Virus record (IMG/VR): IMGVR_UViG_2657245664_000004
Location: 1 to 13,055 of that record
From: a virus
Taxonomy: Duplodnaviria > Heunggongvirae > Uroviricota > Caudoviricetes
Length of the DNA stretch: 13,055 nt
Direction: 5' to 3' (one strand)
The notes beneath the pieces are model-generated. The model did no database searches. It worked only from the letters and a program-made list of their open reading frames with translations, and was not told where the DNA came from. Numbering within the stretch: position 1 is the stretch's first letter; every line of letters begins with the position of its first letter. The position numbers were made by a program, and so were the translations under genes. Positions 1 through 13,055 of the stretch are shown one piece after another.

Positions 1-85
1 TAACGAGGCACCGAGGCGTCGCATTCTTCAGATGGTTCAACCCTTAAGTTAGCGCTTATGGGGAGAATCCCTCGCCACCTCTGAT

Positions 86-493
86 GTGTCAGGCATCCTC
101 AACGCACCCGCACTTAACCCGCTTCGGCGGGTTTTGTTTTTTCCTAGCATTCTGGTTTACAATTCGCACGCCAGCCTGAACAACTGGCACCTGCTGCGCC
201 AGCAGAGACAACCGATGGCGCACGATACCAAATTACACAATTCTGATGATTCTGCCGTCTTTGCCAGCAGGCACGGGCGGCGTTCCCGCACTTTCAAATC
301 TGACTGGTTCCAGCATCCCCCATGCACTGAAGAACAGGCCGAGTGGCTAATTCAGTGCTACCGCAGACACGGATACGAGATTAAGAAAGCCCTCAGCCTC
401 GATTATCGTCACTGGATAATCTCCGTCAGGCTTCCTTACTCCGAGCGCCCACCGCGTCCGTCCCGCACATTCCAGCAACGCATCTGGAGGTAA
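86..493 (+). CDS. Hypothetical nin-region protein; start uncertain (GTG 86, or ATG 215 giving 93 aa)
   Basis: Open frame from the track. A strong intrinsic terminator hairpin (116-142) lies inside the 5' end if GTG 86 is used, so the in-frame ATG at 215 is the more plausible start. No recognisable family. Ends 1 nt before the next gene. Confidence 0.3.
   Translation: MSGILNAPALNPLRRVLFFPSILVYNSHASLNNWHLLRQQRQPMAHDTKLHNSDDSAVFASRHGRRSRTFKSDWFQHPPCTEEQAEWLIQCYRRHGYEIKKALSLDYRHWIISVRLPYSERPPRPSRTFQQRIWR
116..142 (+). terminator. Rho-independent terminator (nin-region tR2-like)
   Basis: Perfect 7-bp stem AACCCGC / GCGGGTT with TTCG tetraloop, followed by TTGTTTTTT. Confidence 0.5.
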
Positions 494-494
494 C

Positions 495-1544
495 GTGCGG
501 GTATTACTTCGACCTGTTCTGGTACCGGAACTCGGGCTGGTGATCGTTAAGCCGGGCCGTGAATCCATGCCGGTATTCCACAATACCCGGGTACTGGTGG
601 AGCCGGAACCGAAAAGCATGCGTAATCTGCCGTCCGGGGTTGTTCCTGCCGTTCGCCAGCCGCTAGTGGAAGACAAAACATTGCTGCCGTTTTTCAGTAA
701 CGCACGGGTGATTCGTGCTGCTGGTGGTGCTGGTGCATTGTCTGACTGGCTGTTGCGCCATATTAAATCCTGCCAGTGGCCACACGGCGATTATCATCAC
801 AGCGAAACCGTCATTCACCGTTATGGTACCGGCGCAATGGTGTTGTGCTGGCACTGCGACAACCAGCTGCGTGACCAGACATCCGAATCACTCGAGCAAC
901 TTGCTCATCAAAACCTGTCAGCATGGATGATTGACGTCATCGGTCACGCAATAAGCGGTACGCAGGAGCGTGAATTATCTTTGGCTGAATTATCCTGGTG
1001 GGCGGTCCGCAATCAGGTGGCGGACGCGCTACCGGAAGCGGTATTACGTCGTTCGCTGGGGTTGCGTGCAGAAAAAATCCGCTCAATGTACCGTGAAAGC
1101 GACATCGTACCGGGAGAGCAGACCGCCACCAGCATACTGAAACAGCGCACAAAAAATCTTGCGCCGCTGCCTCACGCCCACCAGCAACAGAACCCACCAC
1201 AGGAAAAGACGGTGGTCAGCATTGCCGTTGATCCTGAGTCTCCGGAATCTTTCATGAAACGACCTAAACGTCGCCGCTGGGTTAACGAGAAATACACACG
1301 CTGGGTGAAGACACAGCCGTGTGCGTGTTGTAGTAAGCCAGCCGACGATCCCCATCACCTGATTGGTCATGGTCAGGGCGGAATGGGAACAAAATCCCAC
1401 GATATTTTCACGCTACCGCTGTGTCGGGAGCATCACAACGAGCTTCATGCGGATCCGCTGGCGTTCGAAGAAAAGCATGGTTCTCAGGTTGATTTAATTT
1501 TTCGTTTTCTTGATCACGCCTTTGCAACCGGCGTGCTTGGGTAA
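495..1544 (+). CDS. DUF968 / YdfU-like prophage protein with C-terminal HNH-like Cys/His motif
   Basis: 349-aa ORF, the length I recall for E. coli Qin prophage YdfU. C-terminal CACCSKPADDPHHLIGHGQGG...CREHHNELH is an HNH/zinc-binding-like pattern. Sits upstream of rusA and Q as in lambdoid nin regions. GTG start. Confidence 0.7.
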   Translation: MRVLLRPVLVPELGLVIVKPGRESMPVFHNTRVLVEPEPKSMRNLPSGVVPAVRQPLVEDKTLLPFFSNARVIRAAGGAGALSDWLLRHIKSCQWPHGDYHHSETVIHRYGTGAMVLCWHCDNQLRDQTSESLEQLAHQNLSAWMIDVIGHAISGTQERELSLAELSWWAVRNQVADALPEAVLRRSLGLRAEKIRSMYRESDIVPGEQTATSILKQRTKNLAPLPHAHQQQNPPQEKTVVSIAVDPESPESFMKRPKRRRWVNEKYTRWVKTQPCACCSKPADDPHHLIGHGQGGMGTKSHDIFTLPLCREHHNELHADPLAFEEKHGSQVDLIFRFLDHAFATGVLG

Positions 1545-1556
1545 AAGGGGTTACTG

Positions 1557-1931
1557 ATGCGTATAGAGTTTGTTTTGCCTTACCCGCCGACGGTGAACAC
1601 CTACTGGCGACGTCGTGGCAGCACATATTTTGTATCAAAAGCCGGTGAGCGTTATCGCCGTGATGTGGCGCTTATTGTTCGCCAGCAGCGACTGAAATTA
1701 AATCTGTCCGGAAGGCTGGCGATCAGGATTATTGTGGAGCCACCGGATAAGCGTCGTCGCGACCTGGACAATATCCTGAAAGCACCGCTGGATGCGCTGA
1801 CGCATGCGGGAGTGTTAATGGACGATGAGCAGTTTGATGAAATCAATATCGTTCGTGGTCAGCCAGTATCTGGTGGACGTCTGGGGGTGAAGATTTACCC
1901 CATAATGCATGAAGAGCAGGTCAAAAAATGA
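1557..1931 (+). CDS. rusA: RusA-family Holliday junction resolvase
   Basis: 124-aa product with the conserved RusA core (PDKRRRDLDNILKAPLDALTHAGVLMDDEQ) as recalled from E. coli/phage 82 RusA. SD AAAGGGG before the ATG. Stop overlaps the Q start (ATGA). Confidence 0.85.
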   Translation: MRIEFVLPYPPTVNTYWRRRGSTYFVSKAGERYRRDVALIVRQQRLKLNLSGRLAIRIIVEPPDKRRRDLDNILKAPLDALTHAGVLMDDEQFDEINIVRGQPVSGGRLGVKIYPIMHEEQVKK

Positions 1932-2749
1932 AACTGGAAGATTTACCGAAATACTACTCCCCAAAATCCCCTTGCCTGACCGATGCATCGGCCTCAACGT
2001 CAAAAGATGCGCTGAGTATCACTGATGTGATGGCCGCGCAGGGCATGACACAGAATCGGGCTGAGATGGGATTTTCTGCGTTCCTGGGGAAAATGGGCAT
2101 CAGTATGAATGACAGGGCGCGGGCAACAGAATTACTGGCAGATTATGCACTCAGTCGGTGCGATCGTGTGGCGGCGTTGAGAAAACTTCCGGCAGAAATA
2201 AAACCGGTAGTGATGCGCATTATGGCTTCGTACGCTTTTGAGGATTATGCCCGCAGCGCAGCGAGTAAAAAGCAGTGCCCTTGTTGCTATGGGGAAAAAT
2301 TTATTGAAAGCGTAGTTTTTACAAACAAGGTCCAGTATCCGGATGGTAAGCCGCCGGTATGGGCAAAGTGTACGAAAGGTGTGTATCCGTCTTACTGGGA
2401 AGAATGGAAAAAAGTCAGGGAGGTGGTAAAAGTTGCCTGTCCGGAGTGTGGCGGAAAGGGTGAGGTTTCCACCGCCTGTAAGGATTGCCGTGGGCGTGGT
2501 GTCGCCATTCACCGTGAAGAGTCGGTAAAACGTGGTATGCCTGTTATCAGAGACTGCCAGCGTTGTGGTGGTCGTGGCTATGAAAGACTACCATCAACGG
2601 AGGTATTTAATGCTATATGCGAGGTGACAAACCAGATAACACGCGCGTCATGGGAAAAAACAGTTAAGAAATTCTATGATGCGCTGGTGACCCGGTTTGA
2701 TATTGAAGAAGCATGGGCTGAGCGGCAGTTAAAAAAGGTAACTAGGTAA
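1928..2749 (+). CDS. Q: Late-gene antiterminator Q (Q82-like, Phage_antitermQ family)
   Basis: 273-aa ORF immediately upstream of a pR'-like promoter and tR'. Three DnaJ-type CxxCxGxG zinc-finger motifs (CPECGGKG, CKDCRGRG, CQRCGGRG). Position after rusA is typical for lambdoid Q. Confidence 0.8.
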   Translation: MKLEDLPKYYSPKSPCLTDASASTSKDALSITDVMAAQGMTQNRAEMGFSAFLGKMGISMNDRARATELLADYALSRCDRVAALRKLPAEIKPVVMRIMASYAFEDYARSAASKKQCPCCYGEKFIESVVFTNKVQYPDGKPPVWAKCTKGVYPSYWEEWKKVREVVKVACPECGGKGEVSTACKDCRGRGVAIHREESVKRGMPVIRDCQRCGGRGYERLPSTEVFNAICEVTNQITRASWEKTVKKFYDALVTRFDIEEAWAERQLKKVTR

Positions 2750-2754
2750 CAAGG

Positions 2755-2782
2755 TTGATTTTTCCGGAATCTGTGGTAAATT
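2755..2782 (+). promoter_or_regulatory. Late promoter pR'-like (-35 TTGATT, extended -10 TGgTAAATT); qut site expected to overlap
   Basis: TTGATT at 2755-2760, 16-bp spacer, TG-n-TAAATT at 2774-2782. TAAATT is the lambda pR' -10 hexamer. Located directly after the Q stop. Confidence 0.5.
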
Positions 2783-2830
2783 CGTCATAACGATGGGCGT
2801 TTTATGCCTGGCGTTAGAAGAGTTTCTACA

Positions 2831-2856
2831 ACCCGCCGCTGAGCGGGTTTTTTATT
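2831..2856 (+). terminator. tR'-like intrinsic terminator of the late transcript
   Basis: Stem CCCGC / GCGGG (plus flanking A-T pair), loop CGCTGA, then TTTTTTATT. About 50 nt downstream of the predicted start site. Confidence 0.6.
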
Positions 2857-2892
2857 GCGAAATTAATTACGGACCGTTATTATTCTGCTCCC

Positions 2893-2968
2893 GGCCCTTT
2901 AGCTCAGTGGTGAGAGCGAGCGACTCATAATCGCCAGGTCGCTGGTTCAAATCCAGCAAGGGCCACCA
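2893..2968 (+). tRNA. ileZ: tRNA-Ile2 (anticodon CAT, lysidine type; ileZ-like)
   Basis: Cloverleaf folded by hand: acceptor GGCCCTT / AAGGGCC, D-arm GCTC/GAGC, anticodon loop CTCATAA, T-arm GCTGG-TTCAAAT-CCAGC, encoded CCA end. Resembles E. coli ileX rather than tRNA-Met. Same Q-downstream location as ileZ in Stx phages. Confidence 0.85.
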
Positions 2969-3069
2969 TCACAAACCGCCATTAGCTTATCAGGAAGAGC
3001 AGACGACACGATAACAGGGTTGTTGGTGCGGGGGGCGGGTCCCCGATGGCGGTCCATTATCGGTATTCA

Positions 3070-3146
3070 GCGTTGTTAGCTCAGCCGGACAGAGCAATTG
3101 CCTTCTAAGCAATCGGTCACTGGTTCGAATCCAGTACAGCGCGCCA
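3070..3146 (+). tRNA. tRNA-Arg (anticodon TCT, reads AGA/AGG; argO/argN-like)
   Basis: Acceptor GCGTTGT / ACAGCGC (one G-U pair), D-arm GCTC/GAGC, anticodon stem ATTGC/GCAAT with loop CTTCTAA, T-arm ACTGG-TTCGAAT-CCAGT, encoded CCA. Confidence 0.85.
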
Positions 3147-3256
3147 TATTCATTCTTCCAGATTCCTTCCGGCAGAGCCTTATACTGAAATATACCTGGC
3201 TCAGGATATTGTTGAAAATATTATATGTTTGTCAAAAATAAAAGTTCTGTTAAGTA

Positions 3257-3610
3257 TTGATTGAATATTTGTTATACGGTCTAATGGTTTTTTCAGCATT
3301 AAATATTTATCATTCATATGGTGTGGGTAGAGTGAATATTGATGAGGCGTCGGGGTGTTTCATCCTTAGGCAGCGTATTGATATAGTCAATGCAGCACGA
3401 GCAAAGGCCTTCAGCCGTTTGACAGTTTTGTTCTGTACTCCTGATCGTCTTTCGGGAAGAGACGTTATTATTCTGAATAGTGATGCTATACAGAGGGTTT
3501 GCGATGAGTTCATGGTTGCTAATTCAGAATTATTTGCTCTTGTTCAGGAGTACAACAGAATAGCCAGGACCTGTGGTATGGATGAACTTCGGATTACTCA
3601 TCTGGGGTAG
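3257..3610 (+). CDS. Hypothetical protein in the stx-equivalent cargo position; start uncertain (TTG 3257 or ATG 3284)
   Basis: Only long ORF between the tRNAs and the terminator at 4002. No good SD and no recognisable family. Confidence 0.35.
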   Translation: MIEYLLYGLMVFSALNIYHSYGVGRVNIDEASGCFILRQRIDIVNAARAKAFSRLTVLFCTPDRLSGRDVIILNSDAIQRVCDEFMVANSELFALVQEYNRIARTCGMDELRITHLG

Positions 3611-4001
3611 ATACATATCTGGATTATCACCTGTTACGGTAAAAAGTGATTGCTTACTGTTTTTGTGAATGGCATTGCAGCAGCCGGATAATGTCAGTGC
3701 TGGCTGACGGTGTGCTGGTGGCGGGTGTGGTGGTTGTTGCTTTCCCGTTGCTGAAAAAGAAAACGCCAGACTGTTAGCCGGGTATCAGTTAGCGGGAGAA
3801 ATTTTTAAATACTTCACAATTCAGGCGGTTGACTGTTGTCTGGTTTGCGGGGAGTTTGTTAAAAGAAACTGGCATGGTGAATCCCCCTGTGCGGTGGGGC
3901 AATCAGCGAGTAGGTATATGGGATAATCGCGGATTCAGGTGCTGGTACTGAATTCACCGGGAGGCACCCGACACCATGCAATGGCACATAGCGCCACTCT
4001 C

Positions 4002-4031
4002 CAGCCCCTCTCCGGAGGGGCTGTTTATATT
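4002..4031 (+). terminator. Rho-independent terminator
   Basis: Perfect 9-bp stem CAGCCCCTC / GAGGGGCTG with TCCG loop, followed by TTTATATTGATTTT. Lies just 3' of the convergent minus-strand ORF. Confidence 0.55.
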
Positions 4032-4057
4032 GATTTTGTCAGATGTGAGTAAACTCC

Positions 4058-4393
4058 TTATGGACTTTGTTGTTTTAGTCCATAAGGACATATTTGCAGA
4101 GTGCAACGGTTATTAAAGCATTCATTCAATACGTTATCTGTATTTGTAGGGCATTCCTGGCTGTTTTTGATTAAATTCCAGAATGTTTTATTGAATGGTA
4201 CTACGTTGTAAATGGTTACAGGTAGCACTTTGTTATTGAGCATGATGCCTGTGTGAGTCAGTGTAAATATACTTTCAGGAGGTAAGAAAGCATCCGATTG
4301 ATACCAGATTATTAATTTTATTTTACTCCATATGACTGAAAAAGATATTCCGCATGATGGCTGGATAACTGTATCAATCACAATCCACTTCAT
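4058..4393 (-). CDS. Hypothetical AT-rich cargo protein (111 aa, C-terminal Cys-containing region)
   Basis: Minus-strand ORF with good SD (AAGGAAAGTAA-ATG). Much more AT-rich than the phage backbone. Four Cys in [26 protein letters not shown]. Divergent AT-rich intergenic region 4394-4637 is suited to promoters. Confidence 0.55.
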
Positions 4394-4652
4394 TTACTTT
4401 CCTTGTTTATGCCTTGCTGGTGATGTTCTGAAAAGTATAAATGATATTTTTGAATTAAACCATAGAGCAGAATTATTTTTCTGATGTTGTTTATTGTTTA
4501 TTTAAATACAGGGTGGTTTATATCTCGTCTTGTAGTTTATCCATGCATATCTGCTTGATAATCAGGTTTTTATTTAAGGTATGGTTTTGTGTTTTTTCTG
4601 TATTACATGTCAGGTATTTTAAAGAATTATTTTTCAGATGGTGGAAAGAACC

Positions 4653-4841
4653 ATGGCATTTAAACACTATGATGTTGTCAGGGCGGCGCCGCCGTCAGAT
4701 CTTGCGGAAAAGCTGACACATAAACTGAAAGAGGGCTGGCAGCCGTTTGGTAGTCCGGTGGCCATAACCCCTTATACCCTGATGCAGGCGATTGCAGCAG
4801 AAGGTGATGTGGTGGTCAGCGGTGCAACTGAGCCGGAGTGA
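4653..4841 (+). CDS. Small conserved lambdoid-prophage protein upstream of the lysis cassette (possibly DUF1737-type)
   Basis: ORF MAFKHYDVVRAAPPSDLAEKLTHKLKEGWQPFGSPVAITPYTLMQ... preceded by GGAAAGA SD. An in-frame ATG at 4638 is an alternative start. Family name is from memory and not verified. Confidence 0.5.
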   Translation: MAFKHYDVVRAAPPSDLAEKLTHKLKEGWQPFGSPVAITPYTLMQAIAAEGDVVVSGATEPE

Positions 4842-5084
4842 TACTACGTCATCGTACTGGCCCGGCATTCCAGGCCATAAAAGACAGTCTGGCAGTGGGA
4901 CTAAATACACTGACGCTGACGGATATTACCAAAAATGCAACGTATGGCGTTGAGATAGAAAGTCTGGTGCTGGAGATAAATGCACCGGCATCATCATAAA
5001 AAGTGAGCCAGTCAAATGGAAGGTATCGTTAAACTCACCGGTAGTGTCAGTGGGTCGTCTGAGACGCTTGCATGAGTTATCAGA

Positions 5085-5116
5085 GCCATCAGTAGTTAAC
5101 TGGTGGCTTTTTTATT
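5085..5116 (+). terminator. Putative intrinsic terminator upstream of the holin gene
   Basis: 8-bp stem GCCATCAG / CTGGTGGC (one G-U pair), 7-nt loop, then TTTTTTATT. Confidence 0.4.
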
Positions 5117-5148
5117 GTTGTCAGCTTCCGGATAACGGGAGACGGGGT

Positions 5149-5364
5149 ATGGACCAGATGGAAAAAATCACAACAGGTGTGTCATACACCACGTCAGCGG
5201 TGGGAACGGGCTACTGGTTCCTGCAGTTGCTGGACAGGGTTTCCCCGTCTCAGTGGGCGGCAATAGGCGTGCTGGGGAGTCTGCTGTTTGGGCTGCTGAC
5301 ATATCTGACTAACCTGTATTTCAAAATCAGAGAGGACCGTCGTAAGGCTGCACGGGGAGAGTAA
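5149..5364 (+). CDS. S: Class II holin (phage 21 S-like pinholin) with dual start
   Basis: 71-aa product [26 protein letters not shown]...[17 protein letters not shown] closely resembles S21 as recalled. Two TM segments. Met1 and Met4 give the antiholin/holin dual-start arrangement. SD GGGAGA upstream. Confidence 0.85.
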
Positions 5365-5368
5365 TTCA

Positions 5369-5719
5369 ATGACTCAAAACTATGAACTGATTGTGAAAGG
5401 GATCCGCAATTTTGAGAATAAAGTTACGGTAACTTTAGCGTTACGGGACAAAAAACGCTTTGACGGTGAAATTTTTGACCTGGACATCTCGCTGGACCGT
5501 GTTGAAGGTGCCGCGCTGGAGTTTTATGAGGCAGCAGCCAGAATGAGCATCAGACAGGTCTTCCTGGATGTTGCTGCCGGGTTATGTGAAGGGGATGAGC
5601 AGTCGCCGGAAAAGCGCCCCGTAATTTTAGAGGCGCAGAATGTATGGATAACCTACAAAGGAAAGCTACCGGGAAGAATTACTGGTTCTCTGAAGACTCC
5701 TCCGGAATCACAACCTTAA
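5369..5719 (+). CDS. Uncharacterized protein encoded between holin and endolysin (possibly YdfR/DUF1327-like)
   Basis: 116-aa ORF with strong SD (GGGGAGAG) starting 5 nt after the holin stop. No TM or signal peptide. Qin prophage ydfR occupies the same S-to-R position; homology not verified. Confidence 0.55.
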   Translation: MTQNYELIVKGIRNFENKVTVTLALRDKKRFDGEIFDLDISLDRVEGAALEFYEAAARMSIRQVFLDVAAGLCEGDEQSPEKRPVILEAQNVWITYKGKLPGRITGSLKTPPESQP

Positions 5720-5782
5720 GTCACTGACCGGAACAGATAAACCTGTCCGTGGGCAGAAACCGATAAATCCTGATAAATATCC

Positions 5783-6316
5783 ATGAACGCAAAAATCAGA
5801 TACGGCCTGTCGGCTGCCGTTCTGGCACTGATTGCCGTCGGTGCGCCCGCGCCTGATATTCTCGACCAGTTTCTGGATGAAAAAGAAGGTAACCACACAA
5901 CGGCATACCGCGATGGGTCCGGCATCTGGACCATCTGTCGGGGTGCCACGATGGTGGATGGAAAACCCGTTTTTCCCGGTATGAAACTGTCGAAGGAAAA
6001 ATGCGACCAGGTCAACGCCATTGAGCGTGATAAGGCGCTGGCATGGGTGGAGCGCAATATTAAAGTACCACTGACCGAACCACAAAAAGCGGGTATAGCG
6101 TCATTCTGTCCCTATAACATTGGCCCCGGTAAGTGTTTCCCGTCGACGTTTTATAAGCGGCTGAATGCCGGTGATCGTAAGGGCGCATGCGAGGCGATTC
6201 GCTGGTGGATAAAAGATGGTGGGCGCGATTGCCGCATACGTTCAAATAACTGCTATGGACAGGTTATTCGTCGTGACCAGGAAAGCGCATTAGCCTGTTG
6301 GGGGATAGAGCAGTGA
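5783..6316 (+). CDS. R: SAR endolysin (GH24 lysozyme, R21-like)
   Basis: N-terminal Gly/Ala-rich weakly hydrophobic segment ([17 protein letters not shown]) consistent with a signal-arrest-release domain. Catalytic E-x8-D-x5-T pattern ([18 protein letters not shown]). Pairs with the pinholin. Confidence 0.85.
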
Positions 6317-6774
6317 GCAGAGTCGCCGCGATTATTTATGCTTTGGTTATCTGCATCATCGTCTGCCTGTCGTGGGCGGTCAATCATTACCGTGATAACG
6401 CCATCGCCTACAAAGAACAGCGTGATAAAAAAGTCAGTGAGCTGAAGCAGTCGATCGCCACCATCGCTGACATGCAGCAGCGTCAGCGTGATGTTGCTGC
6501 ACTCGATGCAAAGTACTCGAGAGAATTAGCCAATGCGAAAGCTGAAAATGAAACTCTGCGCGCTGATGTTGCCGCTGGTCGTCGTCGGTTGCACATCAAA
6601 GCAGTCTGTCAGTCAGTGCGTGAAGCCACCACCGCCTCCGGCGTGGATAATGCAACCAGCCCCCGACTGGCAGACACCGCTGAACGGGATTATTTCACCC
6701 TCAGAGAGAGGCTGATCACTATGCAAAAACAACTGGAAGGAACCCAGAAGTATATTAATGAGCAGTGCAGATAG
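6313..6774 (+). CDS. Rz: Rz i-spanin
   Basis: GTG start overlapping the endolysin stop. N-terminal TM then coiled-coil region. Near-identical to lambda Rz as recalled (…[21 protein letters not shown]). Confidence 0.85.
6533..6715 (+). CDS. Rz1: Rz1 o-spanin (outer-membrane lipoprotein embedded in Rz, +1 frame)
   Basis: 60-aa ORF wholly inside Rz. Lipobox LVVVGC and proline-rich stretch PPPPPAW. Matches lambda Rz1 as recalled. Confidence 0.85.
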
Positions 6775-6805
6775 AGCTGCCCATATCGATGGGCAACTCA
6801 TGCAA

Positions 6806-7099
6806 TTATTGTGAGCAATACACACGCGCTTCCAGTGGAGTATAAATGCCTAAAGTAATAAAACCGAGAAATCCATTTACGAATGTTTGCTGGGTTTCTG
6901 TTTTAACAACATTTTCTGCGCCGCCACAAATTTTGGCTGCATCAACAGTTTTCTCCTGTCCAATTCCCGAAACGAAGAAATGATGGGTGATGGTTTCCTT
7001 TGGTGCTACTGCTGCCGGTTTGTTTTGAACAGTAAACGTCTGTTGAGCACATCCTGTAATAAGCAGGGCCAGCGCAGTAGCGAGTAGCATTTTTTTCAT
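6806..7099 (-). CDS. bor: Bor lipoprotein (serum-resistance, Bor/Iss family)
   Basis: 97-aa minus-strand ORF MKKMLLATALALLITGCAQQTFTVQNKPAAV... essentially identical to lambda Bor as recalled. Lipobox LITGC. Confidence 0.9.
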   Translation of the reverse strand: MKKMLLATALALLITGCAQQTFTVQNKPAAVAPKETITHHFFVSGIGQEKTVDAAKICGGAENVVKTETQQTFVNGFLGFITLGIYTPLEARVYCSQ

Positions 7100-7307
7100 G
7101 GTGTTATTCCCGATGCTTTTTGAAGTTCGCAGAATCGTATGTGTAGAAAATTAAACAAACCCTAAACAATGAGTTGAAATTTCATATTGTTAATATTTAT
7201 TAATGTATGTCAGGTGCGATGAATCGTCATTGTATTCCCGGATTAACTATGTCCACAGCCCTGACGGGGAACTTCTCTGCGGGAGTGTCCGGGAATAATT
7301 AAAAACG

Positions 7308-7808
7308 ATGCACACAGGGTTTTTACCGCGTTTATGGTTCGCGGGTTTGTCTCTCATGCTCCCCGTTCTGCTGCTTGGTTCTTCACGTTACGTGGTTGTC
7401 TCCTTTACCCGGAAGATCTGGAGCGCGTCACGCAGATTATTAATGGTGGGAAAAACGGCATTAAAGACCGCCGTGAACGTTACGTCAAAGCTAAAGCCGC
7501 ATTGGTGTGAGGTCTATGTGGGAATTGAAATGATTGTCGGCCTGATTGCTGCCTTGCTGGCAGTAATAGCCGGTGCTTTTGGTCTGGGTAAATCTCGCGG
7601 TGCAAGTATCGCTGAGACAAAAGCGAACCAGCAACGCACTAAAGAACGTGCAACTGCTACTGAAGTCGTTGCAATACGCCGGGTAGAAACAACAAAAGGA
7701 GCCTGGGATGTACAGCAGATTGTTAATCATCTTCCTGATGGCGATGTTGACCGTGAGTTGCGCGAAAGATTTACCCGAAAAAACTGCAGTAACAGACACG
7801 GCTTGTGA
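7308..7808 (+). CDS. Putative envelope/membrane protein (lambda p78 / YbcV-like position); start uncertain
   Basis: ORF in the bor-to-cos interval where lambda and DLP12 carry a putative envelope protein. The C-terminal two-thirds (from MIVGLIAALLAVIAGAFGLGKS..., ATG about 7530) looks like a small TM protein; the N-terminal 70 aa are less protein-like. 3' end overlaps the next ORF by about 100 nt. Confidence 0.4.
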   Translation: MHTGFLPRLWFAGLSLMLPVLLLGSSRYVVVSFTRKIWSASRRLLMVGKTALKTAVNVTSKLKPHWCEVYVGIEMIVGLIAALLAVIAGAFGLGKSRGASIAETKANQQRTKERATATEVVAIRRVETTKGAWDVQQIVNHLPDGDVDRELRERFTRKNCSNRHGL

Positions 7809-7923
7809 CTGGGTGAACATCATCTACCTCACTGAGCACGATATTACCGTGCAGGATAAGCAGACGAAGCGGGACATATTGGCGCATAACAAATCAGTGC
7901 AGGCTAACTGTAGAATGTATTGA
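7708..7923 (+). CDS. Putative small lipoprotein (lambda p79 / YbcW-like position)
   Basis: 71-aa ORF with a signal-peptide-like N-terminus ending in a marginal lipobox (LTVSC). Start may be an internal Met. Confidence 0.4.
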   Translation: MYSRLLIIFLMAMLTVSCAKDLPEKTAVTDTACDWVNIIYLTEHDITVQDKQTKRDILAHNKSVQANCRMY

Positions 7924-8076
7924 AACTAATACTTTTGTAAGCGAATGTGTGTAAGTGCGACATGGTTGTGTGTTTTATCTAAGAATTGTTTTGCCGTAAA
8001 AGAGCATTTTGTGGTTGTAAAAAATGTGGGGAACTCGCTATAGTTCAGCCATAGAAAGCAGCTTTTCATTTTTTTT

Positions 8077-8097
8077 AAGCCTCATTTGAGGCTTTTT
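8077..8097 (+). terminator. Rho-independent terminator upstream of the cargo cassette
   Basis: Stem AAGCCTC / GAGGCTT, loop ATTT, then TTTTT. Insulates the cassette from read-through of the lysis/bor region. Confidence 0.5.
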
Positions 8098-8123
8098 GCA
8101 CATTTAGAAATTGAGTAAATGGC

Positions 8124-8161
8124 ACATATAGTGTTTTCAGTGTTAAAAAAACACTATATGT
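8124..8161. promoter_or_regulatory. 14-bp perfect inverted repeat (candidate operator or 5' stem-loop) in the cassette promoter region
   Basis: ACATATAGTGTTTT (8124-8137) and AAAACACTATATGT (8148-8161) are exact reverse complements around a 10-nt spacer. Contains a TATAGT -10-like hexamer. Ends 25 nt before the ATG at 8186. Confidence 0.45.
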
Positions 8162-8185
8162 AGCACTACAATAGGAGATTCCACT

Positions 8186-8386
8186 ATGAGCCCGGCTGAG
8201 TTCTACGATTTCTATGGCATTAAACCTGCAGAGATGATGACTGGAGAAACTGTTAACAACTTTGCTTCCAGGGTACTTGCTCAACAAACGAGTACGAGTG
8301 GTAGTACCGGCGTTTGGTACTCTCAAGGTACTGCAGCGCAGGCTAAGCAAAATCAAAGTACACATCATCAACTTTACACCTACTAA
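8186..8386 (+). CDS. Hypothetical small protein (66 aa), first gene of the cargo cassette
   Basis: Strong SD AGGAG 8 nt before the ATG. Soluble, with a Ser/Thr/Gln-rich C-terminal half. Stop is 5 nt before the next ATG, suggesting translational coupling. AT-rich relative to the backbone. Confidence 0.6.
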   Translation: MSPAEFYDFYGIKPAEMMTGETVNNFASRVLAQQTSTSGSTGVWYSQGTAAQAKQNQSTHHQLYTY

Positions 8387-8391
8387 ACACC

Positions 8392-9294
8392 ATGCCTAAT
8401 TGGAGTGACGTACTGGGCGAGATGACGGCTCTCGCCCAGAAGAGTCCGATGGATGAGGTTCGCCGTAAATATTTATTACAACTGTCTAATCACACTGGAA
8501 GAAATGTAATTACATATTATTCCGGATGGTTGCAACATGGTGGTGCAGAAGTCCGACATCTCACCCTGATGACAGATGATGATAAAAATGGATTAATGAC
8601 TGTTATTAATGGTTTAGATGTTACAAAGGGGGTGGATTTAATATTACATACCCCTGGAGGTGATATCGCTGCCTTAGAGTCTATTGGTCATTATCTGCGT
8701 TCTAAGTTTGGGACTGATATCAGAGCTATCGTTCCTATGATTTCAATGTCATGTGGTACCATGCTTGCGTGCTGTGCTAATGAAATCATAATGGGTAAAC
8801 AGTCCAATATTGGCCCGATTGACCCTCAGTTTAATGGATTTTCTACACATGCTATTATTGAGGAATGGAATAGAGCTCAGGCGGAAATTTTTAACAATCC
8901 AGCAGCTGTGCAAATGTGGCAGTTTATACTTCAGAAACTCAACCCCACTATTATCGGAGAGTGTGAAAAAGCTATCCAATGGGCGAATGAGATTGTCAAG
9001 CACTGGCTTATGACGGGTATGTTTGCAAATGATCCGGAGTCAGAAACAAAAGCAACTCATGTATGCTCAGAGCTGAACAATCATCATACAACTTACACTC
9101 ATTCGAGACATATCCATTTCGATAAAGCTCAGAAAATTGGATTGAATGTTACAGAACTGGAAAGTGATCAAGTCCTCCAGGATTTGGTTTTGACCATACA
9201 TCACAGTTACATGCACTCGTTTGGTGGAGCCCCGATCGCAAAGATCATAGAAAACCATAATGGGAATGCTATGATTTGGAATATGCAATCGTAA
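8392..9294 (+). CDS. ClpP/crotonase-fold serine peptidase (S49 / SDH-proteinase-like)
   Basis: 300-aa ORF with motifs typical of ClpP-clan S49/SDH peptidases: LILHTPGGD..., a candidate nucleophile Ser in VPMISMSCGTMLACCANEIIMG, and NIGPIDPQ. Family assignment is by motif recognition, not a search. Confidence 0.65.
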   Translation: MPNWSDVLGEMTALAQKSPMDEVRRKYLLQLSNHTGRNVITYYSGWLQHGGAEVRHLTLMTDDDKNGLMTVINGLDVTKGVDLILHTPGGDIAALESIGHYLRSKFGTDIRAIVPMISMSCGTMLACCANEIIMGKQSNIGPIDPQFNGFSTHAIIEEWNRAQAEIFNNPAAVQMWQFILQKLNPTIIGECEKAIQWANEIVKHWLMTGMFANDPESETKATHVCSELNNHHTTYTHSRHIHFDKAQKIGLNVTELESDQVLQDLVLTIHHSYMHSFGGAPIAKIIENHNGNAMIWNMQS

Positions 9295-9317
9295 GAACCT
9301 ATTTACACACCATATTA

Positions 9318-9341
9318 GCCTCGCAGTAGCGGGGCTTTTTT
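9318..9341 (+). terminator. Rho-independent terminator downstream of the cargo cassette
   Basis: Stem GCCTCGC / GCGGGGC (one G-U pair), loop AGTA, then TTTTTTAT. Followed by lambda-like right-end sequence. Confidence 0.6.
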
Positions 9342-9429
9342 ATGCGCATCGCACGCGCACATCAAAGAGAGTCTTTCAGTAATGATTCTGGATATCATAG
9401 CTATAAATACAATTGATAGTTATTTTCAT

Positions 9430-9654
9430 TTTGGCGGGTCCTTTCCGGCGATCCGACAGGCTACGGGGCGGCGACCTCGCGGGTTTTCGCTATTTATGAA
9501 AATTTTCCGGTTTAAGGCGTTTCCGTTCTTCTTCGTCGTAACTTAATGTTTTTATTTAAAATACCCCCTGAAAAGAAAGGAAACGACAGGTGCTGAAAAC
9601 GAACTTTTGGGCCTCTGTCGTTTCCTTTCTCTGTTTTTGGCCGTGGAATGAACA
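9430..9654. other. cos: cos site (cosQ-cosN-cosB); cosN 12-nt cohesive end GGGCGGCGACCT at 9466-9477
   Basis: Exact lambda cohesive-end sequence at 9466-9477. Flanking sequence matches the lambda right-end/left-end junction as recalled, with a few substitutions. cosB-type inverted repeat GAAAGGAAACGACAG ... CTGTCGTTTCCTTTC precedes Nu1. Confidence 0.85.
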
Positions 9655-10200
9655 ATGGAAGTCAACAAAAAGCAGCTGGCTGACATTTTCGGTGCGAGTA
9701 TCCGTACCATTCAGAACTGGCAGGAACAGGGAATGCCCGTTCTGCGAGGCGGTGGCAAGGGTAATGAGGTGCTTTATGACTCTGCCGCCGTTATAAAATG
9801 GTATGCCGAAAGGGATGCTGAAATTGAGAACGAAAAGCTGCGCCGGGAGGTTGAAGAACTGCGCCAGGCCAGCGAGGCAGATCTCCAGCCAGGGACTATT
9901 GAGTACGAACGCCATCGACTTACGCGTGCGCAGGCCGACGCACAGGAACTGAAGAATGCCAGAGACTCAGCTGAAGTGGTGGAAACCGCATTCTGTACTT
10001 TCGTGCTGTCGCGGATCGCAGGTGAAATTGCCAGTATTCTCGACGGGATCCCCCTGTCGGTGCAGCGGCGTTTTCCGGAACTGGAAAACCGACATGTTGA
10101 TTTCCTGAAACGGGATATCATCAAAGCCATGAACAAAGCAGCCGCGCTGGATGAACTGATACCGGGGTTGCTGAGTGAATATATCGAACAGTCAGGTTAA
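9655..10200 (+). CDS. Nu1: Terminase small subunit Nu1
   Basis: 181-aa product MEVNKKQLADIFGASIRTIQNWQEQGMPVLRGGGKGNEVLYDSAAVIKWYAERD... matches lambda Nu1 essentially residue for residue as recalled, including the N-terminal winged-HTH. Confidence 0.95.
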   Translation: MEVNKKQLADIFGASIRTIQNWQEQGMPVLRGGGKGNEVLYDSAAVIKWYAERDAEIENEKLRREVEELRQASEADLQPGTIEYERHRLTRAQADAQELKNARDSAEVVETAFCTFVLSRIAGEIASILDGIPLSVQRRFPELENRHVDFLKRDIIKAMNKAAALDELIPGLLSEYIEQSG

Positions 10201-11353
10201 CAGGCTGCGGCATTTTGTCCGCGCCGGGCTTCGCTCACTGTTCAGGCCGGAGCCACAGACCGCCGTTGAATGGGCGGATGCTAATTACTATCTCCCGAAA
10301 GAATCCGCATACCAGGAAGGGCGCTGGGAAACACTGCCCTTTCAGCGGGCCATCATGAATGCGATGGGCAGCGACTACATCCGTGAGGTGAATGTGGTGA
10401 AGTCTGCCCGTGTCGGTTATTCCAAAATGCTGCTGGGTGTTTATGCCTACTTTATAGAGCATAAGCAGCGCAACACCCTTATCTGGTTGCCGACGGATGG
10501 TGATGCCGAGAACTTTATGAAAACCCACGTTGAGCCGACCATCCGCGATATTCCGTCGCTGCTGGCGCTGGCTCCGTGGTATGGCAAAAAGCACCGGGAT
10601 AACACGCTCACTATGAAGCGTTTTTCCAATGGTCGTGGCTTCTGGTGCCTGGGCGGTAAAGCGGCAAAAAACTACCGTGAAAAGTCGGTGGATGTGGCGG
10701 GTTATGATGAACTTGCTGCCTTTGATGAGGATATTGAACAGGAAGGCTCTCCGACGTTCCTTGGCGACAAACGTATTGAAGGCTCGGTCTGGCCAAAGTC
10801 CATCCGTGGCTCCACGCCCAAAGTGAGAGGCACCTGCCAGATTGAGCGTGCAGCCAGTGAATCCCTGCATTTTATGCGTTTTCATGTTGCCTGCCCGCAC
10901 TGCGGGGAGGAGCAGTATCTTAAATTTGGCGACAAAGAGACGCCGTTTGGCCTCAAATGGACGCCGGATGACCCCTCCAGCGTGTTTTATCTCTGCGAGC
11001 ATAATGCCTGCGTCATCCGCCAGCAGGAGCTGGACTTCACTGATGCCCGTTATATCTGCGAAAAGACCGGGATCTGGACCCGTGATGGCATTCTCTGGTT
11101 TTCGTCATCCGGTGAAGAGATTGAGCCGCCGGACAGCGTGACCTTTCACATCTGGACGGCGTACAGCCCGTTCACCACCTGGGTGCAGATTGTCAAAGAC
11201 TGGATGAAAACGAAAGGGGATACGGGAAAACGTAAAACCTTCGTAAACACCACGCTCGGTGAGACATGGGAAGCGAAAATCGGCGAACGTCCGGATGCTG
11301 AGGTGATGGCGGAGCGGAAAGAGCATTATTCAGCGCCCGTTACAACACGCTGA
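10175..11353 (+). pseudogene. A: Terminase large subunit A, N-terminal about 388 codons only (truncated by deletion)
   Basis: Start overlaps the Nu1 3' end as in lambda. Matches lambda gpA from MNISNSQVNRLRH... to ...ERKEHYSAPV, then diverges and stops (TTR*). Lambda gpA is 641 aa. Confidence 0.85.
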
Positions 11354-12597
11354 TGGCGGCGGCGAAAAAGGATTATGAAGCGACGCTGAAAAAGCCGAAA
11401 CAGTCCGGCGTGAAGGTGTCTGCGGGCGATCGTCAGGAAGACAGTGCTCATGCTGCCCTGCTGACGCTTCAGGCAGAACTCCGGACGCTGGAGAAGCATG
11501 CCGGAGCAAATGAGAAAATCAGCCAGCAGCGCCGGGATTTGTGGAAGGCGGAGAGTCAGTTCGCGGTACTGGAGGAGGCGGCGCAACGTCGCCAGCTGTC
11601 TGCACAGGAGAAATCCCTGCTGGCGCATAAAGATGAGACGCTGGAGTACAAACGCCAGCTGGCTGCACTTGGCGACAAGGTTACGTATCAGGAGCGCCTG
11701 AACGCGCTGGCGCAGCAGGCGGATAAATTCGCACAGCAGCAACGGGCAAAACGGGCCGCCATTGATGCGAAAAGCCGGGGGCTGACTGACCGGCAGGCAG
11801 AACGGGAAGCCACGGAACAGCGCCTGAAGGAACAGTATGGCGATAATCCGCTGGCGCTGAATAACGTCATGTCAGAGCAGAAAAAGACCTGGGCGGCTGA
11901 AGACCAGCTTCGCGGGAGCTGGATGGCAGGCCTGAAGTCCGGCTGGAGTGAGTGGGAAGAGAGCGCCACGGACAGTATGTCGCAGGTAAAAAGTGCAGCC
12001 ACGCAGACCTTTGATGGTATTGCACAGAATATGGCGGCGATGCTGACCGGCAGTGAGCAGAACTGGCGCAGCTTCACCCGTTCCGTGCTGTCCATGATGA
12101 CAGAAATTCTGCTTAAGCAGGCAATGGTGGGGATTGTCGGGAGTATCGGCAGCGCCATTGGCGGGGCTGTTGGTGGCGGCGCATCCGCGTCAGGCGGTAC
12201 AGCCATTCAGGCCGCTGCGGCGAAATTCCATTTTGCAACCGGAGGATTTACGGGAACCGGCGGCAAATATGAGCCAGCGGGGATTGTTCACCGTGGTGAA
12301 TTTGTCTTCACGAAGGAGGCAACCAGCCGGATTGGCGTGGGGAATCTTTACCGGCTGATGCGCGGCTATGCCACCGGCGGTTATGTCGGTACACCGGGCA
12401 GCATGGCAGACAGCCGGTCGCAGGCGTCCGGGACGTTTGAGCAGAATAACCATGTGGTGATTAACAACGACGGCACGAACGGGCAGATAGGTCCGGCTGC
12501 TCTGAAGGCGGTGTATGACATGGCCCGCAAGGGTGCCCGTGATGAAATTCAGACACAGATGCGTGATGGTGGCCTGTTCTCCGGAGGTGGACGATGA
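11353..12597 (+). pseudogene. H: Tail tape-measure protein H, C-terminal about 414 codons (fragment fused behind truncated A)
   Basis: Matches the C-terminal half of lambda gpH as recalled (...KKDYEATLKKPKQSGVKVSAGDRQ... to ...MRDGGLFSGGGR). The H reading frame is open from 11302 but has no upstream counterpart. The whole head module and most tail genes are absent between A and H. Confidence 0.85.
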
Positions 12598-12923
12598 AGA
12601 CCTTCCGCTGGAAAGTGAAACCCGGTATGGATGTGGCTTCGGTCCCTTCTGTAAGAAAGGTGCGCTTTGGTGATGGCTATTCTCAGCGAGCGCCTGCCGG
12701 GCTGAATGCCAACCTGAAAACGTACAGCGTGACGCTTTCTGTCCCCCGTGAGGAGGCCACGGTACTGGAGTCGTTTCTGGAAGAGCACGGGGGCTGGAAA
12801 TCCTTTCTGTGGACGCCGCCTTATGAGTGGCGGCAGATAAAGGTGACCTGCGCAAAATGGTCGTCGCGGGTCAGTATGTTGCGTGTTGAGTTCAGCGCAG
12901 AGTTTGAACAGGTGGTGAACTGA
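12594..12923 (+). CDS. M: Minor tail protein M
   Basis: 109-aa product MKTFRWKVKPGMDVASVPSVRKVRFGDGYSQRAPAGLNANLKTYSVTLSVPREE... matches lambda gpM as recalled. Start overlaps the H stop. Confidence 0.9.
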   Translation: MKTFRWKVKPGMDVASVPSVRKVRFGDGYSQRAPAGLNANLKTYSVTLSVPREEATVLESFLEEHGGWKSFLWTPPYEWRQIKVTCAKWSSRVSMLRVEFSAEFEQVVN

Positions 12924-13055
12924 TGCAGGATATAGCGGTCCGGCGGTCGCGGATGAATATGACCAGCCGACGTCCGATATCACGAAGGATAAATGTCAGC
13001 AATGAAATAACACAGACCGTCAATAAGAAACTGGAAGACCAGAGTGCGGCAATCC
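12923..13055 (+). pseudogene. Collapsed tail-gene remnants: L start codons fused to an internal L segment, then a probable J C-terminal fragment
   Basis: ATGCAGGATAT (lambda L start, MQDI) runs directly into DNA encoding SGPAVADEYDQPTSDITKDKC (internal L) in another frame. This is followed by ...NEITQTVNKKLEDQSAAI, which resembles lambda J C-terminal sequence from memory. Confidence 0.55.

Follow-up and report, generated by a model that had tools for sequence, protein, structure and literature searches.

An uncharacterised 92-residue gene in the stx position of a lambdoid late-control region in an Escherichia coli prophage

[quoted passage not shown]

The window (the whole stretch of 13,055 nt that was analysed) comes from a lambda-like E. 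coli prophage in which the head genes and most tail genes are gone. The prophage is defective, and what is left of its truncated large terminase gene is joined to the tape-measure gene's end. We assigned the following features to the interval that begins with the antiterminator gene:

1928-2749, + strand: Q antiterminator gene, 273 aa (PF03589 Antiterm, 183 bits; phrog_127)
2755-2782, + strand: putative late promoter pR' (sequence reading; -10 the same as in lambda pR')
2789-2797, + strand: -10-like element AACGAT plus GGG, AACGATGGG, at the predicted transcript start
2830-2853, + strand: predicted intrinsic terminator tR' (terminator scan, RNA fold)
2855-2883, + strand: promoter-like site TTGCGA-17-TATTAT, candidate promoter of the tRNA block (9 of 12 consensus matches)
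2893-2968, + strand: ileZ, tRNA-Ile2 with anticodon CAU (ARAGORN; Rfam, 72.5 bits)
2976-3056, + strand: degenerate argN, a pseudo-tRNA (alignment to argN(TCG) of phage Lahn2)
3070-3146, + strand: argO, tRNA-Arg with anticodon UCU (ARAGORN; Rfam, 68 bits)
3147-3331, + strand: A+T-rich spacer with 30% G+C, including a non-conserved 5' extension of the next frame (composition)
3332-3610, + strand: gene for a 92-aa product of the PHROG 2873 family (GTG start, TAG stop)
3646-3777, + strand: small hydrophobic DUF3927 peptide, TciB-like (PF13064, 95.6 bits; phrog_1470)
3843-4032, + strand: STnc100 sRNA gene (Rfam RF02076, 123 bits; gathering score 47)

Q, a pR' with the hexamer TAAATT, tR', tRNA-Ile2(CAU), tRNA-Arg(UCU) and an ORF had been named in a preliminary description of this DNA, and all of them were recovered in that order on the + strand.

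By tblastn, the Q protein aligns with the whole of lambda Q (E = 4e-28), and it is 98.5% identical to Q of phage mEp460_ev081. The putative pR' consists of a -35 hexamer TTGATT (2755-2760), a 16-nt spacer ending in TG and the -10 hexamer TAAATT (2777-2782), and AACGATGGG lies 6 nt past the -10, with both the sequence and the distance found in lambda. The 21-nt pattern TAAATT-N6-AACGATGGG is exactly that of lambda pR'; among the 25 loci compared, it was present only in lambda and in L001, a locus with 100% identity to the window over 2700-4500. We take AACGAT to be the counterpart of the lambda element at which a sigma-70-dependent pause occurs and Q loads. The natural alleles of this hexamer (AACGAT, AATGAT, AATAAT, AACTAT and AACAAT) all hold positions 1, 2, 5 and 6, with variation confined to positions 3 and 4, and the -35, spacer and -10 are constant in the module-bearing IMG/VR loci save for single substitutions in a few. 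The tR' hairpin (2830-2849) has a 7-bp stem with five G-C pairs and a 6-nt loop, followed by a T run; the stem is kept across related loci and the loop is variable. Judged by sequence, the promoter, the pause element and the terminator have the features of a lambdoid Q-dependent late module.

The region shares with the lambda pR'/6S RNA/Q module the identical -10, the pause element at equal spacing, a full-length Q homologue and an intrinsic terminator that comes next. However, the window Q shares just 28.5% identity with lambda Q, is 66 residues longer and falls in Pfam family PF03589; the spacer between -35 and -10, in which lambda Q binds, has another sequence and 16 nt instead of 17; and the terminated pR' RNA is predicted at about 65 nt (about 2789-2853) compared with 194 nt in lambda. 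In Stx phages, termination of the pR' transcript gives the regulatory sRNA StxS, and StxS-L is described with a 74-nt 3' fragment cut at +173 (PMC7547250), which comes to about 247 nt by our arithmetic. The likeness drawn here is one of layout, in that a constitutive pR' close to tR' would free a short RNA in lysogens, and the RNA predicted here is much shorter than StxS-L. The only Rfam match, to isrK (16.6 bits, E = 0.87), was at chance level.

In the tRNA block, ileZ is annotated as tRNA-Ile in RefSeq and is identical to the annotated ileZ of Lahn2. It has the pairs C4:G69 and C5:G68, which we take to be TilS determinants; its sequence supports an Ile2 identity of the CAU tRNA. The argO gene differs from that of Lahn2 by one base. 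Transfer RNAs of the ileZ and argO types decode AUA and AGA/AGG. The count of only two tRNAs in the preliminary description was borne out, as was its remark that the 101-bp spacer between them has no tRNA fold: ARAGORN called no tRNA there and Rfam gave no tRNA match at E up to 1, which rules the spacer out as a functional or unusual tRNA. However, the spacer is not arbitrary sequence. At 2976-3056, an acceptor stem, a D arm and a 3' end align with argN(TCG) of Lahn2, the anticodon arm has been swapped out and the T loop is mutated, and the same anticodon-arm replacement is found in argN of the Stx2e phage P27. By this alignment, the spacer is a decayed argN, and no functional tRNA-Arg(UCG) is predicted here. 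The assignments of ileZ, argN and argO, also for phage 933W, follow the GenBank annotations of Lahn2, P27 and phi296.

The late order of Stx phages is Q, pR', tR', ileZ, argN, argO and stxAB. A likeness to this order, with another ORF in place of stxAB, had been proposed from the sequence and agrees well with the closest single example, P27. The P27 block of ileZ, 101-nt degenerate argN and argO is 92% identical to that of the window; the similarity ends immediately 3' of argO, and stxA2e begins 90 nt after argO in P27. Therefore, the ORF occupies the stx position. In both, the distance from the 3' end of argO to the cargo is about 90-190 nt, and lysis genes lie downstream on the same strand. 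The tRNA blocks of Stx2a phages are 83-88% identical to that of the window. P27 has three genes, including a DNA methylase, between Q and the tRNAs, whereas Q and pR' abut the tRNAs in the window; Stx2a phages have a Q allele unlike that of the window, and their similarity to it begins only at 2853. No stx genes are annotated here in the RefSeq record with 100% identity to the window over 2700-4500, and the cargo comprises instead the 92-aa predicted helical protein, DUF3927 and STnc100. The ORF is not the sole cargo, since DUF3927, STnc100 and an iraM-like gene come next, followed by the lysis genes. A DUF3927 gene follows the 92-aa gene in 76 of 80 IMG/VR loci and likewise in Citrobacter-type loci, and the terminator scan gave STnc100 a terminator of its own at 4002-4023. 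The region is a known architecture with an uncharacterised cargo.

Coding capacity and start site of the cargo gene

The frame of interest is open in the window from 3254 onward, and the preliminary description had set the ORF at 3257-3610, giving 117 aa from a TTG codon. That the frame is open and coding held up; its 5' end had been placed too far upstream, and the conserved start is GTG 3332, which yields 92 rather than 117 aa. Comparison of three lineages (four pairwise comparisons, 92 codons, no indels) gave a dN/dS of about 0.26, with 24, 22 and 44 differences at codon positions 1, 2 and 3, respectively. The length of 92 codons is held without indels at about 60% protein identity, and the coding frame is the sole frame open in all five lineages, down to 38% identity. 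The gene is intact in 80 of 80 IMG/VR loci (12 alleles, with six synonymous and four non-synonymous sites). Together, these patterns indicate a genuine protein-coding gene under selection. We also considered an opposite-strand gene, either at 3310-3513 or the minus-strand gene of 117 nt in the mEp460_ev081 annotation, and rejected it because both frames are interrupted by stop codons in homologues.

We considered whether the ORF might be a chance open frame in non-coding late DNA, with an RNA or DNA element as the conserved entity. The lack of annotation in the RefSeq and phage records examined would fit such a reading, as would the GTG start with a weak Shine-Dalgarno sequence in the window variant. 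However, the dN/dS and the excess of third-position differences, the absence of indels at about 60% identity, the single frame open in five lineages, the profile-detected homologues in six genera and a confident AlphaFold model (pLDDT 88) all stand against it. A chance frame is most improbable, and the substitution pattern effectively refutes it. The preliminary description had named a non-coding, unconserved ORF as the outcome that would speak against its reading; because the ORF is coding, as seen in the dN/dS, the open frame and its intactness in every IMG/VR locus, this objection does not overturn that reading.

A longer product, either 117 aa from TTG 3257 or 108 aa from ATG 3284, as in PHROG 2873 and by many gene callers, seems quite unlikely. 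Twenty-six codons upstream of the GTG stay open in 76 of 80 close relatives, the match to the 108 positions of phrog_2873 begins at the ATG, and in two diverged homologues (P0014 and P0015) the extension is likewise open and partly similar. However, the 25-codon extension to TTG 3257 is closed by stops in three diverged homologues (L008, L010 and L011), all of which start at the same GTG; the NCBI annotation of the L010 variant is 92 aa; and variants L010 and L022 have a Shine-Dalgarno sequence, AGGAG, 5 nt ahead of this codon. Additionally, the extension has 28% G+C and continues the A+T-rich upstream spacer at 30%, compared with 44% in the 92-aa gene, and this composition is atypical. GTG 3332 is therefore retained as the conserved start on comparative grounds.

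Family, distribution and predicted fold

The 92-aa product matched phrog_2873 along its entire length (E = 5.6e-58). This profile was also matched by each of nine diverse members of the family, and eight of the nine also matched phrog_4827 more weakly; both are phage families without an annotated function. The phrog_2873 profile differs from the gene described here in that its 108 positions include an N-terminal extension lacking conservation. Pfam, NCBIfam and PADLOC gave no match to the product. Among 1.84 billion representative proteins, a profile search returned 20 clusters, none of them named, and a second profile search returned relatives in Salmonella, Serratia, Morganella and Xenorhabdus, all annotated as hypothetical; the family also reaches Citrobacter and is recognisable by profile in six genera. 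The ORF had been described as unknown, with a BLAST or HMM search proposed as a check. This remains apt for its function but not for its family, which was already known as PHROG 2873, with relatives deposited as hypothetical proteins. A lead to GapR/UPF0335 (DUF2312) from a PDB sequence profile (E = 0.05) was rejected as chance, since neither sequence nor fold showed significant similarity.

About 24% of complete E. coli genomes contain the gene, mostly without an annotation for it, and the NCBI pipeline left the window variant out of the RefSeq records examined. Within the phage sequence collection, it occurs in one record only, mEp460_ev081, and we took its context from bacterial genomes and IMG/VR. 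In E. coli variants, Citrobacter, Serratia and Morganella, its place is between Q and the lysis cassette, in the orientation of the cassette, and in Mu-like elements it lies inside a tail operon; co-orientation within late operons holds in most lineages examined. The exception is one homologue on a plasmid-like contig of the Rep3 type, which is not part of a phage late operon. Both ileZ and argO are found upstream of the gene in 66 of 74 loci, in three differing upstream contexts, and the distance from ileZ to the GTG is 435-443 nt in nearly all such loci. The 92-aa gene and the two tRNAs travel as a fixed block.

The AF2 model of the product is a helical hairpin with helices at residues 3-34 and 50-81 (pLDDT 88), and we predict that the two helices pack antiparallel in a soluble protein; the model shows no membrane segment. 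The product may be a late-expressed accessory protein that acts by binding a partner protein rather than as an enzyme, probably as a small helical-bundle oligomer. This suggestion is drawn from shape, because fold searches with the hairpin model returned generic helical hairpins and no informative structural match.

Expression and possible role of the cargo

Overall, we favour a reading in which the region is a lambdoid prophage late-control module followed by a cargo slot, with the 92-aa gene probably expressed late through Q. In the putative mechanism, pR' would fire constitutively and RNA polymerase would pause at AACGAT. With no Q present, polymerase would halt at tR' and release the RNA of about 65 nt. 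After induction, Q would be made and would modify the paused polymerase, which could then cross tR', ileZ, the dead argN, argO, the 92-aa gene, DUF3927 and STnc100 to reach the lysis genes. The tRNAs would be cut from the long transcript and supply decoders of AUA and AGA/AGG. We infer these steps, from pR' to the lysis genes, from what is known of lambda and Stx phages; Q-dependent expression of the 92-aa gene itself is plausible from gene orientation and homology, while the defective state of the prophage and the homologue outside a phage late operon count against it.

Alternatively, the 92-aa gene may be mainly a lysogenic-conversion gene that is transcribed in the uninduced prophage, with Q antitermination only adding to its expression. 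The promoter could be the site before ileZ, with read-through of the tRNA block, or a weak one in the A+T-rich spacer. The site TTGCGA-17-TATTAT, between tR' and ileZ, is conserved in Lahn2, O43 RM10042 and P27, and all but one of 71 IMG/VR loci, which fall into three unrelated upstream contexts, retain its TATTAT. Moreover, nothing resembling a terminator turned up in the scan from argO to the 92-aa gene. Since this promoter-like site is conserved and no terminator was detected after argO, Q-independent transcription in lysogens is possible. A benefit to the host would also fit the intact state of the gene in a prophage without head genes and most tail genes, as well as its frequency among complete E. 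coli genomes, and one relative, on the plasmid-like contig, stands outside a phage context. However, promoter-like matches across 2600-5500 numbered 7, compared with 6.6 expected from shuffles, and the gene is embedded in a late operon, and co-oriented with it, in most lineages examined, unlike the neighbouring iraM-like and bor genes, which lie on the opposite strand. A moron is an accessory gene that forms a transcription unit of its own, flanked by a promoter and a terminator; the flanks of the 92-aa gene have only weak promoter-like sites at chance frequency, and the scan found no terminator between it and DUF3927. Conversion in the uninduced state is a realistic possibility for this gene, if not the probable one, and we retain late expression through Q as the preferred reading.

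A count of AUA, AGA and AGG codons had been suggested for the late and cargo genes. The 92-aa gene proved rich in them: they make up 8 of its 93 codons (8.6%), compared with 2.16% for the remaining genes of the window (binomial P about 0.001). In homologues without adjacent tRNAs, these codons made up 3.2%, 5.4% and 1.0%; this lower enrichment, from four lineages only, neither proves nor disproves co-adaptation with the tRNAs. One could speculate that ileZ, the dead argN, argO, the 92-aa gene and DUF3927 form a co-adapted mobile cassette in which the tRNAs gate translation of the cargo, with an undescribed role in late infection, although we regard this as rather doubtful. If it were true, the protein would appear only under strong transcription of the cassette, and a hairpin protein, possibly with the DUF3927 membrane peptide, would act in late infection, for example by tuning lysis timing, excluding superinfecting phages or blocking a host defence.

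Lambdoid prophages carry and control Shiga toxin genes, and others that alter the host, in the interval from Q to the lysis genes. The layout described here is ordinary and reveals no new regulatory principle, and the small gene alone is mildly interesting. It is found in about a quarter of complete E. coli genomes, travels with the rare-codon tRNAs that also accompany stx and is largely missed by standard annotation, which marks an annotation gap. Moreover, the stx position is able to hold another selected gene, and this offers a natural comparison for the coupling of cargo to prophage induction.

Late-control module of a defective prophage

The window is part of an Escherichia coli lambdoid prophage. 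Several complete E. coli chromosomes matched positions 2700-4500 at 100% identity, and 863 of 5426 complete E. coli genomes contained at least 80% of this segment. The gene order combines predicted ORFs and family scans with what RefSeq annotates on an identical stretch.

Gene order in the window
495-1544: DUF968
1557-1931: RusA
1928-2749: Q, PF03589 antiterminator
2893-3146: two tRNAs
ends 3610: ORF under study
3646-3777, + strand: DUF3927 (TciB-like)
3843-4032, + strand: STnc100 sRNA (Rfam)
4058-4393, - (opposite) strand: iraM-like gene (NF007393)
4638-4841: DUF1737
ends 5364: holin
5369-5719: DUF1327
5783-6316: lysozyme
ends 6774: Rz
6806-7099, opposite strand: bor
7308-7808, + strand: unassigned ORF of 166 aa, no family match
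8392-9294, + strand: ClpP-like SDH-type serine protease gene (PF01972)
9655-10200: Nu1
starts 10175: gpA, truncated

In lambda there is almost nothing between bor and Nu1, an interval that in the window holds the 166-aa ORF and the ClpP-like protease gene. The prophage is defective within 10175-12597: gpA (large terminase) stops 69 positions into the nuclease domain that follows its ATPase domain and, at about 11353, adjoins an ORF for the C-terminal part of lambda's tape-measure protein, with a minor tail protein gene next; no head genes and few tail genes remain. Only one complete E. coli genome matched 10175-12597 at a coverage of at least 80%, and the match was not colinear.

Family scans, ARAGORN, Rfam, a terminator scan and comparison with lambda recovered Q, pR', tR', two tRNAs and the ORF in the order given by the preliminary description. 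Q matched PF03589 at 183 bits and aligned over its full length with lambda Q (28.5% identity, E 4e-28). Six bases past its stop codon lies TTGATT (2755-2760), followed by a 16-nt spacer with TG at its end, TAAATT (2777-2782) and, six nt 3' of the latter, AACGATGGG (2789-2797). A generic promoter scan passed over this site because it scored 8/12, one under the threshold. Lambda pR' reads TAAATT-tgactc-AACGATGGG (776-796 of the lambda locus), and the window has the identical -10, spacing and -10-like element; among the 25 loci compared, this 21-nt TAAATT-N6-AACGATGGG pattern occurred only in lambda and in the locus identical to the window over 2700-4500. In lambda, the -10-like element is the cause of the sigma-70-dependent pause where Q loads. 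The terminator tR' (2830-2853) comprises a 7-bp stem with five G-C pairs and a T run. The +1 of lambda pR' is the first A of AACGAT, and by analogy an RNA terminated at tR' would be about 65 nt long.

Among near-identical modules in the IMG/VR loci (L027-L106), the pause hexamer at 2789-2794 was polymorphic (AACGAT in 34, AATGAT in 11, AATAAT in 6, AACTAT in 5 and AACAAT in 2). The variation was confined to positions 3 and 4, with the -35, spacer and -10 almost invariant, and could tune pause strength or Q loading. Separately, the predicted short pR'-tR' RNA (2782-2853, + strand) gave a sub-threshold Rfam match (16.6 bits, E 0.87; gathering score 50) to isrK, an Hfq-binding sRNA family of Salmonella; this match is probably due to chance.

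tRNA block and stx slot

Both ARAGORN and Rfam called a tRNA(CAT) at 2893-2968 and a tRNA-Arg(TCT) at 3070-3146. The former, which carries C4:G69 and C5:G68, had the same sequence as the ileZ annotated in phage Lahn2; RefSeq names it tRNA-Ile. The 101-bp spacer between the two tRNAs had been described as not folding as a tRNA, and indeed ARAGORN called none there and Rfam returned no tRNA match even at E up to 1. The spacer is a decayed argN (2976-3056): argN(TCG) of Lahn2 aligned with it in the acceptor stem, the D arm and the 3' end, the anticodon arm was swapped for unrelated sequence, and the T loop was mutated. The Stx2e phage P27 has ileZ, a 101-nt spacer and argO in the identical arrangement and shares the replaced arm, but the degenerate argN of the window has additionally lost the T-loop consensus.

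Stx phages have a homologous tRNA block, the closest match being that of P27. Identity to P27 was 92% across the block and collapsed directly past the 3' end of argO; in P27, stxA2e begins 90 nt past argO. By this sequence comparison, the ORF occupies the stx slot and the cargo differs at exactly the argO 3' junction, which bears out the suggestion of a Stx-phage-like organisation with other cargo in place of stxAB.

The 92-aa gene and its product

The ORF had been drawn as 3257-3610. It is a gene, although a shorter one. Three other E. coli prophage lineages (L008/L011 and L010/L022 types) carry homologues with about 60% protein identity; in these diverged copies the upstream frame was closed, and the common start was GTG, followed by AAT ATT GAT GA. 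AGGAG lies 5 nt before this GTG in the L010 and L022 variants, and the L010 variant is a 92-aa hypothetical protein in the NCBI annotation. Across 92 codons and no indels, dN/dS was 0.26 in all four pairwise comparisons (Nei-Gojobori), with 24, 22 and 44 differences at codon positions 1, 2 and 3. Of the six frames, this alone lacked stop codons in all five lineages compared, the most distant of which had 38% identity. The window-type allele was intact in all 80 IMG/VR loci that carry it (12 alleles; six synonymous and four non-synonymous polymorphic sites). Therefore, we set the CDS at 3332-3610: the proposed coding capacity held, and the proposed 5' boundary did not.

The gene contains three AUA, two AGA and three AGG in 93 codons (8.6%), compared with an average of 2.16% in the other 16 window genes (binomial P ~0.001). 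Homologues without adjacent ileZ and argO had 3.2%, 5.4% and 1.0%. These values are suggestive of co-adaptation of its codons to the tRNAs, on the basis of four lineages only.

The product matched PHROG 2873 (E 5.6e-58), a family with no assigned function, and had no match in Pfam, NCBIfam or PADLOC. With 20 representative clusters among 1.84 billion proteins, the family is small; it is confined to Enterobacterales (Escherichia, Shigella, the Citrobacter freundii complex, Salmonella, Serratia, Morganella and Xenorhabdus), and every member is named hypothetical. Two concordant AlphaFold models (pLDDT 85 and 88) predicted long antiparallel helices at 3-34 and 50-81, with a conserved TPDR motif in the short turn between them; the calculated pI was 5.7 and no membrane-spanning segment was predicted. 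Structure searches returned only generic helical hairpins and designed bundles. The modelled shape suggests that the protein acts by binding, probably as an oligomer. A marginal sequence match to GapR was best explained as chance.

Linkage, expression and neighbours

Of 5426 complete E. coli genomes, 1314 carried the window-type allele or a relative; 1 of 50,697 phage records did, and the gene was unannotated in the RefSeq records examined. It lies between Q and the lysis cassette, co-oriented and often directly 5' of the holin gene, in the E. coli variants and in Citrobacter, Serratia and Morganella. In Mu-like elements it belongs to the tail operon and directly precedes the DNA-circularisation gene, and one relative adjoins a PapB/usher fimbrial operon on a Rep3 plasmid-like contig. 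Distant members outside the Q-to-lysis interval occupy 5001-5276 in L111 and L112, 105-425 in L019, 478-798 in L020 and 5001-5333 in L113.

Upstream sequence was long enough in 74 IMG/VR loci; both ileZ and argO were present in 66 of them, and in nearly all 66 ileZ started 435-443 nt before the GTG. Three unrelated classes of sequence preceded ileZ: the Q/pR'/tR' module of the window, a DNA methylase gene end like that in P27, and an AraC-type regulator. Downstream, DUF3927 followed in 76 and STnc100 in 72 of the 80 loci. On this evidence, the tRNAs, the 92-aa gene, DUF3927 and STnc100 move as a block. A close relative of the module in phage vB_EcoS-640R1 (3194-3660) lacks argO and the 92-aa gene and retains only DUF3927 fragments; the cargo is therefore deletable in phage-derived sequence.

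By homology with lambda and with the Stx-phage model of late control (PMC7547250), pR' would be constitutive and, without Q, its transcript would end at tR'; after induction, Q-modified polymerase would continue across the tRNAs, the 92-aa gene and the remaining cargo into the lysis genes. The preliminary description had the cargo expressed only through Q antitermination. However, downstream of tR' there is a promoter-like sequence, TTGCGA-17-TATTAT (2855-2883), whose TATTAT was kept in 70 of 71 loci across all three upstream contexts, and the interval from argO to the 92-aa gene yielded no terminator-like site in a scan. These features weaken the case for "only" and make low-level, Q-independent expression of the gene a live alternative alongside Q-dependent read-through.

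As to the neighbours, the DUF3927 peptide is very small and hydrophobic (…MSVLADGVLVAGVVVVAFPLLKKKTPDC), and its gene also lies downstream in Citrobacter-type loci. STnc100 matched at 123 bits (gathering score 47) and has its own terminator (4002-4023); a 2026 preprint (10.64898/2026.05.13.724894) links it to the PasD sRNAs, whose genes it reports close to PF03589 Q genes. The iraM-like anti-adaptor gene (NF007393 at 158 bits), which followed the 92-aa gene in 47 of 80 related loci, is on the opposite strand within the late operon, and late transcription would therefore run antisense to it.

Overall, the locus is a well-known lambdoid late-control module with a cargo hot-spot, not a new kind of system; where Stx phages carry the toxin, it encodes a small protein that is catalogued already, though uncharacterised. 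Its use lies in the revised gene model, in the gap in annotation and in how tightly the tRNAs and the cargo are linked.

Follow-up and report, generated by a model that had tools for sequence, protein, structure and literature searches.

An AT-rich cargo gene between Q and the lysis cassette of a lambdoid prophage is very likely iraL, a moron encoding a small RssB anti-adaptor

The protease ClpXP receives sigma-S (RpoS) from the adaptor RssB, and anti-adaptors bind RssB and thereby block this handover. One of them, IraL, was described in Escherichia coli CFT073 by Hryckowian et al. (mBio 2014; PMC4045071), where it is encoded by C_RS06710, a locus named c1429 in PMC12890032. IraL and RssB co-purify in both directions, and the contact made by IraL in two-hybrid assays is limited to the N-terminal receiver domain of RssB, while IraM touches both domains (PMC4045071). 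[quoted passage not shown] Both the loss of Fur and a temperature shift to 37 °C also alter iraL mRNA or protein in CFT073, and the gene is therefore expressed in lysogens.

A structural framework for this family is provided by IraM of E. coli K-12 (YcgW/ElbA; PDB ID: 8TWD), which is induced by PhoPQ and by low Mg2+. Residues 1-78 of IraM form a β-barrel with a PmrD-like fold, superposing on E. coli PmrD with an r.m.s.d. of ~1 Å, and this barrel occupies the α4-β5-α5 face of the receiver domain, the sigma-S-binding face of RssB; IraM also remodels the interdomain linker of RssB (PMC10844676). The C-terminal tail of IraM, said to be less well conserved and modelled as flexible by AlphaFold, was cut off for crystallization because it was proteolytically unstable, and tail-less IraM still binds RssB (PMC10844676). 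PmrD itself, a PhoP-induced connector guarding phospho-PmrA, is like IraL a small receiver-domain binder, with PmrA instead of RssB as its target. Salmonella RssC constitutes the third member of the iraL-iraM-rssC family, with ~49% ClustalW identity between rssC and iraL (PMC4045071); a word-seeded protein search with IraL did not retrieve RssC.

With regard to genomic location, the closest described counterparts of iraL are stxAB of phage 933W and bor/iss, which are likewise lysogen-expressed accessory genes of foreign base composition located in or beside the late operon. The stxAB genes lie on the late strand and are transcribed largely by read-through from pR′ with Q, whereas iraL runs antisense, from a promoter of its own. 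The gene order in phage 933W is Q, pR′, ileZ-argN-argO, stxA2B2, nanS-p (with a DUF1737 N-terminus), S and R.

The window analyzed here is a stretch of 13,055 nucleotides that Pfam, tRNA, RefSeq and PHROG assignments identify as a lambdoid prophage. Its main features are as follows.

495-1544, + strand: DUF968 gene
1557-1931, + strand: RusA gene
1928-2749, + strand: Q-type antiterminator gene
2893-2968, + strand: tRNA with CAT anticodon (tRNA-Ile in RefSeq)
3070-3146, + strand: tRNA-Arg (TCT)
3646-3777, + strand: DUF3927/TciB-like ORF
3843-4032, + strand: STnc100-family sRNA gene (Rfam RF02076), neighbour of iraL
4058-4393, - strand: iraL coding sequence, 111 aa, stop codon included (ORF listing, ATG start)
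4638-4841, + strand: DUF1737 ORF, truncated N-terminus of nanS-p (SASA esterase; Pfam PF08410, E = 4e-17)
within 5044-5364, + strand: S21-type holin gene
5369-5719, + strand: DUF1327/YdfR gene
5783-6316, + strand: lysozyme gene
6298-6774 and 6533-6715, + strand: Rz and Rz1 genes
6806-7099, - strand: bor/iss
9655-10200, + strand: Nu1 (terminase small subunit) gene
10175-11353, + strand: truncated terminase large subunit gene

Reading the sequence anew bore out the first-pass description of the ORF at 4058-4393 as a 111-aa minus-strand frame with a good Shine-Dalgarno sequence (AAGGAAAG, 6-13 nt 5′ of the ATG), low GC content and four cysteines in its C-terminal peptide (C81, C92, C97 and C102), to which C14 is to be added. 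By composition, the ORF has 34.5% GC and the DNA upstream of it at 4394-4637, which had rightly been singled out as AT-rich, has 27.9%, against ~50% in the flanking phage genes (Q, 49%; DUF1737, 54%; holin, 54%; lysozyme, 53%). The orientation also holds, the ORF being antisense to Q, the two tRNAs, and the holin, lysozyme and Rz genes, and hence opposite to the late transcript.

To that first reading the ORF had seemed impossible to assign to a family, a view that profile searches and direct comparison overturn. The protein matches NCBIfam NF007393 ('anti-adapter protein IraM') with 162 bits against a curated cutoff of 121, and the match spans residues 1-110 of 111 and profile positions 1-113 of 114. 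Residues 1-78 align without gaps to the IraM chain of the IraM-RssB crystal (PDB 8twd_A; E = 9e-32), and the protein also matches the unannotated PHROG phrog_4407 (E = 3e-73). Furthermore, the coding sequence is identical to that of CFT073 C_RS06710 at 336/336 nt, with 100% protein identity. This gene sits in the potB prophage, integrated beside potC/potB, and its product is the RefSeq 'anti-adapter protein IraM' WP_000871291.1, which is also encoded by MS6198 and JJ1886. In Hryckowian et al., iraL alleles are those whose entire coding sequence is at least 95% identical in nucleotides to that of CFT073 iraL (PMC4045071), a definition that includes the window ORF. We thus conclude, with high confidence, that this ORF is iraL, a lambdoid-prophage moron encoding a small RssB anti-adaptor. 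In view of its NF007393 and 8twd_A matches and its identity to CFT073 iraL, it is an already known, named and experimentally characterised gene and not a new toxin or defence factor.

Other searches with the IraL protein were negative. PADLOC returned no family at E ≤ 0.01, and the idea of a defence system was dropped because of this. A scan against a 2025 copy of Pfam-A gave no match at E ≤ 0.1, including PF11183 (PmrD), so that the sequence relationship between IraL and PmrD is marginal; precomputed Pfam tables do assign IraL-family proteins, this same protein among them, to PF11183, and we treat the discrepancy as a difference in Pfam version or threshold. An AlphaFold2 model of IraL built on a 16-sequence alignment (mean pLDDT 36.9, pTM 0.24) did not independently confirm the fold.

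Comparison with K-12 IraM delimits what the two proteins share. They belong to the same NF007393 family and length class, have all five cysteine positions in common, and are 59.5% identical in amino acid sequence (58.9% in PMC4045071), rising to 65% over residues 1-78, with 70.6% identity between the genes at the nucleotide level; IraL carries a 4-residue C-terminal extension (QQSP). Between window iraL and K-12 iraM, dN/dS is 0.156 (dS ~1.6), which indicates that the iraL frame is evolving under purifying selection. Among 15 iraL-allele loci other than that of the window, substitutions are synonymous only, except for one phage copy carrying I25V and T98M. Homologues outside E. coli include a 100% identical protein in E. 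albertii and a protein with 54% identity in a Citrobacter species. The iraM-type copy in E. coli ECGI0523 (L014, 4001-4318) has a disrupted frame with internal stops and is an iraM pseudogene there.

We mapped the RssB contact residues listed for IraM as clusters I to III (PMC10844676) onto IraL. [quoted passage not shown] By contrast, residues contacting the RssB C-terminal domain and linker (clusters II and III) are partly substituted, with 3/5 identical in cluster II (T13S and L75I) and 2/4 in cluster III (H63N and I64V). We infer that these substitutions may be tied to the N-terminal-domain-only binding of RssB by IraL.

In the mechanism that we propose, the window-encoded IraL would bind the N-terminal receiver domain of RssB, as published work has established for the identical protein, with its N-terminal β-barrel (residues 1-78) probably covering the α4-β5-α5 face, by analogy with the IraM-RssB crystal. 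With RssB bound in this way, ClpXP would degrade sigma-S more slowly, and sigma-S would then build up even during exponential growth, priming the general stress response. In CFT073, a sigma-70-type promoter of its own on the strand opposite the late operon allows iraL to be expressed in the lysogen without prophage induction; the same is expected of the window allele, but with a one-base deletion in its -35-like hexamer.

The placement of this gene was examined by aligning the window to phage 933W with blastn. Window positions 2853-3154 correspond to the tRNA region, 3814-3900 to the 87 nt directly 3′ of stxB, and 4652-4760 to the start of nanS-p, and these anchors therefore place the stxAB slot at window positions 3155-3813. 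This interval contains a phrog_2873 ORF and the DUF3927 ORF, and the alignment places iraL and its promoter in the equivalent of the stxB-nanS-p intergenic region, beside the stxAB slot. The 'stx-equivalent locus' of the first-pass annotation is thus accurate as a name for the moron region between Q and the lysis genes and, in detail, one slot off. Its broader proposal is upheld: iraL is an accessory gene (a moron), AT-rich and acquired horizontally, that sits between Q and the lysis genes of a lambdoid prophage. The DUF1737 ORF on the far side of iraL is flagged in RefSeq as incomplete, missing its C-terminus; a full nanS-p, encoding a ~617-aa SASA-family 9-O-acetyl sialic acid esterase, occupies this position in other iraL loci and in 933W.

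Two further elements of this region are of note in their own right. The phrog_2873 ORF (3257-3610, +; E = 4e-70) encodes 117 aa from a TTG start, has a GC content of 40.7%, matches no Pfam, NCBIfam or PADLOC family, and is unannotated in the RefSeq records inspected. The STnc100 sRNA gene (3843-4032, +) matches RF02076 over its full length (123 bits against a gathering threshold of 47; E = 3.5e-27) and, according to a terminator scan, ends in an intrinsic terminator (stem at 4002-4023, followed by a T tract). The sRNA gene and iraL converge, the end of the terminator lying 26 nt from the iraL stop codon. As iraL itself lacks a U-tract terminator, its transcripts may continue antisense into the sRNA gene. 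A partial 'hypothetical protein' pseudogene annotated in RefSeq opposite STnc100 (~3862-3987) is probably a spurious call. STnc100 is related to the PasD sRNAs of Stx-type prophages (2026 preprint).

The layout of the window is shared by CFT073, MS6198, JJ1886 and phage vB_EcoS-640R1. In CFT073, the order is likewise Q, tRNAs, DUF3927, iraL (antisense), DUF1737 and holin, and the two prophages diverge after ~6550, with that of the window being truncated. A survey of related prophages, which the first-pass annotation had called for, shows that iraL is kept in the same slot: in each of 10 distinct contexts encoding exactly this protein (10/10), it lies antisense between Q and an S21-type holin gene, beside a full or truncated nanS-p. 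These contexts include two Q families, PF03589 and PF06323. The gene is also found in phages induced from E. coli, and 34,862 blocks of a public sequence collection list this exact protein. K-12 iraM differs in this respect: its neighbour is icdC, and it lies shortly beyond the point at which the annotation of e14 ends.

The right-hand part of the window bears on the state of the prophage. The terminase large subunit ends at 392 aa, versus ~641 aa, and abuts at 11353 an ORF (11353-12597) whose C-terminal part resembles the C-terminus of a lambda-type tape-measure protein (gpH); an M-like minor tail gene follows at 12594-12923. Since the truncated terminase abuts a gpH-like C-terminus followed by an M-like gene, this arrangement suggests that a deletion removed the head genes and most tail genes and that the prophage is defective. 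The terminase/tape-measure junction was absent from complete E. coli genomes, from species-representative genomes and from the exact-protein records.

Between the lysis genes and Nu1, the window carries other accessory elements. A perfect PhoP box, TGTTTAGGGTTTGTTTA, is located at 7152-7168 (-), 53-69 nt upstream of the bor/iss start codon, and PhoP boxes with at most one mismatch number 3 in the window against 0.2 expected. The borD gene of DLP12 has been described as PhoP-activated and induced by low Mg2+. Downstream of bor lies a second Rz/Rz1-like spanin pair (7308-7808 and 7708-7923, +; phrog_1026, E = 9e-27, and phrog_1275, E = 1.5e-27), probably the remnant of a recombined lysis module. 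A cargo gene of ~40% GC at 8392-9294 (+), between bor and Nu1, encodes a ClpP-like SDH-type serine protease (PF01972, E = 4e-22; phrog_11747); it is preceded by a 66-aa phrog_25714 ORF (small ORFs at 8186-8386), gives no match in PADLOC, and occupies the same bor-Nu1 slot in other lambdoid prophages without iraL.

The promoter region of iraL, in which the window and CFT073 differ, comprises the following elements.

4394-4637, - strand: AT-rich regulatory region upstream of iraL (27.9% GC)
4394-4426, - strand: 33-nt iraL 5′ UTR with Shine-Dalgarno sequence AAGGAAAG (by homology to the CFT073 5′-RACE)
4434-4439, - strand: -10 hexamer TATACT, 7 nt upstream of the transcription start site (TSS; sequence reading)
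4454-4461, - strand: -35 region, GGTTTA-ATTC, with the C of the TTTACA hexamer deleted (17-locus alignment)
4488-4504, + strand: PhoP-box-like direct repeat TGTTTATTGTTTATTTA, one mismatch, centred ~70 nt upstream of the TSS

The mRNA 5′ end published for CFT073 from 5′-RACE, ACATCACCAGCAAGGCATAAACAAGGAAA (PMC4045071), matches positions 4398-4426 (-) exactly and occurs once in the window, which therefore places the TSS at 4426 (-) with a 33-nt leader. This start, mapped for the identical CFT073 gene, agrees with the first-pass proposal of expression independent of the late operon. All 17 aligned iraL loci have the same -10 hexamer and TSS base; the 7-nt stretch between them varies at -2. The window and CFT073 share the -10 and TSS sequences and differ at four promoter and leader positions: the deletion in the -35 region, A for G at -2, and GT for CC between the Shine-Dalgarno sequence and the ATG.

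The CFT073-type TTTACA hexamer (GGTTTACATTC or GGTTTACAATC) is present in 12 of the 16 loci other than that of the window. Its C is deleted, as in the window, in MS6198, in one JJ1886 copy and in ECMA0423, and is replaced by T in one phage copy. The upstream 131 nt of window iraL fall in the 95-99% identity band with respect to the CFT073 type, and the promoter and upstream region have been reported to be at least 96% conserved to CFT073 across copies (PMC4045071). The iraL promoter and start segment occur in ~1,446 of 5,426 complete E. coli genomes; 166 complete genomes carry the window promoter type with at most one mismatch in 131 nt and 32 carry the CFT073 type at the same stringency. Judged from these counts, the window promoter allele is a recurrent polymorphism rather than a private lesion. 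The iraL2 copy of JJ1886 has a mutated -35 whose effect on expression its authors leave undecided (PMC4045071), and we infer that this mutation is the deletion seen in the window.

It is possible, though unlikely, that the window carries the same gene in a silent or much weaker form, kept without activity by a prophage in decay. The -35 region of the window is GGTTTA-ATTC, that of most other loci GGTTTACATTC or GGTTTACAATC, a consensus promoter scan of the window did not call the iraL promoter, and H-NS, which silences DNA of the kind seen upstream of iraL (27.9% GC), could contribute. The defective state of the prophage, with its truncated terminase abutting a tape-measure remnant at 11353, and the undecided status of JJ1886 iraL2 (PMC4045071) point the same way. 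Against this, the TATACT -10 element, the surroundings of the TSS and the A/T-rich DNA further upstream have all stayed intact, the coding sequence shows no decay and matches the functional CFT073 allele at every base, and a dead allele would not be expected to keep its promoter type in 166 complete E. coli genomes that belong to several lineages. Moreover, although TTTACA is the best candidate for the CFT073 -35, it may not be the true element, because its spacer to the -10 is only 15 nt.

Rather than silencing iraL, the promoter allele might place it under another input, such as PhoP, as for iraM, instead of the constitutive log-phase expression seen in CFT073. The PhoP-box-like repeat at 4488-4504 is invariant in all aligned iraL loci (n = 17), and we take it only as a lead, because the local chance of at least one such match in the 244-nt AT-rich region is ~4.7%. 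The promoter regions of iraL and K-12 iraM are unrelated, with no similarity detected between them beyond short AT-rich words and a blastn alignment that ends at the coding sequence.

A second proposal concerns the C-terminal tail of IraL, which displays the motif C-P-x9-C-x4-C-x4-C-P-[YH]-G (C81, C92, C97 and C102). All 16 family members in the alignment, the most distant at 53% identity, keep the four cysteines, and the Citrobacter homologue has them too, with one spacing of x5. No study of the tail cysteines turned up in a literature search that included the paper on the IraM structure and Battesti 2013, zinc having been sought in the structure paper only. Speculatively, the anti-adaptor might be gated, in its stability or activity, by a tail module that binds zinc or senses redox state; we hold this reading, taken with that of an altered promoter input, to be distinctly unlikely. 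Both the role of the tail and the expression of the promoter allele are modest points, and neither would alter the general picture.

The selective forces acting on iraL could also be read differently, with RssB antagonism as described and the gene maintained mainly for the benefit of the phage and not for host stress fitness, for example through tuning of ClpXP or sigma-S that affects lysogen stability, induction or superinfection. The fixed slot of iraL in lambdoid prophages and induced phages, seen in every context examined, and its association with both PF03589 and PF06323 antiterminators, as for a mobile phage module, are what such a role would predict. The published phenotypes of IraL, however, are host sigma-S levels and not induction or exclusion (PMC4045071), and iraL is retained in defective prophages such as that of the window, which are unable to gain from it as phages; we regard a mainly phage-directed role as highly improbable, and keep host sigma-S stabilization as the preferred reading.

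Finally, a spurious ORF in AT-rich DNA, or a toxin, immunity, anti-defence or exclusion factor outside known families, as first suspected from the low GC content, moron location and Cys-containing tail and compatible with the lack of a match at E ≤ 0.1 in the 2025 Pfam-A, deserves almost no credence and is refuted by the NF007393 and 8twd_A matches, by identity to an iraL with a mapped TSS and published mutant phenotypes that characterise it as an RssB anti-adaptor (PMC4045071), by a conserved frame with dN/dS of 0.156 and by the absence of any PADLOC family.

Taken together, these data replace an 'unassignable cargo ORF' with the fourth E. coli RssB anti-adaptor, and the practical gain is a correct annotation. 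IraL raises RpoS during growth and is linked to uropathogenic E. coli and Shigella lineages. The iraL gene is thus an example of a prophage moron that rewires a core host regulator instead of encoding a toxin.

Follow-up and report, generated by a model that had tools for sequence, protein, structure and literature searches.

The Lit protein of prophage e14 is the protease effector of an abortive-infection system and is activated by the Gol peptide. A pair made up of a hypothetical protein and a PF01972-type protease, FS_HP_SDH_sah, was reportedly described from phage-inducible chromosomal islands (PICI) by Fillol-Salom et al. in Cell in 2022, and a homologous PICI system is reported to block phages. 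SDH_sah is presumably the former Pfam short name of PF01972. We know of no published mechanism for FS_HP_SDH_sah or for the module analyzed here. In our literature search, FS_HP_SDH_sah appeared only as a DefenseFinder system name in a metagenome paper (PMC13532340); the search returned no paper on the module, which is unmentioned in the DefensePredictor, domain-centric discovery, P2/P4 hotspot and lateral-transduction papers. In another TA/defense pair, ietAS, an S8 protease toxin is combined with an ATPase antitoxin (PMC13069673). The Tai system was also considered and set aside as a different, non-protease system (PMC11364771).

The window studied here is a 13,055-nt stretch of a lambdoid prophage that is defective, yet both genes of the two-gene cassette described below are intact in it. 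This pair may be FS_HP_SDH_sah of DefenseFinder. Its 300-aa product matches PF01972, presumably the family of the protease of that system, and an adjacent co-directional small gene is present beside it. The first-pass annotation knew of no named system of such composition; this was probably wrong, given the DefenseFinder entry. In PADLOC v2, no model matches either protein at E values up to 1.

The first-pass annotation placed a self-contained, accessory two-gene insert at 8077-9341. The insert is real, and the true unit is slightly larger (Table 1). An unrelated lambdoid prophage, L002, shares only 8003-9391 with the window (80.5% identity), and sequence comparison shows that L097-L101 share 8003-9294. 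Since the DNA from about 9336 on is a general pre-cos backbone element, found far from the cassette in L092, the cassette extends from 8003 to about 9335. Its AT-rich character was read correctly (GC of about 0.40 against about 0.52 in the flanks): the GC content is 0.37 to 0.42 over approximately 7950-9450, about 40% in the cassette, and 0.48 to 0.55 on either side. Overall, the window departs from a DLP12/Qin-like relative over 7323-9413; the left part of this interval holds the remains of a second lysis cassette (spanin pair), which match the lysis region of L093 at 79% identity and are not cargo. Relatives of this prophage do not all carry the cassette in this context. Indeed, the closest backbone relative, L003, lacks it, and it is present in unrelated phage backbones and at a different moron site, as expected of an accessory insert. 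The full window found no complete match in the complete E. coli genome set, the best coverage being 70%. Presence or absence among relatives, deviant GC content and a terminator are all features of morons, the promoters being consensus matches only, and the segment from 8003 to about 9335 is a horizontally mobile moron carrying one two-gene operon.

Table 1. Features of the cassette and its surroundings (window coordinates)
Feature	Position	Strand	Basis or detail
Relic of second lysis cassette, GH19 endolysin fragment included	7355..7923	+	EC14 annotation; phrog_1026, phrog_1275
Rz-like i-spanin within the lysis relic	7518-7808	+	
o-spanin, embedded, in the lysis relic	7708-7923	+	
Mobile two-gene cassette	8003..9335	+	Delimited by comparison with L002, L097-L101, L092
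Promoter-like box P1, TTGTAA / 18 nt / TATAGT, spacer cTGTGG	8015..8044	+	Consensus scan
Hairpin AAGCCTCA/TGAGGCTT + T-run (terminator or attenuator T1)	8077..8097	+	Folding, allele comparison
Promoter-like P2, TTTAGA / 18 nt / TATAGT	8103..8132	+	Consensus scan
Perfect 14-bp inverted repeat, 10-nt spacer	8124..8161	+	Arms 8124-8137, 8148-8161
Shine-Dalgarno (SD) AGGAG	8173-8177	+	8 nt upstream of ATG 8186
66-aa partner protein	8186..8386	+	ORF
SDH-type ClpP-fold serine protease, 300 aa	8392..9294	+	Predicted Ser120, candidate Asp144 and His237
Intrinsic terminator T2 (stem of 8 bp, 6 of them G-C, followed by a T-run)	9317..9341	+	Consensus scan, stem 9317-9336
cosN core GGGCGGCGACCT	9466-9477	+	Context
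Nu1	9655-10200		After cosN

Both ORFs lie where the first reading of the sequence had put them, and the assignment of the second to the ClpP-fold, SDH-type peptidases is upheld. It matches PF01972 over residues 22-255 with 79.1 bits, against a curated cut-off of 31.3; the closest structural match of its AF2 model (pLDDT 87.6) is ClpP, and the best viral matches are named "serine dehydrogenase proteinase". Neither the HMM nor the structure search led away from the peptidases or into a housekeeping or virion family. The motifs HTPGG, MSxGTM and GPxDPQ, from which a ClpP-clan peptidase had been proposed, are present and invariant across 25 relatives (54 to 82% identical to the window protease), as are S120, D144, H237, H240 and H270/271/275. 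In a profile alignment, Ser120 of MSxGTM falls on the catalytic Ser of Streptococcus pneumoniae ClpP (1y7o). HTPGG is aligned by hhalign to the SPGG motif of ClpP, and the hhalign alignment of the protease family with E. coli ClpP covers that motif alone. We infer that Ser120, Asp144 and His237 are a candidate catalytic triad, in S-D-H order along the sequence. The NF047768 score of 92.7 lies below the cut-off of 250, which marks a distinct, very conserved 300-aa subfamily rather than an equivalog; its hallmarks are an MPNW start, HTPGG, MSxGTM, GKQSxxGPxDPQ and a small partner gene that is always present. PGAP places the start at M20 (281 aa), whereas conservation of the MPNW N terminus across phyla supports the 300-aa start at 8392. 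The protease is cytoplasmic, and an export signal was found in neither protein.

The 66-aa protein matches phrog_25714 and belongs to a family with three conserved blocks, in which the N-terminal part is conserved and the tail is variable. Its AF2 model has helices at residues 3-10 and 23-37 and low confidence over residues 38-66, so that the protein is predicted to start with two helices and to end in a disordered tail, in which a VWYSQGT motif is found ([VI]xYSxx[ST] in the family). The family numbers 257 cluster representatives among 1.84 billion proteins. Iterated phmmer searches from the window protein alone found relatives confined to Enterobacteria, and profile-profile comparison was required to link it to other families; by this route its homology to the widespread A-type partner was established (hhalign 98.2%, E = 2.8e-14). 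Of the two proteins, the partner is by far the faster to evolve, and its families are barely recognizable to each other. Because the partner diverges beyond sequence recognition and the protease does not, searches with partner profiles are likely to undercount the module. The ...NAKLE conserved at the C terminus of B-type partners was not accepted as evidence, since it is the overlapping frame of the MPNWN start of the protease. Both genes are under strong purifying selection, with dN/dS values of 0.063 for the small gene (against the 80% allele; off-frames above 2) and 0.017 for the protease gene.

The two ORFs are separated by 5 nt, and their association extends far beyond the window. In a survey of 80 loci that covered most bacterial phyla as well as methanogens, with proteases 49 to 83% identical, a small same-strand ORF lies directly upstream of the protease gene in nearly all. 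HMMs of the small protein match 70 of 9,775 six-frame segments, and all 70 adjoin the protease gene (67 upstream, 3 immediately downstream, 0 elsewhere); of 66 upstream ORFs, 55 either run into the protease start or stop no more than 15 nt short of it. Conversely, a reverse look-up with three relatives of the small protein found the protease to be the next gene at 18 of 18 places. Together with the hhalign link, these matches substantiate the earlier idea that the small protein is a partner of the protease. The architecture is of the TA type, with a tightly coupled small partner that was never found alone. The pairing is obligate, and the pair belongs to a two-gene module of most bacterial phyla and some archaea.

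Within this range, 80 of 5,426 E. coli genomes and 7 of 50,697 phage records carry the pair; lambda-like isolates lack it, as do almost all isolated phages. Most copies lie outside phages, in archaeal and diverse bacterial chromosomes and on small integrative elements, including elements of about 5 kb with an integrase and a rolling-circle Rep, of which the pair is the sole cargo. The cassette lies between the Rz and terminase genes in the window, L001, L002 and L097-L104, and between Q and the holin gene in Nissle 1917 and L093; in Pseudomonas, the pair is located at the prophage end, beside the integrase. Integrases are the most frequent flanking genes, and BREX, PARIS-like, MADS, R-M and AbiL genes also occur, in a plain listing without background control. 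No constant third gene near the pair was found among the surveyed loci, nor was a transporter or modification gene linked to it. In Porphyromonas phages, the pair adjoins HicAB. In L100, it adjoins an Acb2/Tad1-like anti-defense gene. The cassette is rare, mobile and accessory.

In the enterobacterial alleles, the cassette begins with a structured leader. The hexamers and the spacer motif of the promoter-like box P1 are kept in 9 enterobacterial alleles with coding regions diverged to 67 to 72%. The T1 hairpin (8077-8094, with its T-run to 8097) folds strongly (leader z = -4.8), and all 7 of its pairs are preserved in the 9 alleles, several by changes on both sides, even if it is absent from the output of the consensus terminator scan. 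As P1 is upstream of T1 and within the mobile unit, T1 is not simply an insulating terminator. The view that terminators flank the cassette is therefore right in that both hairpins with T-runs are present; it does not hold for the upstream one as a mere insulator. P2 may be a second promoter-like site, with its -10 in the left arm of the inverted repeat, and a -10-like TAyATn is semi-conserved there in other alleles. The perfect 14-bp inverted repeat and the strong SD before the first ORF were both located as proposed earlier. The outer arms of the repeat are preserved in 9 of 9 alleles with compensatory changes, around a loop of 10 to 26 nt. This repeat could be an operator (a DNA palindrome) or a stem-loop of the 5' untranslated region, and the data fit either equally; autoregulation at the palindrome by the small protein is unsupported, as this protein has no recognizable DNA-binding domain. 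The protease start at 8392 has no SD upstream, which fits translational coupling to the small gene. Rfam searches of the leader returned only sub-threshold, miRNA-like hairpin matches and thus no known RNA family. A terminator in the leader is not general, since a perfect-stem hairpin with a T-run precedes the small ORF at 5 of 65 diverse loci, compared with 12 of 345 control windows.

We favor, with a probability of roughly 0.55, the hypothesis that the module works as a switch for immunity or addiction, based on a protease and of the TA or abortive-infection kind, with the partner as its regulator. The highly conserved protease would be the effector, and the fast-evolving small protein would be its cognate regulator, produced in excess through the strong SD. 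The small protein may anchor by its two N-terminal helices and present the tail motif, as a pseudo-substrate or inhibitor, within or close to the active site. When a phage infects or the element is lost, the small protein would be removed or outcompeted, and the freed protease would degrade host or phage proteins, so that phage production stops. We infer the direction of regulation, in which the partner inhibits the protease, and the anti-phage role is likewise a proposal that draws in part on the putative identity with FS_HP_SDH_sah. A half-disordered small protein with a conserved tail motif, the fast evolution of the partner and a conserved palindrome overlapping a promoter-like site speak for a regulator. 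Further support comes from ietAS, the precedent for a serine-protease toxin in a TA/defense pair (PMC13069673). Between E. coli prophages and methanogens, the protease retains at least 50% identity. We would only tentatively extend the proposal to a new class of protease switch common to bacteria, archaea and mobile elements, in which a rearranged Ser-Asp-His ClpP-fold protease is held by a disordered-tail pseudo-substrate and, once released, cleaves a universally conserved cellular target. Enterobacteria may add leader RNA control, P1 and the terminator hairpin giving rise to a small leader RNA or an attenuator.

The components could be wired in the opposite sense, the small protein being a sensor or adaptor for a phage product that activates or targets the protease, as Gol does for Lit. 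Partner families that are barely alike while the proteases are at least 50% identical would fit a component in an arms race, as would a disordered tail with a short linear motif. We nevertheless regard this arrangement as rather unlikely, since the partner is under strong purifying selection within the enterobacterial lineage (dN/dS 0.063), and its strong SD, next to a coupled protease gene without one, points to a surplus of partner, as would be more typical of an inhibitor. Still less probable, in our estimate, is a pure addiction or stabilization TA module that would retain prophages and small integrative elements without acting directly against phages. Here a small gene that lies upstream of the protease gene and often overlaps it (the order being occasionally reversed), the sole-cargo status on small integrase and Rep elements and the position beside HicAB in Porphyromonas phages are all to be expected. 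However, many defense genes are found among the neighbors (without background control), the homologous PICI system reportedly blocks phages, and TA and abortive-infection roles can coexist.

The lambdoid insertion sites both lie within the late transcript, so that expression during lytic growth could benefit the phage: a late-expressed protease would act on host or competitor proteins, with the small protein as a chaperone or substrate, in counter-defense or to help in lysis or assembly. Lambdoid and Mu-like phages always carry the pair inside the late operon, where it follows Q or the Mu late activator C or has the lysis genes on one side and cos on the other. The pair of L100 is beside an Acb2/Tad1-like anti-defense gene. 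Yet most copies are outside phages, almost all isolated phages lack the pair, and both genes stay intact in the defective window prophage, which makes a lytic function improbable. The conserved N-terminal part and variable tail of the small protein are reminiscent of a leader-core arrangement, as if the protease cut a precursor into a signaling or antimicrobial peptide; we give this very little credence, because neither protein carries an export signal, no transporter or modification gene is linked, and the most conserved element of the tail is a short motif instead of a hypervariable core. Finally, a ClpP-clan fold is shared with many prohead (head-maturation) proteases and the gene is near cos, but a displaced or decaying gene of that kind is close to inconceivable. 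The protein has no similarity to gpC of the relative EC14 (BLASTP E = 13), and its gene sits between the lysis genes and cos instead of with portal and capsid genes. Furthermore, EC14 retains its own S49 gene in the head module, the dN/dS is 0.017, and the pair is absent from lambda-like isolates and occurs outside phages. On this point, we agree with the first-pass annotation.

If the defense interpretation of our preferred switch model is true, the two genes (about 1.1 kb, 8186-9294) would make up a compact module for immunity or addiction with a ClpP-fold protease at its core. E. coli Nissle 1917 and clinical isolates carry the module, which is met again in most prokaryotic phyla. Our comparison yields testable targets, namely, the unit to clone, the predicted nucleophile S120, the candidate residues D144 and H237 and the three blocks of the partner. 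The genetic prediction is that the protease alone would be toxic and that the partner would rescue.

Compared with known proteases, the window protein shares with the PF01972 and NF047768 families ("SDH family Clp fold serine proteinase") the ClpP fold and the order of the invariant Ser, Asp and His. It is about 14% identical to ClpP (MEROPS S14), from which its AF2 model differs by long helical insertions and a C-terminal extension; His and Asp are apparently swapped in sequence order, and there is no linked AAA+ partner. As regards the S49 enzymes (lambda gpC, SppA), it has no sequence similarity to gpC and is encoded outside the head module. NfeD 1510-N has its dyad Lys at about Ser+41, and the alignment of the relatives of the window protease has no invariant Lys at about this position.

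As in ietAS and Lit, a protease effector (here proposed) belongs to a two-component system on mobile elements or defective prophages. The protease folds are unrelated, and the partner there is an ATPase or a phage peptide, compared with a protein of about 60 aa here. FS_HP_SDH_sah is reportedly likewise a two-gene unit of a hypothetical protein and a PF01972 protease on phage-related mobile elements of Enterobacteria; it resides in PICI, whereas the window pair resides in a lambdoid prophage, where the lysis genes and cos flank it. This insertion site of the cassette and the one between Q and holin are lambdoid moron hotspots. Like the morons bor and lom, the cassette, which adjoins bor, is AT-rich, has promoter-like sites and a terminator and is variably present. 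It differs from them in being a two-gene operon with a structured, conserved leader, in which a promoter-like box is followed by a terminator hairpin and then a palindrome.

The two-gene cassette, which encodes a 66-aa protein and a 300-aa protease, is rare in E. coli, yet it is part of a very widespread module. Homologues of the protease number more than 7,800 at E ≤ 0.001. Screening a single genome from each species yielded at least 584 confirmed protease loci, and in the best 80 of these, which we studied, the protease is 49 to 83% identical to the window protein. These 80 loci span Proteobacteria, Firmicutes, Actinobacteria, Chloroflexi, Planctomycetes, Acidobacteria, Nitrospirae, Spirochaetes, Verrucomicrobia, and candidate phyla, as well as the archaeal Methanosarcinaceae and Methanimicrococcus. 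A homologue is present in 80 of 5,426 complete E. coli genomes (near-identical to that of the window in 7 of the 80), on a few plasmids, and in 7 of the 50,697 phage records searched, none of the 7 being a lambdoid isolate. The high conservation of the protease, combined with its patchy distribution, implies both frequent horizontal transfer and strong constraint.

Every element listed in the first-pass annotation was found: the two ORFs, a strong Shine-Dalgarno sequence (SD), a perfect 14-bp inverted repeat, a hairpin with a T-run upstream, a terminator downstream, and an AT-rich block (GC about 0.40 versus about 0.52 in the flanks). The insert itself also stands, but its proposed limits, 8077 to 9341, do not. 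In the insert-free relative AHB5, homology to the window runs up to 7322 and resumes at 9414, and ybcV-ybcW-ylcI occupies the place of 7323-9413. The unrelated lambdoid prophage of YPE10 shares only 8003-9391 with the window (80.5% identity), and five more backbones (L097-L101) have 8003-9294 in common with it. Moreover, a 60-nt element starting at about 9336 occurs in other prophages, distant from any cassette; this pre-cos backbone element (9333-9394) is 87 to 91% identical in prophages where it lies several kilobases off their cassette (e.g., 14258-14311 in the comparison locus L092), and it marks the right edge of the insert. Together, these matches and the cassette-free element place the mobile unit at 8003 to about 9335. 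On its left side is the remnant of a second lysis cassette; a different prophage has a lysis region 79% identical to it.

The window corresponds to the right half of a DLP12/Qin-type lambdoid prophage, with DUF968, RusA, Q, two tRNAs, holin, lysozyme, Rz/Rz1, bor, cosN, Nu1, and gpA in left-to-right order. It is collinear with the prophage of E. coli EC14 across 6309-11341 (98% identity). The terminase gene gpA is broken and joined to the C-terminal part of the tail tape-measure gene, the truncated product keeping the ATPase domain and the start of the nuclease domain. Since about 10 kb of EC14 head and tail genes are deleted, the prophage is defective. The exact window is absent from the complete E. 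coli genome set, in which the best coverage is 70%. Of the two tRNAs, the one with anticodon CAT is a tRNA-Met according to ARAGORN and a tRNA-Ile in a relative's record; the other is tRNA-Arg (TCT). The region also matches the gammaproteobacterial sRNA STnc100 strongly and, where GC drops to a very low level (about 0.30-0.34), holds the counterpart of an AHB5 gene annotated as anti-adapter protein IraM.

Features of the cassette and the surrounding prophage (positions in the window)
Feature	Position	Strand	Remarks
tRNA genes	2893-2968, 3070-3146		Just 3' of Q
STnc100 match	3843-4032		123 bits versus gathering score 47; between Q and lysis genes
IraM-like ORF	4058-4393	minus	
bor	6806-7099	minus	
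Second lysis relic	7355-7923		Between bor and cargo; includes GH19 endolysin fragment
Rz-like i-spanin	7518-7808		In relic
o-spanin lipoprotein	7708-7923		In relic, embedded
Promoter-like box	8015-8044		First in leader; TTGTAA, 18 nt, TATAGT; conserved cTGTGG in spacer
Hairpin + T-run	8077-8097		Second in leader
P2, promoter-like (predicted)	8103-8132		
Palindrome	8124-8161		Third in leader; arms 8124-8137 and 8148-8161; left arm holds -10-like hexamer of P2
SD			Last leader element; AGGAG, 8 nt 5' of first ATG
Small-protein gene	8186-8386		66 aa
Partner block 1			N-terminal; φxxx[YF]xx[FL][GN][IL]
Partner block 2			Central; [ND][PA]xxF[AG]xx[FV]
Partner block 3			Tail; [VI]xYSxx[ST]
Protease gene	8392-9294		300 aa; no SD ahead of start
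Downstream terminator	9317-9336		
cosN	9466-9477		Precedes Nu1 and gpA
Terminase gpA ORF	10175-11353		
gpA/tape-measure junction	about 11341-11353		
Tape-measure ORF	11353-12597		

The 300-aa protein belongs to the peptidase family PF01972, "ClpP-like SDH-type serine proteinase" (79.1 bits versus a cut-off of 31.3), as had been proposed; it falls far short of the curated NCBIfam equivalog (92.7 versus 250) and matches phrog_11747, of unknown function. Among viral proteins, its top matches come from giant viruses and bear the name "serine dehydrogenase proteinase." An AlphaFold model built from 25 relatives is confident (pLDDT, 87.6; pTM, 0.84). In a profile alignment, Ser120 (MSCGTM) falls on the ClpP catalytic Ser, and HTPGG corresponds to the SPGG oxyanion motif of ClpP. 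Residues S120, K136, D144, H237, H240, and H270/271/275 are invariant in relatives 54 to 82% identical to the window protein. The family name (SDH) stands for the order Ser-Asp-His; by position, D144 would take the place of the ClpP His and H237 that of the ClpP Asp. Since the MPNW N terminus is conserved across phyla, the start at 8392 is preferable to the M20 start of PGAP. No similarity to the gpC head protease of EC14 was detectable, in keeping with the earlier view that this is not a displaced prohead protease.

The small protein is the constant partner of the protease. In almost all of the best 80 loci, a same-strand ORF of 55 to 90 aa lies immediately 5' of the protease gene. When the loci were translated in six frames and all 9,775 resulting segments were searched iteratively with HMMs, several partner families emerged, and every one of their hits adjoined the protease gene; a merged HMM gave 70 hits, 67 directly upstream and 3 directly downstream (L053 1639-1815, L059 2823-3011, and L063 4604-4816), and none elsewhere in these segments. 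It covers 64 of the 80 loci, and the same N-terminal motif can be seen by eye in most of the 16 missed. Of the upstream partner genes, 66 in number, 34 run past the start of the protease gene and a further 21 stop ≤15 nt from it. The enterobacterial family, which includes the 66-aa protein, is homologous to A, the most widespread family (hhalign, 98.2%; E = 2.8e-14), and a weaker link joins A to family B (75.8%). The partner alignment shows three conserved blocks. Modeled alone, the 66-aa protein forms helices at residues 3-10 and 23-37, followed by a low-confidence tail (38-66) bearing block 3. HMMER, run in full against 1.84 billion cluster representatives, found 257 relatives of the A and enterobacterial types, nearly all stand-alone proteins of 52 to 90 aa, and in a reverse look-up of three small-protein relatives, the next gene was the protease in 18 of 18 places found. 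Comparison of the window with an 80% identical allele, at which synonymous sites are near saturation, gave dN/dS values of 0.063 (small gene) and 0.017 (protease), whereas the two off-frames of the small gene exceed 2; both genes are therefore real and constrained. One entry of the partner-profile search, P0241 (993 aa), matched the N-terminal block in 8 separate stretches and may be a repeat protein built from the partner motif or a low-complexity artefact.

The leader architecture is specific to the enterobacterial lineage, where it is common to nine alleles, some with coding regions only 67 to 72% identical. The mobile unit includes both the promoter-like box and the hairpin, and all nine alleles retain them; the structure described as an upstream terminator is thus present, but it sits between this box and the genes. 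Paired changes on both sides preserve pairing in 7 of the 16 base pairs of the two leader hairpins. Together, the box and hairpin could encode a short RNA of ~50 nt or provide an attenuator: transcription may stop at the hairpin to yield this leader RNA, the hairpin may attenuate expression, or, with P2 as the promoter of the operon, its role may be confined to stopping read-through. For the palindrome, an operator in the DNA and a stem in the RNA are both conceivable, the covariation fitting both alike. The leader matched no Rfam family.

In enterobacterial prophages, the pair occupies the Rz-terminase interval of lambda-, P22-, and HK97-like backbones or the Q-holin interval (Nissle 1917, strain 2022CK-00450, and L089), and both intervals behave as conflict-gene hotspots. 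Elsewhere, it lies between the late activator C and lysis genes of a Shewanella Mu-like phage, next to HicAB in Porphyromonas phages, 3' of the minor tail genes of Gordonia phage BeeGee, and at a prophage end adjoining the integrase in Pseudomonas. The pair is the sole evident cargo of environmental elements of ~5 kb (L111-L114; e.g., L111 2928-7612), in which it is flanked by an integrase gene plus a 164-aa ORF on one side and a rolling-circle Rep gene on the other. No third constant gene was found among 141 immediate neighbors of diverse loci, the commonest family being integrases (7 of the 141); BrxL, PARIS-like AriA, MADS, restriction-modification, AbiL, and PADLOC candidate families also occur, in a raw tally with no background control. 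In L100, an Acb2/Tad1-like anti-defence gene lies directly 3' of the cassette (8322-8558), and in L101, a CdiI/bacterial RNase A pair fills the Q-holin site (2859-3980).

These facts fit a self-contained two-gene accessory module, and the first-pass interpretation was, at the level of sequence, largely right. The effector would be a cytoplasmic ClpP-fold serine protease, and the second component a dedicated small regulator, quickly evolving and partly disordered. The arrangement as an operon, the gene order that is now and then reversed, the carriage at moron sites and on minimal elements, and the nearby defence genes all indicate that the pair is most likely a toxin-antitoxin-like abortive-infection or addiction system. 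A role in the lytic cycle of the phage is also conceivable, as both lambdoid insertion sites fall within the late transcript. Within the toxin-antitoxin-like reading, we tentatively favor a wiring in which the partner would be an inhibitor (pseudo-substrate) over one in which it would be a sensor, because the strong SD precedes the partner gene, to which the protease gene is coupled downstream.

The module probably already has a name. We take the DefenseFinder system FS_HP_SDH_sah, from enterobacterial PICIs, to be exactly "hypothetical protein plus PF01972 protein," and Fillol-Salom et al. reportedly showed in 2022 that it blocks phages. To our knowledge, no mechanism has been published for the module; it is of moderate interest, mainly since its mechanism can now be tested by way of the pairing rule, the motifs in the partner, and the candidate residues for catalysis. 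The system name FS_HP_SDH_sah and the gene name SDH_sah are both attested (PMC13532340). A precedent for a serine-protease toxin paired with an antitoxin is provided by ietAS (PMC13069673).

Follow-up and report, generated by a model that had tools for sequence, protein, structure and literature searches.

A predicted NrdR operator upstream of a mobile protease cassette in a lambdoid Escherichia coli prophage

Results

A protease cassette in a defective lambdoid prophage

The DNA analysed here, a stretch of 13,055 nucleotides referred to as the window, is a lambdoid E. coli prophage in which the order of elements is RusA, the antiterminator Q, two tRNAs, STnc100, holin, lysozyme, Rz, bor, another spanin pair, the cassette that is the subject of this work, cos, Nu1 and gpA. 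The cassette consists of two genes on the + strand: ORF66 (8186-8386), which encodes a 66-aa protein (phrog_25714), and a gene (8392-9294) for a 300-aa SDH-family serine protease with a ClpP fold (PF01972, E = 3.7e-22; phrog_11747). Both PHROG families are of unknown function, and an intrinsic terminator on the same strand (9317-9336) closes the unit. A first-pass annotation of the window had spoken of a cassette, a term justified by the protease match and by a copy of the unit, 81% identical, in which the coding character of ORF66 is preserved. ORF66 had no match in Pfam, and neither cassette protein had one in PADLOC. The AF2 model of the 66-aa protein (pLDDT 57) has two helices and a disordered C-terminal half, and its quality was insufficient for a search.

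Most RefSeq records with the cassette leave ORF66 unannotated, although its C-terminus (L-Y-T/S-Y-stop) is strongly conserved. The RefSeq start of the protease corresponds to window position 8449; the conserved region starts further upstream, with the ATG at 8392, six bases past the ORF66 stop codon, which suggests translational coupling of the two genes and a protease of 300 aa.

The 81%-identical copy belongs to another E. coli prophage, where it is flanked by the last gene of the lysis region (annotated as hypothetical) and a further moron. Its homology to the window extends from ~8003 to 9380, and the cassette is thus a self-contained moron that brings along ~180 bp of upstream DNA. In other hosts the unit is found directly after Q and pR'-tR', before the holin gene. 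Among complete E. coli genomes the cassette is present in 49 of 5426, none of them a laboratory strain, and it is absent from the strains with published nrdR transcriptomes.

The prophage is defective, with portal, head and most tail genes deleted. The late promoter region directly after Q (2754-2858) comprises TTGATT, a 16-bp spacer, TAAATT, a pause-type element (AACGATGGG) and a terminator (~2831-2858), and precedes tRNA-Met (2893-2968), tRNA-Arg(tct) (3070-3146) and the sRNA STnc100 (3843-4032). Downstream of bor, at 7308-7923, lies the second Rz/Rz1-like spanin pair, beside a remnant that RefSeq calls a partial GH19 endolysin; the pair looks like a leftover of another lysis cassette and suggests mosaic recombination at this hot spot. 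A lambda-like cos region (GGGCGGCGACCT) occupies 9466-9630. Relative to strain EC14, the large terminase gene gpA breaks off at ~11342 (region 11330-12597). Directly joined to it is the C-terminal portion of a tape-measure gene of lambda type, with minor tail protein M next in line.

A long inverted repeat made of two facing boxes

Directly upstream of ORF66, a repeat search found an inverted repeat with arms at 8124-8137 (ACATATAGTGTTTT) and 8148-8161 (AAAACACTATATGT), which are 14 nt long, 100% complementary and separated by a 10-nt gap, with the same arms and coordinates as in the first-pass annotation. The repeat had been called unlikely by chance, and the numbers agree: perfect inverted repeats with arms of 14 nt or more and a loop of 3-30 nt are expected at 0.001-0.004 per 13 kb, and one Markov-1 simulation of the window in 300 attained a length of 14. 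Just one perfect inverted repeat of the window is longer (16 bp, 9574-9589/9615-9630); it lies in the lambda-like cosB region upstream of Nu1 and looks like a pair of cosB R sites. The overlap with a -10-like hexamer, TATAGT, described earlier is also real (8127-8132, within the left arm), as is the verdict that the element is no classical terminator: the stem is rich in AT and lacks a T-tract after 8161, whereas an intrinsic terminator combines a GC-rich stem with a T-tract.

Megablast of 7900-8400 against the phage collection gave no match. Rfam at gathering score returned, over the window, only STnc100 and the two tRNAs, all elsewhere than the repeat, and at a permissive threshold (7925-8200) solely sub-threshold matches to eukaryotic miRNAs and snoRNAs, which are hairpin artefacts. 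Among other promoter and operator motifs considered, a sigma-54 promoter was rejected (TGGCAC is found but the GC at -12 is missing), LexA, CRP, FNR and Fur boxes were rejected upon reading the sequence, and a resemblance to T7/SP6-type phage promoters (ACACTATA) is unconserved in other lineages. A search of the whole window for the half-site ACATATAGT gave no additional copies beyond chance expectation.

The binding site of NrdR consists of two partially palindromic 16-bp boxes separated by a linker of 15-16 bp, with conserved C4, A6, A8, T9, T11 and G13 in each box, C4 and G13 being the critical positions, and NrdR needs both boxes, an isolated box being left unbound (PMC13584703). The linker may also be one helical turn longer; its length is limited and its sequence is free. 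Between C4 and G13 the boxes are at least 63% AT, and the NrdR sites of E. coli and P. aeruginosa share a spacing of 31-32 bp, that is, three helical turns. NrdR binds DNA only when loaded with dATP plus ATP or ADP, and its sites overlap the core promoter or sit immediately past it.

As we read the sequence, the inverted repeat is the inner part of two such pseudo-palindromic 16-bp boxes joined by a 16-bp linker. Predicted box 1 (8119-8134, ATGGCACATATAGTGT) has five of the six conserved positions (A6, A8, T9, T11 and G13) and a G in place of the critical C at position 4; predicted box 2 (8151-8166, ACACTATATGTAGCAC) has all six, as defined in PMC13584703. The boxes lie 32 bp apart, start to start, with the linker at 8135-8150, so that the pair carries 11 of the 12 conserved positions: all eight A6, A8, T9 and T11 bases, and three of the four C4 and G13 bases, which should stand 8 bp apart in both boxes. 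The AT content between positions 4 and 13 is 75% in box 1 and 88% in box 2. The left arm of the repeat corresponds to positions 6-16 of box 1 plus three linker bases, and the right arm to three linker bases plus positions 1-11 of box 2. Since 11 of the 14 arm pairs follow automatically from two palindromic boxes that face one another, the perfect 14-bp symmetry is largely a by-product of this arrangement.

A third box-like sequence, TTTGCACATTTAGAAA (8095-8110), has five of six positions and the same G4-C5 pattern as box 1, and lies 24 bp upstream of it, which is out of helical phase. Single boxes with five of six positions are common (53 in the window), and this one may be due to chance.

The box pair is conserved and specific to the cassette

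We collected homologous cassettes in one scan of species-representative genomes and two scans of viral contigs, and obtained 23 upstream regions of differing sequence (protease identity 61-100%), with sources in E. coli, Mangrovibacter, Buttiauxella, Pseudomonas and viral contigs; 19 of them entered the alignment. An NrdR-type pair of partially palindromic 16-bp boxes is found at the same place in all 23, with the full set of 12 conserved positions in 18. The invariant columns of the 19-sequence alignment are A6, A8, T9, T11, G13 and also T14 in box 1, and C4, A6, A8, T9, T11 and G13 in box 2. The conserved unit is thus two direct copies of a ~16-bp pseudo-palindromic box with the core CTAyATrTrGT. 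In every version the boxes are spaced by 31-32 bp, start to start, and the linker is 15 or 16 bp long (23/23) with unalignable sequence, as opposed to the distance from box 2 to the ATG, which ranges between 9 and 19 nt. The arms as such are not conserved: the 81%-identical copy keeps only their outer 9-10 bp, the inner arm and the loop having been replaced. When the regular expression of the authors of the NrdR definition was applied to the 19 versions, all 14 outside the E. coli lineage passed and those of the E. coli lineage failed. Its retention in Enterobacteria and Pseudomonas alike agrees with a motif for a host factor that is universally conserved.

Of the protease relatives found, the most distant (L078, 1080-1500; 49% identity) has a different small ORF upstream and lacks the NrdR pair; there, a different palindrome (AGAACATAGTGTTCT) lies beside a -10-like sequence. 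Regulation is swapped within the wider protease family.

Taken alone, the window would not suffice to call the site, as ~7% of simulated windows, counted per strand, contained a chance pair with at least 11 of 12 positions; the case rests on the comparative data rather than on a single sequence. Across ~250 kb of fetched loci, pairs with at least 11 of 12 positions occur once per cassette and nowhere else. A strand-symmetrised PWM built on ten experimentally bound boxes scored the cassette sites at 18.5-34.8 bits (23.8 for the window), compared with 24.9-30.1 for known sites, 15.8 for the best background pair and 11.3 for the next.

A strict double-box scan of viral contigs gave 102 downstream ORFs among the matches listed. 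The convincingly recurrent clusters among these matches were NrdD, with at least six loci, and one unannotated cluster, with at least four; phage nrdD is the only recurrent downstream family among the strict matches listed that Pfam identifies. The presence of nrdD downstream of double boxes in viral contigs indicates that phages do carry NrdR operators. A ~300-aa protein without a Pfam match lies directly downstream of strict double boxes at four or more viral loci, including L152, and may be another non-RNR (ribonucleotide reductase) target of NrdR in phages. A third cluster, with at least four members, was set aside because it looks like low-complexity spurious ORFs.

Given this architecture, its conservation and its specificity, we consider it probable that the palindrome forms the centre of a tandem operator for NrdR (box 1, 8119-8134; 16-bp linker; box 2, 8151-8166), through which NrdR of the host would repress the cassette until dATP falls. 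The first-pass annotation had proposed an operator for a dimeric repressor. A DNA operator agrees with our reading, with a repressor that is probably host-encoded; the proposed dimer site of two 14-bp half-sites does not, the arms being the facing parts of two 16-bp boxes.

The same annotation had suggested the 66-aa protein itself as the repressor. Many antitoxins of toxin-antitoxin systems bind palindromes at their own promoter, the first gene of the operon is small here as in many such systems, and the site accompanies the cassette whatever its genomic context, all of which would suit an operator of a cassette- or phage-encoded repressor, for instance ORF66 acting as an antitoxin-like autoregulator. 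Such a repressor would, however, have to match NrdR by coincidence in every defining detail (the motif, the six invariant positions and the 15-16 bp linker), which would be remarkable. Moreover, ORF66 diverges strongly between lineages and the boxes do not, and its low-confidence model, two helices and a disordered tail, contains no recognisable DNA-binding fold; the first gene of an antitoxin-type operon would encode an RHH, HTH or AbrB protein, and ORF66 has no Pfam or PADLOC match. A role for the 66-aa protein as repressor is unsupported by these data, and we regard an operator of the cassette's or phage's own repressor as very improbable.

Promoters and other elements around the boxes

Three candidate promoters lie upstream of ORF66, all on the + strand. 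P2 (8103-8132) consists of TTTAGA, an 18-bp spacer and TATAGT, with its -10 inside box 1, and scores well in the E. coli lineage only. P3 (8143-8172; TTAAAA, 18-bp spacer, TACAAT) spans box 2 and is less likely, since its transcript would start at about the Shine-Dalgarno sequence of ORF66 (AGGAG, 8173-8177, + strand). The third, P(up) (8015-8044; TTGTAA, 18-bp spacer, TATAGT), is conserved in position and form in almost all cassette versions, and lies ~75 bp upstream of box 1, beyond a hairpin. A -10 hexamer within the boxes in all lineages was ruled out, as position -11 is G or T in many of them.

Across versions, P(up) follows the sigma-70-like pattern TTGnnn, a 17/18-bp spacer and nATAnT, and is part of the mobile unit in all of them; the distance from its -10 to box 1 is about 79 or about 69 bp, values one helical turn apart. 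It was rejected as a phage late promoter pR', because the window and L003 each have a separate pR'-tR' right after Q.

Between P(up) and box 1 stands a terminator-like hairpin on the + strand, GCCTC-ATTT-GAGGC followed by TTTTT (8079-8097; stem-loop 8079-8092), in which five of six pairs show compensatory changes. It begins ~35 nt past P(up) and has a T-tract in most lineages. Together, P(up) and the hairpin would make a ~50-nt RNA or act as an attenuator.

The sequence TTTTGCACA on the + strand (8094-8102), an exact match to the DnaA-box consensus TTWTNCACA, ends 16 bp before box 1 and is conserved in the five variants of the E. coli lineage. In four other lineages (L003, L029, L035 and L036) a perfect DnaA box, TTATCCACA, lies in the spacer of P(up), ~92-95 bp upstream of box 1; L003 has two DnaA boxes. 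E. coli nrdAB is controlled by DnaA as well as NrdR, and by analogy the combination of DnaA boxes with an NrdR pair hints that the cassette mimics the wiring of nrdAB.

Box 1 of the E. coli lineage lacks a critical base

In all five E. coli-lineage variants (the window, L002, L019, L020 and L023) position 4 of box 1 is G and position 5 is C. In vitro, EcoNrdR binding was abolished by the mirror mutation G44C in the native nrdEF site, and was lost when the C-G distance was cut to 7 bp (PMC13584703). The site of this lineage may therefore be a former NrdR operator, in which the change of C4 to G ended NrdR binding and whose sequence is kept for a second use, be it a sigma-70 promoter (TTTAGA, 18-bp spacer, TATAGT), a hairpin or both. 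The fixation of G4 in five of five variants and the occurrence of a good promoter with its -10 in box 1 in this lineage only would both be explained. Within the lineage, however, the linker has almost fully diverged, and positions 3-14 of box 1 and 2-13 of box 2 are nearly unchanged at a preserved 16-bp spacing, a constraint on boxes and spacing that exceeds the need of a -10 hexamer. NrdR can also cope with a single critical base out of place if the site is optimal in other respects (206 nM for the A3C,C4A mutant vs 91 nM), and naturally bound boxes deviate too: box 2 of Sco nrdAB lacks G13, and box 2 of Eco nrdAB and of Sco nrdRJ lack T9 (PMC13584703). The retention of the boxes amid linker divergence argues for continued selection, the strength of NrdR binding there being uncertain. 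Decay of the site in the E. coli lineage is a real possibility, if on balance an unlikely one. Either way, G4 of box 1 is a natural variant that tests the published rules of NrdR recognition.

The boxes can also pair with each other

A 5' UTR stem-loop had been proposed as well for this repeat. On this view the repeat would act mainly in the cassette mRNA, with P(up) or the phage late promoter as the source of transcription, and would control mRNA stability, RNase III processing or translation of ORF66. A 54-nt segment of the window indeed folds at -17.2 kcal/mol (z = -4.7 vs shuffles), with box 2 ending 9-19 nt before the ATG across versions. Box 1 folds onto box 2 in ~20 of the 23 versions, which the genuine sites of E. 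coli nrdAB and nrdDG do not do, and mismatches on the + strand are mostly G-U. Inter-box pairing amounted to 85.0% vs 81.7% in shuffles (reached in 4 of 500) and covariation to 0.245 vs 0.177 (2 of 500), values to be read with the caveat that related sequences can beat shuffles without any structure. One pair is C-G in 12 sequences and U-A in 6, with one exception.

The same numbers limit what an RNA structure explains. As pairing reaches 81.7% even with shuffled partners, almost all of it is accounted for by the palindromic motif. Five of the 13 stem pairs never vary, though the proteins are only ~62% identical, and these invariant, non-covarying columns are the bases conserved for NrdR. The "loop", the 15-16 nt between the boxes, keeps its length and not its sequence, a property of DNA phasing; Rfam offers no match; and a transcript from P2, should that be the promoter, would not include the left arm. 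A stem-loop thus fits the data less well than a DNA operator, and we think it improbable as the main function of the repeat. The boxes are nevertheless more complementary to each other than those of genuine E. coli nrd sites, an excess that NrdR binding does not explain. We infer that it may reflect a second role as an mRNA stem-loop, or homogenisation of a quasi-palindrome.

Discussion

Our analysis points to NrdR, the Zn-ribbon/ATP-cone repressor of the host, as the probable regulator of a prophage cassette. With ATP plus dATP, an NrdR tetramer would bind both boxes, three helical turns apart, and bend the DNA, blocking transcription into ORF66 and the protease gene. The block could be exerted by occlusion of P2, whose -10 (TATAGT, 8127-8132) sits in box 1, or by obstruction of polymerase arriving from the conserved P(up) (8015-8044). 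For the latter route the E. coli nrdAB operon offers a precedent of action on polymerase coming from upstream, as its functional boxes are downstream of the transcription start site. A drop of dATP relative to ATP, possibly caused by replication stress, by prophage induction or by a superinfecting phage that drains dNTPs, would release NrdR from the DNA and derepress the cassette along with the RNR genes of the host. Expression of the cassette is, on this mechanism, probably tied to the dNTP supply of the cell.

Speaking against an NrdR operator are G4 in box 1, the non-RNR target, the terminator-like hairpin between the best-conserved promoter and the boxes, and the excess complementarity between the boxes. 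The target departs from the described NrdR regulon, in which RNR operons (or nrdR itself) are controlled; here ORF66 and the SDH/ClpP-fold protease lie downstream, a difference that concerns the genes and not the DNA site. Genome-wide surveys of K-12 and PAO1 found NrdR box pairs only at RNR operons, and the authors of the most recent regulon study of these strains propose that paired-box repression "is limited to ribonucleotide reductases".

If NrdR does bind at the cassette, this would be the first canonical paired-box NrdR target outside RNR genes, and the NrdR regulon, regarded as RNR-specific, would extend into the accessory genome across Enterobacteria and Pseudomonas. Phages would then wire morons to the dATP/ATP sensor of the host. 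A broader view, to which we give about even chances, is that a mobile prophage cassette has captured the host dNTP sensor NrdR as a switch, silent while dATP is plentiful and firing when DNA precursors are drained, with an operator that may double as an mRNA stem-loop; the result would be a phage accessory or defence module triggered by the nucleotide pool. For the uncharacterised protease cassette, the NrdR operator provides a concrete hypothesis of when it is expressed.

A search of the literature on NrdR in connection with prophages or bacteriophages found nothing comparable. The nearest counterparts are the E. coli nrdAB (boxes 1 and 2), nrdHIEF and nrdDG operons and the nrd operons of P. 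aeruginosa and S. coelicolor, which share with the cassette the two 16-bp boxes, the unconserved 15-16 bp linker, the six positions and the AT-rich core, and whose sites lie at or just downstream of a sigma-70 promoter, as that of the cassette may do. Unlike them, the cassette has a 66-aa protein and a ClpP-fold protease downstream rather than an RNR, resides on a mobile prophage moron, has G4 in box 1 of the E. coli lineage and unusually inter-complementary boxes, and is preceded by a terminator-like hairpin and a further promoter. NrdR-type motifs outside RNR operons have also been reported at topA in Pseudomonas and dnaA in Shewanella, but these are single boxes, and topA does not respond to nrdR inactivation, whereas the cassette has a pair.

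The palindromes of toxin-antitoxin systems and the 5' UTR stem-loops or RNase III sites of other transcripts resemble the cassette in placing a palindrome, capable of a stable stem, directly upstream of a small first gene. In contrast to them, the cassette has invariant positions and a fixed three-turn spacing that fit NrdR; ORF66 has no evident DNA-binding fold, and the covariation is unconvincing. Lambdoid morons such as bor and stx are self-contained units of promoter, gene and terminator, and they share with the cassette both this structure and their insertion hot spots, one past Q/pR'-tR' and one in the interval from the lysis genes to cos; we know of no moron with an operator for a host nucleotide sensor. 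The boxes upstream of phage nrdD in viral contigs are phage-carried NrdR operators that use the host repressor as the cassette would, but that still control an RNR gene. Set beside these systems, the site at the cassette is, as predicted here, an operator of a known kind whose location is new, namely a mobile prophage cassette without RNR genes.

Follow-up and report, generated by a model that had tools for sequence, protein, structure and literature searches.

The window (the whole 13,055-nt stretch of viral DNA analysed here) very probably carries the late-operon end of a lambdoid prophage made defective by three deletions in the same direction, and the parental morphogenetic region was most likely all but identical to that of the prophage at the Qin site of E. 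coli 88-3493. Positions 9970–13055 decompose into four exact, collinear blocks of this intact, full-length prophage, with 3,086 of 3,086 nt matching. The decomposition leaves out 9,971, 541 and 4,023 bp of the relative, or 14,535 bp (~14.5 kb) in all. At the three junctions, named J1, J2 and J3 from left to right, the exact blocks share 2, 3 and 3 nt of microhomology, respectively, and none of them contains an IS element, an N run or filler DNA. This layout recurs in the alignment to phage lambda (NC_001416), and chance similarity is not an issue because the matches are near-perfect over kilobases.

Pfam domains and alignments place the late genes in lambda order (Q, lysis, cos, Nu1, A...H, M, L...J), and genes essential for particle formation are lost or truncated, with A, H, L and J all incomplete. 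Neither an att site nor a host gene is present in the 13,055-nt window. An earlier note on this DNA had described a defective lambdoid prophage in which a truncated A abuts the C-terminal half of H and the L-to-J region has collapsed, a description with which the exact alignments to lambda and to the intact relative agree. The lambda alignment that it proposed for defining junctions and microhomology upholds the A and H similarity and locates the junctions to the base. Its estimate of about 10 kb lost plus one further tail deletion needs partial revision: the large loss stands at 9,971 bp, but the tail region contains two further junctions, not one. Because the 3,086 retained nt carry no mismatch to the intact relative, the deletions look recent, and the case is one of ordinary, apparently recent, prophage decay in E. 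coli. This zero divergence gives no support to a long-term domestication of the cargo genes, nor to the suggestion in the earlier note that the cargo may have become fixed as host genes.

The packaging end of the element can be followed from cos into A. The cohesive-end sequence of cosN, GGGCGGCGACCT, is read at 9466–9477 on the plus strand, the strand of all genes described here, and in the alignment window position 9466 corresponds to lambda position 1. cosN is flanked by the cosQ side upstream and by cosB downstream, both collinear with lambda. Nu1 (9655–10200), the gene for the terminase small subunit and a homologue of nohA and nohD, is intact at 181 aa; its product covers positions 1–164 of 164 of Pfam Phage_Nu1 (E=9e-101), and its DNA is 98% identical to K-12 nohD and nohA. 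From 9466 to 11341, the window aligns with lambda 1–1877 (cos, Nu1 and A codons 1–389) at 97.9% identity.

The large terminase subunit breaks off within this alignment. The truncated gene, A' (10175–11353), translates as gpA codons 1–389, followed by TTR and a TGA stop. A' keeps the ATPase domain (Pfam GpA_ATPase positions 3–237 of 247) and only positions 2–69 of 294 of Pfam GpA_nuclease. Lacking the 252 C-terminal residues, it has lost the nuclease and portal-binding parts and so falls short of the ATPase, complete nuclease and C-terminal portal-binding end that make up a functional gpA. The break lies at J1 (11341/11342), where A codon 389 adjoins H codon 436; the alignments to lambda and to 88-3493 both lead from A nt 1167 to H nt 1307 across the dinucleotide TT at 11340–11341. 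This junction removes 9,971 bp relative to the parent, or 9,970 bp counted on lambda, from W through the N-terminal half of H. The TGA (11351–11353) is three codons past J1 and overlaps the ATG of the next open reading frame. The end of gpA at about codon 388 given in the earlier note is borne out to within one codon, while its fusion of A to H holds for the DNA but not for the protein, since the frames differ and A' stops at the TGA.

Beyond J1, window 11340–12933 (H from codon 436, the whole of M and the first 11 nt of L) is 99.75% identical to lambda 11846–13439 and matches the 88-3493 prophage at 1,594 of 1,594 nt. The 3' half of the tape-measure gene, 'H (11342–12597), comprises codons 436–853. 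Its open reading frame, at 11353–12597, starts at Met440 and encodes exactly the final 414 residues of H, in line with the length given earlier for the gpH remnant. Pfam Tape_meas_lam_C is present in 'H and TMP_2 is not found there; a functional gpH would be full-length, with the N-terminal TMP_2 and the C-terminal domain, and only codons 436–853 are left. The minor tail gene M (12594–12923) is intact, as had been claimed: its 109-aa product is identical to the M proteins of lambda and 88-3493 and spans positions 1–108 of 108 of Pfam Phage_min_tail. The idea that J1 marks a hot spot or a repeat boundary within H was considered, as several draft contigs start 5–16 nt before the ATG of the 414-aa frame. 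It was rejected because the look-up demanded the exact 414-aa product, which favours contigs that begin shortly before it and H genes interrupted by a gap or a frameshift; in intact H alleles, no mosaic boundary lies at the J1 position.

The L-to-J region holds the other two junctions. Comparison with lambda and 88-3493 identifies the start of L, ATGCAGGATAT, as the 11 nt at 12923–12933, ending in the J2 microhomology TAT (12931–12933). At J2 (12933/12934), L nt 11 adjoins L nt 553, with 541 bp lost. What follows is an internal island of L that matches the parental gene exactly (L nt 550/553–614, window 12931–12995), is out of frame and measures 59–65 nt between J2 and J3; the corresponding internal L match to lambda pairs window 12928–13002 with lambda 13975–14048. 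At J3 (12995/12996), L nt 614 adjoins J nt 2561, and the 4,023 bp lost comprise the rest of L, K, I and J codons 1–853. An internal fragment of the tail-tip gene, 'J (J nt 2558/2561–2620), occupies 12993–13055, with the J3 microhomology ATG at 12993–12995. It matches at 100% and runs past the window end; the last 60–63 nt are identical to gpJ of 88-3493, of Qin-type prophages and of many genomes. Translation against 88-3493 J reveals a chimeric frame (12923–13055) that reads MQDI, about 20 frameshifted residues and then J in frame from residue 854, and that is still open at the window end. The earlier reading, in which the L start is joined out of frame to internal L and then to a J-like fragment, is therefore confirmed, with the addition that the frame re-enters J at residue 854. 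J2 and J3 rest on little sequence, since the island of L and the J piece at the window end both measure about one k-mer.

This shortness bears on the possibility that the source prophage is intact and that mis-joined contigs or chimeric reads created the junctions. In all collections searched, the junctions are unique to the window sequence: junction-centred megablast finds none of the three in 5,426 complete E. coli genomes, pattern scans of GTDB representatives, JGI metagenomes and IMG/VR give no match to them, and exact look-ups with V or M as first residue return no record of the 392-aa A' product. Exact look-ups of the 'H frame, the SDH protease and Q likewise yield no record with any of the junctions. 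No independent assembly thus backs them, and the window has the character of a draft contig whose two ends lie in repeats, its L island (59–65 nt) and J piece (60–63 nt) being of about k-mer length. However, mis-joins by an assembler need shared repeats of at least k-mer length, whereas the flanks here share 2–3 nt, and N runs are absent. J1 lies more than 1.3 kb from the other discontinuities, with perfect matches on either side. The window begins with the last 60–62 nt of IS186 and ends 60–63 nt into J, and so looks like a whole short-read k-mer-graph contig. The internal junctions of such a contig must be read-spanned, since a k-mer graph requires every junction-crossing k-mer in the reads, and an intact second copy would have broken the contig at J1 and J2. 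Analogous deletions, moreover, exist in finished genomes. An artefact of assembly or scaffolding is accordingly quite unlikely. As a separate observation, the IS186 end at window 1–60 is consistent with E. coli chromosomal DNA.

The junctions could also reflect recombination between two resident prophages, with the A' and 'H sides derived from different elements and the junction marking a larger chromosomal deletion or inversion. E. coli genomes have a median of four places matching the window region, and the window is itself mosaic: its left part groups with prophages having HK97-type packaging modules, and a mosaic boundary lies within Nu1 at ~9970. From that boundary to the window end, however, one intact prophage matches every one of the four blocks at 100% identity, with order and orientation preserved. 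Exchanges between prophages, furthermore, normally use long homology, whereas the junctions share 2–3 nt. Such a rearrangement is very improbable, and deletion within one prophage is the reading followed here. Longer homology at the junctions was considered and discarded: only 2–3 nt are exactly shared, and J3 lies within a ~17-nt patch of imperfect similarity.

Because the partners of each junction share just 2–3 nt, the deletions point to microhomology recombination rather than to homologous or site-specific recombination. As judged from the junction sequences, they may have arisen by illegitimate recombination through replication slippage, template switching or end joining. J2 and J3 are just ~60 nt apart and are therefore most simply explained as a single complex template-switching event, in which 541 bp would have been skipped, ~60 nt of L copied and a further 4,023 bp skipped.

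The consequences for the element follow from its gene content. W, B, C, Nu3, D, E, FI, FII, Z, U, V, G, T, K and I are gone, as are H codons 1–435, most of L, J codons 1–853 and the A nuclease domain. Absent with them are the portal, protease, scaffold, capsid, connector, tail tube, tail chaperone and tail-tip assembly genes. In lambda, W-to-T, H, L, K, I and J are required for heads and tails. With these morphogenetic genes lost and a terminase devoid of nuclease and portal-binding parts, the element would be unable to build heads or tails alone, or to make or fill particles of its own. The statement in the earlier note that virions are impossible follows from these losses, given established lambda genetics and the missing A nuclease domain. 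Retained in the window are cos, Nu1, Q, the lysis cassette (holin, lysozyme, Rz/Rz1), bor and the cargo genes. Of the modules that had been listed as kept, lysis and cargo are thus present, while regulation is represented within the window by Q only. The SDH-type protease of the cargo is found elsewhere mostly in intact prophages. Rfam reports only two tRNAs and the sRNA STnc100 in the window, all far from the A'-to-'J region.

Other classes of element fit this content poorly. A cos-type phage satellite (PICI-like) would carry its own integrase, regulator, primase-replication genes and helper-compatible cos, without lysis genes and without a late regulator. The window does have cos, but also Q, holin, lysozyme, Rz/Rz1, Nu1 and prophage-identical remnants of A, H, M, L and J. 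A tailocin or gene-transfer-agent-like cluster would keep a complete tail or head set; here, Z, U, V, G, T, K and I are absent, and H, L and J are truncated. A laboratory-vector reading is rejected on gene content.

The remnant might nonetheless have been kept for a function. Upon infection by a related phage, the Q of that phage would activate the late operon, and an ATPase-only A' could co-assemble with the terminase of the incoming phage, so that packaging is blocked; a putative receptor-binding fragment could come from the L'-'J frame; or a helper could begin packaging at the intact cos-Nu1 and carry neighbouring chromosomal DNA, which the deletions would have brought 14.5 kb closer to cos. 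A' does retain the Nu1-interacting N-terminus along with the whole ATPase domain, its stop overlaps the start of the 'H frame, the L start codon leads in frame to the C-terminal third of J, and cos and Nu1 are intact. Yet no form of A' is conserved, as other remnants keep 3, ~103, 283 and ~371 A codons, and PADLOC has no hits in the region. The zero divergence from the intact relative provides no signal of selection, the in-frame outcome at J had a one-in-three chance, and the J frame cannot be followed beyond the window end. Retention for terminase poisoning, receptor binding or helper packaging is extremely improbable, and the reading frames that remain (A', 'H, M and L'-'J) are most likely inert by-products of deletion.

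For annotation, A', 'H, L' and 'J should be recorded as pseudogene fragments, and the element should count as a non-inducible remnant rather than an intact prophage. Outside annotation, the importance of the case is small. It does offer a clean, base-exact example of early decay, with three microhomology junctions and zero divergence from an intact relative, and could serve surveys of how, and how quickly, lambdoid prophages shed morphogenetic genes. Functional phages carry blocks identical to the retained ones, which would therefore remain recombination substrates for incoming lambdoid phages.

According to reviews, prophages usually decay by deletion (PMC6379469; PMC2669165), and comparable remnants are known. 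Against lambda, which matches the window in gene order and sequence across cos, Nu1, A, H, M and L (97.9–99.75%), the window is without 9,970 bp and 541 bp, and its J allele and Q-lysis region are non-lambda. The exact parental type of window 9970–13055 appears in the 88-3493 Qin-site prophage, of which K-12 Qin (nohA-stfQ-tfaQ) is itself a deletion derivative that keeps cos and nohA. The Qin deletion differs, starting at A nt ~9 and ending at the side tail fibre gene stfQ, and the Q-lysis-cargo part of the window is not Qin-like (81–92% identity). K-12 DLP12 (nohD-aaaD'-tfaD) has the same cos-Nu1-truncated A layout, and its cos-nohD-aaaD segment is 98% identical to window 9414–10482. There, as in the window, Q, the lysis cassette and bor are kept upstream, and an A pseudogene is joined directly to leftover tail genes. 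However, DLP12 keeps only ~308 nt of A, followed by the tail-fibre assembly gene tfaD, with H, M, L and J all gone, whereas 1,167 nt of A, half of H, the whole of M and pieces of L and J persist in the window, with other junctions. Three finished genomes have each lost the head-tail block at one junction that opens within A or shortly beyond it: in strain 789, W nt 51 is joined to the middle of H; in strain NC19, A is interrupted at nt 849, where H sequence takes over; and in CP057423, A gives way to FII at nt ~1112. Two of the three deletions end inside H. Because all junction positions differ, these deletions and those of the window are independent rather than shared from an ancestor. The window remnant is of the same kind as DLP12 and Qin but less far along in its decay.

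Alignment with phage lambda (NC_001416, BLASTN) supports the main interpretation of this region as part of a defective lambdoid prophage. Similarity to A and H is as the earlier note had claimed, and its description proved accurate to within one codon. Three collinear matches were obtained: 9466-11341 with lambda 1-1877 (97.9% identity), 11340-12933 with lambda 11846-13439 (99.75%), and 12928-13002 with lambda 13975-14048 (94.7%). The final 60-63 nt of the window have no counterpart in lambda; they encode an internal gpJ segment found at 100% identity in 114 complete E. coli records and at 90-99% identity in thousands more. Many lambdoid and Stx phages carry this segment in J as well.

E. coli 88-3493 (NZ_CP027457.1) carries the closest intact relative, a full-length prophage located at its Qin site (ydfJ). 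Greedy exact-match decomposition against this prophage resolves 9970-13055 (3,086 nt) into four perfect blocks whose order and orientation are kept. The first (9970-11341) carries the end of Nu1 and A nt 1-1167 and ends at junction J1 (11341/11342), where 9,971 parental bp are missing and 2 nt (TT) are shared. The second (11342-12933), comprising H from nt 1307 to its end, M, and L nt 1-11, ends at J2 (12933/12934; 541 bp missing, TAT shared). The third (12934-12995) holds L nt 553-614 and ends at J3 (12995/12996; 4,023 bp missing, ATG shared), and the fourth (12996-13055), J nt 2561-2620, reaches the window end. Altogether, 14,535 bp of morphogenetic DNA have been lost relative to the 88-3493 prophage, removing W, B, C, Nu3, D, E, FI, FII, Z, U, V, G, and T, H codons 1-435, most of L, K and I entirely, and J codons 1-853. 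The proposed loss of about 10 kb from W to the N-terminal part of H corresponds to the deletion at J1. The second tail-region deletion is real as a loss, but consists of two junctions about 60 nt apart.

Packaging elements are partly retained. cosN (GGGCGGCGACCT, 9466-9477) is preceded by lambda right-end sequence, and Nu1 is complete in length. The truncated terminase large subunit, A' (392 aa; 10175-11353, plus strand), comprises gpA residues 1-389, one more than the approximate estimate of 388, and then TTR before a TGA stop. The C-terminal 252 residues of gpA are absent from it; the GpA_ATPase domain is retained whole, but of the nuclease domain only 69 of 294 positions remain. Its TGA overlaps the ATG of the next frame (414 aa; 11353-12597, plus strand), which encodes gpH residues 440-853, exactly the portion predicted, and contains only the C-terminal tape-measure domain; H-derived DNA itself starts at codon 436. 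A and H are thus joined as DNA, but their frames differ and no fusion protein results. M (109 aa; 12594-12923, plus strand) is intact and identical to lambda M. From the L start codon, the frame reads MQDI, about 20 frameshifted residues, and then the J frame from residue 854, in keeping with the suggested out-of-frame fusion to internal L and a J-like piece. This re-entry into the J frame is a one-in-three chance outcome, and the chimeric frame has no stop before the window ends. Nothing in the analysis supports a function for the leftover frames: PADLOC gave no match, and A' length is not conserved across prophage remnants.

Several draft contigs start 5-16 nt before the ATG that opens the 414-aa ORF. 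These starts do not mark the H boundary at J1 as a signal, being a selection effect of querying exactly the 414-aa product, and no mosaic boundary near the ORF start is present among H alleles. Many public assemblies have a split or N-gapped H, or a contig start, just before codon 440; gene callers then report an identical 414-aa "protein" although the H of the genome is intact.

All three junctions are direct joins with 2-3 nt of microhomology, and none contains an IS element, filler DNA, or an N run. Judged from sequence, they fit a putative illegitimate, microhomology-mediated deletion; homologous or site-specific recombination does not fit such joins. Because two independent deletions would rarely land as close together as J2 and J3, we infer that these two would have arisen in one complex template-switching event. 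No intermediate with J2 alone turned up in complete E. coli genomes.

The junctions were not found in 5,426 complete E. coli genomes, GTDB species representatives, JGI metagenomes, or IMG/VR, and look-ups returned no record of the exact A' product; thus, no independent assembly confirms them. The first 60-62 nt of the window are the end of IS186, matching the right end of K-12 IS186A exactly, and the last 60-63 nt lie in J, a prophage gene present in multiple copies; this looks like the pattern of a whole, repeat-bounded contig from a k-mer-graph short-read assembly with k of about 61-63. An assembly artefact could be suspected from the L island and the terminal J piece, each about one k-mer long. 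However, every k-mer spanning an internal junction in such a contig derives from reads, and an extra intact copy would break the contig at J1 and J2. Read-derived k-mers and an unbroken contig therefore argue against mis-joining, and an artefactual origin is very improbable. The IS186 copy (window 1-62) was apparently inserted beside a hok-like region at the left edge of the prophage segment.

Upstream, intact ORFs encode a DUF968 protein, RusA, Q, holin, a DUF1327 protein, lysozyme, Rz/Rz1, Bor, and an SDH-type protease, and two tRNAs lie in the Q-lysis region. Downstream of Q are a tRNA with a CAT anticodon (2893-2968; annotated tRNA-Ile in a relative), tRNA-Arg (TCT; 3070-3146), the sRNA STnc100 (3843-4032, plus strand; Rfam, 123 bits), and an IraM/PmrD-like 111-aa gene (4058-4393, minus strand), which together form a moron region typical of Stx-type and Qin-type prophages. 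The cargo block between bor and cos, for which PADLOC gave no match, includes small ORFs (7308-7808 and 8186-8386), among them one of 166 aa with a C-terminal half similar to an Rz-like spanin, and a 300-aa ClpP-like SDH-type serine protease (8392-9294, plus strand; PF01972, PHROG 11747) that the collection lists in 268 blocks. Prophages with HK97-like packaging (HNH, TerS, TerL) match the DUF968-RusA-Q-tRNA-lysis-bor part at 99.4-99.9% identity, and from bor rightward the closest matches are lambda-type cos-Nu1-A prophages (60-7156 and 6309-11341 compared). The closest relative switches again at about 9970: 13 mismatches to the 88-3493 prophage in 9414-9969 place a mosaic boundary within Nu1.

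The absence of mismatches in 3,086 nt to an intact prophage of another strain suggests that the deletions are recent on the timescale of E. coli divergence. At a rate of a few times 10^-7 substitutions per site and year, zero differences limit the combined length of the branches to a few thousand years or so at most. Such recency leaves no sequence evidence of long-term domestication, and the cargo protease gene is found mostly in intact lambdoid prophages. This is an ordinary case of a lambdoid prophage crippled by deletions that are probably recent.

According to reviews, prophages usually degenerate by deletion (PMC6379469; see also PMC2669165), and the layout is textbook for cryptic prophages of E. 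coli. At least six independent E. coli prophage deletions begin in or just past A (A nt ~9, ~308, 849, ~1112, and 1167; W nt 51), although this pattern may reflect sampling only, since the queries contained Nu1-A. All six keep cos and Nu1, and three, including this one, end within H. In strain 789, A is intact, W is cut at nt 51, and H resumes about 37 nt upstream of J1; in strain NC19, A is cut at nt 849 and followed by H; and in CP057423 (lambda att site), A is cut at nt ~1112 and followed by FII. With their junctions at other positions, these three deletions are independent of those described here. In K-12, DLP12 carries cos-nohD and the aaaD pseudogene, matching the window to 10482 (A nt ~308) before tfaD, whereas Qin carries cos-nohA, matching to 10183 (A nt ~9) before stfQ. 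The window is a fresh example of this known decay pattern, at an earlier stage than DLP12 or Qin.
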